The translations under genes were made by a program, and so were the position numbers. The notes under the pieces were generated by a model. That model was given only the letters and a program-made list of their open reading frames with translations, ran no database searches and had not been told where the DNA came from. Shown one piece after another: positions 1-64,000 of a DNA stretch of 64,000 nucleotides; position 1 is the first letter of the stretch; each line of letters starts with the position of its first letter. Source of the stretch: Candidatus Zambryskiibacteriota bacterium (GTDB lineage Bacteria; Patescibacteriota; Minisyncoccia; Phycocordibacterales; WO2-35-19); contig CAWJAC010000006.1 of NCBI GenBank assembly GCA_963840745.1, positions 97,947 to 161,946 of the forward strand, given 5' to 3'.

Positions 1-22
1 TCTTAAAACAGATTAAAATAAA

Positions 23-1744
23 ATGACCGGAAGGATTCGATTTATATCCATCGTCATAATCATATTGGCGCTCTTCATGTCCATTCGTTTGTATTTTGTA
101 CAAATAGTTTATGGCGGATCATTCGTTTCTGATGCCGAGAGGCAAAATATAAACGAAAATACTATTTCCTACGACCGGGGAGATATTTATTTTGAAAGCA
201 AAACGGGAGAGACCATACCGGCGGCAATTTCTCGGTCCGGCTTTACCGTTGCCATAAATCCCCAAATTATAAAGGATCCGGAAGAAATTTATAAAAGTTT
301 AAGTCAAGTCTTGGCTATAAATAAAGAAGAATTTTTGGCCAAAGCAGGAAACAAGGACCTTGTCTATTATGAAGTGGCTCAAAATTTGAACGCTGAAACC
401 ACTGATAAAATAAAAGCCTTAAATATTTATGGCGTTACTATCTCTACCGACAAATGGCGTTTTTATCCCGGCGGCAAATTAGCTTCCAATGTTATCGGTT
501 TCGTCGGTTACAGTGGAAATGAACTGGCCGGCCGCTATGGCTTGGAGAGATATTATGAAGATACTCTGAAAAGAGATCCTTCAGAAGCTTATAATAATTT
601 TTTTGCTCAATTCTTTTCAAATGTTAAAGGATCCCTGAGTAATTCTCCACAGCAAGAAGGCAATATCGTTACTTCAATTGAGCCGTCGGTGCAACTTTTT
701 CTTGAAGATGAATTAGAAAATACCAGAAAAAAGTGGGGAAGCGACCAGGCTGGGGGCATAATTATCGATCCGACAAACGGAGAAATAATAGCTATGGCGT
801 GGAATCCTACTTTTGATTTGAATAATTTTAAAGAAAGCGACGTTAATCTTTTTGGCAATCCTTTGGTGGAAGGCAGATACGAAATGGGTTCCATTATTAA
901 ATCACTGACTATGTCAATTGGTCTTGATACCGGTACTGTCACTGCCAGCTCCACTTACAATGATACGGGTTGCACGACATTAAACAGTAAAAAAATATGC
1001 AATTATGACGGCGTGGCTCGGGGCGTCATACCCATGCAGCAAATTCTTAATCAATCATTAAACTTGGGTGCGGCTCATGTGGCTCTGGCTGTCGGCAATC
1101 AAAAATTTGCGGAATATATGAAAAATTTTGGCGTTGGCACCGAGACTGGCATTGATTTACCAAATGAAGGAGTGGGTCTTATTAGTAATCTTGACAGTAG
1201 CAGGCAAATTGAAATTGCCACTGCTGCTTACGGCCAAGGTGTCGCTTTTACTCCTATAGAAACAGTGAGAGCTCTTTCTGCTTTGGCTAATGGTGGCAGC
1301 CTGATAACTCCCCATATAGTGAAAAGAATAGATTATGATAATGGTCTGTCAAAAAAAGTATCCTTCGCTCCCGACAAGCAGGTAATTAAAAAAGAAACTT
1401 CGGAAGAAATCACCAGAATGCTGGTTAACGTAGTTGATGTGGCTTTGCGAAACGGCACCGCCAAGATTCCTGGCTATTCTATTGCTGCCAAAACCGGTAC
1501 AGCTGAAATGACGGATGAAGGCAAGCCCGGATATGTGCCCGGCAAATACCTACATTCTTTCTTTGGATATTTTCCGGCTTACAACCCCAGATTTTTAGTT
1601 TTTCTTTTTCACACTTACCCTAAGAATGTTAAATATGCCTCCGAAACTCTAACCGATCCGTTCCTCGAAATCACTAAATTTCTTATAAACTATTACCAAA
1701 TTCCACCCGATCGTCCCGAGGATGTGACAACCAACATGCAATAA
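23..1744 (+). CDS. Class B penicillin-binding protein (PBP2/FtsI-type transpeptidase)
   Basis: 573-aa ORF with an N-terminal TM helix. Carries the SxxK (SIIK), SxN (SLN) and KTG (KTGTA) transpeptidase motifs. Confidence 0.85.
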   Translation: MTGRIRFISIVIIILALFMSIRLYFVQIVYGGSFVSDAERQNINENTISYDRGDIYFESKTGETIPAAISRSGFTVAINPQIIKDPEEIYKSLSQVLAINKEEFLAKAGNKDLVYYEVAQNLNAETTDKIKALNIYGVTISTDKWRFYPGGKLASNVIGFVGYSGNELAGRYGLERYYEDTLKRDPSEAYNNFFAQFFSNVKGSLSNSPQQEGNIVTSIEPSVQLFLEDELENTRKKWGSDQAGGIIIDPTNGEIIAMAWNPTFDLNNFKESDVNLFGNPLVEGRYEMGSIIKSLTMSIGLDTGTVTASSTYNDTGCTTLNSKKICNYDGVARGVIPMQQILNQSLNLGAAHVALAVGNQKFAEYMKNFGVGTETGIDLPNEGVGLISNLDSSRQIEIATAAYGQGVAFTPIETVRALSALANGGSLITPHIVKRIDYDNGLSKKVSFAPDKQVIKKETSEEITRMLVNVVDVALRNGTAKIPGYSIAAKTGTAEMTDEGKPGYVPGKYLHSFFGYFPAYNPRFLVFLFHTYPKNVKYASETLTDPFLEITKFLINYYQIPPDRPEDVTTNMQ

Positions 1745-1789
1745 AAAATGGCGCCGCGTAAATCTTGTCCCCGCGACGCCTTATGGTTT

Positions 1790-1933
1790 TCAAACCATTT
1801 TTTCATTTTTTCTTGTTTCCCACGTCTCCTCGGCTCTACTTCTCATGCCAGCGCCTTTACAGACGCAATAGCAAAGGCCTACAATGAGAAGAGCCAGAAA
1901 AACCGCAGATATGATCACTGCTTTGAGTATCAT
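1790..1933 (-). CDS. Possible small membrane protein (47 aa)
   Basis: Internal ATG of the 69-aa track ORF, with GGAG about 8 nt upstream and one hydrophobic helix. The longer ORF version would run into the tRNA. Weak call. Confidence 0.25.
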   Translation of the reverse strand: MILKAVIISAVFLALLIVGLCYCVCKGAGMRSRAEETWETRKNEKMV

Positions 1934-1990
1934 AGAGAAACTCCTTCCAAAAATAAAACTAACACAAGATGCTAAAAATGTAAATGCTTG

Positions 1991-2062
1991 TGACCTCACA
2001 GAGAATTGAACTCTGATTCTTGCCTTGAGAAGGCAATGTCCTAACCGTTAGACGATGAGGCC
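1991..2062 (-). tRNA. tRNA-Glu (anticodon CTC)
   Basis: Manual cloverleaf on the minus strand: acceptor GGCCTCA/TGAGGTC, anticodon stem TTGCC/GGCAA with loop TTCTCAA, T arm CAGAG-TTCAATT-CTCTG. No encoded CCA. Confidence 0.85.
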
Positions 2063-2174
2063 TTAAATTTCATTATACACAACTTGCTATTTTATTTCAA
2101 AAAATGGCGTTGTATAATTCAAGTAAGTTAATGGTCGTTTTATTTATAAGAAATTAAAAGTTAAAATAAATTTT

Positions 2175-2375
2175 ATGCAAAAAGTAGCATATTGGCTCTT
2201 GGTTGTCGGCGGTCTTAACTGGCTCTTGGTTGGTCTTTTGAGCTGGGATATAGGAGAATTGTTTGGCGGACAGGGAGCTATTATCTCAAGGATCATTTAC
2301 ATCCTTGTCGGTCTTTCCGCATTGGTCATGATCTTCAAGCCGAAGTCTTCTGCTCCAGGTGCTTCTCAGATGTAA
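2175..2375 (+). CDS. DUF378-family small membrane protein
   Basis: 66 aa with two TM helices. The WLLVVGGLNWLLVG motif is typical of DUF378. Confidence 0.7.
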   Translation: MQKVAYWLLVVGGLNWLLVGLLSWDIGELFGGQGAIISRIIYILVGLSALVMIFKPKSSAPGASQM

Positions 2376-2444
2376 AGACAATATAAATAGAGTAATAAAC
2401 AATGCGCCCTTTGAAGGTGCATTGTTTGTTGTATAATTAAACAT

Positions 2445-5195
2445 ATGGAATACAAATTTCCTTTGCCAAAAGCTCCTTTTGAAAATCCTGAGGAAGAGAT
2501 TTCTCACCTGCGTAAATTAATTGCTGAGAAAGAAAAGGATTTGGAGGATATTGGTTTAAAAAAAGAAACTCTGACGCCAGCCAGAGAAGTGCTGGCACAA
2601 TATAAGGTAACTTCGGTCACCGGGACGCTTCATCCCGAATACGAGATAAAAAAAGAAGAAGTTGAAAAAATAGCTTTAAAACTTTCTCCCGAGGAGCATG
2701 ACAAACAGATAAATGAACTTGTAAAATTAGCCAAAGAAAAAGGCATTAAAAATGCCCTTTCGGTGGTGGAAAAAATGGCAAATTTCCATATCACCGATGA
2801 TTTCCACAGGTTTATTTCCGAATATTTGAAAGAGGGTTTTACTATCTCCGGCATGGATGCCAAAGAAAAAATTTCCAAAGGTCTCAATATGTCCCTTTAT
2901 GAAATTTTAATACCAGAGGAATCTGACAAAGATAATATCAAATCCAGCCTGGAAGAAGTAATTTCCGGTATGGAGCAATTTTATTCTGGCATGCTGTCCA
3001 TTTCCGACTCCGATAAAAAGGCAGAGAGCTGGATGTCACTAGAGATTGCCAACGCCAACTTTTCACAAGAAATAGTTTTTTATGTAGCTGTGCCAACCTC
3101 GAGGAAAAATCTTTTTGAAAAACAAATTCTTTCGGTATTCCATAATGCCAAAATTACCGAGAAGCCAGATGATTACAATATTTTCAATGAGACGGGACAA
3201 ACCGCCGGTGTTTCTGCTGCATTTACCAAAAATCCTATTTATCCCATAAAAACTTATGAGAGTTTTATGCACGATCCGCTCAACGCCATCCTTTCGTCCT
3301 TTTCAAAAGTAAACAGGGATGGGGAGGGGGCGGCTATACAGCTTATTTGGTCTCCAGTTGGAGATAAATATGTTAAAAAATACAAGGATGCTTTAGATAA
3401 AATACAAAAAGGCACGCCACTCAAAGAAGCCATAGATATACCAGATAGCGTCCCAGGGGAAATTTTTCACACCTTTAAAGATGTTTTTGGATCTTCAAAA
3501 ACAAAAGATAAAGAAAAGGAAGGGGAAAAATCTGAACCTATTGATCAGGGCGCCATTGAAGAAATCAGGCGCAAGATAGCGGCGCCCATAGTTAGGTGTA
3601 ATTTGAGGCTTCTGGCTTCTTCCACTACCACAGAGGAAGCTGATGAGATTGTAAATAGCCTCAAATCAAGCTTCAACCAGTTTGACAATACATTGGGCAA
3701 TTCTCTTAAATGGAAAAAGGCCGAAAAGGGAGATTTGCGCAGCTTAGTAAAAAATTTCAGCTTCCGCATTTTTGACGACAATGCCGCTTTGCCTATGAAC
3801 TTGCGGGAAGTAACCAGCATTATACATTTCCAAACTAAAGCAGTCAGCGCCTCCGAAGGCTTACGGCAATCTCGATCGGCTACGGCTCCGGCGCCGCTCG
3901 ATATAGGCAAAGAAGGAATACTGCTTGGAATAAATAATCACCGCAATATCGGCACAGAAATAAGAATGACCGAAGACGACCGGCTGAGACATTTTTATTG
4001 TATAGGGCAAACTGGCACCGGCAAAACCACTCTTCTTAAAGAAATGATTATTCAGGATATGCAAGCGGGTCACGGCGTTTGTATGATTGATCCTCACGGT
4101 TCTGATCTTCAAGATGTCATAGCGAATGTGCCGCTCGATCGTTTCGACGATGTTATTTATTTTGATCCAGCTTACACACAGAGGCCGATGGCGCTCAATA
4201 TGCTTGAATTTGATGAAAATTTTCCCGAGCAAAAAACTTTCGTAGTCAACGAACTTTTCAGCATTTTCCAAAAGCTTTATGGCGCTATCCCAGAATCAAT
4301 GGGCCCGGCTTTTGAGCAATATTTCAGAAACTCGGCGCTTCTCGTTATGGAAGATCCGAGCTCGGGCAATACTTTGGTTGATATGTCGCGAGTGCTTTCA
4401 GACAAAACTTATAGGAATTTTAAAATAACTAAATGCAAAAATCCTTTGGTCAAACAATTTTGGATTAATGCCGAAAAAACAACCGGTGAGCAAGGTTTGG
4501 CCAACTATGTCCAGTATGTTACCAACAAATTTGATGTGTTTTTGGCAAACGAAATTATGCGGCCGGTTATCGCTCAAGAAAAATCATCATTCAATTTCCG
4601 CGACATAATGGATAATAAAAAAATTCTGCTGGTCAATCTTTCCAAAGGCCGTCTGGGAGACATTAATGCCAATTTAATCGGTCTTGTTTTGGTAGGCAAA
4701 ATTTTGATCGCGGCTCTTTCTCGGGTGGATATGTTTGGCGGAGATTTCCCACCTTTTTATCTTTACATAGACGAATTTCAAAATATAACCACTGATTCCA
4801 TTTCCACCATTCTTTCCGAGGCTAGAAAATACAAACTTTCCCTCAATATTGCTCACCAGTTTATCGCTCAGTTGGAAGAGGGGATTCGCGAGGCCGTTTT
4901 CGGCAATGTTGGCTCAATCTGCGCTTTTAGAGTTGGCGCCGAAGATTCGGAAACTCTGGAAAACCAATTTACTCCCACTTTTTCCAAAAGCGATTTGATG
5001 AACATAGACAATCGCAATGCCTACTTGCGTCTCTTGGTGAACGGCAAGCCGGCCAAGCCTTTTAATATTGAAGTGCCTCCGCCGCCGCAGGGCAACAGAG
5101 ATCAGATAGAAAAATTAAAAGAAATGTCATATCTCAAATATGGCAGACCTCGCGAAGAAGTAGAAAAATTGATTTTGGAGAAATATAAAATATAA
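2445..5195 (+). CDS. VirD4/TraD/TraG-like (type IV coupling protein-like) P-loop ATPase with a large soluble N-terminal domain
   Basis: 916 aa. Walker A GQTGTGKTTLL and Walker B-like FYLYIDEFQN. The C-terminal half resembles the TraD/TraG/AAA_10 NTPase core. No N-terminal TM helices, and no T4SS genes nearby. Confidence 0.7.
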   Translation: MEYKFPLPKAPFENPEEEISHLRKLIAEKEKDLEDIGLKKETLTPAREVLAQYKVTSVTGTLHPEYEIKKEEVEKIALKLSPEEHDKQINELVKLAKEKGIKNALSVVEKMANFHITDDFHRFISEYLKEGFTISGMDAKEKISKGLNMSLYEILIPEESDKDNIKSSLEEVISGMEQFYSGMLSISDSDKKAESWMSLEIANANFSQEIVFYVAVPTSRKNLFEKQILSVFHNAKITEKPDDYNIFNETGQTAGVSAAFTKNPIYPIKTYESFMHDPLNAILSSFSKVNRDGEGAAIQLIWSPVGDKYVKKYKDALDKIQKGTPLKEAIDIPDSVPGEIFHTFKDVFGSSKTKDKEKEGEKSEPIDQGAIEEIRRKIAAPIVRCNLRLLASSTTTEEADEIVNSLKSSFNQFDNTLGNSLKWKKAEKGDLRSLVKNFSFRIFDDNAALPMNLREVTSIIHFQTKAVSASEGLRQSRSATAPAPLDIGKEGILLGINNHRNIGTEIRMTEDDRLRHFYCIGQTGTGKTTLLKEMIIQDMQAGHGVCMIDPHGSDLQDVIANVPLDRFDDVIYFDPAYTQRPMALNMLEFDENFPEQKTFVVNELFSIFQKLYGAIPESMGPAFEQYFRNSALLVMEDPSSGNTLVDMSRVLSDKTYRNFKITKCKNPLVKQFWINAEKTTGEQGLANYVQYVTNKFDVFLANEIMRPVIAQEKSSFNFRDIMDNKKILLVNLSKGRLGDINANLIGLVLVGKILIAALSRVDMFGGDFPPFYLYIDEFQNITTDSISTILSEARKYKLSLNIAHQFIAQLEEGIREAVFGNVGSICAFRVGAEDSETLENQFTPTFSKSDLMNIDNRNAYLRLLVNGKPAKPFNIEVPPPPQGNRDQIEKLKEMSYLKYGRPREEVEKLILEKYKI

Positions 5196-5220
5196 TAACT
5201 CGCCCCAATTAAAAAAAGAA

Positions 5221-5252
5221 CCCGACTAGCAAAACGCACATTGCTAGTCGGG
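5221..5252. terminator. Hairpin between convergent genes (bidirectional terminator candidate)
   Basis: cccgactagcaa / ttgctagtcggg forms a 12-bp stem, preceded by an A-run on the + strand. Confidence 0.5.
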
Positions 5253-5567
5253 GTATTGAGGAAGAGGGGCGACGGGAAATAAATCCGTCTGCTGAGGTGG
5301 GAGCCCTTTTGTATACTTGGGCGGGTGTTTTTGTTGCCGCGCCCGTAGTAAGCTTCCTACTTGGATCCTGACCATGTTTAGGATTTCAGGATCGTAAATT
5401 TCTGAATTGCGGAACGCCTTGCCAAACGCGTCCCGGAAACTGACACCAGTCCTCACTTCGGAGGCAACGGTGTCAGCCAGAATATCCAGATGTTGTCTGT
5501 ATTCCTCAGAATCTATGCTTATCAACATTCTGATTTCTATTATACACCCAAGCACCTGTTTTGTCAA
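5244..5567 (-). CDS. Hypothetical protein (GC-richer orphan)
   Basis: 107-aa ORF with no recognisable motif. Visibly higher GC than its surroundings. Confidence 0.4.
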   Translation of the reverse strand: MTKQVLGCIIEIRMLISIDSEEYRQHLDILADTVASEVRTGVSFRDAFGKAFRNSEIYDPEILNMVRIQVGSLLRARQQKHPPKYTKGLPPQQTDLFPVAPLPQYPD

Positions 5568-5587
5568 CTAGCGTGTGGACAACTCTA

Positions 5588-5614
5588 CTATTAGACGCTG
5601 AGCGTTTAGTGTTG
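5588..5614 (-). repeat. 27-nt palindromic repeat element, copy 1
   Basis: The reverse complement, caacactaaacgctcagcgtctaatag, matches 60633-60659 at 25 of 27 positions. The core is an imperfect palindrome, aaacgct-c-agcgtct. Confidence 0.7.
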
Positions 5615-5696
5615 ATAACGTGGTTGTCTTAATTAGAACAGTGTTATAAAATAATTACAGGTCTTATTTTAGCAGTTAATAGTTAATTTTAATATT

Positions 5697-5948
5697 ATGA
5701 ATTGGCAAAGTTTTATTGGAGGACAGACTCCTCCGGGTTTTGCAGGGGCAGCGGGGCTTTTGTTGGTTGTTGTTCTGATATGGTCACTGGTTTGGAAAGG
5801 AATGGCGCTTTGGAAATCGGCGCGAGAAGGAAGCAAAGTTTGGTTCGTAGTGTTGCTTATAGTCAACACAGTCGGCATCTTGGACATTCTATATTTGTAC
5901 GTCTTCAGCAAGAAGTCTTCACAGTCAGTTGAGTCACCCAAAATATAA
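5697..5948 (+). CDS. Small membrane protein (DUF5652-like)
   Basis: 83 aa with two TM helices. The WKGMALWKSAREGSKVWF motif resembles the DUF5652 family common in CPR genomes. Confidence 0.6.
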   Translation: MNWQSFIGGQTPPGFAGAAGLLLVVVLIWSLVWKGMALWKSAREGSKVWFVVLLIVNTVGILDILYLYVFSKKSSQSVESPKI

Positions 5949-5954
5949 AAAAGG

Positions 5955-5994
5955 AAAATAAAAACTGCTGGCGAAAACCAGTGGTTTTTATTTT
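5955..5994 (+). terminator. Intrinsic terminator candidate
   Basis: aaaataaaaactgctgg / ccagtggtttttatttt hairpin with a T-run. Confidence 0.55.
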
Positions 5995-6024
5995 GTGCTT
6001 TTTTTGTTATATTAAAAATGTTTA

Positions 6025-6095
6025 GGGCTCATAGTATAGCGGTAATACGCGTCCATGGGATGGACGAATTCGGGGTCCGACTCCCCGTGAGTCCA
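6025..6095 (+). tRNA. tRNA-Pro (anticodon GGG)
   Basis: Acceptor GGGCTCA/TGAGTCC, anticodon stem CGTCC/GGACG with loop ATGGGAT, T stem CGGGG/CCCCG. The T-loop TCCGACT is slightly non-canonical. No CCA. Confidence 0.8.
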
Positions 6096-6104
6096 CAAAT
6101 TTTA

Positions 6105-6899
6105 TCAATTGAATTTTTTTAAAAGTCCGCTCAAAGGTTCATGGCCGTTCTGAGAAGAATCATTTTCGACGGCTTTTTCTGAGTTTTCGTCATATTTAAG
6201 GCCTATGCGTATCGGCGCTTTTTTTATGATTTCCAAAATCTCTTCTTCATTGTCGGTGATTTTATACAAATGCAGATCTTTTTCTTCTATCATATTGTTT
6301 TGGAGGAGCACTTCTTTGAAAAATTGCTCCAAATGAGTCCAAAAAGATTTCCCAATTAAAATTATCGGTGCTCTTGGAATTTTGTTTGTCTGAACCAAAG
6401 TTAATATTTCCAAAAATTCATCAAGAGTGCCATAGCCGCCCGGAAAAAAGACGTAAGCTTCGGCAGAAAAAGAGAGACAAACCTTGCGGCTGAAAAAATA
6501 ATGAAAATCTTCCTTGTCGGTTAAATATTTATTGGTTAATTGCTCGTGGGGCAATTCAATGGTTAATCCCAAAGAATTGCCGCCGGCTTCGAAAGCTCCT
6601 CGGTTGGCCGCTTCCATTATGCCAGGACCGCCGCCGGTTATTACCGAATAATGAAGTTCTTTCACAATTCGTTCAGCAAGCGCTTTGGCTTTTTCATAAT
6701 AATGTTCACTCGTTTTTGCTCTGGCAGAGCCAAAAAATGTAACAGAACGCGGATAGTTTTTTACAAATTCAAATCCGTTAGTAAATTCTTTAGAGATGAG
6801 AGCCACTTGCTTTTGAGCGGCCTCGCTTATCTCAAACAAAGTCAAAGGTTTAATGTTTGCCATATATACACATTCTAATAGTTTTAAATAATAAGGCAA
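6105..6899 (-). CDS. LOG-family (TIGR00730) nucleotide 5'-monophosphate nucleosidase / lysine-decarboxylase-like protein
   Basis: TGGGPGIMEAANRGA and PGGYGTLDE motifs. The likely true start is MANIK at 6863. Confidence 0.8.
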   Translation of the reverse strand: MPYYLKLLECVYMANIKPLTLFEISEAAQKQVALISKEFTNGFEFVKNYPRSVTFFGSARAKTSEHYYEKAKALAERIVKELHYSVITGGGPGIMEAANRGAFEAGGNSLGLTIELPHEQLTNKYLTDKEDFHYFFSRKVCLSFSAEAYVFFPGGYGTLDEFLEILTLVQTNKIPRAPIILIGKSFWTHLEQFFKEVLLQNNMIEEKDLHLYKITDNEEEILEIIKKAPIRIGLKYDENSEKAVENDSSQNGHEPLSGLLKKFN

Positions 6900-6956
6900 T
6901 ATGGTATATTTGCAAGAAGTAAAAAGTAGTGAAAATTATCATTAATGTATTAGGAT

Positions 6957-7490
6957 ATGAAAAAATTGTCTAAAAAAGAATGGGTTGCGGTAGGTGTGGC
7001 TGTTATTTTTGTCGGCTATACTTTGTTTGGCAGCAATATTATGAGTTTATTTCAAAAAAATATAATGAATAATAATTCTTTAGGTGCTGTTGCCAGCTCC
7101 GATGTTTCAAATAATAATTCAAATAATAATGGGGTTATTATAAATGATGTTGTTGTCGGTAAAGACGCCGAAGTCAAGCAGGGGCAACTCGTTACCGTTA
7201 ACTATATACTTTCTCTTTCCGATGGCACCGTTATTCAAAATTCAAAAGATTCGGGTGCTCCTTTTCAATTTACTTTGGGGGCAGGCGATGTGATACCGGG
7301 TTGGGAAATGGGCTTTGCCGGTATGAAAGTTGGCGGTGTTCGCACCATTACAATACCCCCAGAACTTGGTTATGGAGCTAATCAGGTTGGTCCTATACCA
7401 CCAAATTCTACTCTAGTGTTTACTGTTGAATTGCTTGATGCCACTGATTCGCCTGCGCAGTCAGGTACGCCTTCTCCGGCAGCACAATAA
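6957..7490 (+). CDS. FKBP-type peptidyl-prolyl cis-trans isomerase, membrane-anchored
   Basis: N-terminal TM helix. FKBP core motifs GDVIPGWEMGFAGMKVGGVRTITIPPELGYG. Confidence 0.85.
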   Translation: MKKLSKKEWVAVGVAVIFVGYTLFGSNIMSLFQKNIMNNNSLGAVASSDVSNNNSNNNGVIINDVVVGKDAEVKQGQLVTVNYILSLSDGTVIQNSKDSGAPFQFTLGAGDVIPGWEMGFAGMKVGGVRTITIPPELGYGANQVGPIPPNSTLVFTVELLDATDSPAQSGTPSPAAQ

Positions 7491-7492
7491 AA

Positions 7493-8665
7493 ATGGGTTT
7501 TAAAATTGAAAAGAAATTAAAAAACTCTCTTGGTAGAGCAGGCATACTTTCTACTGCTCATGGCGACATTTTGACACCTGCTTTTGTGGTGGTTGGCACT
7601 AAAGCTACGGTTAAATCGCTGTCTCCAGAACAAGTTGCCGAGATGGGCTCTCAAGTAGTTTTGGCTAATACTTATCACCTATACTTGGAGCCGGGAGAAA
7701 AAATAATAAAAAAGGCAGGAGGTCTGCATAAATTTATGAATTGGTCGGGACCTATTATGACAGACTCAGGCGGTTTTCAAGCTTTTTCACTCGGCGCCGC
7801 TTATGGAGAAAATTTGAGTAAATTTGTAGGTGTTGAAAGACCCGCCGTCGCTAAAGCTAAGGCGAGCGAAGAAAAAATGGCGAAGATTACCGAAGATGGA
7901 GTTGAATTTAGATCAATTATAGACGGCAGCAAACATTTTTTTACTCCCGAAAAATCAATGCAAATTCAAAACGATTTGGGTGCCGATATTATTTTTGCTT
8001 TTGATGAATGTACTTCGCCCCATGCTTCCAAAAAGTATTTGGAAGAGGCAATGAGGAGAACGCATCGGTGGGCCAATAGGTGTTTGGTTGAACATAAAAA
8101 CAAAAAGCAAGCTCTTTTTGGCATTGTTCAGGGTGGTCGTTATGAGGATTTGAGAAAGGAAAGTGCGAAAGTAATTGGTAGCATGGATTTTGAAGGATTT
8201 GGCATAGGCGGCTCATTCGTTAAAGAAGATATGGCTGCTGCCGTTAAATGGGTAAATAAAATTTTACCAGAAGATAAGCCGCGGCATCTTTTGGGGGTGG
8301 GGGAGCCGGTTGATTTGATTTTTGGAGTTCTAAATGGCTGCGATACTTTTGATTGCGTAGTGCCGACTCGAATAGCTCGCAACGGCTCTCTTTATACAAG
8401 CAGAGGTAAAATAAATATCATGAATGCTAAATATAAAAATATTTTAAAGCCTATTGAAAAAGATTGTCAGTGTTATACATGCCAAAATTATACTGCTGCT
8501 TACATCTCCCACCTTTTCCGTTCTAAAGAAATGTTTGCCGCCACTCTCGCCTCAATCCACAATATTTATTTTCTCAACAACTTAATGTCCCAAATCCGCT
8601 CTTCAATTTTAGACGGCACATTTTTTAAGTTTAAAGAAAAGTTTTTGAGGGGTTATAAAATATGA
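7493..8665 (+). CDS. tgt: Queuine tRNA-ribosyltransferase (tRNA-guanine transglycosylase)
   Basis: TDSGGFQ motif and Zn site CxCxxC...H (CQCYTCQNYTAAYISHLF). Ends with a TGA stop that overlaps the truB ATG. Confidence 0.9.
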   Translation: MGFKIEKKLKNSLGRAGILSTAHGDILTPAFVVVGTKATVKSLSPEQVAEMGSQVVLANTYHLYLEPGEKIIKKAGGLHKFMNWSGPIMTDSGGFQAFSLGAAYGENLSKFVGVERPAVAKAKASEEKMAKITEDGVEFRSIIDGSKHFFTPEKSMQIQNDLGADIIFAFDECTSPHASKKYLEEAMRRTHRWANRCLVEHKNKKQALFGIVQGGRYEDLRKESAKVIGSMDFEGFGIGGSFVKEDMAAAVKWVNKILPEDKPRHLLGVGEPVDLIFGVLNGCDTFDCVVPTRIARNGSLYTSRGKINIMNAKYKNILKPIEKDCQCYTCQNYTAAYISHLFRSKEMFAATLASIHNIYFLNNLMSQIRSSILDGTFFKFKEKFLRGYKI

Positions 8666-9414
8666 TTTATAACCTTTATAAACAACGCGGAGAGACACCT
8701 CTAGAGTGCATTCAAAGATTTGCCAGGGCCAATTCTGAGTTAAGGGGACAAAAAATGACCTATATGGGGCGACTTGATCCATTGGCTGAAGGGGTTTTGC
8801 TTATGGCCAGCGGCGAAGATGTTAAAAGAAAAGAAGAATTTTTGGATTTGGATAAGGAATATGATTTCGTTTCTCTCTTTGGATTTGCCACTGACACTTA
8901 TGATATTTTGGGAAGAATCTTGAGAGTGGAAAAATTAAAAGAACTTTCGGAAAATGATGTGAGGAAAATGGCAATAATTTATGAAGGCGAAAGAGATCAG
9001 GAATATCCAAGATATTCTTCGAAGATGATTGCAAAAGGGAAATTTGAGGATGACCCTTTGGGGCAGGGGCAGTTCAAGGGTCATCCTCTGGAAAAAAAGA
9101 AAATCACCATTCATAAAATTCAATTTCATAAATTAGAAACCCTAAACAACAAAGAGCTTTTTGGTAGATTACTCATGGACATTTCAAAAGTAAAAGGTGA
9201 TTTTAGACAGCATGAAATTTTAACTTTGTGGAAAGAAATATTATTAGGTGGCAAAACCAGAAATCATTATTTGGGTAAATTTAGCACCCATGTTTCCAGC
9301 GGCACCTATATTCGAGGCATAGTAAACGATATGGGAAAAACTCTTGGCTTCGGTGCCACAACTCTTTCAATAAAGAGGACGAGAGTGGGAGATTTCAAAA
9401 TTGAAGATTCCTAA
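8662..9414 (+). CDS. truB: tRNA pseudouridine synthase TruB-like
   Basis: GRLDPLAEGVLL catalytic-Asp motif, plus KEYDFVSLFGFATDTYD. Confidence 0.75.
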   Translation: MIYNLYKQRGETPLECIQRFARANSELRGQKMTYMGRLDPLAEGVLLMASGEDVKRKEEFLDLDKEYDFVSLFGFATDTYDILGRILRVEKLKELSENDVRKMAIIYEGERDQEYPRYSSKMIAKGKFEDDPLGQGQFKGHPLEKKKITIHKIQFHKLETLNNKELFGRLLMDISKVKGDFRQHEILTLWKEILLGGKTRNHYLGKFSTHVSSGTYIRGIVNDMGKTLGFGATTLSIKRTRVGDFKIEDS

Positions 9415-9860
9415 GATAAAATTTCCTCAACTATTTTTTTAACCAAAGCGCCGTCGGCTTCGCCTTTGCATTCTTTCATAACTGCTCCCATAAACTGGCC
9501 CATTTTGGTTTTATCTATTTCACCCATCTCTTCTTTCTTTTTCAAAACAATTTCTTTTATTTTCTCCTCCGACATCTGGGCGGGTAGGAATTCTTCCAAA
9601 ACTTTAAGTTCTGCTTTTTCATTGTCAGCGAGATCAGCTCGGCCACCCTTCTCAAATTGTTCTATCGAATCTTTTCTCTGCTTAACCAGCCTTCTTATTA
9701 CAGCAACAGCTTCCTGGTCTGATAATTTATCTTTAGGTGTTCTTTTGAGTGCCACTGACTCGTTTGTAAAAGCGGCCAAAATGCCGCGCAAGGTCGTTAA
9801 TCTCACCTGATCTTTGGCCCGCATGGCGATCGGTATTTGGTTTTGTATTTTATCGTGCAT
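9411..9860 (-). CDS. GatB/YqeY domain protein
   Basis: 149 aa with a typical YqeY-like sequence (LRGILAAFTNE, KQRKDSIEQFEKGGRADLA). Confidence 0.8.
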   Translation of the reverse strand: MHDKIQNQIPIAMRAKDQVRLTTLRGILAAFTNESVALKRTPKDKLSDQEAVAVIRRLVKQRKDSIEQFEKGGRADLADNEKAELKVLEEFLPAQMSEEKIKEIVLKKKEEMGEIDKTKMGQFMGAVMKECKGEADGALVKKIVEEILS

Positions 9861-9889
9861 AAAATCATTATATTGTATATAATAATTTT

Positions 9890-10967
9890 ATGCAAAACAT
9901 TGCTTTAATAATATTGGCAGTAGGGCTGATTTTGGCTATTTTTGCTTTGCTCAGAAAAAAAGAAGAGCCCAAAAATAACGATACTGGTCTTAAACTCATC
10001 CTCCAGCAAATAAACGAACTCAATCGCACCGTGGATGCTAAAATCGGCGAAAATGCTCGCCAGACTAACGAAACAATAAAAACCCAGCTCGGCGAGTCCG
10101 CTTCGCTTATTCGCGAAGTGACAAAAGGTTTGACCAAATTGGACGAGACAAACCGCCAGGTGGTTTCTTTTGCCGACCAGTTGCAAAATCTGCAGGACAT
10201 TTTGAAAAATCCTAAACAGCGGGGAATTTTGGGCGAGTATTATTTGGAGACATTGCTCAAAAATGTTTTGCCGCCGGGGCAGTATCAGATGCAATATGCT
10301 TTCCCAAACGGCGAAATTGTGGACGCGGTGGTTTTCGTCAAAGACAAAATCATTCCGATTGATTCCAAATTTTCGCTGGAAAACTACAATCGTTTGACCG
10401 AAGCCAAAGACCCGGCGGAAAAAGAACGATTGGAAAAAGCTTTTTGTCAACGATTTGAAAGATGCGCATCACAGAAACGTCAAAATACATTCGGCCAGCC
10501 GAAAGGCACAATGGATTTCGCTTTCATGTTCATTCCGCACGAAGCGATTTATTATGATTTGCTCATAAATAAAATCGGGCGGAGTGACCGAGGATACCGA
10601 AAATCTGATCCAGCGCGCCGCCGGCAAGTATAAAGTCATCATCGTCTCGCCGACTTCTTTTTTGGCTTATCTGCAGACCGTTTTCCAGGGGCTGAAAGCC
10701 ATGCAGATAGAAGAAACGGCCAAAGATATCATCAAGCGCGTCGGTGAGCTCGGCGATCATTTGAAAAAATACGAAACATATCACAGCAAACTGGGGGCAT
10801 CTCTGGAAACGGTGGTCAATCATTTCAACGCTTCAAGCAAGGAGTTTAAAAAGGTGGATAAGGATGTAATGAGGATAACAGGTACGTCAGTTGAAATAGA
10901 AACGCCGCTTATTGAAAAGCCGGAGACGGAGAGTAGAAAGAGGGAAATAAAATTGTTCCTGCGTTAG
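9890..10967 (+). pseudogene. rmuC: DNA recombination protein RmuC, interrupted by about 4 frameshifts
   Basis: RmuC-like sequence is spread over three frames. Shifts occur at T5 10441-10445, the A-run 10458-10460, gaaagg about 10500 and the A-run 10571-10574. The conserved MDFAFMFIPHEAIYYDLL and KYKVIIVSPTSF blocks are present. Confidence 0.75.
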
Positions 10968-11006
10968 GTCGTAAGGATAAGGCTCTTGGAACAACATTAT
11001 TTCCCT
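10941..11006 (+). repeat. Conserved-loop hairpin, copy A (3' end of rmuC)
   Basis: 19-nt arms agggaaataaaattgttcc / ggaacaacattatttccct (17 of 19 paired). Loop tgcgttaggtcgtaaggataaggctctt. The rmuC stop TAG lies in the loop. Confidence 0.8.
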
Positions 11007-11050
11007 GTTTTCTTGCAGAAAATACAAAAATCCTGTAAAGTGGTATGACT

Positions 11051-11508
11051 ATGGCAGAAATAAGAGAAATCAAAACAACTCCACAGAGGCTGGGCCAAAG
11101 ACCCCTAAAACCAAGGGTACTTCAAAAACCACGAAGCTTAAGGCTGCTAAGAAAGCTCCTAGCGGCGGAGCTTTTGCCATAATTGAGACAGGTGGCAAGC
11201 AATACAGAGTGACTGTGGGGGATCTTATTAAAATTGAGAAAATGAAAGCCGACTCCGCCAAAGGCTCCGTCGAGCCGAAGAAAGGGGATTCGGTAATTTT
11301 TGATAAAGTTCTCTTGATTGACAATGGCATTGGTTCCACTGATATCGGCACGCCGTACATTGAAGGAGCCAAGGTTTCAGGTACTCTGGTTGAGATTGGC
11401 CGCAACGCCAAAGTTATGGTCATCAAATACAAACAAAAAAGCCGTTACTTCAAGCGCAACGGCCATCGTCAGCCATATTTCAAAGTTAAGATTGATAAGA
11501 TTGGATAA
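11051..11508 (+). CDS. rplU: Ribosomal protein L21 with a Lys-rich N-terminal extension; start uncertain
   Basis: AFAIIETGGKQYRV...KRNGHRQPYFKVKI. The ATG at 11051 is in a different frame from the conserved core, so there is either a frameshift or an unidentified start. Confidence 0.8.
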
Positions 11509-11540
11509 CAAAAAACCGAAATCAATCGGTTTTTTGTTAT
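11505..11540. terminator. Bidirectional intrinsic terminator
   Basis: ataacaaaaaaccga / tcggttttttgttat, a perfect 15-bp stem between convergent rplU and the VKOR gene. Confidence 0.7.
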
Positions 11541-12112
11541 CCAAAAAAGAAATCCCTAAAGTGAAAAAAGATTAAAAAAATAATTAAGAGATACCAAATG
11601 ATCAGAACTTGTATGTGGTTGCGGGAAACAAAATGAAAAAATGAGTCAAATTTTTTGGAAAAATGCCCTTCCCTAAAATTCCAAACGGTAGTGTAAAGGA
11701 AAAGAGGCCACGTGACTGCCCAAGTGATCATGCAATAAAGACAAAGAGAGCCGATGCGGTAAACGCTTTCAAAGAAGAACCACATGACGAAAACCATTGC
11801 TGCCAAAGTACCCAAATTAACCAGTAGCCAAAGCGGTTTTTTGGCTCGGCCTCCGGAAAATAGCATCACTCCGATAGCGAATAGCATCGCAAAAGCGGTA
11901 ATGCCCAAAAGGGAATTAGGGAAGCCGAAAATTTGGCTTTGCCAAGTAGAGGCAACTGAGGTGCAGCTTATGAAAGGGTTAATGTTGCAGGGCAGATTTA
12001 CGTTAGGATTTTTTATGAATTCTATGGTGTCTACCGTTAGCACGAAAGAAGCCAAGAGGCCTATAATACTGCCAATCATCAAAATATAGTGGTAAGTTTT
12101 TTGTATACTCAT
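11537..12112 (-). CDS. Vitamin K epoxide reductase (VKOR) family membrane protein
   Basis: Multi-TM protein with a loop Cys pair (CNINPFISC) and a CxxC (CLYC) in a TM helix. Confidence 0.8.
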   Translation of the reverse strand: MSIQKTYHYILMIGSIIGLLASFVLTVDTIEFIKNPNVNLPCNINPFISCTSVASTWQSQIFGFPNSLLGITAFAMLFAIGVMLFSGGRAKKPLWLLVNLGTLAAMVFVMWFFFESVYRIGSLCLYCMITWAVTWPLFLYTTVWNFREGHFSKKFDSFFHFVSRNHIQVLIIWYLLIIFLIFFHFRDFFFG

Positions 12113-12726
12113 GAACGATTTCTCAGAGCGTTTTTCATCGTCTCGGGATCAGTATACTCCAGTTCACTGCCCATAGAAAGACCTTTTCCCAAGTGAGAAA
12201 TTTTTATCTTATTTTTTTCTATTGTTGGTTTTAAAAATTTTTCTACATAATCTGCCGTATTTTCTCCTTCCGGATTCCAGTTGACGCCCAAAATTATTTC
12301 TTTGAGTCCCTCTTTTATTTTTTTATCAATAAAAGTTTTGAGTTCTTTTATCCTTATCCTTTTTCCCGGCTCTTTTTCAAGAATAGGAACTGATCCGCCG
12401 AGCACAAAATAAATGCCGTTAAATGTTCCGTTTTTTTCAACCGACTCCAAGTCGATGTCTCTTTGGACAAGCATCAAAGTAGTATTATCTCTAGTTTGGT
12501 CAGAGCATATTTTACAGAGAGCTGCTTTATTATTTTTACTTTCAAAAAATCTCATGCAATCTCGGCAGATAATAACGTCGTTTTTCAAATCTTTTATATT
12601 TAGAGAAAGTTCTCCCAGGGTGTCATTATTTCTTGTCAGCAAATAGTAAACGAACCTCCTGGCCTGCCTCGGTCCGATGCCCGGAAACTGCGAAAATATT
12701 TGGATTAATTTTTCAATGCTATTCAT
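12109..12726 (-). CDS. recR: Recombination protein RecR
   Basis: FPGIGPRQARRFVYYLL helix-hairpin-helix, a C4 zinc finger and a Toprim region. Confidence 0.9.
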   Translation of the reverse strand: MNSIEKLIQIFSQFPGIGPRQARRFVYYLLTRNNDTLGELSLNIKDLKNDVIICRDCMRFFESKNNKAALCKICSDQTRDNTTLMLVQRDIDLESVEKNGTFNGIYFVLGGSVPILEKEPGKRIRIKELKTFIDKKIKEGLKEIILGVNWNPEGENTADYVEKFLKPTIEKNKIKISHLGKGLSMGSELEYTDPETMKNALRNRS

Positions 12727-12736
12727 TTTTTGTTTT

Positions 12737-12769
12737 CCCTCCCCTGATCAAGGGGAGGGAAGGGTGGGG
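12737..12769 (+). repeat. G/C-rich hairpin repeat, copy 1
   Basis: ccctcccct-gatca-aggggaggg followed by aagggtgggg. Related copies at 17239-17274 (minus strand) and 45299-45329. Confidence 0.7.
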
Positions 12770-12770
12770 T

Positions 12771-14149
12771 TTAAAACTCTCTAAACTCACTTTCGGCGCC
12801 GGTGAACTGGGCTTTTTCGAGCGGCTGGAATGTGACTCTCTTTTCATTAAAAAAGAGCTCGACTTTGCCAGTAGCGCCATTGCGATGTTTTTCAATCAAA
12901 ATTTCGGCTATATTTGTTTTCTCGGACTCCTCGGTATTTTTGGATTTATCTTCGCGGTGTATAAACATAACCAGGTCAGCGTCTTGCTCGATGGAACCGG
13001 AATCGCGGAGGTCAGAGAGTTTGGGTTTGCCGCCACGCTGTTCGACGGCGCGGGAAAGTTGTGAGAGGGCCAGCACCGGCACCTCCAATTCTCTTGCGAG
13101 ATTTTTTAAGGAGCGGGAAATTTCAGTCACTTGGTTGACCATTGAATCATAATTTTTGGTTGTCATCATGAGTTGTAAGTAATCTACCACAATGAGTCCC
13201 AAACCTTTTTCATTTTTGAGGCGTCTGGCGACTGAACGCATTTTCAAAATATTATTGCCCGGCTGATCATCTATGAAAATGGGCGCCTTTGAAAGAGTGT
13301 CCAAAGATTGCCTAATTGCGGCAAAATCATCTTCCCTGATGCCTTTGCCTGTACGCATTTTCCATGCATCAACGTTTGATTGGGCCGCCAGCATACGGTC
13401 TACCAATTGTTGGGAGCTCATTTCAAGCGAAAATATACCAACCGGAGTATTGTGATAAATGGCTGTTTGGCGGGCAATATCTAGGGCAAGAGCTGTCTTT
13501 CCGACCGAGGGTCTGGCCGCCAAAATTATGAGATCTGATTTTTGCAATCCGGAAAGTTTCTCATCCAATTCTTTGAAGCCGGTCGGCACACCTCGCAATC
13601 CGTCTCCGGAATTATGCAATCTATCGAGACGTTCCCATGCTTCGGCCAGTTCGTCTTTCATTTCCACGAACTTGTGAATGCTGGAAATGTTTGTGACATC
13701 GTAAATTTTCTTTTGAGCTTGATCCAAAAGCTCTTCTAGTTCTGCCGCTTCGTCATAACCGAGGAGGAAATATAATCAGCGGCGCCAATCAAATTTCTGG
13801 CTATGTGTTTTTTTTGAATTATCTGGGCGTAGTAAGTGGCATTGGCGGCTGAAGGCACGCAATTGACCAACTCGCCCAAATAACTGTTGCCTCCTATTTC
13901 ATCCAAAATATTTTTTTCTTTTAATCTGGCAGAGACAGTGAGCAAATCTGTCGGATTGCGCTTTGAAAAAAGTTCAAGCATTGTCTCAAATATCAGGCGA
14001 TGCTTTTCTGAATAAAAAGAAGTCGGATTAGCCAAGTCTGTAATTTCAAACATCACTTCTGGGCGGAGCATCACTGAACCAAGCAGAGCTTTCTCAGCCT
14101 CGGTATTATTCGGTGGAATTCTTATGTGAGTTTTTTTCTGAATGTCCAT
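12771..14149 (-). CDS. dnaB: Replicative DNA helicase DnaB (one apparent frameshift near 13758-13772)
   Basis: N-terminal domain ORF 13736-14149 and RecA-like ORF 12771-13727 (ARPSVGKTALAL Walker A) abut. A 1-nt shift restores ...ADYISSLGYDEAAELEELLDQAQKK... Confidence 0.9.
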
Positions 14150-14205
14150 GCTTCTATCATAACTAAAATTAAATTTGCCACAAACTTACAGAGTTCGTAT
14201 AAGTT

Positions 14206-15114
14206 GTGTATAATATGTTTATGGCCACAGTTTACACATATCAAAGCTCAAATGTTGCTAAAACCTACCTATTAATGGGCTTGTTTTTGGTGATTGTCGC
14301 CGGACTCGGTTATTTCATTTCTTTTTATTATAACAATCCGGCCATATTTTATATTGCCATTATTTTCAGCGTGATCATGAACATTGCCAGCTTTTGGTGG
14401 TCTGACAAAATAGTGCTTTCTATTTCAAAAGCCCGTCCGGCCAGCCGCCAGGAATTTTTTGATTTTTATACGGTGACTGAAAATCTTTCCATCGCTGCTG
14501 GACTGCCGATGCCGAAGCTTTACGTCATTGACGATCCGGCGCCAAACGCTTTTGCCACAGGCAGAGACAAAAATCACGCTGTGGTTTGTGCCACCTCCGG
14601 ACTCCTCCAGAAGCTTGACCGGCCGGAGCTTGAGGGTGTGGTCGCTCACGAACTTTCCCACATCGGCAATCGTGATATTTTGCTTATGAGCGTGGTGGTA
14701 GTATTGGTTGGCTTCGTTTCAATTTTGTCTAACATATTCCTCCGGAGCATGTGGTTTGGCGGCGGCAGGAGTAGAGATAATGATGGGGAAGGCGGCGGCA
14801 TCTTGGCGATTATCGGCATTGTTCTTATCGTCCTTTCGCCTATTGTCGCCACTTTAATAAAGCTTGCTATTTCCCGCCGGCGCGAATTTTTGGCTGACGC
14901 TTCTGGAGTACTCTTGACTCGCTATCCGGAAGGATTGGCTAAGGCACTAGAGAAAATTTCCACCTATAATATGCCCATGAAGGCGGCCAACACCGCCACT
15001 GCCCATCTTTTTATTTCAAATCCATTCGGAAACAAAGGCACGGCAATATCAAATCTTTTCCAGACTCATCCACCCATTGCCGAACGTATAAAAATTTTGA
15101 GGAGTATGGAATAG
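14206..15114 (+). CDS. htpX: Zinc metalloprotease HtpX (M48)
   Basis: HELSHI zinc motif and four TM segments. The start is probably the ATG at 14215 or 14221. Confidence 0.9.
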   Translation: MYNMFMATVYTYQSSNVAKTYLLMGLFLVIVAGLGYFISFYYNNPAIFYIAIIFSVIMNIASFWWSDKIVLSISKARPASRQEFFDFYTVTENLSIAAGLPMPKLYVIDDPAPNAFATGRDKNHAVVCATSGLLQKLDRPELEGVVAHELSHIGNRDILLMSVVVVLVGFVSILSNIFLRSMWFGGGRSRDNDGEGGGILAIIGIVLIVLSPIVATLIKLAISRRREFLADASGVLLTRYPEGLAKALEKISTYNMPMKAANTATAHLFISNPFGNKGTAISNLFQTHPPIAERIKILRSME

Positions 15115-15192
15115 CTATTTTAGGTATAAAAGTTATAAACAGTTTTTTAAAGTTTTATTTTTTTGAGCATATACTTCTGATAGAGGTGTTCT

Positions 15193-15423
15193 ATGGAAAT
15201 TCACTTGCCAATCCCGCTTCCGCCAGGTTGTAATATCAAAGGGCAGGTTCTCATTGCCGAGTATGGCGATGGATCTGTTCACGAGAGTTTTTTGTACATT
15301 GATGGGGCCGATCCGGAACTACATTTTATCGGATCGACCGAAAGAATTAACAACCCGCAGGGCTTGCCAGAAACCAGAGTCAGGTTTGTTGAGGGGTTGC
15401 CCAGCAATTACTATCTTGGTTGA
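15193..15423 (+). CDS. Hypothetical small protein (76 aa)
   Basis: ORF with AGAGGTG upstream and a hairpin terminator downstream. GC-richer than the flanks. No recognisable motif. Confidence 0.45.
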   Translation: MEIHLPIPLPPGCNIKGQVLIAEYGDGSVHESFLYIDGADPELHFIGSTERINNPQGLPETRVRFVEGLPSNYYLG

Positions 15424-15425
15424 TA

Positions 15426-15462
15426 CCCTGCCATAACGAGTTTATGGCAGGGTGTGTTTTTT
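15426..15462 (+). terminator. Intrinsic terminator
   Basis: ccctgccataa / ttatggcaggg stem followed by a T-run. Confidence 0.7.
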
Positions 15463-15504
15463 ATTAAAATATTATTCTAAAATATGTTAAATTGTATATT
15501 GTCT

Positions 15505-15589
15505 GGAGGGTTCGCATAGCGGTCTAGTGCGCACGCTTGGAAAGCGTGTATGCCGAAAGGCATCAAGGGTTCAAATCCCTTACCCTCCG
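15505..15589 (+). tRNA. tRNA-Ser (anticodon GGA)
   Basis: Acceptor GGAGGGT/ACCCTCC, anticodon loop TTGGAAA, long variable arm atgcc-gaaa-ggcat, T arm AAGGG-TTCAAAT-CCCTT. Confidence 0.9.
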
Positions 15590-15667
15590 CATTGACAATT
15601 TAGTATTAACGTGTTCTTCTTACTTAAGAGTAATCTGCGATTCGAATATAACCGCAATTTTTTAATT

Positions 15668-15695
15668 TTGCATTATGTAAGGTTAGGAGTATAGT
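15668..15695 (+). promoter_or_regulatory. Sigma70-like promoter candidate
   Basis: TTGCAT, 16-nt spacer, TATAGT, just upstream of the AGGAG RBS and the ATG at 15714. Confidence 0.4.
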
Positions 15696-15713
15696 ATTAA
15701 AGGAGACATTAGT

Positions 15714-15959
15714 ATGAAGGGCGAGAAAAAGAATCCTGAGAAATCTGGATTTGGGACGGGTTTTAATCCGTTCGCGATGCGAACTGAACCGCAAAAACTG
15801 GTCTCGGAAAATTTGAAGACCGGTCATACCTGTCGTGTTATCGGCGGGGTCAAGATAGGTGGAATGTCGGTAGGAAGTCGATCATTTTATCCATTTCCAC
15901 AAGACAATCCTTTATCGTGGGAAGGTTGCCTTTCGGACTATGTTCGCCCCAAGCATTAA
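15714..15959 (+). CDS. Hypothetical small protein (81 aa)
   Basis: Good RBS (AAGGAG 8 nt upstream) and a GC-rich terminator hairpin downstream. No recognisable motif. Confidence 0.5.
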   Translation: MKGEKKNPEKSGFGTGFNPFAMRTEPQKLVSENLKTGHTCRVIGGVKIGGMSVGSRSFYPFPQDNPLSWEGCLSDYVRPKH

Positions 15960-15979
15960 TAAGGGACGGATTCAAATAA

Positions 15980-16005
15980 GGCCTGCGTGTTACGACGCGC
16001 GGGCC
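15980..16005. terminator. GC-rich hairpin between convergent genes
   Basis: ggcctgcgtg / gacgcgcgggcc stem of about 10 bp (two G-U pairs), followed by ctctttt. Confidence 0.5.
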
Positions 16006-16014
16006 ACTCTTTTA

Positions 16015-16860
16015 TTATTTGAGCGCCAAGAAGGCGTTTACGTAGTGAACGGCGATGCCTCCAAAATTTGGATATGATCCGAAGACACTGCTGATACTGC
16101 CCACTTCTTTGCCAAGATATTTTTTTGAAGTATTGTAAAAAGTTATATATGACGGAGAGGCCTTGCCGGTTTCTTGGGCTATAATTATTTTGGTGTCGTA
16201 CGATCCGCTTTTAGCGGTATCCATTTCATTTTTTGAAATTTCTATGGATCCGTCATAGCCGTCGGCAAAACTCCTATATGACATAATGATAATGGAATTA
16301 TCCGACTTCTTGTTTAAAATATTTAACAAATGTTTAAATACATATTCTTTATCTCCATTATATGAAAATTTCGGAGTCATGCCGTCTTTTTCGTCATAAA
16401 AATCAGGCACTACTACGGAAAGTTTGAGAGTGCTGGTAGCCATAAAATTTTGAGTCTGATCTATCAGACTGACAAAATTTTTCAAAACAGAAGCTTCATT
16501 CCCAACATATGAATCTAAGAGATACGGTTCTATGTCATATTGAAAGCCGCGGAATTTGTCTTTCTGTGTGTCGTTAAAATTTTTGACGTAGCTGACAACA
16601 GCGAATGCTTTGTAAATATTGTCGCCTTCCGCCCAATTGCGCCAGCCGGCCTCGGCATCTACCGCTATTCCAAAGCTTTTAGCCTCACTTATAAAATATT
16701 CCAATTTATCCGAGTAAGCTTTTTTTTGTTTTTCCCTTTCCGAACCTTTTGGCATTACAAATACATCCAGATAAGTATCAATAGAAACATACATAGTGTT
16801 TACCCCATTTGCTTTGGCGTCAGAGATTATTGATTTTATATATTGAGGTGACATGCTCAT
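16015..16860 (-). CDS. Putative glycoside-hydrolase-like TIM-barrel protein (C-terminal part)
   Basis: 281-aa ORF with alternating beta/alpha character. The frame stays open upstream of the ATG (…KEYGSWVWTPV), suggesting it was once joined to 16948-17241. Confidence 0.4.
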   Translation of the reverse strand: MSMSPQYIKSIISDAKANGVNTMYVSIDTYLDVFVMPKGSEREKQKKAYSDKLEYFISEAKSFGIAVDAEAGWRNWAEGDNIYKAFAVVSYVKNFNDTQKDKFRGFQYDIEPYLLDSYVGNEASVLKNFVSLIDQTQNFMATSTLKLSVVVPDFYDEKDGMTPKFSYNGDKEYVFKHLLNILNKKSDNSIIIMSYRSFADGYDGSIEISKNEMDTAKSGSYDTKIIIAQETGKASPSYITFYNTSKKYLGKEVGSISSVFGSYPNFGGIAVHYVNAFLALK

Positions 16861-16947
16861 AACCGGTGTCCAAACCCAGCTGCCGTATTCTTTGGCACTT
16901 TCTTTTGCCGGGGAAGTTGTTAGTAGTTTGGATGGCTTTAATCACCG

Positions 16948-17241
16948 CTAGCTATCTTGAGCAGTCGAAGGGCTCGTTAAAAAAGAGGATTTTGCTGAGA
17001 TATTATCAAAGGCAATATTTTTAAATTCTGGATTGGTCACTACGGCATTTTGGGTTATGTGACTATCGGAATATTGAGAAATTTTCGTATCTACCAGATC
17101 GCGGTGGGGGATTGAGGTGGGACTTTTTACCCGAAAAGATATTAATGTAACAAAAACCAAAATCGACAATAAACTTAGCAAAACAATTTTTTTAGCATTC
17201 CTCTTTGGTTTTTTACTTTTCACACTGTAATTATACCTCAC
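16948..17241 (-). CDS. N-terminal membrane-anchor fragment, probably of the same gene as 16015-16860
   Basis: 97 aa with a basic N-terminus and one TM helix. Separated from the downstream ORF by stops in two frames, so about 2 frameshifts would be needed. Confidence 0.35.
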   Translation of the reverse strand: MRYNYSVKSKKPKRNAKKIVLLSLLSILVFVTLISFRVKSPTSIPHRDLVDTKISQYSDSHITQNAVVTNPEFKNIAFDNISAKSSFLTSPSTAQDS

Positions 17242-17274
17242 CCCTAACCCCTCTCCTAGATGCAGGAGAGGGGG
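17239..17274 (-). repeat. G/C-rich hairpin repeat, copy 2
   Basis: The minus strand reads ccccctctcct-gcatct-aggagagggg-ttaggggtg. Confidence 0.7.
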
Positions 17275-17314
17275 AAAGTGCTCAAATTTTGTTTTTCTGA
17301 TATATTTAAATTAT

Positions 17315-17387
17315 GCGCGGTTAGCTCAGTTGGTAGAGCGCGTCATTGACGTTGACGATGTCAGAGGTTCGAGCCCTCTACCGCGCA
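17315..17387 (+). tRNA. tRNA-Val (anticodon GAC)
   Basis: Acceptor GCGCGGT/ACCGCGC, D loop AGCTCAGTTGGTAGAGC, anticodon loop TTGACGT, T loop TTCGAGC. Confidence 0.9.
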
Positions 17388-17422
17388 CAAGATAAATTAA
17401 GCAACATTTTTATAAAAATACT

Positions 17423-17479
17423 ATACTAAACGCTCCTCCTTCGCTAAAGCTATGGCGGGACAAGTGAGCGTTTAATAAT
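17423..17479 (+). repeat. Palindromic repeat element, copy 2, with a 30-nt insertion at its dyad
   Basis: tatactaaacgctc + [ctccttcgctaaagctatggcgggacaagt] + gagcgtttaataat. The flanks match the two halves of the 60633-60659 element. Confidence 0.65.
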
Positions 17480-17738
17480 TTCAAAAGGACAATGTTACAA
17501 ATATGCGATTTTGTCCTTTTGTATTTGAACCGTTTATTAAAGTTGAAATGGCGGTCTAAAAGCCGTCTTTTATAGTTGGGGATAAACCCTTTGAATATTG
17601 AGATTAAGGCTAGTAATCTAAACTTAAGTGCTAAAATTTTGTGCTAAGGCGTAAACTAACAATGTTGACAGCCGGTCGAAGATGGCGCGAGATTGAAGTC
17701 TGTTCTTTAATTATAAAAAAATAAAAATTAAATAAATT

Positions 17739-18700
17739 ATGAAGAAAATTATATTAAGTTTGGCGGTTATTGCCGTTGTGGCGACAGTCGCCGTCGGCGC
17801 CACGAGAGCTTTTTTTAGCAGCACAGTAACTTCAGTTGGAAACACTATTTCTGCCGGCACAATTGATATTTCGGTAGATGGTGGTAATTGGGCCAATCAT
17901 TATGCAACAGATCTAGCCGATATGAAGCCGGGTATGACCAGAAACATTACTTTTACTGTTCACAATACTGGTACAAATCCTCTCGTACTTAGAAAGCAAC
18001 TCGGGAATTTTGTTTTTGGTAGTACATTAGGAAGCGATGCTGCTACTCTTTGTGCTAATCACCTTGTTTCTGGGACGGTCAGACATGTCGAGCAAATGAT
18101 ACTCTGGGCACATATTTGCCTAGCGTAATGACTTACGATATGACTGTTAGTTCATCAACTGGTCCAATTGTAATGATTCCAGAATCTTGGAATGTTAAAA
18201 TGAGTGATGTTAAAGATCTTTGGATTCCGTTGGGTATTGTTCAACCTGGTGCCACACTTACTGTCACACAAAGCTATCATTTTGACGAAGCAACAACCAA
18301 CTGGGCTCAGGGCGATACTTTGGCGTTTAATATAAGCTTGTATGCTGAACAGGTTGGCGGTCCTGGTCCTAACACAACCACTGGCGTAGTTTTGGACAAC
18401 AAGGATACTAATTCTTGGGCTTCATTAGTTGATGGAACACTAGGTATTTTGAGATGGGATGGTTCTAACTACACCATGAAAGCATTTGGTTTGGATAACA
18501 GCTTGACCTACCACGTAGCATACTGGAATGGTTCAACTGAAACTGCCATTGATGCTGTCACAGGAACACCCTCTAGTGGCAATCTGACTCTAACAGGAAC
18601 TTACTCTGGATTTGGTAATACTGGTGCCAAATATTGGTTGAGACCAAATACTTTTGACAATGTCAAAACTCTTTGGGAAGGAAATATTGCCAATCAGTAA
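17739..18700 (+). CDS. TasA/camelysin-like secreted protein with a SipW-type signal peptide (one apparent frameshift near 18059-18075)
   Basis: N-terminus GATRAFFSSTVTSVGNTISAGTIDISV, PGMTRNITFTVHNTG, and C-terminal WAQGDTLAFNISLYAEQ. ORFs 17739-18128 and 18116-18700 join after a 1-nt shift. Confidence 0.75.
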
Positions 18701-18755
18701 TTCTTGAATCCTTTGACCAAACCTCTCTTTGGGGGGTTTGGGATTAAGGATTTAT

Positions 18756-19295
18756 ATGAAAACCGCTTCTAAAATTTTGGAAAAAGTAATTTATACCATA
18801 ATAATTTTGGTTGCGGTGTTGCTCGTCTGGTCTATTTTGCCAGTCAAAAATGGCCCCAAAATTTTAACGGTACTTTCTGGTTCAATGGAACCGGCGATTC
18901 ATACAGGCTCCGTGGTGGTTATAAAACCAGAAAGCATATACAAAGATGGCGACGTAGTTACATTTGGTCCGGATACAAAAACTCAAATACCAACCACTCA
19001 CCGCATTGTTTCCAGTCGAGTACAAGATGGGGTGATGATATTTAAAACTCAAGGCGATGCCAATAATGCTCCAGATAGTACAGAAATACGCCAAAGCGAT
19101 ATTCACGGCAAAGTTTTGTTTGATATTCCTCTGGCAGGTTATATAATTGATTTTGTCAGAAAGCCATTGGGTTTGGTTTTGGTCATTGTCTTGCCGGCCA
19201 TTTTTATTGTTTGTGATGAAGTCAGGAAAATAATGGGAGAAGTGAAAACCCTTCGACAAGCTCAGGGTAAAAAAACAAATGAAGAAAATAAATAA
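18756..19295 (+). CDS. Signal peptidase I, SipW/archaeal (S26B) type
   Basis: SGSMEPAIHTGSVVVIKP (catalytic Ser), THRIV (His) and a C-terminal TM helix. AAGGA RBS sits before the ATG at 18756. Confidence 0.85.
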   Translation: MKTASKILEKVIYTIIILVAVLLVWSILPVKNGPKILTVLSGSMEPAIHTGSVVVIKPESIYKDGDVVTFGPDTKTQIPTTHRIVSSRVQDGVMIFKTQGDANNAPDSTEIRQSDIHGKVLFDIPLAGYIIDFVRKPLGLVLVIVLPAIFIVCDEVRKIMGEVKTLRQAQGKKTNEENK

Positions 19296-20670
19296 AATTT
19301 TAATCATAACAGTTTTATTTTTGGGTCTTGCATTTTTTGATATTCCAAAAACCTACGCTTTTTTTAATGCTACCGAAAGTTCAACCGGTAATACTTTTAC
19401 AGCTGGCGTTTTAGATATAGGTATTTCTGGTGTAAATGTTTCTGATATAGTACTTCCGGAAAATTCTACCAGCACAATAATTACGATATCAAAAACAAAT
19501 CCGACAAATTTGGATTATCAATATTTTGCCAGTACGACGATTACCGACACCGACCAAACTGCTTGCGATTACATCACAATCTTGGCATCAAGCTCGCCTC
19601 AAATTATTTCCGTTCCTTTGAAAAATTTTATATCCGCCACAAGTTCTCCAACCGGTTTGGCACTTTGGGATTTTACATTTACAATTGCCAGCGTTGTTCC
19701 GACTAGCGATTTGGGCAAAATATGTCATTTCAAAATTTCTTACACCGCCTGGCAAACAAACCTACCAAACAATTCGCAGGGTTTCAGCGATGTCGCCGAA
19801 ATGACCGGTTCAATCCAAATCGGAACAGTGCCAAGTGTGCCAGATGTTGTATTAAATGAAATCTTACCAAATCCAGAGGGTACTGATAGTGATCCAATGC
19901 CAAACGGAGAATGGGTGGAATTATATAATAATACTAACTCACCGATTAATTTGAATGGATATTATTTGACTGATGCAGATAATCATAGGATTGATGTGGA
20001 GAGTTGTAGAATTATTGGCGGAAATACAACTATTTACGGCAAAGGATTTTTGGTAGTTTATAGAAAAGGTATTGGTACAGATTGCACATCTCATAATTTT
20101 GAACTTAATGACACAGGAGATACCGTGAATTTTTATAGTCCTACTGGGGCGTTGATTGATTTTTATACTTATGTCGGTAGTGCGACAGATGCTGATTCTA
20201 TTTCAGATAATACTCTGGGTTCCAGTAATAGTTTTACTGGCACAGAAAGTCCAGCACAGGAAGGTAAATCTTTTGCTCGCATTCCGGACGGCACTGGCAT
20301 CTGGGTGGACCCGATACCAACACCAGGTGAGCCGAATAAAATAGAAGAAAACATGCCTTTAACGGCTCAAATGGCAGGAAATGAGCCGTTGGTTGAAGAA
20401 ATAGCCACAACAACCCAGCCTTCGCTAGAAACTTCCGACGTCGCTGAAGCTATGCCTGACAAGACGGCGGACGAAGCAGAACCGGTTGCAACCACGACTG
20501 AAAATGTTATTTTGGATAATGCCACAAGTTCGCCAGAGATTATAACTGAACCTGAAGCATCGGAGGGATGTCAAAGTCGGACTTTGACACTTGACGAGCC
20601 ACAAGAAACATTGGCTCCTGAAATGGAGACAACAATAACAGAACCAGTCATAACTGAACAAACCATATGA
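19279..20670 (+). CDS. Secreted protein: TasA-type signal/N-domain + lamin-tail domain (LTD) + acidic Pro/Thr/Glu-rich tail
   Basis: AFFNATESSTGNTFTAGVLDIGISG. LTD signature VVLNEILPNPEGTDS...GEWVELYNNTNSPINLNGYYLTD. Overlaps the sipW stop. Confidence 0.7.
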   Translation: MKKINKILIITVLFLGLAFFDIPKTYAFFNATESSTGNTFTAGVLDIGISGVNVSDIVLPENSTSTIITISKTNPTNLDYQYFASTTITDTDQTACDYITILASSSPQIISVPLKNFISATSSPTGLALWDFTFTIASVVPTSDLGKICHFKISYTAWQTNLPNNSQGFSDVAEMTGSIQIGTVPSVPDVVLNEILPNPEGTDSDPMPNGEWVELYNNTNSPINLNGYYLTDADNHRIDVESCRIIGGNTTIYGKGFLVVYRKGIGTDCTSHNFELNDTGDTVNFYSPTGALIDFYTYVGSATDADSISDNTLGSSNSFTGTESPAQEGKSFARIPDGTGIWVDPIPTPGEPNKIEENMPLTAQMAGNEPLVEEIATTTQPSLETSDVAEAMPDKTADEAEPVATTTENVILDNATSSPEIITEPEASEGCQSRTLTLDEPQETLAPEMETTITEPVITEQTI

Positions 20671-21797
20671 AAAAACTTTTAATTCCAATTTTATTTTTCC
20701 TTCCTCTCTCGGCTTTTGCAGTTGCTGCTACACCTTTAATTGTTCATTTTCAGAATGAACCGCTTCCACTTTTCAACGAAGCTAATTTTGCGCCTGGAAA
20801 TGAAGTGACCCGCACCGTTGATGTTTCTAATAATTCTGGAACGCCGCAAGATATAATTGTTGAAGCCATCAATGCTACTAATGCCGGCGGTCTTGGAGAC
20901 AAATTAAATTTGATTATTAAAGAAGGGGACACCATACTATATAACAAAACACTGGGGGCATTTCTTAGCGCTGGCGAGGTTCCGCTTTCATCGCTTTCTA
21001 ATGATGCCAGCACCACTTACTCATTTAATATTATATTTGCAAGTGACGCCGACAATAATTTGCAAAATAAAACGCTCGGTTTTGATTTGTGTGTTGGCTT
21101 TAGCGGGGGAGACAGGCATTGTGGCGATACTGTGATAGGTGGTGAAGGCAATACCGACAGCGGGGGGACGAGCAGTACAGGAGAAACTATTTCTGGTACG
21201 GGAAGCAGTGGGGGAGGCGGAGGCGGTTCTTCCGGCGGTACTCATCAATTGATTATTTCCAATGAAAAAGCTACCGTTTCCGGCACGACAGTTATCATCA
21301 CTTGGGATACAAATTTGCTAGCGACCAGTCAAGTTATTTTTGGTCCTGTTTCTACCGGTCCATATAATTTAAATTTAACACTACCAGATATTGGTTTTGG
21401 CTATCGATTTTATACAGGAGAAAATTCAAATAAAGTTATAAATCATTCAATATCTTTGGTTGGTCTTGAACCGGGCGATTATGTTTATAGAGTGGTTTCT
21501 CGCGCTTCGCCTCCAACGGTAAGTTACGAACACGAGTTCACTATACCGATACCGGTTTTGGCTCAAAATGGTGGCGGAAATGGCCGAGCAATTGGTGAAA
21601 TACTTGGAGCAAGTTCTCAAAATAATTCCACTTCTACCGCTACGACAACCAGCACATCAACTTCTTCAGAAAATGTTTTAGGAAATAGTCTCGCCGCCGC
21701 TTTTTCTGCCGGCTGGTTTTCGTGGTGGTGGTTTTGGATTCTACTTATACTTTTGGCGATTTATCTTATATGGAAATTTGTTTTAAAAAATAAATAA
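20667..21797 (+). CDS. Cell-surface protein: TasA-like beta-sandwich N-domain, Gly/Ser linker, FN3-like domain, C-terminal Trp-rich TM anchor
   Basis: Signal peptide; FAPGNEVTRTVDVSNNSGTP; GSSGGGGGGSSGG linker; C-terminus WFSWWWFWILLILLAIYLIWKF. ATGA overlap with the upstream gene. Confidence 0.6.
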   Translation: MKKLLIPILFFLPLSAFAVAATPLIVHFQNEPLPLFNEANFAPGNEVTRTVDVSNNSGTPQDIIVEAINATNAGGLGDKLNLIIKEGDTILYNKTLGAFLSAGEVPLSSLSNDASTTYSFNIIFASDADNNLQNKTLGFDLCVGFSGGDRHCGDTVIGGEGNTDSGGTSSTGETISGTGSSGGGGGGSSGGTHQLIISNEKATVSGTTVIITWDTNLLATSQVIFGPVSTGPYNLNLTLPDIGFGYRFYTGENSNKVINHSISLVGLEPGDYVYRVVSRASPPTVSYEHEFTIPIPVLAQNGGGNGRAIGEILGASSQNNSTSTATTTSTSTSSENVLGNSLAAAFSAGWFSWWWFWILLILLAIYLIWKFVLKNK

Positions 21798-21833
21798 GGT
21801 TATAGTAAGAAAGTGAAAAAATCAAAAGAAATT

Positions 21834-22327
21834 ATGAAGCTTAAAATTGCTATTGCTTGTTTGGTAGTGTTGGTTGTTTTGGTGGGGACAGTGCCTTCTT
21901 TTAGGGCGCCGGTTCTTGATTCTCTCTCGGCTATTTATGCTTCAGTCTTGTGGGTCTGACAAATCAAAACAGGGCAGCGGCCAATGTCTCGCAGCTGACC
22001 GTCAGTCCGATTCTAGAAAAAGCCGCCCAAATGAAAGCTGATGATATGGCAGCCAAAGGTTACTTTGCTCACAATACCCCGGAGGGCAAAACCCCTTGGT
22101 ATTGGTTTGACCAAGCTGGTTATAAATACATTTATGCTGGAGAAAATTTAGCAGTTAATTTTGAAAACAGCGCTGATGTGGAAACCGCTTGGATGAATTC
22201 CCCCGGCCATTTCCTCAATATTATGAATCCCAAATTTACTGAAATAGGCATCGCCACATCAACTGGTATGTATAAAGGTAGGCAAGCGGTATTTGTCGTC
22301 CAGATGTTTGGCGCACCGAACAAATAA
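21834..22327 (+). CDS. CAP/SCP/PR-1 (YkwD-like) domain protein with an N-terminal TM helix (apparent frameshift near 21948-21953)
   Basis: LTNQNRAAANV...GHFLNIMNPKFTEIGIA is a CAP domain. The TM-encoding ATG at 21834 is in another frame. Confidence 0.7.
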
Positions 22328-22408
22328 GTAAAAACCAAAATAGCTACTGTTCCTGCGTTAGGTCATAAAGATAAGGCTCTTGGAACAGACTATTTTGGTT
22401 TTTACTTA
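22327..22408 (+). repeat. Conserved-loop hairpin, copy B (3' end of the CAP-domain gene)
   Basis: Arms aagtaaaaaccaaaatagctactgttcc / ggaacagactattttggtttttactt (about 25 bp with a 2-nt bulge). Loop tgcgttaggtcataaagataaggctctt. Confidence 0.85.
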
Positions 22409-22436
22409 AGTCTCTGCAATTCCAAATAAATATCTT

Positions 22437-23351
22437 CTAAAGCTTTACGGCGTCGCCTGCGGCTATATTATTTTGATGATAAAGACCATCAGTGCAATCG
22501 CCGGCTGCCCATATTCCATCCAAGCTTGTTCTCTGATTTTTGTGATCAATTTTTATGCGTTTGAATTCGTCCATTTCAACTAAGCCTTCAGCAAAATCGG
22601 TTGAGGGATTGTGGCCGATTTCTACAAATATGCCGTCTGTTTCAATTTCAACATTGTCTACAAAAGGCGCAGTTCTCTGATAAACTAGAGATTTTACAAA
22701 GTTACCTGCCCTGAGCTTGTCGAATGGGTCGCCTTTTATTTCAACTGGTGTGGCATTTGTCACAGCTTTCATTTTTGGATTGGCTAGCACTTTTTCAACC
22801 GTCACAGGATCGGCGCGGAATTCGCCTCGGTTTATCAAGGTTACGCTTTTACAATAGGCGAGAAGTTGGGCCGCCGATTCAAAACCGGCATTACCGCCTC
22901 CTATAACAACTACATTTTTGTCTGCAAAAAACGGTCCGTCGCAGGAAGCACAGTAAGTAATGCCTTTGCCTTCAAATTCTTTGGCCCCCGGGTATTTCCA
23001 ATTTTTTCCTGGAACTCCAGTGGCCATTAATACTGTTTTGGTTTTATAGTATCTTTATTTGTAGTGACAACAAATCCATTATCTATCTTTTGCTACTTTT
23101 TTCACTTTTTCGCCCTCTTTTATATCAACAAAACTATCGGCATATTTTTTAACATGTTCTTTAAATTTTTTAGCGAGATCGACACCTGAAATAGCTGGCG
23201 TGCCTATCCAGTTTTGAATTTCGTTTGATTCAACCGACTGACCGCCAAAACTTCCGGCAATAAGAAGTGTCTTTATTTGCTTTCTGGCCGCATAAACTCC
23301 TGCCGCCGCTCCCGCCGGCCCACCTCCTATAATAATTAAATCGTAGTTCAT
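22437..23351 (-). CDS. trxB: Thioredoxin-disulfide reductase (two apparent frameshifts, about 23034-23046 and 23076-23087)
   Basis: IIGGGPAGAAAG FAD motif, redox CASC, GGGNAGFE NADPH motif. The missing segment DNGFVVTTNKDTIK / TKTVLMATG is readable in the other frames. Confidence 0.85.
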
Positions 23352-23365
23352 AAAATTATTGTATC

Positions 23366-23440
23366 AAAAAAACAAATAATATCATTTCAAGAGCCTTATC
23401 CTTATGACCTAACGCAGAAATGATATTATTTGTTTTTTTT
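23366..23440 (-). repeat. Conserved-loop hairpin, copy C (3' end of ftsZ, minus strand)
   Basis: The minus strand reads aaaaaaaacaaataatatcatttc-tgcgttaggtcataaggataaggctctt-gaaatgatattatttgttttttt. The stem is about 23 bp and perfect. Confidence 0.85.
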
Positions 23441-23446
23441 GATAAG

Positions 23447-24603
23447 TTATTTAAGTTTTGATCTTCTCAAAAATGCAGGCACGGCGCCCCATTCATCATC
23501 GTCATCTATAATATTTTGTTTTTTCTCTTCCGGTTCTTCTTCTTTTTTATCTGATTTTTCATTTCTAAATACGGAATTAAATATTTTACCTTTGCCGTTT
23601 TCTGTCTCTCCTGCGCCTTTGTCTCCAAACAAATTGCTTTTCGTATAATTTTCTGGAAAACCGGAAGCGATAACGGTAATTTTTATCTCACCCTTTTTGA
23701 GTTTATCATCGCGGACGGTACCGAATATTATTTTAGCGTTTGGATCTACCGATTCGGTAATAAATTTGGCGGCATCGTGTATTTCAAACATTGTCAGATC
23801 ATCGCCTCCGGCAATTGAAAAGAGTACTCCTTTGGCGCCATTTATGGAAACTTCAAGAAGTGGGGAATTGATGGCCAATTTAGCCGCTTCCTCAGCTCGT
23901 TTCTCACCGCTAGCTCTGCCTATGCCCATCAAAGCTCCGCCGGCGCTTTCCATGATGGCCCGCACATCGGCAAAATCTATATTTATAATTCCGGGCATGG
24001 TGATGAGGTCGGAGATGCCTTCCACAGCTTGTTTCAATATGTCATCGCACATGGCAAAAGCGTTTTTGGCAGAGGTTTCTTTATCAATAGTAGCAAGCAG
24101 TCTATCATTTGGAATAACGATTAAAGCATCAACTGACTGCCGAAGCTCTTCAAGCCCGCTTCAGCCAGCCGCATTTTTTGCTGGCCTTCAAAAGAGAAAG
24201 GTTTAGTTACGACTCCAACTGTCAAAGCGCCTAATTCTTTAGCGGTACGAGCGATAACGGGACCGGCTCCGGTGCCGGTGCCTCCCCCGGATCCATAAGC
24301 AATGAAGACCATATCGGCTCCTTTGATAGCTTCCTGTATTTCTTCTTTGGTTTCTTCTACCGCTCGTTTACCAAGTTCCGGATTCATGCCGGTACCCAAA
24401 CCTTTAGTTAAATTTTTTCCTATGTGTATTTTCTTTTTGGCTTCTGAATGATGCAGGTCTTGAGCATCTGTGTTTACTGCAATAAATTCCACTCCTCTCA
24501 CTTTGGAGTTAATCATATGATTAACGGCATTTTTGCCGGAACCTCCGACGCCTATAACCTTTATTCTAGCAAAGACTTCTACTTCTGGTTTTATTTGAGG
24601 CAT
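23447..24603 (-). CDS. ftsZ: Cell division GTPase FtsZ (one apparent frameshift near 24146-24160)
   Basis: [11 protein letters not shown] and [11 protein letters not shown] tubulin signatures. A 1-nt shift restores ...[24 protein letters not shown]... Confidence 0.9.
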
Positions 24604-24671
24604 GGATATAGTTTACAAAAAGTGGCTAAAAAAGCAAATGTTGCATAAACATGATAATGTGTCATAAAAAA

Positions 24672-25883
24672 TCATGGCAGGAACTGTTTTATGGTTTGCA
24701 GCATTTTATTGAACACATTTTTACTTTGTTTTCTGAGGCCGAGTTTCTCTTCCTCATCTGGCAGGTTGCTTATAATGCAAAGTCCGTAAGCTACAGACCA
24801 GGAAGAATTTTTTATTTGGATTTTGCTTGCCTGTGCAGACGAGCCACTGCCTATATTTAAGGAAACGATGCGTGAAGGCAGACGTAAATAACTTCTGGCC
24901 AAATCCTCAATAGGGCCGACTGAAGATGACCCGCCGGTTATTATTATGCCGGCCGGCAAAATGCCGGACTTGCCTATTTTTTTGAGGTGAGCTTCCACAA
25001 GCTCAAAAATATCTCCAAGGCGAGCAGAAATAATATCTTCCAATTTTTTCTTTGAATAATTAGTGGCGGTAACTCCTCCCAGTTTTAGGACTTCCGCTTC
25101 TTCCAAGGATATTTTGAGGCCCAAAGCAATGTCATTGGTAATGTCTGAACCTCCGATGGGAAAAACTTCCAAAGATATCGGTATATTATTTTCAAACACC
25201 ACTATAGATACTGTCTCGGCGCCGATATTAGCCAGGACGCAGCCGGCAATCTTTTGGCTTTTTGTCAGGGTGACAAAGCTGGCAGCGATGGGAGAGGCAA
25301 CTACGTCTATCACTTCCACCCCGGTGGCTTCTACGGCTTCCACCAAATCATCTAAGTGCGATTCTATACAAGATACAAAGAGAGCTTTATTTTCAAGTTT
25401 TATTCCTTTTAATCCGACTACTCTGCCCAAGACTGGTTTGCCGTCTACTTTCCATAATGTTGGAATGGAATATATTATCTTCCGGTTTTGCATCAAAGTA
25501 CTCTGTATAGATTCCTCGGCTACTGAAATAGCTTGTTCCATATCATCCTCTGTGATTTCTTGGTCAGCTCTGGTCACAACAGTTGACCCTCCGGAATTAA
25601 TGCCGGAAAGGCCGACTCCTCCGATGGAAACAAAAACTTTTTTTATTTTAATGCCCGAAGATTTCTCGGCTTGTTTTAAGGCCAAATCTACACTTTTAGT
25701 GACATCGGCGGTATTTATTATGTATCCATGCCTTAAGCCTTTTGATTCAGCTCTGCCAGTGCCCAAAATAGTCGGCAAACTATTTTCCTCATTTCTTTCC
25801 GCAACGACTACTCGCACTTCATAAGTGCCTACGTCTATACCGGCTGTAATACGTGAGCTCATAAGCCTCCATTTTATCACCAT
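24672..25883 (-). CDS. ftsA: Cell division protein FtsA
   Basis: Actin-like ATPase lying upstream of ftsZ. GIDVGT phosphate-1 motif and ITGGSS. The likely start is the ATG at 25862. Confidence 0.85.
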   Translation of the reverse strand: MVIKWRLMSSRITAGIDVGTYEVRVVVAERNEENSLPTILGTGRAESKGLRHGYIINTADVTKSVDLALKQAEKSSGIKIKKVFVSIGGVGLSGINSGGSTVVTRADQEITEDDMEQAISVAEESIQSTLMQNRKIIYSIPTLWKVDGKPVLGRVVGLKGIKLENKALFVSCIESHLDDLVEAVEATGVEVIDVVASPIAASFVTLTKSQKIAGCVLANIGAETVSIVVFENNIPISLEVFPIGGSDITNDIALGLKISLEEAEVLKLGGVTATNYSKKKLEDIISARLGDIFELVEAHLKKIGKSGILPAGIIITGGSSSVGPIEDLARSYLRLPSRIVSLNIGSGSSAQASKIQIKNSSWSVAYGLCIISNLPDEEEKLGLRKQSKNVFNKMLQTIKQFLP

Positions 25884-25973
25884 GTGACAGCCCTTTCAAT
25901 CTTTTTGCTCCATTTACTGTGTATAAAGTCAATTAATTTGATTTAAATCATTTTTATGAGTTATAATAGCTAG

Positions 25974-27389
25974 ATGAATAGGGCTATATTACAAAAAGAA
26001 TACAATGTGGACGAGATTGATATTCTAAAAAATAATCCAAAAATTTTATCCTCTTTCTTTGAAACCAAAAATGATGGTTCTATCATTTATGTTCTAGAGA
26101 ATTTAGGCAGATTGGGGAACGAATATAGTAAAGAGCCTTTACTAAAATTGCTGGACAGTAAAAATGAAAATATAAGACTATTGGCAATTAAAAATCTTGC
26201 AAAAATGAGCGATACATCTATGCTCGAAGTTTTTCTTAAATTTGCACAAAAAGAAGAAAGCACGGAAGTGAGAAGAGAATCTGTCTCCGCAATTGGAAGG
26301 TTGAGAAATGAAAAAGTAATACCAGTTTTAATTGGACTATTATCAGATAAAGATCCCAAGGTTGTCATGCAAGCTATTAGGGGTCTACTTATTTTCTCAC
26401 AAAGTAGCATTGTAAAAGAGGAATTAAAGAAATTAATCAACCATCCTAACGAGTTAATAAAAGAGGTAATAGCTAAAGAAATCAATGGGATTAGTTATGT
26501 TTCCAACGACAAAGGTAAACATGATGAATTTCCTAAGTTTTTAAAAAACCTAGTAGTTCAGGGTGATGTAATAGAAACATTACCCCATGTGCCAAATGAG
26601 TCAGTTCATTTAACTTTTACTTCCCCGCCATATTACAATGCTAGAGATTATTCTATTTATCAAAGTTATGAAGAATATCTGCTTTTTTTGGAAGCGGTAT
26701 TTAAAGAAGTTTATAGAATTACCAAAGAAGGCAGGTTTTTTGTATTGAATACATCACCTATTATTATTCCAAGAATTAGCCGTGCCCACTCAAGTAAAAG
26801 ATATCCTATTCCTTATGATATTCATCCAATTTTAGTGAAAATGGGATGGGAATTTATTGATGATATAGTTTGGGTAAAACCAGAAGCAAGTGTGAAAAAT
26901 AGAAACGCGGGTTTTTTGCAACACAGAAAACCATTAGGGTATAAACCAAACGCTGTTTCAGAAATGGTGATGGTTTATAGAAAAAAAACAGATAAATTAA
27001 TTGATTGGAATATAAGTCAATATAATTGGGATAAAGTTAAAAAAAGTAAGGTTGCTGATAAATATGAGACAACAAATATTTGGCATATTGGTCCTACTTT
27101 TGATAAGGTTCATAGCGCAGTTTTCCCGATTGAATTATGTAATAGAGTAATCAAATATTATTCTTTTGTGGATGATTTAATTTTTGATCCATTTGCGGGA
27201 AGCGGAACATTGGGACTTGCTGCCGCCAATTTAAACAGGCATTTCTTTTTGACAGAAAAAGAGCCTAAATATGTTGATAGAATGAAAGAATATTTAATTA
27301 GAAATGGTAGTCTGTTTAATTCAAAAAATAATCAACCTAATTTTGTAGATATTAAAAATTTTATTTCTTTAATTAAAGAAAAAACATGA
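25974..27389 (+). CDS. DNA methyltransferase (N6-adenine or N4-cytosine, beta-class) fused to N-terminal HEAT/PBS-lyase-like repeats
   Basis: SPPY motif IV (TFTSPPYYNARDY) precedes motif I (DPFAGSGT). Residues about 40-170 are repeated LLxD.d..VR..A..ALg-type HEAT units. Confidence 0.8.
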   Translation: MNRAILQKEYNVDEIDILKNNPKILSSFFETKNDGSIIYVLENLGRLGNEYSKEPLLKLLDSKNENIRLLAIKNLAKMSDTSMLEVFLKFAQKEESTEVRRESVSAIGRLRNEKVIPVLIGLLSDKDPKVVMQAIRGLLIFSQSSIVKEELKKLINHPNELIKEVIAKEINGISYVSNDKGKHDEFPKFLKNLVVQGDVIETLPHVPNESVHLTFTSPPYYNARDYSIYQSYEEYLLFLEAVFKEVYRITKEGRFFVLNTSPIIIPRISRAHSSKRYPIPYDIHPILVKMGWEFIDDIVWVKPEASVKNRNAGFLQHRKPLGYKPNAVSEMVMVYRKKTDKLIDWNISQYNWDKVKKSKVADKYETTNIWHIGPTFDKVHSAVFPIELCNRVIKYYSFVDDLIFDPFAGSGTLGLAAANLNRHFFLTEKEPKYVDRMKEYLIRNGSLFNSKNNQPNFVDIKNFISLIKEKT

Positions 27390-28300
27390 CAATAACAGAA
27401 CAAGTTGCAAAGGATATCATTAAAAAATTACTCAAAGGAGAAGACTATAGAATCGAAATAGTAACTTTAATTGATACAGAATTTTTACAATTTGTGGTAG
27501 ATTTTTTTAAAAAAGTTGTTGATGCAAAATTTAAAAATCAGGATATCAATATAGATTGGTATAAAAAAGAGTTTCTTAACTCTAAATTACCAATAAATGA
27601 TATCGCTATTAACTCCGGATTAAACAAAAAGACCATACATAATATGTTTAATTCTTCAACAAAAGAAATAGTTATTGATGCTTCTGACGAACACTATGAT
27701 CTTTTGTATGAATCAATAAAAAATCTTGTGGATACAGAACATGATTTAGAGCTGACTCTGACAATTAAATTTAAAGGTGTTAGTGTCGATTTAAACGTTA
27801 GTGAGAGTTTAATAGTAATAAATACTCTTGCAGTAAAAAGAGCTGCAATAAGAGGTGGGTCTTGGAGTACCGCTGGTAAACGGGTAGAAAAGCCTTTAAT
27901 GCAGACTCTGTGTAGATTATACGGAGTTTCTAAAAAGAATTATGCTTTAAAAATAAAGGGTAAAGAACTTGAAGATGATGAGTTTGAAAGAGAAATTGAT
28001 TTTTATTTAATCGAAGGGAAAAATCAACATAAATGTGAGGTTAAATTAATGGGTATAGGAAATCCTGAAAGTGCTGATGCGGTTATAGCGAGAGATAGTA
28101 AGGTTTTTGTTGCAGATAAACTTTCAGATACCAATAAAAAACAACTGAGCAGTTTAAATATGGAATGGGTAGAGCTCAGAAGTAATGGTGGTTTTAAGAG
28201 ATTTGATACTGTTTTGAAAAATTTAAAAATTCCACACACAAAATTATCCGATAATTTTGAAAAAGAACTAGACATTGCTTTTAAGGAAATTTTCCAGTAA
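27386..28300 (+). CDS. Putative type II restriction endonuclease (cognate of the upstream methyltransferase)
   Basis: ATGA overlap with the MTase. A candidate PD-(D/E)XK core (IDFYL...CEVKLMG). Very AT-rich. No other recognisable family. Confidence 0.5.
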   Translation: MTITEQVAKDIIKKLLKGEDYRIEIVTLIDTEFLQFVVDFFKKVVDAKFKNQDINIDWYKKEFLNSKLPINDIAINSGLNKKTIHNMFNSSTKEIVIDASDEHYDLLYESIKNLVDTEHDLELTLTIKFKGVSVDLNVSESLIVINTLAVKRAAIRGGSWSTAGKRVEKPLMQTLCRLYGVSKKNYALKIKGKELEDDEFEREIDFYLIEGKNQHKCEVKLMGIGNPESADAVIARDSKVFVADKLSDTNKKQLSSLNMEWVELRSNGGFKRFDTVLKNLKIPHTKLSDNFEKELDIAFKEIFQ

Positions 28301-28648
28301 TTAATTAATCCTAAATTTTTTATAGTAAAAAGTTTCTAATTTCTCCATTTTGTCACCGTGTTTATATTTTTTCAAATGTAAAATACCGTGGATAACTAAA
28401 AATAGGAGATATTCCTCCAAAGTTTTTCCAAATTGAGGCGCTTTGGTTTTTGCAATCTCTTTGCAAATTAAAATTTCGCCATTGTTTTTTTCAAGCGGAA
28501 AAGAAAGAATGTCAGTCGCCTCGTTTTTCTTTCTATATTTTTTATTTAAAGATTTTATTTTGTTTTTGCTTATAAAAGCAAAAGAAAGCTCGTACTGCTT
28601 TCCTAAAATTTCATTCTTTATTTTTTCTATAGGTAGCCCTGCTTTCAT
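28301..28648 (-). CDS. ybeY: rRNA maturation endoribonuclease YbeY
   Basis: HGILHLKKYKH matches the HGxLHLxGYxH zinc motif. Confidence 0.85.
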   Translation of the reverse strand: MKAGLPIEKIKNEILGKQYELSFAFISKNKIKSLNKKYRKKNEATDILSFPLEKNNGEILICKEIAKTKAPQFGKTLEEYLLFLVIHGILHLKKYKHGDKMEKLETFYYKKFRIN

Positions 28649-28885
28649 TTATTCCAGCGTTCCCGGCATTTTGCCCATCTTGATAAGCTCCCTGATCCTG
28701 GCTCTTTCAGTCAATTTTTTGAGAGTTTTTTTCTTTTTGACGTATTCAGAAATTTTCCTTGAGCTGTATCTCCTTCCTCTCAGGCGTGCCAAAATACCAG
28801 AGCCTTGTACTCTTTTAGTAAACTTCCTGATCATTCCCAAATTATTATCGTTGCCGCTTTTTGTTATTTCTACATTTACTGCCAT
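28649..28885 (-). CDS. rpsU: Ribosomal protein S21
   Basis: 78 aa and highly basic. KFTKRVQGSGILARLRGRRYSSRKISE resembles S21. Confidence 0.7.
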   Translation of the reverse strand: MAVNVEITKSGNDNNLGMIRKFTKRVQGSGILARLRGRRYSSRKISEYVKKKKTLKKLTERARIRELIKMGKMPGTLE

Positions 28886-28926
28886 AGAAATACCTTATCA
28901 CACCTCTCTTTTTTATGCAAAATTGA

Positions 28927-30069
28927 TTAAGCTAATCCTTTTATTCTAGCCGCCAGATCGCAGATGGGAACGATTTCTTGAGCGCGGCTAGCAGTGTTGC
29001 GGATGACAACTGAATTTTCCAGCGCTTCTTTTTGGCCGATAAGAATGATGTACGGAGCTTCAGATACTTCTGCCGCACCTATTTGACCGCCCAATTTATC
29101 TTTGGCGATCGAGTGGATGACGCTTGTTCCTACTTTATAAAGCTCTTCTAATACAATAAAACTTTTTAATTTAGCTTCAGGGCCGAACTGAACCAAGTAA
29201 AACTGAGGTTTGGTTATTTTAATTTTTGTTTTCTTTAAATTTTTCTTGAGTCTGGAAGAAATATTCAAAACAGTGCCCGGCAAATCTTTTTTGCAGCCTA
29301 TTTTTTTGGCCAACCTATTAAAGCGGAAACCGTAAGCTAATTCTTCATTACCATCTTTTATGGAAAAGATGGTTTCTGATCCGATATCCGGATCACCGAC
29401 TAATGAATGGTTTATGTTGTAGGAAATATCCATAGCTTCCAAAAATTCAAGCACTTCTTTGAAATGCAATCGGCTCGATTCGGACAAAAAGTCTATTGAC
29501 TTGGGACATTCGGCTTCAAAACTCTGCCATTCCTCTTTGCATTCCCGAAGCACCGCAAACAAATCTTTCTTGACCGCTTGTCTCAAGTCGGCTGAAAAAG
29601 AATTTATGTTTTTTCTCACGAACAAAGCTAGCTTTTTTTGAAATTCATTTTCTGAATCTTTGTCTCCAATTGAATTTATCTGCACCTCAAGATTTTTGTA
29701 GCCCAAACTGTTTAATATCGCTAAGCCGGTTTGGATTGAGAGACATTCGCAAACACTTTTGGACGAGCCCAAAGAAACGAGAGCGCATTCAAGGCGTTTT
29801 GGCTTCTTATTTTCATTTGACCCACGGAGAGGCCTTTCGCAATAAAACATGCTTGGCTGTGGCATAGACATCATTTTTTCTTCAAAATACATGCGTAAAA
29901 AAGCCGCCTTTTCTTCCGGATAGCTAGACTGATTAAAATCTTTAGCATGATCAATATCTTGTTTTTCTATTGTTGGAGGAACGATTGGTTGAAAGCCGTA
30001 AAATTTTGCAATTTTTCCGACTGCTGTCGTCTCTTTAGCGCATCTGTCTTGAATTGGTTTGTGATCCAT
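28927..30069 (-). CDS. Histidyl-tRNA synthetase-like protein with degenerate catalytic motifs
   Basis: HisRS-like architecture (FYGFQPIVPPTIEKQD, MFYCERP, INSIGD) and a HisRS-type anticodon-binding domain. The GRxREFxQ, RGLDYY and GGRYD motifs are not conserved. Confidence 0.55.
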   Translation of the reverse strand: MDHKPIQDRCAKETTAVGKIAKFYGFQPIVPPTIEKQDIDHAKDFNQSSYPEEKAAFLRMYFEEKMMSMPQPSMFYCERPLRGSNENKKPKRLECALVSLGSSKSVCECLSIQTGLAILNSLGYKNLEVQINSIGDKDSENEFQKKLALFVRKNINSFSADLRQAVKKDLFAVLRECKEEWQSFEAECPKSIDFLSESSRLHFKEVLEFLEAMDISYNINHSLVGDPDIGSETIFSIKDGNEELAYGFRFNRLAKKIGCKKDLPGTVLNISSRLKKNLKKTKIKITKPQFYLVQFGPEAKLKSFIVLEELYKVGTSVIHSIAKDKLGGQIGAAEVSEAPYIILIGQKEALENSVVIRNTASRAQEIVPICDLAARIKGLA

Positions 30070-30080
30070 GTTTGTGATTT

Positions 30081-30677
30081 TTACACACCAGAAGGCGAAC
30101 CAGGCCAGATGCTGATATTATTTAAAGGAAGAAGCCTCAGAAATGGTATACCTATAATATATTTTCTAGGCAAAGTTCCCCAGGCTCTGGAATCAGAACT
30201 GCCGGCCCTGTTGTCTCCCATGACAAAATATTCATCGGCTCCCAATGTTGTAGAAAAATCTTCTTGTTTTATATAAACAACATATGGTTCATTCAGTTTC
30301 AAACCATTTTTATTTTGGTCATTATAAATAGTTACTATGCCGCCTTTTATACTCACGGTATCTCCGGGGAAACCAATTAATCTTTTTATAAAAAATTTAG
30401 AAGGGTCTTTGGGGTATCTTATAATGACAACAGATTCTCTTGCGGGAACTTCAAATCTCTGGCTGAGCTGGTCCACAATAAGGTAATCGGCATTTTTGAA
30501 AGTTGGGTCCATACTCGAGCCTTCCACTATATACGGCTGGGCTACGTAAATGCGAAAAGGAATAACTATAATCAAAGCAATAATGGCATAGCGTACGAAT
30601 TCCCAGAAGGAAGATTTGGGAGTTTGGGTGGAGAGCTGAATTGGGTTTGTGTTGTTTTCTTCCATAATTTCAGTCAT
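30081..30677 (-). CDS. lepB: Signal peptidase I (LepB type)
   Basis: GSSMDPTF catalytic Ser box, KRLIGFPGD, GDNRAGSSDSR. Confidence 0.9.
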   Translation of the reverse strand: MTEIMEENNTNPIQLSTQTPKSSFWEFVRYAIIALIIVIPFRIYVAQPYIVEGSSMDPTFKNADYLIVDQLSQRFEVPARESVVIIRYPKDPSKFFIKRLIGFPGDTVSIKGGIVTIYNDQNKNGLKLNEPYVVYIKQEDFSTTLGADEYFVMGDNRAGSSDSRAWGTLPRKYIIGIPFLRLLPLNNISIWPGSPSGV

Positions 30678-30709
30678 TATATTACATATACTAATTAATT
30701 CAAAATTTT

Positions 30710-31237
30710 ATGTTTTATATCATAGGTTTGGGGAATCCGGGAGAAGAATATAAAGGTACTCGCCATAACACCGGAAAAATGGCTGTAGAGTTTTTTGCTA
30801 AAAAAAATATAGCTAAAAATGTAAAAATTATTGAGTCAGGAGAATTTATGAATAATTCTGGCCGAGCAGTGGCTAAATTTATTAAAAGTAAAAAAGCGGC
30901 TCAAAATTTAATTGTAGTTCATGATGATATTGATTTGCCACTTGGCACCATGAAAATTTCTTTTAACAAAGGAGTGGGGGGACATCGAGGATTAAATTCG
31001 GTAGTCAAAGCGGTTAAAACAAAAGAATTTACTAGAATAAGAATAGGAATTTCACCATCCACTCCGAGTGGCAAAATAAAAAAACCGGAAGGAGAAAAGG
31101 CGGTCATTGATTTTATTTTGGGCAAATTCACTCCCAAACAAACCGAAGTTCTCAAAAAAACTATAAAAAAGGCAAGTGAGGCTATCCAAACTCTCATTAC
31201 CGATGGGCGAGATAGAGCGATGAATATGTTTAATTAA
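30710..31237 (+). CDS. pth: Peptidyl-tRNA hydrolase
   Basis: GLGNPGEEYKGTRHNTG and HDDIDLPLG motifs. Confidence 0.9.
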   Translation: MFYIIGLGNPGEEYKGTRHNTGKMAVEFFAKKNIAKNVKIIESGEFMNNSGRAVAKFIKSKKAAQNLIVVHDDIDLPLGTMKISFNKGVGGHRGLNSVVKAVKTKEFTRIRIGISPSTPSGKIKKPEGEKAVIDFILGKFTPKQTEVLKKTIKKASEAIQTLITDGRDRAMNMFN

Positions 31238-31238
31238 C

Positions 31239-32366
31239 TTATCTATTATCCACAAAACTCAAAGCCATTTTTTGTTCTTTGGGGTCAAAGATGTTTATTT
31301 TGAAATTGTAGGTTTTGCCGAGTTCAAGTTTTTCGCGCAATTTTTCTTCGGTGCCAAACTCAGAGATATGCACCAAACCGGCCACTCCTTCTTCGATAGA
31401 AGCCAAAGCGCCATGTTTATTGAATTTGATGACTACACCGCTGACCACGTCATCTTTTTTGTATTTTTTGGAGGCCTCGGTCCAAGGATTTTCTTTCAGG
31501 GCTTTTATGGAGAGGGAAATTTTGCCATCTTTCACTTCTATTATTTTCACTTTTATTTTATCTCCGACCTTGGCGAATTTGCGCGGGTCGTCAACCAGCC
31601 CCCAATCAATTTCGGATATGTGAACCAGACCTTCCAGACCTTCCTCTATTTTGACAAAGATGCCGAAGTCTACTATGCCAGTCACTTCACCTTCTAGTTC
31701 ATCATTCAAACTGTACTTGTCTATTATTTTTTCTTTTTCGCCGCTATCGGGGTCTTTTTCTGAGAAAATAAGTTTGCCTTCTTTGGCATTGACAGCAATA
31801 ATGGCTACCGATATTTTCTGACCAACCAGTTTGCGCAGTTCTTCCAGTATTTTGTCTTTATCTCCATCTGAAATTCTTGGGTAATGTTCGGTTTTTAATT
31901 GGGAAGCCGGCAAAAAGCCAGTAATGCCTTGCCAAACCATCATCAGACCTCCTTTGTTGGCCTCTTTAATGGGAAGATCGAACACTTTTTTGTCTCTTAT
32001 GGCATCTTCGGCGTCGCTCCAGATGAGAGCCTGTTTGGCTTCTTTCAGAGATATTTCTATATAACCTTCCTTATTATCATTGCCGATTATCTTGCCGGTA
32101 ATTTTATCTCCAAGATTTATTTTCTTTATAATGTCACGAGCGTTGATGTATTCCTTGCCGAAGATAACGCCGGTACCCCATGGCGGCAAATCCACAAAAA
32201 TAGAATTTTTGGCAATGGATATAACAACGCCTTCTATGATGGAATCTTTAGCGGGCGGCAGTTGAGAGTTGTCCAAAAGTTTGGACATTTTACTTTCTTT
32301 CACATTTTCCTCACTGACTACTTTTTTTGGCATATTTAAAAACGAAAAAACCGCAAGCTTTTCCAC
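31239..32366 (-). CDS. rpsA: Ribosomal protein S1 (four S1 domains)
   Basis: Repeated S1 OB-fold motifs (G.V....FG.FV....EGLVHISE). The start may be an internal ATG. Confidence 0.8.
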   Translation of the reverse strand: MEKLAVFSFLNMPKKVVSEENVKESKMSKLLDNSQLPPAKDSIIEGVVISIAKNSIFVDLPPWGTGVIFGKEYINARDIIKKINLGDKITGKIIGNDNKEGYIEISLKEAKQALIWSDAEDAIRDKKVFDLPIKEANKGGLMMVWQGITGFLPASQLKTEHYPRISDGDKDKILEELRKLVGQKISVAIIAVNAKEGKLIFSEKDPDSGEKEKIIDKYSLNDELEGEVTGIVDFGIFVKIEEGLEGLVHISEIDWGLVDDPRKFAKVGDKIKVKIIEVKDGKISLSIKALKENPWTEASKKYKKDDVVSGVVIKFNKHGALASIEEGVAGLVHISEFGTEEKLREKLELGKTYNFKINIFDPKEQKMALSFVDNR

Positions 32367-32439
32367 ATTCTCTCGCCATTTCGGGTATTGTGGAAGGTTA
32401 GGCCTTCGGAACTTCTTTTAATGACATTATAATAGCACC

Positions 32440-32468
32440 TTGACTTTTTATATGCAAGGGTATATACT
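32440..32468 (+). promoter_or_regulatory. Sigma70-type promoter of the RRM-protein gene
   Basis: TTGACT, 17-nt spacer, TATACT. It would give a ~100-nt 5' UTR. Confidence 0.6.
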
Positions 32469-32574
32469 ACTGAGGTAAGTGTTAAGTTCTAGATTGTTTG
32501 TTTTGCGGCTTTAAATCGCGGACAGCAAGCGGAACTCGCTTGGTCGTTTAATCGAAATTAATTTAAAGCACGCA

Positions 32575-32853
32575 ATGAAAAAGCTTTTCGTAGGCAATTT
32601 GCCGTACAAAGCCGCCGATACCGATTTGAAAGACATGTTCTCTCAAAACGGTGAAGTCACCGAAGCTGTCGTAATCATGGACAGAGAAAGAGGTGTCTCC
32701 AAAGGTTTTGGTTTTGTCACTATGACAAATGATGCCGAAGCAATTGCCGCCATAGAAATGTGGAATGGCAAAGATCTCGAAGGCAGAGCTCTGACCGTAA
32801 ATGAAGCTCGTCCTCAAGAGGCTCGTCCTCGCAGAGATAACTTCAGACGATAA
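32575..32853 (+). CDS. RNA-binding protein with an RRM (RNP-1/RNP-2) domain
   Basis: RNP-2 LFVGNL, RNP-1 KGFGFVTM, and an Arg-rich tail. Confidence 0.9.
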   Translation: MKKLFVGNLPYKAADTDLKDMFSQNGEVTEAVVIMDRERGVSKGFGFVTMTNDAEAIAAIEMWNGKDLEGRALTVNEARPQEARPRRDNFRR

Positions 32854-32877
32854 TATCGTTTTGTAAGTAAACAAGAG

Positions 32878-32899
32878 ACCCCGCTTAGCGGGGTTTTTT
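32878..32899 (+). terminator. Intrinsic terminator
   Basis: ccccgc-tta-gcgggg followed by T6. Confidence 0.8.
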
Positions 32900-32913
32900 G
32901 TTATAATAAAGAA

Positions 32914-33357
32914 ATGAAAAAAACAATAATAATTTTGGTGGTGGCCATAGGACTAGCGGTTTTGGCTTTTGCGGTCAATTACATTGAAAAAAGTCAGCAA
33001 AAAACTATAAATACTTTAAAAATAGGCGGCGTGACGATAAATATTATGGTGGCAAATACGGATGCAGAGAGAATGCAGGGTCTTTCGGGTAAAGACGACC
33101 TTGCGGAGAACGAAGGAATGCTTTTTGTTTTTGATAATGAAGGATATTACGGATTTTGGATGAAAGATATGAATTTTCCCATTGACATGGCTTGGCTGGA
33201 TAAAAATAAAAAAATTATACATGTGGAAAGTAATGTTTCGCCGGCAACTTACCCCCAAGTTTTCAATCCACCAGCTCCAAGTTTGTATGTTTTAGAAACC
33301 TCAGCTGGATTTTTGGGCAAAAATAACATCAAAATAGGGGATATTGTTGCCTTTTAA
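32914..33357 (+). CDS. DUF192 (COG1430) domain protein, membrane-anchored
   Basis: GLSGKDDLAENEGMLFVF...FWMKDMNFPIDMAWLD matches the DUF192 pattern. Confidence 0.75.
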   Translation: MKKTIIILVVAIGLAVLAFAVNYIEKSQQKTINTLKIGGVTINIMVANTDAERMQGLSGKDDLAENEGMLFVFDNEGYYGFWMKDMNFPIDMAWLDKNKKIIHVESNVSPATYPQVFNPPAPSLYVLETSAGFLGKNNIKIGDIVAF

Positions 33358-33436
33358 TCTTTTCTATTTCGTACGCTCTTATCCACAGTTTTTTTAGCCC
33401 AAAAAATTGTAGAATGAGGTACCAAAAACAAAAAAT

Positions 33437-35610
33437 ATGCCTCAAAAAACCAAAATAAAGCACATTTATAAGAAGATTAAAAAACGCAACGGTCGGATTG
33501 TTCCGTTCAAAAAAGAAAAGATTGCAACTGCTATAGGCAAGGCTGGAGCGGCAACGGGAGAGTTTGATATTGATAAGGCCGAAGAGCTGACCGAAAGAGT
33601 TTTGTGGCTCACTCGTGACAGGATTGACGGAGCCATTCCTGAGGTTGAACAAATACAGGACTTTGTGGAGGAGATTTTGCTTGCTTCACCTTACAAAAAG
33701 ACCGCTAAAGCCTACATCCTTTACCGTGATCAGCATAAAAAAATAAGGGAGATAACCAATACTTCCAGTGTTGATCTTATGGATCAATATTTGAGTAAAT
33801 TGGACTGGCAAGTTAAGGAAAACAGCAATATGGCTTATTCTCTCCAAGGACTTCACAATTATATTTCGTCCGAAATAAGCAAAGTTTATTGGCTCAATAA
33901 AATCTACCCCGAATCCATCAGAGATGCTCATACAAACGGCGATTTTCATTTGCATGATTTGAGCATATTGTCTGTTTATTGCGTTGGTTGGGATTTGTTT
34001 GATCTGTTACTTGAAGGATTTACCGGAGTTGAAGGCAAAATTGAAAGCAAACCGCCAAGTCATTTACAATCAGCTCTCGGACAAATCGTAAATTTCTTTT
34101 ACACTTTGCAGGGAGAAGCGGCTGGTGCTCAGGCTTTCAGCAATTTTGACACTTTGCTGGCACCTTTTATCCGCTACGACAAAATGACTTACAAAGAAGT
34201 CAAGCAGGCACTTCAGTCATTTTTGTTCAACATGAATGTCTCGACTCAGAGTCGGTTTTCAAACCCCATTTACAAACGTTACTCTAGATTTGAATGTGCC
34301 TAAATATTTCAAGAAACAATCGGTTATAGTCGGCGGCAAGTCTCAAAAAGAAACTTACGGAGAATTTCAGGAGGAGATGGATATATTCAACAAAGCTTTC
34401 CTTGAAGTGATGGCCGAAGGAGACGCCAAGGGTCGAGTTTTCACTTTCCCTATACCGACATACAACATTACCAAAGATTTCGATTGGGACAATAAAAATA
34501 TCTCTTTGCTTTGGGATGTGACGGCCAAATACGGTTTGCCTTATTTTTCAAATTTTATAAATTCAGAAATGAGTCCGGAAGACGCCCGCTCAATGTGCTG
34601 CCGCTTGCGCATTGACAATCGCCAGCTGGAACATCGCGGCGGCGGACTCTTTGGCGCTAACCCTCTGACCGGTTCGATCGGTGTCGTTACCATCAATTTG
34701 CCTCGCCTTGGCTATAATGCCAAAAACAAAAAACAATTTATCACTGCTCTCAAAGAACTTATGGTTCTGGCAAAAGAGAGTCTTGGAAATAAAACGCAAA
34801 ACTTTGGAGAGATTTACAGATAATAATTTATATCCGTATACTAAATTTTACTTAAGGGCAATAAAGGATGGGTTTGGATGCTATTGGAAAAACCATTTTT
34901 CAACCATCGGCATAGTCGGTATGAACGAAGCGGTGGAAAATCTCTTGGGTAAAAACATCGCTACTCCCGAAGGCAAGAAGTTTGCCGAGGAAGTTCTTGA
35001 CTTTATGCGCGACACTCTGGTTTCTTTCCAAAAAGAAACAGGCAATAATTACAATTTGGAAGCCACTCCGGCCGAAGGCACTTCTCACCGTTTGGCCCTC
35101 ATTGACCGCAAAAAATGCGATAATATTATTTTTGCCAATGGCCGCGGCAAAGAAACCAAAGATCCTTTTTACACCAACTCGACCCATTTGCCTGTTAATT
35201 TCACTAACGATATGTTTGAATTGCTTGATCTGCAGGATAATCTTCAAACAAAATACACTGGCGGTACAGTTATTCATTTTTTCCTCGGTGAAAAAGTAAG
35301 TGATAGCTCAAGTTTGAAAAATTTGGTAAAGAAAGTATGCGAAAATTACCATGTGCCTTATTTTACTTTCACTCCAAGCTTCAGTATTTGCAAAACTCAC
35401 GGCTATATTTCAGGAGAAAACTACACTTGTCCGACATGTGGAGAAAGTTGCGAAATATATTCACGAATTGTCGGCTACCTGCGGCCGATAAGCCAGTGGA
35501 ATGAGGGTAAAAGAGCAGAGTTTGATATGCGCAAAAAATTTGACGTCCCAGTGCCGATCGTCCCGCTGCCGAAATTGTCTTCTGTTGAAAGCTTTTCCCT
35601 TAATTCATGA
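33437..35610 (+). CDS. nrdD: Anaerobic ribonucleoside-triphosphate reductase NrdD (two apparent frameshifts, about 34250-34258 and 34782-34786)
   Basis: ATP-cone (KRNGRIVPFKKEKI), C-terminal Zn site CPTCG and glycyl-radical motif RIVGYLRP. Three overlapping ORFs are collinear with NrdD. Confidence 0.9.
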
Positions 35611-36306
35611 CCATCGGCGGTTTTGAAAAGTTTTCTTTAAACGATTATCCGGGCAAAACAGCGGCGGTTATTTTCACGCAGGGTTGCAACTTTCGTTGCC
35701 GATATTGTCACAATCCCGAATTGGTTCTGCCTGAAAAATATGCCAAAGCAATTCCCCTAGATGAAGTTTATAAATTTTTGGAGAGCCGTACTGGCAAGCT
35801 TGATGCGGTCTGTATAACCGGCGGCGAACCGACCCAGCATGCTGATTTGGGAGAGGTGATTAAAAAAATAAAAAAGATGGGATTTTTGGTAAAGCTTGAT
35901 ACAAACGGCAGCAGGCCTGAAATGCTCGAGGAAATTATTAAAGAAGGAAATGTTGATTACATTCGCCATGGATATAAAAGCTCCTCTTGATTCCGATTCC
36001 TACCAAAAAGTGTCAAGGGTGCCCCTTGACATGTCAAAAATCAAAAAAAGCATTTTTCTTATAATAAATTCGGGCTTGCCTCATGAATTTAGGACGACAG
36101 TAGTTAAAACACTCACCAGTTTTGATGACCTGCGCAAAATTGCCGAGAGTATAAAAGGCGCCGACAATTACTTCATCCAAAAGTTTGTCTCTGCCGAAAA
36201 ATTAAACGACCAAACACTTTCAAACGAAATATCCTATTCCGACGAAGAACTAAAATCCCTCGCTGTTGAACTCTCCACTTTTGTTAAACATTGCAGAGTG
36301 AGATAG
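35607..36306 (+). CDS. nrdG: Anaerobic RNR activating radical-SAM protein NrdG (apparent frameshift about 35961-35965)
   Basis: CNFRCRYCHN radical SAM cluster motif. A shift restores ...NVDYIAMDIKAPLD... Confidence 0.85.
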
Positions 36307-36322
36307 GTGATATAATTTAAGT

Positions 36323-37357
36323 ATGGAAAATAAAAAAATTAAAGTTGCTATAAATGGCGCGGGAAGGATTGGAAGAGCATTTCTCAGACTGGCTCAAAGT
36401 ACGCCGAGTATTGAAATTGTAGCCATAAACGATTTGGGTGATATTGAAAATATTGCTTACCTCATCAAGTATGACACTGCTTATGGGGCAGCACAGTTTC
36501 CAGTTGAAGTTAAATCTGATAAAAAAGCTCTTATTATAAATGGCAAAGAAATTGAATTTTTGAGCGATAAAAATCCAAGTGATTTACCTTGGAAATATTT
36601 AAATGTGGATGTGGTCATTGAATCAACCGGAGCCTTTACAACATTCAAAAAAGCCAAAGCTCACATTGATGCCGGAGCCAAGAGAGTAGTTATTACTGCC
36701 CCAGCCAAAGATGAGCCGGCAGACGAAACCCAAGCAACTATCTTAATGGGTATTAATGATGAAAAACTCGAAACTTGTCAGATAAGTTCAAACGCTTCTT
36801 GCACTACCAACGCTGGAGCGCCACTCATTCAAATTTTGAACCAAAAAATAGGTATTGAAAAGGCTGTTTTAAATACAGTCCATGGTTATACTGCCAGCCA
36901 GTCGATTGTAGATGGGCCTAGCAAAAAGGACTTCAAGGAAGGCAGAGCGGCGGCCCAAAACATTGTGCCCACCACCACCGGCGCGGCTATAGCGGTCACC
37001 AAAGCCGTACCGGAACTCATTGGCAAATTTGACGGCTTGGCTATGCGAGTACCTGTTGTTGCTGGCTCCATAGTTGATGTCACTTTCATTGCCAAAAGAG
37101 AAACTAGCGCGGAAGAAGTAAATAAAATTTTAAAGGAAGCATCAAGCGAAACGAGATGGCAAGGTATTTTCACGGTGACCGAAGACCCGATTGTTTCGGC
37201 TGATATTATAGGTTCACTTTATGGCTCGGTGGCTGATCTGGGACTGACCCGAGTAGTTGATAAAAATTTAGTCAAAGTCTGCGCTTGGTATGATAACGAA
37301 ATGGGGTACACCAATACACTTATAAAACATGTTTTGAAAATAGGAAGTTATTTATGA
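36323..37357 (+). CDS. gap: Glyceraldehyde-3-phosphate dehydrogenase, type I
   Basis: INGAGRIGR NAD motif and the active site SNASCTTN. Confidence 0.95.
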   Translation: MENKKIKVAINGAGRIGRAFLRLAQSTPSIEIVAINDLGDIENIAYLIKYDTAYGAAQFPVEVKSDKKALIINGKEIEFLSDKNPSDLPWKYLNVDVVIESTGAFTTFKKAKAHIDAGAKRVVITAPAKDEPADETQATILMGINDEKLETCQISSNASCTTNAGAPLIQILNQKIGIEKAVLNTVHGYTASQSIVDGPSKKDFKEGRAAAQNIVPTTTGAAIAVTKAVPELIGKFDGLAMRVPVVAGSIVDVTFIAKRETSAEEVNKILKEASSETRWQGIFTVTEDPIVSADIIGSLYGSVADLGLTRVVDKNLVKVCAWYDNEMGYTNTLIKHVLKIGSYL

Positions 37358-37800
37358 AAATTTTTTTCGCTAGTGATCACGCAGGATTTGAGATGAAAAG
37401 CTCGTTAATTGAGTTTGTAAAAGAACTTGGTTTTGAAGTAGAAGATTGTGGAGCTTATGAATTAAATCAGGAAGATGATTATCCGGAATTTATAAAAAAG
37501 GCAGCTCAAAAAGTTTCTGATGATCCAGAGAATTGCAAAGGAATAATATTGGGAGGCTCCGGGGAAGGCGAGGCCATGGTTGCCAACAGATTTCCAAATA
37601 TACGGGCCTCTGTTTACTATGGTGGCCCGAAAGAAATAGTGATTTTGTCCAGAGAGCACAATGACGCCAATGTTTTGTCTTTGGGCGCTAGATTTTTATC
37701 ACTTAATGAAGCCAAAGAAGCGGTGAAATTGTGGCTCGAAACAGAATTTTATGGTGAGGAAAGGCACGAGAGAAGAATTAGTGAGATTGAAAATTTATGA
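37354..37800 (+). CDS. rpiB: Ribose-5-phosphate isomerase B
   Basis: RpiB/LacAB family: MKIFFASDHAGFEMK, GGSGEGEAMVANR. Confidence 0.9.
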   Translation: MKIFFASDHAGFEMKSSLIEFVKELGFEVEDCGAYELNQEDDYPEFIKKAAQKVSDDPENCKGIILGGSGEGEAMVANRFPNIRASVYYGGPKEIVILSREHNDANVLSLGARFLSLNEAKEAVKLWLETEFYGEERHERRISEIENL

Positions 37801-38468
37801 TAGAAATAATTCCATCAATCATTCCACAGGATCTCAATATAATCAGAGAAAAACTCGAGCAAGTTTTGGGCTTGGTCAAAAAAGTGCAGATAGATATTGT
37901 GGACGGCGGATATGCTCCAGTCAAAACCTGGCCTTTTATAGAAAAATATTCGGACGATTTAATGAAATTGGCCAGGGGCGATGAAAAATTTCCTTACATT
38001 GACGATTTTTTAGTAGAGATAGATATGATGATTTTTCATCCTATTGAATACTTAGGTGATTTCATTTCGCTGGGTGCCAAAAGTTTCGTTATTCATGTTG
38101 ATTCTACCGATCATATAGAAGAATGCCTGGATACCATTAAAAATTCGGGCTGCAGCGCTGGTTTGGGTATTAAACCTTCAGTGGATGCAGATCTGCTTCA
38201 GCCTTTTTTGCCACAAGTGGATTTCGTCCAATTTATGGGCAACGATAAAATCGGCCATAGCGGCATAGAGTTGGATAATTCAGTCATAAATAAAATAAAA
38301 TATTTTCATGAAAAGCATCCTTCAACCGAAATCCAAATTGATATAGGAGTAAATGAAGAAACTATTCCCAAACTTAAAGCCGCCGGCGTCTCCCGCTTCA
38401 TTTCCGGCTCATCGATTTTCAACGCTCCGAGTACAAAAGAAGCTATAATAAAGCTTCAAAGTTTTTAA
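37797..38468 (+). CDS. rpe: Ribulose-phosphate 3-epimerase-like protein (divergent)
   Basis: IIPSI...QIDIVDGGYAP...GSSIF pattern of Rpe TIM barrels, in a pentose-phosphate context. Confidence 0.65.
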   Translation: MIEIIPSIIPQDLNIIREKLEQVLGLVKKVQIDIVDGGYAPVKTWPFIEKYSDDLMKLARGDEKFPYIDDFLVEIDMMIFHPIEYLGDFISLGAKSFVIHVDSTDHIEECLDTIKNSGCSAGLGIKPSVDADLLQPFLPQVDFVQFMGNDKIGHSGIELDNSVINKIKYFHEKHPSTEIQIDIGVNEETIPKLKAAGVSRFISGSSIFNAPSTKEAIIKLQSF

Positions 38469-38472
38469 CAAA

Positions 38473-39318
38473 ATGCTTCAACTGACTGATGAAAAAATAA
38501 AATGGATGGAAGAGAAGGCGCGGGATATAAGAATCTCGATTATTGAGATGCTGGTGGAAGCGGGAAGCGGGCATAGTGCAGGGGCGCTTGGTATGGCAAA
38601 TATTTTTACGGCACTTTACTTTTTTATATTGAAGCATGACCCAACCAATCCTATGTGGGAGGAGAGAGATCGCTTAGTGCTTTCAAACGGTCATATTTGC
38701 CCGGTGCTTTATGCGACCTTGGCTCATAGCGGGTATTTTCCATTAGAAGAATTAAAAACTTTGAGAAAATTTGGTTCACGACTGCAAGGACACCCTGACA
38801 GGAGATTTTTGCCCCTCCTCGAGAGCTCGTCGGGACCTCTCGGCCTAGGACTTTCTCAAGCGGTTGGAATGTGCTTGGCTGACAGGATAGATCACGGCAG
38901 ACATTCATCAAAACAATTTTATTGCATCATAAGCGACGGCGAACTTGACGAAGGAAATACCTGGGAAGGGGCAATGCTTGCGGCTAAGGAAAGACTTCAA
39001 AATCTGATTGTTATAATTGACCGCAACAAAATACAACTTAGCGGCAACACCGAAGATATAATGCCGCTTGAGCCCCTGAGGCAAAAATGGGAAGCATTTA
39101 ATTGGCATGTGCAGGCAATAGACGGGCATAATTTTAAGGAAATTATTGGAGCAGTGGAGCAAGCTCAAGCTGTTTTTGATAAACCATCTGTAATTATTGC
39201 CAATACAATTCCAGGCAAGGGAGTTTCTTTCATGGAAGGAAAATATGAATGGCACGGCAAAGCGCCAAGTAAAGAGGAGGGTGAGAAGGCAATAAAGGAA
39301 CTAACCCGAGTTGGGTAA
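38473..39318 (+). CDS. Transketolase, N-terminal (TPP-binding) subunit
   Basis: SGHSAGALGMA, GHP, DGELDEGNTWEG motifs. Split-gene form. Confidence 0.9.
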   Translation: MLQLTDEKIKWMEEKARDIRISIIEMLVEAGSGHSAGALGMANIFTALYFFILKHDPTNPMWEERDRLVLSNGHICPVLYATLAHSGYFPLEELKTLRKFGSRLQGHPDRRFLPLLESSSGPLGLGLSQAVGMCLADRIDHGRHSSKQFYCIISDGELDEGNTWEGAMLAAKERLQNLIVIIDRNKIQLSGNTEDIMPLEPLRQKWEAFNWHVQAIDGHNFKEIIGAVEQAQAVFDKPSVIIANTIPGKGVSFMEGKYEWHGKAPSKEEGEKAIKELTRVG

Positions 39319-39321
39319 ACT

Positions 39322-40314
39322 ATGTTAAATCCTAATTTAAAACTTAATACAAAAATTTTTGATGGGGATGTTGAAAAAATCTCGACCAGAGTTGGATTTG
39401 GCGAGGGGCTAGTGATAGCGGCAGACCAAAATAAAAATGTAATCGGGCTTTGCGCTGATTTGAATGAGTCAACTCATATGAACTTGTTTGCCAGGAAGTA
39501 TCCTGAAAGGTTCATACAAGTTGGTGTAGCCGAGCAAAATTTGGTGACAGTTGCATCCGGTATGGCAGCTATGGGTAAAATTCCTTTTGCTTCTTCTTAT
39601 GCTATGTTTAACCCGGGACGCAATTGGGAGCAAATAAGAACTACCATCGCTTATAACGATAGACCGGTTAAAATTGTTGGCAGCCATGCCGGAGTTTCAG
39701 TTGGACCAGATGGCGGTACTCATCAAGCTCTGGAGGACATGGCTTTGATGCGAGTTTTACCTAATATGATTGTTCTTTCTCCTTGCGACACCATAGAAGC
39801 TAAAAAAGCGACCATAGAAGCGGCTAAAATAAATAAACCTGTTTACATTCGTTTGGCCAGAGAAAAAACTCCTATAATCACAACCGAGGAAACTCCTTTT
39901 GAAATAGGCAAGGCCCAGATGTTTTTTGCTCCGCCTATGACTGCTCAAGTCGGTATCATTGCCACTGGTCCATTAGTTTATAATGCAATAATGGCTGCCC
40001 AAAATTTTGCTCAAAAGGGCATTTCGGTAAAAGTTTTAAATATTTCAAGCATTAGGCCTCTCGATTTTGAAGCTATTAAAGATTTGGCTAAAGAAGCGAG
40101 AGCAATTGTAAGTGTTGAAGATCATCAGGTCGTCGGGGGCTTAGGCTCGGCCATTGCCGAAGTTTTGGTCCAGAATTATCCGGTGCCTATGGAACTTATA
40201 GGCGTTCACGACAAATACGGCCAGTCCGGCACGGTTGCCGAGCTTATTGAATACTATGGTATGGGAGTGGGCAGTATTGAAAAAGCAGTGGAGAGGGTAA
40301 TGAGTAGAAAATAA
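39322..40314 (+). CDS. Transketolase, C-terminal (pyrimidine-binding) subunit
   Basis: VGVAEQNLV, GPDGGTHQALEDMALMR motifs. Confidence 0.9.
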   Translation: MLNPNLKLNTKIFDGDVEKISTRVGFGEGLVIAADQNKNVIGLCADLNESTHMNLFARKYPERFIQVGVAEQNLVTVASGMAAMGKIPFASSYAMFNPGRNWEQIRTTIAYNDRPVKIVGSHAGVSVGPDGGTHQALEDMALMRVLPNMIVLSPCDTIEAKKATIEAAKINKPVYIRLAREKTPIITTEETPFEIGKAQMFFAPPMTAQVGIIATGPLVYNAIMAAQNFAQKGISVKVLNISSIRPLDFEAIKDLAKEARAIVSVEDHQVVGGLGSAIAEVLVQNYPVPMELIGVHDKYGQSGTVAELIEYYGMGVGSIEKAVERVMSRK

Positions 40315-40482
40315 TCCCCAACTACATTTGCAATAACTTTTAAATTTTGCTAGTTTATAAACGGACGCGGAGAAAGGAGAGTGTCTAGGGGAGAGCGTTA
40401 CTCTGGTTCTTTGATTTTAAAGTTTTGAATTCCGCGTCCAAAAAGGGGGTCTAGTCTCTAGAGACAGGCCCCCGCTATTTTT

Positions 40483-41484
40483 TTACATAATTTTTTGAGG
40501 TTTGAAATCAGCAGGAGCGCTGGAAAGAAATTTTAAAATTTCTTCTTGGGTGAGCAAACCCTTTTGAGCGCCAACATATTGAACGACAGACATAGAGTTG
40601 ATCGGAGCCCAAAGGAAAGCGTCAAAAAGAGATTTACCTAAAGCAATAGCGGAAGTGAAGGTGGCAGAGAATGCATCTCCGGCGCCAGTGCGGCTATAAG
40701 GAGGTTTAGGATCGGGAAAAGGGGACATAAAAAATCCTTCATATCCATCGTAAGCATAAGCGCCTTTCGGTCCATCTGTTATAACCACTACATTCGGTCC
40801 CAAATTATGCATTTCTTTCAATAAATTTTTGACATCAGTTTCATCTGGCTTGTTCAAAATTTGTTTTGCTTCTTCAACATTGCAAAAGAAAATATCACAC
40901 CGAGAATATAAATCTTTCAAATTTTCAACTCCCATTTTCATCTGGAATGTGCCTGGCTGAAAAGCAAATTTTACCTCTTGATTATTTCTCAGAAACTCGC
41001 CTATTTGTTTGTGATAATCCAGAGAATTTTCACCAATGGAGGATAAATAAATCCACTTAGGATTGCCAATGTCCGGCAGTTTATAATCATATTCGTGATG
41101 CTTGACCAAAATGGTGCGATCATCTTCAAACCACAAGACATAGTGGTAGTTGGTCTCTTTGTCTTTTTCCACAGAGACAAAATCGGTAGCCACTCCATTT
41201 TTTTTGAGAGTGGCGACACACTCATGGCCATTATGGTCATCTCCAACATTGGTCACCAAAGCCGATTTAAGTCCGAGTCTTGTGGCGCAAACGGCAGCAT
41301 TAGCACTGTTGCCAACCGCCCGCACTTCTTCCATAAATTCATAAGGTACCTTGTCTCCAAATCTTAAAATTAGTTCGGACTTTTTGCCGCTTAAATCGCG
41401 ATTGACTTTGGCATCTTTGAGCCTATAAAAGCATCAGTTGTAATATCACCGATAGAAATAAAATCAACATGTTGTAAGATCCAT
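40483..41484 (-). CDS. PfkB/ribokinase-family sugar kinase (two apparent frameshifts, about 41420-41427 and 41464-41473)
   Basis: GAGDAFSATF motif near the C-terminus. The N-terminal VDFISIGDITTDAFI and RLKDAKVNRDLSGKKSELILRFGDKVPYEF segments are readable in shifted frames. Confidence 0.8.
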
Positions 41485-41536
41485 ACTGCAATTATACACC
41501 AGAAAAAATTTTTAAAGAATAAAAATATGATAATAT

Positions 41537-42427
41537 GTGGATATGAAAAGTTTGCGTGAATACATTGCGGAGGCAGAAGAAAAAAAGATAGCCATCAGCC
41601 ATTTTAATATTTCTGATAGCGTTGGCTTTTGGGCTGTAGTAAACGCAGCCAAAAAATTAAACTTACCGGCCATAATCGGCGTTTCCGAAGGAGAAAGGGA
41701 TTTCATCGGAGTAAAGCAAGTTAAGGCACTTGTAGATACAATAAAAACAGAGGGTTTTCCAATTTTTCTTAATGCCGATCATACTTATTCGGTAGACAGG
41801 GTAAAAGAAGTGGTGAATGCGGGTTTTGATGCAGCTATTATAGACGGGGCCGAAAAATCATTTGAAGAAAATATAAAAATAACAAAAGAATCTGTTGAGT
41901 ATAAAAATTATAACTTGCCTGCGCAGGCAGGAAATCCCGAAATTTTAATAGAAGGTGAACTCGGCTTTATAGGCAAATCTTCAAAAGTCTGGGATAAAGT
42001 GCCGGAAGGGGCGGATGCGGCAATGACCAAACCAGAAGAGGCGGCAGAATTCGTGAAAGAAACCGGAGTGGATTTGTTCGCGCCAGCGGTAGGCAACATC
42101 CACGGCATGGCCAAAAATTTGAATATCAATTTTGAAAAATTAGATATAGAAAGAATAAAGCAAATTCGTGAGGCGGCCGGAGTGCCCTTGGTCCTTCATG
42201 GCGGCTCTGGTATTAAAGATGAAGAATTCAAACAAGCCATAGCCGCCGGCATTTCTATTATTCATATAAATACCGAATTAAGAGTCGCTTACAAACAAGG
42301 TCTCCAAAAATCCCTTTCCGAAAACCCCGACGAAGTAGCTCCTTACAAAATTCTGCGCCCCGCTCGCGATGCTATGCAAGCTGTGGTGGAAAAGAGGATG
42401 ATGCTGTTTGCTAATTTGCCGATTTAA
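41537..42427 (+). CDS. fba: Class II fructose-bisphosphate aldolase
   Basis: NADHTYS and LVLHGGSG motifs. The start is probably the ATG at 41543. Confidence 0.9.
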   Translation: MDMKSLREYIAEAEEKKIAISHFNISDSVGFWAVVNAAKKLNLPAIIGVSEGERDFIGVKQVKALVDTIKTEGFPIFLNADHTYSVDRVKEVVNAGFDAAIIDGAEKSFEENIKITKESVEYKNYNLPAQAGNPEILIEGELGFIGKSSKVWDKVPEGADAAMTKPEEAAEFVKETGVDLFAPAVGNIHGMAKNLNINFEKLDIERIKQIREAAGVPLVLHGGSGIKDEEFKQAIAAGISIIHINTELRVAYKQGLQKSLSENPDEVAPYKILRPARDAMQAVVEKRMMLFANLPI

Positions 42428-42442
42428 ATTTTTAGTGATAAG

Positions 42443-43114
42443 ATGGTCGGCATGACCATAAATTTAAAAGCTGAAAAAAGAGAAAGGATAGGGAAATTAG
42501 AGAGTTTAAGGAAAGCGGGTTTTATGCCGGCGGTTTATTATGGACACAAAAAAGAGTCAACTCCTATTCAAATTAAAAAAATTGATTTTTTAAAAGCTTG
42601 GAAAAATGCCGGTGAATCCACCGTTATTAAATTAGAAACTCCGGATGGCGATTTGGAAGCCCTTATTCATGATGTGGATTTAGATCCAATTACGGATGAA
42701 CCGAGGCATGCTGATTTTTACGTTTTTGAAAAAGGTCATAAGGTTGAGATCGCGGTGCCTTTGGAGTTCATTGGGATTTCCCCAGCTGTCAAAGATTTGG
42801 GTGGAGTGCTTATGAAAATTTTGCATGAAGTTAAAGTTTCAGCCGAACCTTCTAATTTGCCTCACCAGATTGAGGTTGATATTTCTCCTATTACCGAGCT
42901 TGAAGGACAGATTTTGGCCAAAGATATTTCCTTGCCGAAAGGAGTTCTACTTATGGAAAATCCTGAAGAAGTGATTGCGACTGTGGCCACCCCTAAGGCA
43001 GAAGAAAAAGTAGAAGAAGCTCCGGCCGACCTCTCTTCAATAGAAGTTGAAAAGAAGGGTAAGAAGGAAGAAGAAGGAGAGGGAATCAGAAAACCATTGT
43101 CTACTAGAAACTGA
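42443..43114 (+). CDS. rplY: Ribosomal protein L25/Ctc
   Basis: LRKAGFMPAVYYG, plus a Ctc-type C-terminal domain and an acidic tail. Confidence 0.85.
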   Translation: MVGMTINLKAEKRERIGKLESLRKAGFMPAVYYGHKKESTPIQIKKIDFLKAWKNAGESTVIKLETPDGDLEALIHDVDLDPITDEPRHADFYVFEKGHKVEIAVPLEFIGISPAVKDLGGVLMKILHEVKVSAEPSNLPHQIEVDISPITELEGQILAKDISLPKGVLLMENPEEVIATVATPKAEEKVEEAPADLSSIEVEKKGKKEEEGEGIRKPLSTRN

Positions 43115-43156
43115 AAAGGCTCTAAAAGAATATATTTTTTGCTATAATAAACCTGT

Positions 43157-44546
43157 ATGAAAAAATATAGTTTTATTTTTGGTATTTTTCTGTTTTCTGT
43201 TTTCTGTTTTCTGTCACCTGTTACTATGCTCTGCCCAAATGACCGATGCCCAAAAAACAGCGCAAGAGGCACAGTGGCAAGCCGAACTTGATGCTACCGA
43301 AAAGGAAATCGCTCAGTGGCAGAGCGTGCTTGATCAAACAAAAAAGGGTACTGCTTCTCTCCAAAATGACGCGGCAGTTTTGCAAGCCAAAATAAACGAA
43401 GCAAAAGCTTTTATAAAACAAAGACAGATTCAAATACAGCAACTAACCAGCCAGATTGATTTAAAAACTGCGACCATTGCTCAACTTGAAGATCAGATAA
43501 ACAAGGGCAAAGAGTCATTGGCCGCCATTTTAAGGTCAACTAACGAGATTGATTCTTATTCACTTCCCGAAGTGGTGCTTTCGGATCAAAATCTATCAGA
43601 ATTTTTCACCGATATTGATTCTTACAATTCTATAAAAACTTCTCTGCAGGATAAATTTAAAGAAATAAGGGATTTGGAGACAAAAACAAATACAGAGAGA
43701 GTAGCTCTTGACCAAGCAAGAACAAATGAAGTAGATACGAAAGCTGAAATGGAAACCCAGCAAAAGAAAGTACAGATTGACGAGGCTCAGAAGCAACAAC
43801 TTATAACCATAAATAAAACTCAAGAAAAAACTTACGCCCAGGTTATTGCCGATAAGCAGGCTAAAGCCGCTCAAATCAGAGCCGCTCTCTTCTCTTTGCG
43901 CGACACTCAGGGTATTCCATTCGGAGATGCTCTCAAATATGCCACTTCAGCATCTCAAAAAACGGGAGTAAATACTGCTCTCATTCTTGCCATCCTCACC
44001 CAAGAATCAGATTTGGGCAAAAATCAAGGTTCCTGTTTAATTTCAAGTCTTGATACCGGTGACGGGGTTGGGAAAAACACAGGCACCATCTTCCAGCAGG
44101 TAATGAAGGCGCCGCGAGATACCGTACCATTCCAGAATATAACAAATAGATTTGGTATGGATTGGAAAATGACTCCTGTTTCTTGCCCTCCGGGAACTAT
44201 TTGGAGCTCTAGCAGAGGTTATGGAGGTGCTATGGGGCCATCACAATTCATACCTTCCACTTGGGAAGGTAATGGCTCGACTTATCTTGGTATAAAAACC
44301 GAGGTCGGTAATGTTATGAGTGTAGATCCAAATATTGTAAACCCGTGGAATCCCGAACATGCCATATTGGCCACAGCTGTTTACATGGCAGATTTGGGTG
44401 CAAACAGCAGCAGTTATACTGCTCAAATCAAGGCTGCCTGCAAGTATTACGGCACCGGCGGCTCGTCATGCAGTTACGGCAAGCAAGTTATGGCAAAGGC
44501 GGATAACATTCAATTGACTATGATTGATCCTCTGCAGGGATTATAA
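43157..44546 (+). CDS. Secreted coiled-coil protein with a C-terminal lytic transglycosylase (MltB/Slt-like) domain; the signal peptide is out of frame as sequenced
   Basis: TQESDLG (catalytic Glu) and GAMGPSQFIPSTWE. The ATG at 43157 encodes MKKYSFIFGIFLF but is in a different frame from the 43179-44546 ORF. Confidence 0.75.
43186..43213 (+). repeat. Heptanucleotide microsatellite (ttttctg) x4 inside the signal-peptide coding region
   Basis: Four perfect tandem 7-nt units. Loss of one unit puts the ATG at 43157 in frame with the main ORF. Confidence 0.9.
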
Positions 44547-44663
44547 AAATGTTACATTTGTGTAAAAATGTAACAAAATAATTGATCAATAAAAAACTGG
44601 TGTTAAAATATGGCTTAAAATAAAGCTATTTTGACTTATCCCCAATTTAAATTGATTCAACAC

Positions 44664-44691
44664 TTGACATTTTTTGTGGGTTTGATATATT
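44664..44691 (+). promoter_or_regulatory. Strong sigma70-type promoter (extended -10)
   Basis: TTGACA, 16-nt spacer containing TG, TATATT. Confidence 0.65.
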
Positions 44692-44695
44692 TGTG

Positions 44696-45027
44696 GACGG
44701 AAGAAGTAAACCAAATTTCCAACAAAACGAGGAGTACAGAGGGATGAAGACCCTTGCTAGTTTCCACGGCGGCAGTTCGGTTCGCTTTTGTTTGCTGTCC
44801 CGCCCGATGTGCGGGATGAGCGTTTTGTCAGTTCGTCAACTTTGATCGAGAAACGGGCAGCACAATGCTGACCCAGACTTCCTGTGTTTGTCCTAAATGC
44901 GGAAACCTTAGCCGGAGAGCGAAAGCTTATATGGATAGTTGTAGGAAATTCCGTCATGATCACGAACCTCGATCTCTCGAAAAAAAAGAATCAAGGCCGT
45001 TCAAACTACGAGTTTGCGGCCTTTTCT
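44696..45027 (+). ncRNA. Candidate structured RNA of unknown class (alternatively small Cys-rich ORFs)
   Basis: GC-rich island in a 500-nt gap, bounded by a promoter and a terminator. Long-range pairings: 44696-44700/44951-44955, 44714-44720/44944-44950, 44722-44729/44821-44828. Local hairpins: 44798-44816 and a GNRA hairpin at 44917-44928. Terminator hairpin 44993-45023 followed by TTTT. Confidence 0.4.
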
Positions 45028-45048
45028 AGTATATGCTAATATGTTTAT

Positions 45049-45288
45049 ATGAAAACAGAAATACACCCACAATATTATACTGACGCCAAAGTGAGCTGCT
45101 CTTGCGGCAATAAATTTACTGTTGGAAGCACTCAAAAGGAAATAAAGGTGGAAATTTGCAGCGCTTGCCACCCGTTCTTTACCGGCAATGAAAAAGTGAT
45201 TGACGCCGCCGGCCGAGTTGAGAGATTCAAAGCTCGCAAAGCTTTAGCTAAAACTCCAAAAACCAAAACTTCTAAATTGAAGAAATAA
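45049..45288 (+). CDS. rpmE: Ribosomal protein L31 (Zn-ribbon type)
   Basis: [10 protein letters not shown]...CSCGN...[10 protein letters not shown]. Confidence 0.95.
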
Positions 45289-45298
45289 TTTTTTTATT

Positions 45299-45329
45299 CC
45301 CCCTCTTGTTGTAAGAGGGGGTTAGGGGG
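45299..45329 (+). repeat. G/C-rich hairpin repeat, copy 3
   Basis: ccccctctt-gttgt-aagaggggg-ttaggggg, between rpmE and prfA. Confidence 0.7.
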
Positions 45330-45333
45330 CGTT

Positions 45334-46221
45334 ATGAATTTAGAAAAATACAAACAGAATCCCAAGACCAAATATTTGGCAGAAAGTTTGGAACGACTCA
45401 TTAAAGAGGGGGTTGACGTTTTGACGCAAGAGGTCCTGATAAAACAGATGGATGACATTTTAAATGAAGAGGAGCGCAAACAAAAAGAAGAAGAGGAATT
45501 TCCTAATGAAATAGTTTTGGAGGTGCGAGCGGGCGTGGGCGGCGAAGAAGCGGCTCTTTTTGCCGAAGAACTTGCCAATATGTACCGCAAATATGCCGAC
45601 TCTCGCGGCTGGACCGTTTCCATTATAGACGAAGCATTCTCGCCGCTTGGCGGATACAAAGAAGCTTCTTTTGAAATACGCGGTAAGGATGTTTATAAGG
45701 AATTGCGATATGAGACAGGCATACATAGAATACAAAGGGTACCCGAGACTGAAAAAATGGGCAGGGTGCATACTTCAACTGCATCAGTGGCGATATTGCC
45801 CATCCGCAAAAAAACAAAATTTGAAATTAACCCAGCCGATCTGGAAGTTGAATTTTCCCGTTCCGGCGGTAAGGGAGGCCAAAACGTAAATAAAGTAGAA
45901 ACCGCTGTTCGCCTGACCCATAAACCAACAGGCTTGGTGGTGAGATCAACATCTGAAAGAAGCCAGAGTGCCAATAAAGAAATAGCCTTGATGATTCTTT
46001 CAGCAAAACTTGAGGAAAAACAAAGAGCCGAAGAAGACGCAAAATATTCTGCTGATCGCAAAGAACAAATAGGTTTAGCTGATCGCTCCGAGAAAATAAG
46101 AACTTATAACATACTTCAAGATAGAATTACCGACCATCGGTTAAATAAAAACTGGCACGGCATAGAAAATATAATGAAAGGCCAGATGGGCAGTATCATT
46201 GACGCATTTAAGCAAATTTGA
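45334..46221 (+). CDS. prfA: Peptide chain release factor 1 (short form, 295 aa)
   Basis: GGQ motif ([11 protein letters not shown]). The RF1-type tripeptide region reads [14 protein letters not shown]. Confidence 0.85.
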
Positions 46222-46237
46222 TAGGATTTGTAACCGT

Positions 46238-46933
46238 ATGGCAGAAACAACTGAGACAAACAAAAATTTAGACGAGCTCTTTAAAGCAGGAGCTCATTTT
46301 GGATTTGGAAAGAGCCGAAGACATCCAAGTTCCGCCCCTTATATTTTTGGCTCCAAAAATAAAGTAGATATTTTTGATTTGGAAAAAACACAAGAGAGTT
46401 TAGAGAGGGCCTGCAATTTTATCTCCGAACTGGCAGCTGCTAAAGCTATTATTTTATTTGTCGGCGGCAAAAATGAAGCTCAAGAAATAATAAAAGAGGA
46501 AGCGGAAAAGTTGGCTCAGCCGTATTTAGCCGGCCGTTGGATAGGTGGCACTTTGACAAATTTTCCGGAGATAAGAAAAAGAATAGATATGATGACCGAT
46601 CTCTTATCTCAAAAAGAAAAGGGGGAGCTTATTAAATACACCAAAAAAGAAAGAATTCTTATAGACAGGAAAATAGAAAAACTCCAAAAGATGTTTTGGG
46701 GTATAAAAGACATGACAGCTTTGCCAAAAGCTTTGTTTATTGTTGATCCCAGATTTGAGGAAACGGCTTTAAGAGAAGCCCAAAATTTAAAGATACCGGT
46801 TGTCGCTCTGTGTGGTTCTGACAATAATATTGCCGATATCGATTATTCCATTCCAGCCAATGATTCCAGTATAGCCAGCATCAGATTTTTTGTGGATAAA
46901 ATAGCAGAGGCGTATAATAAGGGAAAGAAATAA
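46238..46933 (+). CDS. rpsB: Ribosomal protein S2
   Basis: LFKAGAHFGFGKSRRHP and RWIGGTLTNF motifs. Start taken at the MAETT ATG. Confidence 0.9.
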   Translation: MAETTETNKNLDELFKAGAHFGFGKSRRHPSSAPYIFGSKNKVDIFDLEKTQESLERACNFISELAAAKAIILFVGGKNEAQEIIKEEAEKLAQPYLAGRWIGGTLTNFPEIRKRIDMMTDLLSQKEKGELIKYTKKERILIDRKIEKLQKMFWGIKDMTALPKALFIVDPRFEETALREAQNLKIPVVALCGSDNNIADIDYSIPANDSSIASIRFFVDKIAEAYNKGKK

Positions 46934-47521
46934 ATGAACATTACAACTGATCAAATAAAAGAATTGCGAGATGAAACAGGGGTTTCAGTCATGCAATGCA
47001 AGAAAGCTTTGGAAGAAGCGGGTGGGGATATTGAGAAAGCCAAAATAATATTGCGCAAGATAAGCAAGCAAACTGCTGATAAAAAAACTGGGAGGACCCT
47101 TGGAGCGGGTGCTGTCGCTTCGTACATTCACAGCAACGGCTCGGTGGGAGCAATGGTGGAGCTTTTATGCGAAACAGACTTTGTGGCCCGCAATGAGGAA
47201 TTTAAGGCTTTAGCTAGAGACATTGCCATGCATATAACTGCCCTGGCACCAGAATATTTAAAAATGGATGATATTAAGGAAGAAGATAAAACCAGAGCCA
47301 AAGAGCTTTTTGAAAAAGATATCGATTCAAACAAATCGAAGGAAATTCGTGATAAAATAATGGATGGCAAGCTTTCTTCTTATTTTGGAGAAAAGGTTTT
47401 GCTGGAACAAGCATTTATTAAAAATCCTGAAGTCAATATTCGTACTTTGGTTGAACAAGCAAATCAAAAGTTCGGAGAAAGGACGGAGATCGGCAGGTTT
47501 GTCAGGTTTTCTATTAATTAA
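46934..47521 (+). CDS. tsf: Elongation factor Ts (short form)
   Basis: IKELRDETGVSVMQCKKALEEAGGDIEKA UBA-like N-terminus, then CETDFVARNEEF. Confidence 0.9.
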   Translation: MNITTDQIKELRDETGVSVMQCKKALEEAGGDIEKAKIILRKISKQTADKKTGRTLGAGAVASYIHSNGSVGAMVELLCETDFVARNEEFKALARDIAMHITALAPEYLKMDDIKEEDKTRAKELFEKDIDSNKSKEIRDKIMDGKLSSYFGEKVLLEQAFIKNPEVNIRTLVEQANQKFGERTEIGRFVRFSIN

Positions 47522-47530
47522 ATTAAAAAT

Positions 47531-47926
47531 ATGGTAACCATAATAGTATTTGCTTCATCTCTTTTTGTAGCATTAGTTTTGGTGTTTATAAAATATATGG
47601 AGCTCCGGAACGGCAATAAAAACATTATATTGAAATTTATAAGCAAGCTTGATTCTAAATCAAATGAGCTTGTCTCGGCTTTTAAATTTAAAAATCTGCA
47701 ATTAATACAAAGTATCCGTTATATTGTACTTGTCCAAATAAAGAAAGTTGTCAAAGATTTTTTCTACGAGACTCAAGATAAAATATTAAATGAGTATAAA
47801 GTAAGACAAAGCATAATGATGGGCCGCAAAGAAATTATAGGCAACGGTTCCGCTTCTTTTTATCTCAAGAAAATAACCGAGGATAGGAGTAATGGCGATA
47901 AGGGGAAGATAGAAGAAAGCTTATAG
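47531..47926 (+). CDS. Hypothetical membrane protein
   Basis: 131 aa with one N-terminal TM helix. No recognisable motif. Confidence 0.45.
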   Translation: MVTIIVFASSLFVALVLVFIKYMELRNGNKNIILKFISKLDSKSNELVSAFKFKNLQLIQSIRYIVLVQIKKVVKDFFYETQDKILNEYKVRQSIMMGRKEIIGNGSASFYLKKITEDRSNGDKGKIEESL

Positions 47927-47931
47927 AATTT

Positions 47932-48004
47932 GCCGGCATAGCTCAGTTGGTAGAGCGCCACTTTTGTAAAGTGGATGTCCGGGGTTCGAACCCTCGTGCC
48001 GGCT
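47932..48004 (+). tRNA. tRNA-Thr (anticodon TGT)
   Basis: Acceptor GCCGGCA/TGCCGGC, anticodon stem CCACT/AGTGG with loop TTTGTAA, T loop TTCGAAC. Confidence 0.9.
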
Positions 48005-48008
48005 CAGA

Positions 48009-48734
48009 TTAATTCATCTTGGTAGAAGTGGCTTCTTTGGGGGTTGAACTTGCGGCTTGCTCCGCGGCTTTTTGGGCGTCGATGGCTTTGAGGTCAGGAA
48101 TGGCCGTTTTAACATCATCAATAGACTGGAAACCATAATGAACGGTGTCATCAATGAGAAGCGCCGGCAAGTTATATTTTATTTTATAGATTGATACAAT
48201 AGCTCCCACGGCAGAAAGATCTAAGTTGTAATCAAAAGAATAGACTCTAAGTTCCGGATAATCCTCCCGCAATTTGGTCAAAACGAAGCCTTCTTTTTGG
48301 CAATCGGAGCAATCACCTTTGTTGGAGTAGAAGTAAATTATAGAAAGAGTTTTTTTGCCGCATCTATCAAATATTTTTTGGGCTAAGAGATAATCTTTAA
48401 TCTCTAGAAGCGAATAATATTTTTTTAGATTGATGACTTCCGGATCATTGGTGCCTCGGCTTTGTTCGGTGTAGGAAAGTTTGTCGCCAAGATCGGAAAT
48501 CTCTTGGGCAAGAGAAGAACCACTAATGTCTTTGCATGAAAGTTCTGAGAGCAAAGAAAATTGAGTTTCTGAAGATGATATGTCAACTGATATTTGGCTT
48601 TCTATGTTTTGAATTTCATTTATTTTCTTTTGACTAAAATAATTACTGGCAAAAATAGCCGTAGTGAAAATAGCGGCTGTAATGAGAAAAGTATATGCGT
48701 ATTTTTTCCATTCCATATCTTTATCGCCACTCAT
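48009..48734 (-). CDS. Membrane-anchored thioredoxin-fold protein (CxxC)
   Basis: N-terminal TM helix and a CSDC motif in a Trx-like context (FYSNKGDCSDCQKEG). Ser/Thr/Ala-rich tail. Confidence 0.45.
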   Translation of the reverse strand: MSGDKDMEWKKYAYTFLITAAIFTTAIFASNYFSQKKINEIQNIESQISVDISSSETQFSLLSELSCKDISGSSLAQEISDLGDKLSYTEQSRGTNDPEVINLKKYYSLLEIKDYLLAQKIFDRCGKKTLSIIYFYSNKGDCSDCQKEGFVLTKLREDYPELRVYSFDYNLDLSAVGAIVSIYKIKYNLPALLIDDTVHYGFQSIDDVKTAIPDLKAIDAQKAAEQAASSTPKEATSTKMN

Positions 48735-49956
48735 TTTCTTTAGAAAAGACTACATTGTAAATGGCTTTGGTCATCCAAAGGGGAGCAAGCATGGCGTAAA
48801 ATAGCACAAAAAGGAGGCTATCTAGGCCGATTTTATTTTTCTCTTCTGCTAAATTTCTTGAAGTTATAATTATTAAAAGAGTTCCTAAAATTGCGACAAT
48901 AGAGACAAAAACAATTACATTTGTATCCACATAGAAAAAATCAAAATTAAAACCTCGCCAAGAGAGACCGACTGTGGAAATTTCTTTCATTTTAACAAGT
49001 AAAGAATTGACCCAATCAAAAACGGCAGCGCCGAAAAAGTATATGGTGGAAAAAACAGAGAGGCCGGCTGCCGGCAACACCACCATTCCCAAATTTCCAT
49101 ACTGTGGTTTGAAAAACATATCTCTATAATCGATGGCATTCTTAAGAAAACCATAAACCCAGCGCAAACGCTGCCTGTAAAGAGCTTTGATGCTGGTTGG
49201 AGCGATAGTATAGATAAAAGCATTATGAACATTGCTGATTTTCATATTATTTTTTTGCATACGCATAGCAATTTCCATATCCTCGGTATTATGGGCATGT
49301 TTGTATCCGCCTATTTTTTCAAAAACCGACCGGCGAAAAATTGAAAAAGGTCCCGGTGTTATATAAAGAGCATTTAAATAACAAAAAACTTTTCGCAGGA
49401 ATATACCAAATATGTATTCGGCTTTTTGAATAAGACCCAGTATACCTTTCGGCTCAAATATTTTGATGGAAGGAGTGACAGCCATAATTTCACTATCTTC
49501 AAATCGGACTACAATTCTCCTTAAAGCTTCAGGATGAACAAATGAGTCTGCATCAAGGCAGCCGACAAGTTCGGAATCCACGAATTCCAGAGCGTAATTT
49601 AAGGCTGTATGCTTGCCGCCATTTTCTTTTTTCAAAAGCTTTATTTGTTTGTTCTTGGTAAATCTTTGAATTATTTTCCAGGTATTGTCAGTGCTGCCAT
49701 CGTCCACAATAAAAATAGAAAGTTTGTCTTTGGGATAATTGAGCCTAAGAAGCGAAAAAATGGTCTTGAGCACCGTAGTTTCTTCATTCCAAACAGGTAC
49801 TATAATAGAGACACTTGGCCATTTGTTTAATGATGGCAGGATTGAAATTTTCCTCTCTTTTTCTTTAAATTCAAAGTAGGTGATTAGAAAAAACACCTCA
49901 AAATAGAGTGCAATAAAAAGGAAAATATAGGTAATAGTTTCCGAAACCAGATGCAT
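48721..49956 (-). CDS. Family 2 processive beta-glycosyltransferase (PgaC/cellulose/chitin-synthase-like)
   Basis: DDGSTD, DADS, TEDME and QRLRW (Q-x-x-R-W) motifs, with flanking TM helices. Confidence 0.8.
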   Translation of the reverse strand: MHLVSETITYIFLFIALYFEVFFLITYFEFKEKERKISILPSLNKWPSVSIIVPVWNEETTVLKTIFSLLRLNYPKDKLSIFIVDDGSTDNTWKIIQRFTKNKQIKLLKKENGGKHTALNYALEFVDSELVGCLDADSFVHPEALRRIVVRFEDSEIMAVTPSIKIFEPKGILGLIQKAEYIFGIFLRKVFCYLNALYITPGPFSIFRRSVFEKIGGYKHAHNTEDMEIAMRMQKNNMKISNVHNAFIYTIAPTSIKALYRQRLRWVYGFLKNAIDYRDMFFKPQYGNLGMVVLPAAGLSVFSTIYFFGAAVFDWVNSLLVKMKEISTVGLSWRGFNFDFFYVDTNVIVFVSIVAILGTLLIIITSRNLAEEKNKIGLDSLLFVLFYAMLAPLWMTKAIYNVVFSKENEWR

Positions 49957-49984
49957 GTTTAGATTGTAGTATACTTTTTAATAT

Positions 49985-51172
49985 TTAGCGAATTTTCGCT
50001 TCGTAAGCTTCGGCTGTTTTTTGCTCCAATTTTTTGTGCATTGTGTCAACCTCGGTGCTAGTTAAAGTCCCTTCAAGGGAGCGATAAACAATCCTGTAAG
50101 CATAACTTATTTTGTCTTTGCCAATTTTTGCTTCATTTTCATATTTATCAATCATTTTTACCTCCTCAACAATATCTTCCCCGATTGTTTCCCGGATCAA
50201 ATCAAAATAATTATTTGGTACGAAATCCTTGCCCACCACAAAGGAAATATCGCGGACTACGGGCGGATATTTACTGACTTCTTTGTATTTTTGGCCGAGT
50301 TTAAGCTGTTTTTTGACCCGAGCATCTTCTGACCAAAGAAGCCTTATATCGGGCAATTCCATGCTGATCAGGGCCAGTCTTTCAAGTCCAAAACCAAAGG
50401 CCCAGCCGTTATAAATATTTGAATCTACACCAAGATTATCCAAAACTTTGGCCTTGACCACACCACTGCCCAAAACTTCTACCCATTTGTCGTCTTTTTC
50501 AATTTCCATTTCCAAGCTTGGAGTTGTGAACGGAAAAGTGTCTTCGTTGAATTTATATTTCACATCTTTACCGAAGACCGCTCGAGCAATTTCAATCAAC
50601 ACATTTTGTAAATCTTCGGTAGTAATAATTTTTTCGTCTTTGCGACAAAGAAACCAACCATCAATTTGATGGAAAACATTCATATGGTGTCGATCTATTT
50701 CGTCTTTTCTATAAACTTTACCATAACTGAAACAACCAACACTTTCTCCTTTTTTTATTCTCTCTTTGATTTCTGGAAGCTCCGTGTAGTAATACCACAT
50801 TATGGTAGTGTGAGTGCGTAAAATATGCTCGTCATCCGTATAATAAGTATCTGATTTGCTTCTGGTGGGATGATCTTTTGGAAAATCAAATAAATCAAAA
50901 CTAATATCAGCCGGCACTATTTCAGGATTTTTAATGACATCAAGATTGGACATTTCCGGAATATTCAAAATTCTCTGGACAATTTCGTATATGGGGTTGC
51001 CGGGAGCACGCGACAAGTCTGGCATACTTAAATAGCGCTTCATGCGCATAGCATCGGCGTCTTCTCTTTTATCCAGACTTTTAATCAGGGCTTCTTCCTG
51101 CCCGGCCGGCACTTCGTATTGATTTCTTTGCATAACCTTCATTCTAAATAAAAACGTGCTAAAATTCAACAC
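49985..51172 (-). CDS. pheS: Monomeric (mitochondrial FARS2-like) phenylalanyl-tRNA synthetase: PheS catalytic core fused to an FDX-ACB anticodon-binding domain
   Basis: HPTRSKSDTYY, FHQIDG and GWAFGFGLERLA class II motifs. The C-terminus KYPPVVRDISFVV...YAYRIVYRSLEGTLTSTEV closely parallels the human FARS2 C-terminal domain. Confidence 0.8.
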   Translation of the reverse strand: MLNFSTFLFRMKVMQRNQYEVPAGQEEALIKSLDKREDADAMRMKRYLSMPDLSRAPGNPIYEIVQRILNIPEMSNLDVIKNPEIVPADISFDLFDFPKDHPTRSKSDTYYTDDEHILRTHTTIMWYYYTELPEIKERIKKGESVGCFSYGKVYRKDEIDRHHMNVFHQIDGWFLCRKDEKIITTEDLQNVLIEIARAVFGKDVKYKFNEDTFPFTTPSLEMEIEKDDKWVEVLGSGVVKAKVLDNLGVDSNIYNGWAFGFGLERLALISMELPDIRLLWSEDARVKKQLKLGQKYKEVSKYPPVVRDISFVVGKDFVPNNYFDLIRETIGEDIVEEVKMIDKYENEAKIGKDKISYAYRIVYRSLEGTLTSTEVDTMHKKLEQKTAEAYEAKIR

Positions 51173-51802
51173 ATGGATTCGACAAGCTCACCACAAGTGT
51201 ATAAAAAAGGCTTTTCTTCAGATGAATTCGAAGAATTAAAAGATTCCATTATTGAACAAGGTTTTGAATATAAAAAAGTGAAAGTGGAGGATGCTCTAAG
51301 AGAAACCATTCCTTTTTGTATGGATGCCGTTTATAAAAATCCGTCTTCTATGCGTACCGATGCTCCGCAAGCTTTCAGTTGTTCATCTCTTATAAGCTAT
51401 CTTTATGTGCAAGCCGGAGTTTGGATGCCATCGCTCTCTATTGATAAATATGTTTTTGGCACTCCCATATCAAAAGAGGAATTGAAATATGGTGATCTGA
51501 TTTTTTCAAACAGCGGTAACGGTCGTGTCAGATACGAAACAGTTGAATATTTGCCGGAAACCAAAGTACCCGACGGTGTTGATCATGTCGGTATGTATTT
51601 GGGAAAAAACAAAGTAATTCACGCCACAAAAAAACACGAAAAAGTAGTAATAGAAACTCTGGATGATTTTAGAAACACTTCAAAAATAGTGGGATATAGA
51701 AGAGTGGCTGATATTGACGAGGAAAGATATGTGGTATCCATGCCAGACGACAGAGTTGATTTGTTAAAAAAGAGTAGCAAAGCGCTTGTAAATTTGCTAT
51801 AA
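51173..51802 (+). CDS. NlpC/P60 (C40) family peptidase
   Basis: Catalytic Cys context FSCSSLISYLY, then GDLIFS and HVGMYLGKNKVIHA. Confidence 0.75.
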   Translation: MDSTSSPQVYKKGFSSDEFEELKDSIIEQGFEYKKVKVEDALRETIPFCMDAVYKNPSSMRTDAPQAFSCSSLISYLYVQAGVWMPSLSIDKYVFGTPISKEELKYGDLIFSNSGNGRVRYETVEYLPETKVPDGVDHVGMYLGKNKVIHATKKHEKVVIETLDDFRNTSKIVGYRRVADIDEERYVVSMPDDRVDLLKKSSKALVNLL

Positions 51803-51812
51803 TGAAAGGGTA

Positions 51813-53873
51813 ATGGCAAAAGAAATTAAGGTTAAAAAGAGCAGTTATAGCGCCGAAAACATTACTGTTTTGGAGGGGCTAGAGCCGGTGCGCCGAAGGC
51901 CGGGGATGTACATTGGCACCACCGGTCCGGATGGTTTGCATCATTTGGTAGTGGAAATTTTTGACAATTCCCGTGATGAAGCGATGGGTGGTTTTGCGAA
52001 TGATATTGAAGTAGCCTTCCTTCCTGGCAATCGCGTTAGGGTAGTTGATAATGGTCGCGGCATTCCCGTTGATATTCATAAACAGACAAAAGTTTCAGCC
52101 CTTGAGACAATTATGACCACTCTCCATGCTGGAGGAAAATTTGGAGGAGAGGGTTACAAAATTTCCGGTGGTTTGCACGGAGTGGGAGCTTCGGTAGTAA
52201 ATGCTCTCTCTGTTTATATGCGCGCAGAAGTTCATAAAGATGGAGGAATTTATGTCCAAGAATACTCAAAAGGTAAAAAGAAAGCGTCTGTAAAAAAAGT
52301 CGGCTCTTCAAAATTGCACGGTACCATCATCACTTTTGAGCCGGATCCGGAAATATTTAAAGAAGGAGTAAATTTTGATTTTGAAAGAGTAGTCTATCAT
52401 ATGCGTCAGCAGGCTTATTTGGTCAAAGGTCTCAAAATATCCGTTTTGGATTTCAGAGAAACCAAAGAAAAAATAAAAGATACCGAAACTTTTTATATGA
52501 GGGATTTGGGATTGGAGGCTCCGTCAATGACATTCTACTTTGACGGCGGGCTGGTTTCTTTAATACGATTTTATAATCACAACTCAGAAACCGATCCATA
52601 AAAATATTTTTTATGTTGAAAAGACAAACGAAAATTTTGAAGGCGTAGAAGTGGCTCTGCAGTATGTGGATGATATTTCGGCGCGCATTATGCCCTTCGC
52701 CAACAATATTTATACCAGTGAGGGCGGCACCCACACTACCGGCTTCAAGACGGCTCTAACTAGAACTTTAAATAATTATGCCAAGAAAAACAATCTTGCT
52801 AAAAACGGAGATGATGTTTTTACAGGAGATGATGTCTTGGAAGGATTGACTGCTGTCATTTCAATCAAGCTGCGAGAAGTGCAATTTGAAGGCCAAACCA
52901 AAGCCAAACTCGGCAGTGTGGAAGCTCGCGGTATGGTAGAGAGTATTTTTGGAGAAGCTTTTGACGCATTCTTAGAAGAAAATCCCGACGACGCCAGAGC
53001 GATTATTAATAAAGTTGTTTTGGCTCTGCGCGCACGCAAGGCGGCTAAAGCAGCCAAAGATTCAATTTTGAGAAAAGGAGCTTTGGAAGGTATGACACTT
53101 CCGGGCAAACTAGCCGATTGTCAGAGCAAATCAGCAGAGGAATCCGAGCTCTTCATTGTGGAGGGAGACTCGGCCGGAGGCACTGCCAAAACAGGCCGAG
53201 ATAGGAAGAATCAGGCTATATTGCCTTTGCGCGGCAAGATTTTAAATATTGAAAGAGCGCGACTTGACCGTATGCTCGGTTCGGAACAAATTAAAAATTT
53301 GGTGGTGGCTCTTGGCACAGCCATAGGAGATACTTTTGATTTGTCTAAATTCGTTATCATAAAATAATTATAGCTACCGATGCCGACGTGGACGGCGCTC
53401 ATATTCGTACTCTCATTCTGACTTTGTTTTATCGATATTTCAGGCCGATTATTGATGGGGGATTTATTTATATCGCTCAGCCGCCTCTTTATAAAATTAA
53501 AAAGGGTAAAGAAGTACATTATGCTTACAGTGATGATGAGAAGGCTAGAATTATTGGGCGTTCCAGTGCCGAGGTTGACGAGATTGAACTTCCCGCTGCC
53601 GAAGTTGATCGTTCCGCTGCCGATGTTGACGAGTCTGAAAGCACTTCCAAAACTCCTAAAGTTTTAGTCCAGCGCTACAAAGGTCTCGGAGAAATGAATG
53701 CCGAAGAACTTTGGGAGACCACTATGGATCCAAAGAGACGCATCTTAAAACAAATAGCAGTTGAAGACGCTCAGGAAGCCGACCGCATTTTTGATGTGCT
53801 CATGGGCTCCGACGTCCCCGCTCGCAAATCTTTCATCCAGTCCAACGCTAAGCTGGCAACTATTGATATTTAA
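51813..53873 (+). CDS. gyrB: DNA gyrase subunit B (two apparent frameshifts, about 52586-52590 and 53347-53353)
   Basis: GHKL ATPase motifs ([22 protein letters not shown]) and Toprim ([17 protein letters not shown]). Three collinear ORFs. Confidence 0.95.
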
Positions 53874-53879
53874 AAAAAT

Positions 53880-54227
53880 ATGAAAGAAAGATTCGGACCA
53901 TGTGTAGATAAAAATTGTTCAACTTGTTGTGATCCAGTTAAAGTTGCAAGATTTTTTCCAAAAGAAAAAATTCCGAAAGATGCAGATGGTAATGATTTGT
54001 GGCAAAAAAGAGAAGAATTGTTAATTCCACAGGATCAACCTGAAGAAACAAAATTAGAAACTTATGATTGCAAAAACTTTAATCCAAAAAGTGGACTGTG
54101 CAAAGACTATGAAAATAGACCGGATATTTGTCGAAAAGCCGGATGTATAGATAAAGACTCAGCAGAATCAGAAGAATATCAATTTAAAAAATTAAGTGAG
54201 CAGAAATTTATAAAGATAACGCCGTAA
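53880..54227 (+). CDS. YkgJ-family Cys-cluster (CxxCxxCC-type) protein
   Basis: C-x4-C-x2-CC (CVDKNCSTCCDPV) plus a second Cys cluster (CKNF..CKDY..CRKAGC). Confidence 0.6.
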   Translation: MKERFGPCVDKNCSTCCDPVKVARFFPKEKIPKDADGNDLWQKREELLIPQDQPEETKLETYDCKNFNPKSGLCKDYENRPDICRKAGCIDKDSAESEEYQFKKLSEQKFIKITP

Positions 54228-54236
54228 AAATTTGGC

Positions 54237-55327
54237 ATGAAAAAGAAAATTAAAGTAGGCATTCTCTTTGGGGGCAAATCAGCTGAACACGAGGTATCTT
54301 TGCAGTCGGCAAAAAATGTAGTTGACGCCATTGATAAAGACAAGTATGAAGTTGCTCTTATAGGAATAGATAAAACGGGTAAATGGCTACTTCCAAATAA
54401 ATCCCAATTTTTGCTTAATGCAAATGACCCAAAACTGATTAAATTAAACAAAGCAAGCGAGGAAAGCGTTGCCCTTGTCCCACAAAGCGGTGGTGAATTA
54501 ACTAATCTATCAAACCAAAACTCAAATTATTCCGTAGATGTCGTTTTTCCAATACTACACGGTCCGTTTGGAGAGGACGGCACAGTTCAGGGGCTACTAA
54601 AATTGGCGGGAGTTCCTTTTGTTGGGGCAAGTATCCTTGGCTTGCGATTGGAATGGATAAAGATGTGATGAAAAGATTGCTACGAGATGCTAATATTCCT
54701 ATTGCTGATTTTCTCGCTTTCAAACGGAAAGACAAGATTAATTTTGAAGAAATATCAAAAAAATTAGGACTTCCGTTTTTTGTTAAGCCAGCTAATCTTG
54801 GTTCTTCCATTGGAATTAACAAGGTGAAAAACAAAAAAGATTTTCCAAAAGCTGTAAAAGAAGCATTTCAATATGATACAAAGATTATCATTGAAGAATA
54901 TATTCTCGGCAGAGAGCTTGAATGTTCTGTGCTGGGCAATCAAAACCCGGTTGCTTCTGCTGTAGGAGAAGTGATACCACATCAAGAGTTTTATTCTTAT
55001 GAAGCAAAATACATAGACGAAAATGGTGCTACCCTCGAAATACCTGCCAAAATAAATTCCAAAACTGTTAAAGGTGTTCAGGAACTAGCAATAAAGACAT
55101 TCAAAACTCTTTCTTGTGAAGGATTAGGTAGAGTAGATTTCTTTTTGAAAGATAACGGAAAATTGATTGTAAATGAAATAAATACAATTCCCGGATTTAC
55201 AAAAATCAGTATGTATCCTCGCCTTTGGGGAGCCAGTGGTATTTCCTATACAGAACTCATAAATCGTTTAATTGAACTCGCGATTGAGCGTTTTAAGCGA
55301 GAACAAAAAATCAAAACTTCTTATTAG
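54237..55327 (+). CDS. ddl: D-alanine--D-alanine ligase (apparent frameshift about 54638-54646)
   Basis: GGKSAEHEVSLQSA, ATP-grasp motifs GSSIGI and EINTIPGFT. Two collinear ORFs. Confidence 0.9.
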
Positions 55328-55340
55328 TAAAGATAAATTA

Positions 55341-57094
55341 TTATTTCTTTTCTTTGATTTCTTTTTGGAGGAGATCCAAGAATTTTTCTGCTGGCATTGA
55401 GCCGAGTTTTTTACCTTCACCATCACCGCGCACTTCAACTGTGACTTCTTTTGATTCAACCTCTTTATCACCAAGCACTATCCAGTAAGGAATCTTTTCA
55501 TTTTTGGCAGCACGGACTTTTTTGCCTAAATTTTCATCCTCCAAATCAACTTCAGCTCTGATGCCATTTTCTTTCAGCAAATCATAAACTTCTTGTGCAT
55601 AAGCATTGTGAGATTCCGCACCGGTATCACTTTAACCTGCATGGGCGAGAGCCAAAGAGGAAAGTTGCCGGCGTAGTGTTCAATAAGTATTCCCATAAAT
55701 CTTTCAAATGAACCAAAAATGGCAACATGCAAAACAACAACCCGGTGTTTTTTACCGTCTTCACCGGTGTAATCCATATCAAAATTTTCCGGCTGATTAA
55801 AGTCCAGTTGTATAGTAGTCAGTTGCCATTCTCGGCCAATTGAATCTTTCACTTTTATATCTATTTTGGGTCCGTAAAACGCTGCTTCACCTTCTTCAAT
55901 ACTATAGGCTACACTCCATTTTTTAACTTGCTCAATTAAAATTTGCTCAGCTTTTTGCCAAACATCATCGGCCCCAAAATATTTTTCTTTATTTTTTGGA
56001 TCTCTTATCGAAACTTCTACTTTATAGTCATTGAAGCCAAAAATTTTATAAACTTTCTGCATTAACCCTAAAATCATTTCAATTTCGGATTCGATTTGAT
56101 CCCCACGAATAATGTGATGGGTATCATCTTGGCATAAACCTTTAACTCGCAGTAGTCCGGACAATTCTCCACTTTTTTCGTTTCTATAGACTGTTGTGTT
56201 CTCGGCTATGCGCAAAGGCAAATCACGATAACTGTGTGGCTCCGCGTTGTAAATTTCAAAATGATGCGGACAATTCATAGCTTTTAATACAAATTCTTCA
56301 CCATTGTCATCTTTCATAATCGGCATCATGGCGTCGTATTTACCCAAGTGGCCACTACGAATGTAGAGTTCTTTCCTGGCAATGTGGGGAATTGTTACAA
56401 AAGAATATCCAAGTTTTTCTTTTTCAGAACGGATGAAATTTTCCAATTCGGTCCGGATTATGTTGCCTTTTGGTAAATACATAGGTAAACCTTTGCCGAC
56501 TAATTCGGAAATAGTGAATAATTTCATTTCCTTGCCTAATTTTTTGTGGTCACGCTTTTCGGCCTCTTCTTTCATGTGCAGATATTCATCCAATTTTTCT
56601 TTTGATTCAAACGCCAAACCATAAATGCGGGTCAGCATTTTATTTTTCTCGTCTCCGCGCCAATAAGCGCCGGCGATTCTCTCAAGCTTCCAAGAATCTT
56701 TTGGAATTTCATCAGCGTCTGAGACGTGGCCACCAACACAAAGATCTGTGAACTCTCCGGAAGTATAAAAAGAAATATTTTGACCATCTTTTTCTAAATC
56801 TTTTATAAGTTCAAGTTTATATTCGTTTTTTTCAAAAAACTTTTTGGCTTCTTCTGTGCTCACTTCCTTGCCTTCAAATTTTACCCAAGTTTTCAAAACC
56901 TGCCTCATCTTATTTTCAATCTTTTCCAGATCATTTTCTGAAATAGGGGATGAAAAATCAAAATCATAATAAAATCCGTTATCAATGACCGGCCCGATGG
57001 TTGGCTTGGCATCCGGATACAGCTCCAGTACCGCAGCCGCCAGTAAATGCGCCAACGAATGCCTAACCTTCTCAATTTTTTCCTCTTTTGACAT
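55341..57094 (-). CDS. thrS: Threonyl-tRNA synthetase lacking the N-terminal TGS domain (apparent frameshift about 55616-55624)
   Basis: Starts at the editing-domain HSLAHLLA motif. Class II core (FRNE-like VYRNEKSGELSGLLRVKG). The anticodon-binding domain is split off by a 1-nt shift. Confidence 0.9.
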
Positions 57095-57103
57095 AAATAA
57101 ATA

Positions 57104-60100
57104 TTACAACTTCTTGGCTTTTTCGGCAATGAGAGTTTTTTCGCCATTGCGCAGGGAGACGCGGGCTTTGATGGCAATACATTGGTCGGGAACAAAGACG
57201 GAAGAAAATTCCTGCAGAACGCGGGGAAAACGACAAGTTCGATTTCGTCAGTCAAGTCAACAAATTTAATGAAAAACATTTTGTCTCCGTTTTTGGTCAA
57301 AATGTCTCGCATATTTTCGATGAGTCCGCCAACTATCACCACTTCGTTCTCTTTAGACTTTTCTTTTATATTTTTTATACTATTTTTTTGACTCCCTAAT
57401 TTGTCTTTAAATTGATCCAGTGGGTGGCCGGAGATGTACAAGCCTAAAAGTTCTTTTTCCCAAGCTAGCCGTTCGGCCACAGTAGCAGGATTTGATGGTA
57501 TTAAGTGCAAAGGCGAATATCCGGTTGTGGCAGCAAAAAGCGAACTTTGGTCCAGATTGGCCGCCGATTCTTTGCTGTATTCCAAAAGGATATCGGTGTT
57601 GGAAAGCAAAAGACCTCTTTCGCCAAAATTGTCAAAAGCGCCGGCTTTAACCAAAGCTTCCAGAGATTTTTTATTCAAATTTCTGTCTTGAATTCTAGTT
57701 AAAAAATCTTCAAGCGATTTAAACTTTCCTTTTTCTTTTCTTTCAGCAGTAATGATGTGGGAAATGCCTTCTCCAAAATTTTTGATGGTAGTTAGTCCAA
57801 ACCTAATAGTCTCGCCTTCATTTTTTATTTCTGATTCATTTTTCTTAACCAGAGTAAAATCAGAAAAACTTTCATTGATATCAGGTGGCAAAATTTCAAT
57901 ACCCATGCGCTTGCATTCGGTAATAGAAGTTGCCACTTTTTCGGTATCTCCCGATTCGGCTGAAAGTACTGCTCTCATGTATTCTCCGGGAAAATTAGCT
58001 TTGAGATACGCAGTCTCATAAGCCACTCGACCGTAAGAGACGGAATGGGCCTTGTTAAATCCGTAAGCGGCAAAAGGTTCTATCCAACTCCAAATTTGCT
58101 TGGCCTTTTTCTCGCTCCAGCTAGAATGTTCCATACATCCTTTGATAAATTTTTCTCTTTGCTTTTCCATTTCTTCCGGAATCTTTTTACCGACCGCTTT
58201 ACGGAATTTATCGACTTCGCCCCAAGTATAGCCAGCCAATTTGTTGGCCATCATAAGCAAGTCGTCTTGATAAACCAAAATACCGTAAGTTTTTTCAAGT
58301 ATGGGCTCCAGAGCCGGATCAAGATAAGTGATCTTTTTGGGGTCATGTTTGCGAGCAATATAATCGGGAATAAATTGCATCGGTCCTGGACGGTAAAGGG
58401 CCACCATAGCATTTATGTCATGGATGGCTGTGGGCTTGAGTTCCACCAAAAATCTGGTCATACCGTCACCGTTGAGCTGAAATAGGTCTTCAGTTTCGCC
58501 TCGAGCCAACATCTCAAAAGTTTTTTTATCGTTAATGGGCATTTTGTCCAAATCTATCTCTACTCCTTTGGTTTTTTTAATAAGTTCAAGAGTAGCCGCA
58601 ATAATAGAAAGGTTTTTAAGCCCCAAAAAATCAAACTTCAAAAGTCCGGCGGCATTTTCATCAATACTATACATATCGTACTGAGTGATTATTTTTCCCT
58701 CGCCTTTGGGATCGTATTGAAGGGGAGTGAAGTCGGTCAAATCAGTCGGGCTAATGACCACGCCAGCTGCATGGACACCAATATGGCGCGCGCAGCCTTC
58801 TATTTTTTTTGCCATATCTATAATTTTTTTTGAATCCGGATCTTTTTTATAGAGTTCCGTAAGCTCCGGCACTTCATTTAAGGCACGATCAATGGTCATA
58901 GGGAAACCTTGCTGACCCATGGGTATGAGTTTGGCTATCCTGTCTCCGATTGTATAAGCGAAACCGAGCGCCCGAGCCGTATCGCGCACAGACCCTCGAG
59001 CCATCATTGTGCCGAATGTTCCTATCTGGGCAACTTTATCTTCGCCATATTTATGTTTTACATATTCAACCATTTCGTCACGCCTATCGTCAGCAAAGTC
59101 CATATCAATATCTGGAGCAGAAGGCCGATCTGGATTTAAAAATCTTTCAAAAGGTATTTCGTACTCAAGCGGATTTATATTTGTAATGTGAGCGGCATAA
59201 GTTGCAAGAGAACCGGAAACCGAGCCTCTGATATTAGTTAAAATACCATGCTCGTGAGCATAATTCATAAGATCAGCCACTACCAAAAAGTAAGGTGAAT
59301 AGCCTTTCGTTTTTATAACATTAAGCTCATATTCTAATCTCTCTATCACTTCCTTGCTTTTAGGAAGCCCGCGATCTTCCAATCCATCATAAGCAAGATC
59401 GTGTAATTCATCATCATAACTTTTTCCTGACTCGACTTTAATGTCAGGAAAAGACCATTTACCAAGTTCCAGTTCAAGATTGCAGAGAGCGGTTATTTTG
59501 TGATTATTAAAAATAGCTTCTGGATAATTTACAAATCTCTCCTTAACCTCTGCTTCGGAAATAAAAGAAAAGTCTTCATCTTCATTATTCCAAGCTCCTC
59601 TTTCTGCCCCGATGGCCATCGGGGCACCTTGGCTTACAGCCATAAGAGTATCTTTAGCTTCTTTATCTTCTGGTGCAATGTAATAAACATCATGACAGGC
59701 CACAATAGGCAGCTCTTTTTCTTTGGCAAACTCGGTCAATGTATTCATGTGTTCGTTATGGCCGATAAGCTCCGGATGCATAGTGATTTCAATATAAAAA
59801 TCGCCACCATCATCATTTGAAAAAATTTTCTTATACTTTTGCACTAATTCATTGGCCAGCTCAATATTTTTATTCCTAAGAGCAGTAGAAATATCTCCGC
59901 TCCAAGATGAAGAAATGCAAATGAGCCCTTCTTTATATTTTTCCAAAAGTTCAAAATCAATGCGAGGTTTGTAATAAAATCCTTCTAAATAGGATGCCGT
60001 CACCAGCTTCATTAGATTTTTATATCCAATCTCATTTTTGCAAAGCAAAATTAATCTGAACCTGTCTTTATCAACACCGGCCTGCTTATCAAAACGGGTG

Positions 60101-60315
60101 CGGCTGGCTAGGTATGCGTCAACTCCAATAATTGGTTTAATACCAGATTTTTTGCACTCCTTATAAAACTCAATGGCGCCGTACATATTACCATTATCCG
60201 TAAGCGCTAGAGTCTCCATCTCATTTTTTTTGGCCGCTTCAATAAGCTCTGGAATTTTGGGTAAAGCCTGAAGGAGGGAATAGTGGGAATGGGTGTGTAG
60301 GTGAGTGAATTTCAT
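57104..60315 (-). CDS. dnaE: DNA polymerase III alpha subunit DnaE (apparent frameshift about 57220-57230)
   Basis: PHP domain FTHLHTHSHYSLL and a PolIIIA core. After a shift at ttttcccc the C-terminus reads ...VVFPRVLQEFSSVFVPDQCIAIKARVSLRNGEKTLIAEKAKKL, stopping at 57104-57106. The track ORF extension to 56905 is an artefact. Confidence 0.95.
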
Positions 60316-60337
60316 ATATAGCAGTATAATACAAAGT

Positions 60338-60933
60338 ATGAAATATGTTTACGGAGTAGATGAGGCGGGTAGGGGGCCACTGGCAGGGCCGATTACGCTT
60401 GCGGCATTTTCGGCACCTCAAAATTTTAGAAACAAATTAATAAAAATATTGGGGGTAAAATAAAAGATTCAAAACAATTCTCGGCAAAGAGAAGAAAAGA
60501 AATTTACAAAGATCTTTTGATATTAAAAAAGGAAGAAGAAGTAGATTTTAAAGTTTCTCATATTTCAAATAAAATAATAGATAAAAGAGGTATTAGTTAT
60601 GCGACAAATCTGGCAATAAAAAGAGTGTTCGTCAATACTAAACGCTCAGCGTCTAATAATGATGCGGTAAGGCTTGACGGATTATTGAAAGCGCCGTCAA
60701 AATTTAAAAATCAGAAAACGATTATAAAGGGTGATGAAAAAGATGTTTTCATTGCCTGCGCATCTATTGTCGCCAAAGTTCGCAGAGACCGCCTGATGTG
60801 CCGTATGGCAAAAAAATATCCTCAATATAGCCTTGAAATTCACAAGGGTTATGGTACAGTGTTCCACCGCCTCCTTATTCAAAAACACGGCCTATCTGGA
60901 ATTCACCGCAAGTCGTTTTGTACACACATTTAA
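60338..60933 (+). CDS. rnhB: Ribonuclease HII (apparent frameshift in the G5 run at 60451-60455)
   Basis: GVDEAGRGPLAGP, DSKQFSAKRR, and GDEKDVFIACASIVAKVRRD motifs across two frames. Confidence 0.85.
60633..60659 (+). repeat. 27-nt palindromic repeat element, copy 3, inside the rnhB coding sequence
   Basis: caatactaaacgctcagcgtctaataa matches the reverse complement of 5588-5614 at 25 of 27 positions. Encodes NTKRSASNN in frame. Confidence 0.7.
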
Positions 60934-60978
60934 TTGTTTTTATTTTTCATTGAGAGCATTCTTAAATAGGGGTTATTT

Positions 60979-61275
60979 ATGAGACTGGGTTTTACCGAAG
61001 GAACCGAATTTTTTGAAAGAATGATTGTCTGGTTTTCTTCTCCGTCTAGAAGAAGCACGCCAATCAATCATTTTGAACAAAGAGAAAAAATGTGTGAGAA
61101 AGGAAGAGAGCAATTTTATCACTTTCTTGCAAACCCAGCTAACGATACTGCATTTCTTGCCCACGTTGAGCCAACAAAAAAGAATGGCGGGTGCTTGAAA
61201 TGCCGCAAAGTGTTTTGTAAATATATAGAATCAGTCACAAGTGTTGGTGACACTTCATATAGCGTTAGCAGATAA
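60979..61275 (+). CDS. Hypothetical protein (position suggests a YceD/DUF177-like partner of rpmF; not supported by motifs)
   Basis: 98-aa ORF immediately upstream of rpmF, with a CxxC near the C-terminus. Weak. Confidence 0.3.
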   Translation: MRLGFTEGTEFFERMIVWFSSPSRRSTPINHFEQREKMCEKGREQFYHFLANPANDTAFLAHVEPTKKNGGCLKCRKVFCKYIESVTSVGDTSYSVSR

Positions 61276-61329
61276 ATCTCGCGACGCTATTTTCTTGCCT
61301 TATTTTATTAAATATATTAAGATACAAGC

Positions 61330-61533
61330 ATGGTAGTTCGAATGAGACATAACAGGAGCCAGACGGGAAATACAAGGAGTCATCATGCGCTGGTGAGTCC
61401 GTCTTTAACTTTGTGCAAAGAGTGCGGTTCGCCCAAGGCCCAGCACAGCGTCTGTCAGGTTTGCGGTAAGTATAAAGGCAAGCAGGTGATTGATGTCCAT
61501 GGCGAAATTAGCCAAGAAAGAAAAAAGAGCTAA
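61330..61533 (+). CDS. rpmF: Ribosomal protein L32
   Basis: RSHHAL...CKECGSPKAQHSVCQVCGKYKGKQV zinc-ribbon L32 pattern. Confidence 0.9.
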   Translation: MVVRMRHNRSQTGNTRSHHALVSPSLTLCKECGSPKAQHSVCQVCGKYKGKQVIDVHGEISQERKKS

Positions 61534-61613
61534 GGAGAAAGAAAAAGAATCCCGATAAATTCAAGTTTGTAGACTTTTATAATTTTGAATAGTTTGGTAT
61601 TCTTATAAGGAAT

Positions 61614-62495
61614 ATGGCAAACAGGCACCTTGCAAGATCAACAGTTCTTCAAACTCTCTATGAGTGGGATTTTAGCGGTCAAAAAATAAATCCTGAGGAC
61701 ATACTTCGAAGGGATGTTACTGAATTTGCTCCGGGCGCAGAATCTCAGAATTTTATGACGGATCTTTTGGGCGGAATAATTTCCAAACAAAAAGATCTTG
61801 ATAATGTAATCGCATCCGCCGCTCCGGAATGGCCAATTGAAAAAATCAGTGTTATGGATAGAAATATCCTGAGGCTCGGTCTTTATGAATTGCTTTTTGC
61901 CGATAGAGAACAGGTTCCTCCCAAAGTGGCCATCAATGAAGCCATCGAACTGGCCAAGAAATTCGGTGGCGAGACAAGCGGCAAATTTATAAACGGCGTT
62001 CTGGGCGCAGTTTACAAAGAGATGGGTGAGCCGGGCAAAGATGATAAAAGCGCTCCAAAAAAACCAGCTACATTGGAAAGTCATGCCGGTGCTGTCGTTT
62101 ATGCTAATCACCAAAAAGAAATATATGTGGCATTAGTTCACGACGTCTTCGGTCATTGGACATTGACTAAAGGCAAGATGGAAAAAGGGGAGAGCGAAGA
62201 AGATGCCATAGTGCGTGAAGCCAAAGAAGAGCTCGGCATACCAATTGAAGTCAAAAGCCGCCTCGGTGAAAACAGTTACGAAACATTTCATCCTGAAAAG
62301 GGCAAGTTGAAAAAGCACATTATATACTTTTTGGCCGAAGCGCCGTTTGAGGAATTGACACTGGAGAATAAAGAAAAGAAAGGTGGTCTCGATGATGTCA
62401 GATGGTTTAAGCTGGCCGAAATACTTGACTTGAATTTTTATGATGATATTTTGCCTATTGTCACCAAAGCCATCAACTTATTAGTGAAAAGTTAG
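61614..62495 (+). CDS. nusB: NusB antitermination factor fused to a C-terminal Nudix hydrolase domain
   Basis: NusB: ARSTVLQTLYEWDF, AINEAIELAKKFGGETSGKFINGVLG. Nudix box: GKMEKGESEEDAIVREAKEELGI. Confidence 0.85.
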   Translation: MANRHLARSTVLQTLYEWDFSGQKINPEDILRRDVTEFAPGAESQNFMTDLLGGIISKQKDLDNVIASAAPEWPIEKISVMDRNILRLGLYELLFADREQVPPKVAINEAIELAKKFGGETSGKFINGVLGAVYKEMGEPGKDDKSAPKKPATLESHAGAVVYANHQKEIYVALVHDVFGHWTLTKGKMEKGESEEDAIVREAKEELGIPIEVKSRLGENSYETFHPEKGKLKKHIIYFLAEAPFEELTLENKEKKGGLDDVRWFKLAEILDLNFYDDILPIVTKAINLLVKS

Positions 62496-62501
62496 AAAGC
62501 C

Positions 62502-63200
62502 ATGAAAGAAAAAGAACTTGACGGATTTGAAAAACTGATCGAAATAGAATTTAAAGATAAAGATTTGCTTAAGCAGGCGTTTACTCACCGCTCTTTTTTG
62601 AATGAACACAAAGCTCTCAAGAGCAAGCACAATGAGCGGCTTGAATTTTTAGGAGATGCGGTGCTCGAACTTGTCATCACTCATTATTTATACGAAAAAT
62701 ATCCGGATAAAAATGAAGGCGATTTGACCTCTATCCGGAGCGCCTTGGTCAACGCCACCACCTGCGCCGAGGTGGCAAAAAAATTGGAAGTCAATGATTA
62801 TCTGCTCCTTTCAAAAGGCGAGGCTAAAGATACGGGGCGAGCTAGGCAATATATTTTGGCTAACGCTTTAGAAGCGATTATCGGAGCCATTTATGTTGAT
62901 TTGGGATACGAGTCGGCGCAGGATTTTATAATGAAGCATATCGCTCCCATGACCTCTCAGATAGTCAAAGAACAACTTTGGGTGGATGCCAAAAGCAAGT
63001 TCCAAGAAAAAGCTCAAGATATAGAAGGAGTCACTCCATCATACAAAACCATAAAAGAAGTCGGCCCCGATCATGATAAAAAATTTACAGTTGCTGTTTT
63101 TCTCGGTGACATTTTGGTCTCCGAAGGCGAAGGAGAATCCAAACAGGACGCCGAACAATCAGCCGCCCGCAACGCTCTCAAAGAAAAGGGATGGGATTAA
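62502..63200 (+). CDS. rnc: Ribonuclease III
   Basis: NERLEFLGDAVLEL signature and a C-terminal dsRBD. Confidence 0.95.
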   Translation: MKEKELDGFEKLIEIEFKDKDLLKQAFTHRSFLNEHKALKSKHNERLEFLGDAVLELVITHYLYEKYPDKNEGDLTSIRSALVNATTCAEVAKKLEVNDYLLLSKGEAKDTGRARQYILANALEAIIGAIYVDLGYESAQDFIMKHIAPMTSQIVKEQLWVDAKSKFQEKAQDIEGVTPSYKTIKEVGPDHDKKFTVAVFLGDILVSEGEGESKQDAEQSAARNALKEKGWD

Positions 63201-63273
63201 AAATTGCAAAAACATTGTTTCTACGTTAAGTCATAAGGATAAGGCTCTTGAAACAATGTTTTTGCAATTTTTT
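63199..63273 (+). repeat. Conserved-loop hairpin, copy D (3' end of rnc)
   Basis: Perfect 23-bp arms aaaaattgcaaaaacattgtttc / gaaacaatgtttttgcaattttt. Loop tacgttaagtcataaggataaggctctt. Confidence 0.9.
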
Positions 63274-63294
63274 CTGTTATAATTTACTACAATT

Positions 63295-64000
63295 ATGCTT
63301 AAATCGTTGGAGATATCGGGATTTAAAAGTTTTGCTAAGAAAACCGAACTTAATTTCAAATCGCCCATCACCGCCATAGTCGGACCAAACGGCAGCGGCA
63401 AATCAAACGTTGCTGAGGCTTTTAGATTTTGTTTAGGAGAACAATCCATTAAATCAATGCGCGGCAAGCGCGGCGAGGATTTGATTTGGAACGGTTCAAC
63501 TGAGGTAAGCCGCTCAAACAGAGCCAGTGTAAAAATTGTTCTTGATAATAGCAAAAATTTATTCGGTTTAGATTTCGAAGAAGTGATCATTGAGAGAGTG
63601 GTCAATAGAGACGGCGGAAACGAATATTATTTGAACGGCTCTTTGGTGCGGCTTAAAGATATTATTGAACTCCTCTCCCAAGCCCATATTGGCGCTTCGG
63701 GACATCACATAATCTCCCAAGGAGAGGCAGACCGAATATTGTCAGCAAACATAAAAGAAAGGAGAGAGATGATAGAAGATGCATTGGGGCTTAAGATTTA
63801 CCAATATAAAAGAGAAGAGAGCGAAAGGAAACTTTTGAAAACAGAGGAAAATATAAAACAGGTGGAATCTTTGAGGAGAGAAATCGCGCCGCACATCAAA
63901 TTTTTGAAAAAACAGGTTGAAAAAGCGGAGAAGGCGGAGGATTTGAGAGTTAAGCTTTGCAATTTTTACAGGCAATATTTAAAAAAGAGAAAAAATATAT
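63295..64000 (+). CDS. smc: Chromosome segregation protein SMC, N-terminal part (runs off the window)
   Basis: MLKSLEISGFKSFAKK...GPNGSGKSNVAEAF Walker A, then a coiled coil. The frame is open to position 64000. Extended -10 TGTTATAAT at 63275-63283. Confidence 0.9.
   Translation, partial: MLKSLEISGFKSFAKKTELNFKSPITAIVGPNGSGKSNVAEAFRFCLGEQSIKSMRGKRGEDLIWNGSTEVSRSNRASVKIVLDNSKNLFGLDFEEVIIERVVNRDGGNEYYLNGSLVRLKDIIELLSQAHIGASGHHIISQGEADRILSANIKERREMIEDALGLKIYQYKREESERKLLKTEENIKQVESLRREIAPHIKFLKKQVEKAEKAEDLRVKLCNFYRQYLKKRKNI

Follow-up and report, generated by a model that had tools for sequence, protein, structure and literature searches.

A family of intergenic hairpins with a conserved apex and free stems in Paceibacteria-type genomes

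Directly behind rnc in the genome of a Candidatus Zambryskiibacteriota bacterium lies a long hairpin whose 28-nt loop recurs, almost unchanged, at three other places in the same stretch of 64,000 nucleotides (contig CAWJAC010000006.1, positions 97,947 to 161,946; called the window hereafter). This raises the question of what kind of element holds its loop constant while its stem is free to change, and whether such an element acts in the transcript, spreads as a repeat, or does both. The Patescibacteria are uncultivated and have minimal genomes, and their transcript-end and RNA-decay signals are essentially unknown. The motif is compact and easily searchable, it marks intergenic boundaries beside leaderless-type promoters, and a fixed apex on free stems is an unusual mode of evolution for a repeat.

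Copies in the window and extent of the family

The original prediction had placed four elements in the window. A search with the loop consensus CGTTARGTCRTAARGATAAGGCTCTT confirmed all four on the strands proposed, against 0.00 matches expected in shuffled sequence (Table 1). Their arms of 19-23 nt flank the 28-nt loop with a complementarity of 87-100%, and folding of the four copies as long hairpins gave z-scores of -4.1 to -8.3 that none of 200 shuffles equalled; the long self-complementary hairpins are thus confirmed as well. A covariance model (R1, see below) run with its filters off found exactly these four copies in the window, and no other hairpin there exceeded 23 bits.

Table 1. Coordinates of the four hairpin copies, a decayed relic and the predicted promoter region behind copy 4 (positions of the window).
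Feature	Position	Strand	Arms	28-nt loop	Consensus match	Remarks
Copy 1	10937-11010	+	10937-10959, 10988-11010	10960-10987	10962-10987	
Copy 2	22325-22408	+	outer arms 22325-22343, 22390-22408	22354-22381	22356-22381	inner arms adjoin the loop
Copy 3	23366-23439	-	23366-23388, 23417-23439	23389-23416	23389-23414	arms 100% complementary
Decayed relic	43090-43142	+				loop 3' end and right arm kept (AAGGCTCT-AAAAGAATAT...TTTTTTGC); directly 5' of TATAAT
Copy 4	63199-63272	+	63199-63221, 63250-63272	63222-63249	63224-63249	copy highlighted by the original prediction; loop TACGTTAAGTCATAAGGATAAGGCTCTT
Predicted extended -10 and smc start	63275-63297	+				TGtTATAAT, hexamer 63278-63283; ATG 63295-63297; directly 3' of copy 4

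Copy 4 has 23-nt arms of 100% complementarity and a covariance score of 89.8 bits. It lies between rnc (upstream) and smc (downstream), and the rnc stop TAA (63198-63200) overlaps its first stem bases. No Shine-Dalgarno sequence was found before the smc ATG in the segment 63275-63297, and the extended -10 in this segment is predicted from its letters to be an active promoter. A separate short-read assembly of the same organism reproduces copy 4 letter for letter. Hence, the element is not an assembly artefact. The contig of that second assembly breaks inside the right arm; in practice, the element breaks assemblies.

In copy 1, with arms of 87% complementarity and A.A and A.C mismatches 8-9 bp below the loop, the frame matching RmuC crosses the left arm and ends at a TAG (10965-10967) inside the loop. 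Copy 2 occupies a convergent intergenic region and has a small internal stem defect. The stop TAA of the CAP-domain gene (22325-22327) lies in its left arm and, once a 1-nt indel in trxB is allowed for, the right arm would hold the true trxB stop on the minus strand, so that the stop codons of both convergent genes would fall within one stem. Copy 3 sits between an ftsZ C-terminal fragment and trxB. The Pfam matches of the neighbours are RNase III followed by SMC, a CAP-domain protein, the C-terminal part of FtsZ, and RmuC. The proposal that every element starts at a stop codon is thus borne out at three places (rnc, the CAP-domain gene and the C-terminal fragment of ftsZ), where the stop precedes the loop by 24-33 nt, and fails for rmuC. 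The relic at 43090-43142 has a degenerate left half and was missed by the covariance model; the orthologous site in L011 carries an intact copy.

Beyond the window, the family was assembled from two collection scans and from R1, which was built from 41 copies. It comprises 46 distinct copies in 47 covariance-model matches. The species-level scan, with one genome per species and 18 loop bases specified, returned 26 loci. Fifteen of these are in Patescibacteria MAGs (Nomurabacteria, Zambryskibacteria, Paceibacteria and unnamed), and each of the 15 forms a 20-30-bp hairpin and has the rest of the loop, though the pattern did not demand it. The other 11, from other phyla, have neither the full loop nor a hairpin, and their number is about that expected by chance. 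A metagenome scan with a different sub-pattern added further copies. Among the contigs with copies are some from wells H41, H43 and H51 of the Hainich aquifer. Throughout the collections scanned, the family is found in Paceibacteria-type MAGs or metagenomes only. R1 also picks up altered loops (GGCC for GGTC, TTGGG for TTAGG, and a rewritten apex, CAGTTAAG), and it separates true copies (at least 63 bits) from anything else (at most 41 bits). The elements are intergenic and 75-90 nt long, and all 46 distinct copies are long hairpins, so that the self-complementarity of the flanks extends beyond the window.

Rfam 15 returned four tRNA matches and nothing else for the whole window. A permissive Rfam search of 63150-63320 gave generic microRNA-type hairpin models only, the best at 29.9 bits against a gathering score of 90. 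With no relevant match at either threshold a known RNA family was rejected, and the original view of a structured, strand-specific family outside Rfam is upheld. A phage or viral origin was likewise rejected: matches in a phage collection were 25-nt chance matches to a stem arm, none of them full-length, and two scans of IMG/VR viral contigs gave zero matches. No description of the element was found in the full-text literature. So far as the searched collections and literature go, the family is apparently undescribed.

Structure of the apex and the stem

Conservation does not end at the loop. Of the two pairs at positions 3-4 below it, one is U-A in 41 of 41 copies and the other in 39 of 41, and 37 of 41 copies have C-G as closing pair. 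These near-fixed pairs next to the loop extend the invariant unit to TTNC-loop-GNAA, about 36 nt, with a fixed stem top of 4 bp (TTNC/GNAA). The inner ~14 bp fall into two lineage types: type A (inner arm AAAAC(A)TNNTGTTYC) in the window, the Hainich bins and Zambryskibacteria, and type B (AAAT(C)AAAYYTTRC) in Nomurabacteria. The outermost arm sequence is the least conserved part, and there is no conservation at the foot. The stem is A/T-rich and about 19-30 bp long; it often continues into the flanks, which leaves the boundaries of the element fuzzy. The description of the stems as unrelated consequently has to be abandoned, since the four window copies have the stem top TTNC...GNAA in common and arms that are 62-71% identical, and since arm identity reaches 94% between different loci of other genomes.

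Orthologous copies differ at 0-2 of 28 loop positions and at up to 18 of 48 arm positions. Copy 3 and the intact copy at its orthologous site in L032, for example, have 0/28 loop and 18/48 arm differences. The apex is conserved across order-level divergence, with flanking proteins that are only ~50% identical. Conservation of 36 apical nucleotides over such a distance requires a sequence-specific reader, and profiling the presence of the element against gene content could reveal it.

Within the loop, nucleotides 8-11 probably pair with nucleotides 22-25 in a 4-bp helix, P2, that is capped by AUAAGGAUAA. These positions are paired in 46/46 distinct copies; the loop fold preferred by RNAfold is broken in two copies. 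The four substitutions in P2 are all one-sided, each turning a wobble pair into a Watson-Crick pair, and we propose the helix tentatively on these changes. P2 has two G.U pairs and can therefore form only on the sense strand.

Two uses of the loop were considered and rejected. It does not serve small ORFs or three-frame stops, as its stops occupy two frames only and there is no conserved start. Pairing with rRNA is not indicated either: in E. coli the loop has no better complement than a 10-mer of 16S, CCTTATCCTT, and 341 of 2000 shuffled loops do as well or better, while the 16S genes of two close relatives offer at best an 8-mer complement and a 9-mer identity. An 11-mer match of the loop to Firmicute 16S was not reproduced with the sequences compared.

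The stem changes in sequence and stays paired. In the family alignment 23 of 24 pairs are altered on both sides, in 215 sequence-by-pair cells, a value that none of 500 shuffles reached, and the signal is lost when the partner columns are slid against each other. The orthologous pair L012/L064 has four double changes and zero single changes. These double changes bear out the claim that the arms remain complementary as they diverge. Compensatory changes can also come from template switching in quasi-palindromes, without selection on RNA.

Perfect stems are found in seven copies only. A one-base bulge of the 5' arm, 10 positions below the loop, is present in 24/41 copies, and the copies without it mostly have an A.C or C.A mismatch at positions 5-11. 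Across the stems A.C and C.A mismatches (19) outnumber G.T and T.G mismatches (3). As a consequence, in 33 of 41 copies the stem by itself has a slight stability advantage on the complementary strand, which could be the folding strand. We ourselves read this as a preference, on the sense strand, for a genuine helix defect about one turn below the apex.

With the loop left open, the median fold energy is -28.6 kcal/mol, which makes the element a stable hairpin at gene 3' ends. It does not have the make-up of an intrinsic terminator, for which a loop of 3-8 nt and a free U-run are expected: the loop has 28 nt, there is no separate U-tail, and the T-runs are taken up by pairing with A-runs of the stem. 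In the 8-nt tail T occurs 2.2 times on average, no more often than A at the mirrored positions. A simple terminator scan, which admits loops of 3-8 nt only, did not flag the copies. Long A/T-flanked hairpins that lack the loop motif are present in the window too.

Genomic context and turnover

Contexts were assigned from ORFs of at least 90 aa, with cross-locus tblastn where possible, and include orthologues, so that independent counts are lower than the following. Tandem intergenic regions hold 26 copies in sense and 3 in antisense orientation; 4 copies are convergent, about 6 divergent, and 6 lie at contig ends. The original prediction had all elements in sense orientation at the 3' end of a gene. 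This is correct for the window, and for the family it describes a strong tendency (26:3 in tandem regions) to which divergent and antisense copies are exceptions. One antisense case, between two ABC-ATPase genes in L015, was verified by translation. At least four independent sites with intact copies are divergent promoter regions, which no sense transcript should enter. For the about six intact copies upstream of both divergent promoters an RNA role is unlikely. In the window the GC skew is uniformly positive, and the sole minus-strand copy (at 23.4 kb) follows minus-strand genes. Orientation thus tracks transcription, not replication.

In the sense, tandem and convergent contexts, the stop codon of the upstream gene falls inside the left arm or immediately ahead of it. 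On the 3' side an extended -10 (TGnTATAAT-like) with an ATG ~6 nt later and no Shine-Dalgarno sequence is the usual layout, for most copies in other genomes too. Of 66 long ORFs, 20 have a -10-like hexamer 4-9 nt before the ATG and 11 a Shine-Dalgarno-like motif. A Shine-Dalgarno decoy or standby site (UAAGGAUAAGG) was rejected: such sequences are rare in this genome (11/66 ORFs), downstream genes start ~6 nt after the -10, and a role of this type does not fit because the genome is largely leaderless. The loop and arms were also tried as a downstream -35 and rejected, as the spacing from TTGNAA at the loop/arm junction to the -10 is 18-24 nt, too long in most copies.

The flanking genes are core genes and often highly expressed ones (groEL, infB, rpsO, rpsF, pgk, ftsZ, atpB-atpE, rplJ-rplL, dnaK). 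Only such housekeeping genes adjoin the copies; no transposase, nuclease, IS or candidate enzyme gene does. At the L032 site orthologous to copy 2, the element is replaced by an ordinary GC-rich hairpin with a 12-bp stem and a 7-nt loop, unrelated to the copy 2 stem. The presence of a conventional hairpin in its place fits a terminator or 3'-end role. A function in the transcript or at its 3' end, as first suggested, is favoured by this replacement and by an orientation that follows transcription, but the copies in divergent promoter regions stand against it, as does the fact that the element is dispensable and patchy among close relatives.

At the rnc-smc junction the element is found in the window only. 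It is absent in eight relatives whose Rnc is 81-89% identical; seven of them were compared by sequence and the eighth (P0009 contig) by gene coordinates only, with a 44-nt gap. The seven sequenced relatives have no copy in ~96 kb, where ~6 would be expected at the density of the window, and relatives without the rnc copy have no hairpin at the rnc-smc site that is made of the copy 4 outer stem. The original prediction had pointed out that one copy sits behind the RNase III gene; with 8/8 relatives lacking a copy there, this position is coincidental. Between the divergent genes yqeY and rmuC, L054 and L072 have an element, whereas the window has an empty gap of 29 nt. The rmuC 3' end carries a copy in the window and none in L054. 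In the divergent region between yqeY and the exonuclease gene, L001 and L006 have the element in opposite orientations.

Whole hairpins also recur at unrelated places. One arm subfamily, 75-94% identical over both arms and with a common internal mismatch, is found before atpE, dnaK, rplL and pcrA in copies from different genomes, and the arms of copy 4 recur beside recJ in L009. Gain, loss, inversion and decay, together with the recurrence of whole hairpins, mean that the family behaves like a spreading repeat. Judged from these sequence comparisons, it turns over on short time scales and spreads as a whole hairpin. Multiple dispersed copies and presence/absence differences at orthologous sites, two marks of MITEs, were both observed. 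Conserved terminal inverted repeats were not found, nor were target-site duplications or direct repeats at the flanks of the inspected copies. The sequence TAAAATATTGC after the rnc stop in L078 had suggested an inverted duplication of the upstream flank at insertion. This was rejected, since the copy 4 arm is present at another locus in L009 and the likeness in L078 is thus probably coincidental.

Explanations for the hairpin family

We give about even chances to the reading that the family is a spreading palindromic repeat of the REP or Correia kind, kept in sense orientation as a transcript-end hairpin, with an apex that is read by a putative factor. This reading accounts together for an apex and a bulge tied to one strand, for the marked preference for sense, for the conventional hairpin at the copy 2 site in L032, and for the patchy distribution, the recurring whole hairpins and the intact copies in divergent regions that are probably not transcribed. 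Whole hairpins appear at new intergenic sites, disappear, change orientation or decay, in the fashion of REP, Correia and MITE elements. Most persisting copies would be those that place the sense loop in the transcript of the gene upstream. At such sites the hairpin may form a transcript-end structure, that is a bidirectional terminator, a 3'-end protector and a likely substrate of RNase III, with the extended -10 promoter of the next, mostly leaderless gene directly after it. On general grounds, RNase III could plausibly cleave the 20-30-bp stems. A putative sequence-specific factor would dock at the invariant apical module and may serve spreading, an RNA role or both. Copies would be kept mainly at those sites, and in that orientation, at which an RNA hairpin at the transcript end of the upstream gene brings a benefit or does no harm.

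The element is a dispersed palindromic intergenic repeat or transcript-end hairpin that is unusual in conserving its apex and not its stem. With REP/BIME sequences of enterobacteria and pseudomonads, which have RAYT (Y1) transposases, it has in common that they are short, dispersed, intergenic, imperfect palindromes with a patchy distribution between lineages. REP sequences are co-transcribed with the upstream gene and their hairpin protects its 3' end, a feature that we count as shared and that presumably holds here. Their mobilisation is ascribed to a single enzyme that recognises the hairpin. In contrast to the family described here, with its conserved unpaired apex, drifting stems and single copies, REP sequences conserve the stem and a 5' GTAG and cluster in pairs. 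No conserved GTAG was found at the hairpin foot and no RAYT-like gene in ~670 kb of loci. The 9-mer GGATAAGGC is one that we take to be common to the E. coli REP sequence.

Correia elements (NEMIS) of Neisseria and the MITE-like ERIC, RUP and bcr1 are palindromic intergenic repeats as well, and they form long RNA hairpins on mRNAs. In elements of the Correia type, 100-150 nt long, RNase III cleaves these hairpins and the stability of the mRNA changes; promoters and terminators can lie within or next to such elements. However, they have conserved terminal inverted repeats and a TA target duplication, whereas the termini of the 75-90-nt element are its least conserved part and no such duplication is visible. 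Integron attC sites resemble it as imperfect hairpins directly after a stop codon, with fixed orientation, extra-helical bases and otherwise free sequence. They differ in having conserved R boxes at the foot (RYYYAAC/GTTRRRY), a variable apex and cassette arrays beside an integrase, while here the apex is conserved, the foot is not, the neighbours are syntenic housekeeping or core genes and there is no array. The hairpins processed by RNase III in phage T7 (R1.1 type) and intrinsic terminators are similar as intercistronic sense hairpins in which an asymmetric defect separates an upper from a lower stem, and in T7 the upstream RNA retains the hairpin as a 3' protector. Both differ in their small loops without a long invariant sequence, and intrinsic terminators have the free U-tail that the element lacks as a separate part. 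Even if the family is merely a selfish repeat, it is, as far as we could find, the first such family described in this group.

A more specific proposal, which we hold to be rather unlikely, makes the 36-nt apex the site of a dedicated Paceibacteria protein that reads the loop and measures one turn to the bulge. Two variants of it are open. The protein may be a loop-guided factor for transcript 3' ends, with a logic like that of stem-loop-binding proteins or yeast Rnt1p, or it may be a hairpin-mobilising enzyme that is guided by the loop rather than by termini. If true, a dedicated apex-reading protein would give a direct handle on the RNA or DNA biology of an uncultivated lineage; interest would be high if the reader of the loop turned out to be a novel 3'-end factor or a hairpin-mobilising enzyme of a new type.

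In place of a spreading repeat, the family could be a non-mobile host signal whose apex is read on the mRNA by an RNA-binding protein for termination, processing or stability, and whose copies come and go through ordinary mutation and selection. The histone mRNA stem-loop and its binding protein follow a comparable logic. A near-invariant loop across order-level divergence on arms that are free yet paired, the fixed geometry with a bulge 10 bp below the loop, a loop helix confined to the sense strand, the 26:3 sense bias and the conventional hairpin at the copy 2 site in L032 would all be expected from such a signal. It does not account for hairpins with 75-94% identical arms at non-orthologous loci, for opposite orientations in one intergenic region of two genomes or for intact copies in divergent promoter regions, and seven sequenced relatives without a copy in ~96 kb are hard to square with a core signal and a dedicated housekeeping factor. 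We therefore regard this explanation as doubtful.

Alternatively, the element could act as DNA. A nuclease or recombinase (HUH/Y1 transposase or integrase type) would recognise the loop and an extra-helical base of a single-stranded hairpin or cruciform, and the sense bias would have come about secondarily, because harmful orientations are selected against. Hairpin recognition by structure and an extra-helical base, irrespective of stem sequence, is known from IS608 TnpA and integron integrases. The resemblance of the present hairpins to this mode of recognition, the turnover and spreading of the family, its intact copies in probably untranscribed regions and stems that fold slightly better on the complementary strand all speak for a DNA-level element. 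On the other hand, orientation follows transcription and not replication in the one informative case in the window and in tandem regions, no candidate enzyme gene lies beside any copy, viral contigs gave zero matches and the phage collection no full-length match, and the hairpin foot has no conserved motif resembling a cleavage site. On balance, an element acting at the DNA level is improbable.

The original prediction had also offered a 28-nt mini-element that inserts into the loops of pre-existing terminators, whose stems would survive as the outer stems. Outer stems are indeed site-specific and some are terminator-like, with a GC-rich foot and a T-run (L034, L054 and window copy 1), and the window has the loop-free A/T-flanked hairpins mentioned above. 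But the conserved unit exceeds the loop, since it includes the stem top and lineage-typed inner arms, and arms are conserved over 22-25 nt between non-orthologous loci, so that whole hairpins including their arms recur there. Moreover, relatives without the rnc copy show no hairpin of its outer stem, and the conventional hairpin of L032 is unrelated to the copy 2 stem. Insertion of a bare loop is thus very unlikely.

Finally, the 3' end of the loop (GGCUCUUG/A) could be a BoxA-like site for NusB/NusE (S10) within a nut-like antitermination or otherwise Nus-regulated signal. We consider this far-fetched, although GCTCTTGAAAC agrees with the gamma-proteobacterial BoxA consensus GYTCTTTAANA (bioRxiv 10.1101/091223) in 9 of its 11 positions (in E. 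coli rrn, BoxA reads TGCTCTTTAACAA and TGCTCTTTAAAAA), and although a gene for a NusB-domain protein lies two genes upstream of copy 4. In type B copies the match stops after GCTCTT, and six matching bases carry little weight; relatives without the element have the neighbouring NusB-NUDIX gene as well. GCTCTT is absent from the 16S leaders proper of four close relatives, in which the conserved pre-16S block is TTTTTTGTTTTGTTCCGTT.

The junction between rnc and smc

The gene directly 5′ of rnc encodes a 293-residue protein combining a NusB domain with a NUDIX hydrolase domain, and its position before rnc is kept in all relatives examined. Since the two domains are fused, this arrangement suggests an RNA-targeted pyrophosphohydrolase. 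In the closest relative (L078, Rnc 89% identical), rnc and smc are separated by a comparatively GC-rich insert of 304 nt. This insert looks structured; it had no match in Rfam at gathering score. Yet other inserts occupy the same junction in two further relatives (L075 and L076). The junction is thus a hot spot.

Coordinates of features in the window and in related loci
Feature	Locus	Position	Strand	Remark
NusB-NUDIX gene	window	61614-62495	+
Insert between rnc and smc	L078	1591-1894
Element remnant	window	43090-43142
Contig end	L083	7324-7382
A/T-flanked hairpin	window	11501-11544
A/T-flanked hairpin	window	5955-5994
A/T-flanked hairpin	window	9856-9894
A/T-flanked hairpin	window	2394-2430
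A/T-flanked hairpin	window	61016-61076
rmuC	window	9890-10967		two overlapping frames
trxB	window	22437-23351	-	short out-of-frame segment, two stops (KDR*WICCHYK*RY)
ftsZ	window	23447-24603	-	separate N-terminal and C-terminal ORFs
Hexamer at gene start	window	63275-63297
Hexamer at gene start	window	23345-23365	-
Hexamer at gene start	window	9870-9892
16S rRNA leader	L075	16365-16640
16S rRNA leader	L076	18760-19130
16S rRNA leader	L077	15150-15620
16S rRNA leader	L082	13930-14235

Hairpins, a relic and broken genes

A decayed remnant of the element, comprising the 3′ end of the loop and the right arm, was found in the window with TATAAT directly downstream, and the orthologous site in L011 holds an intact copy. 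Further long, A/T-flanked hairpins with perfect or near-perfect stems of 15–19 bp and small loops lie in intergenic regions of the window. Their sequences are unrelated to the element arms; these hairpins probably serve as the genome's ordinary terminators.

A short-read contig from an independent assembly of the same organism (L083) terminates within the right arm of the copy that follows rnc, which suggests that the element hairpins break up metagenome assemblies. Several core genes of the window are broken in comparison with their intact orthologues; in trxB, a 1-nt indel near the 3′ end is probable. In L083, rnhB is likewise split. These interruptions of rmuC, ftsZ, trxB and rnhB resemble either indel errors or recent pseudogene formation, and homopolymer lengths within the stems of the window should be taken cautiously.

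Signals at gene starts and in 16S rRNA leaders

Many window genes are preceded, approximately 6 nt before the start, by a TATAAT-like hexamer, often TG-extended, without a Shine-Dalgarno motif. Among the long ORFs of the window such a hexamer was found in 20 of 66, and a Shine-Dalgarno-like sequence in 11 of 66. The proximity of these hexamers to the starts, together with the absence of Shine-Dalgarno motifs, suggests that leaderless mRNAs and one-gene transcription units are widespread in this organism.

Three features are common to the 16S rRNA leaders of four relatives: a TTGACA promoter, a conserved hairpin (GAGCCTGGGTAAGGTTTG...) and, immediately before the 16S start, the block TTTTTTGTTTTGTTCCGTT. 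This block is a candidate for a lineage-specific antitermination or processing motif.
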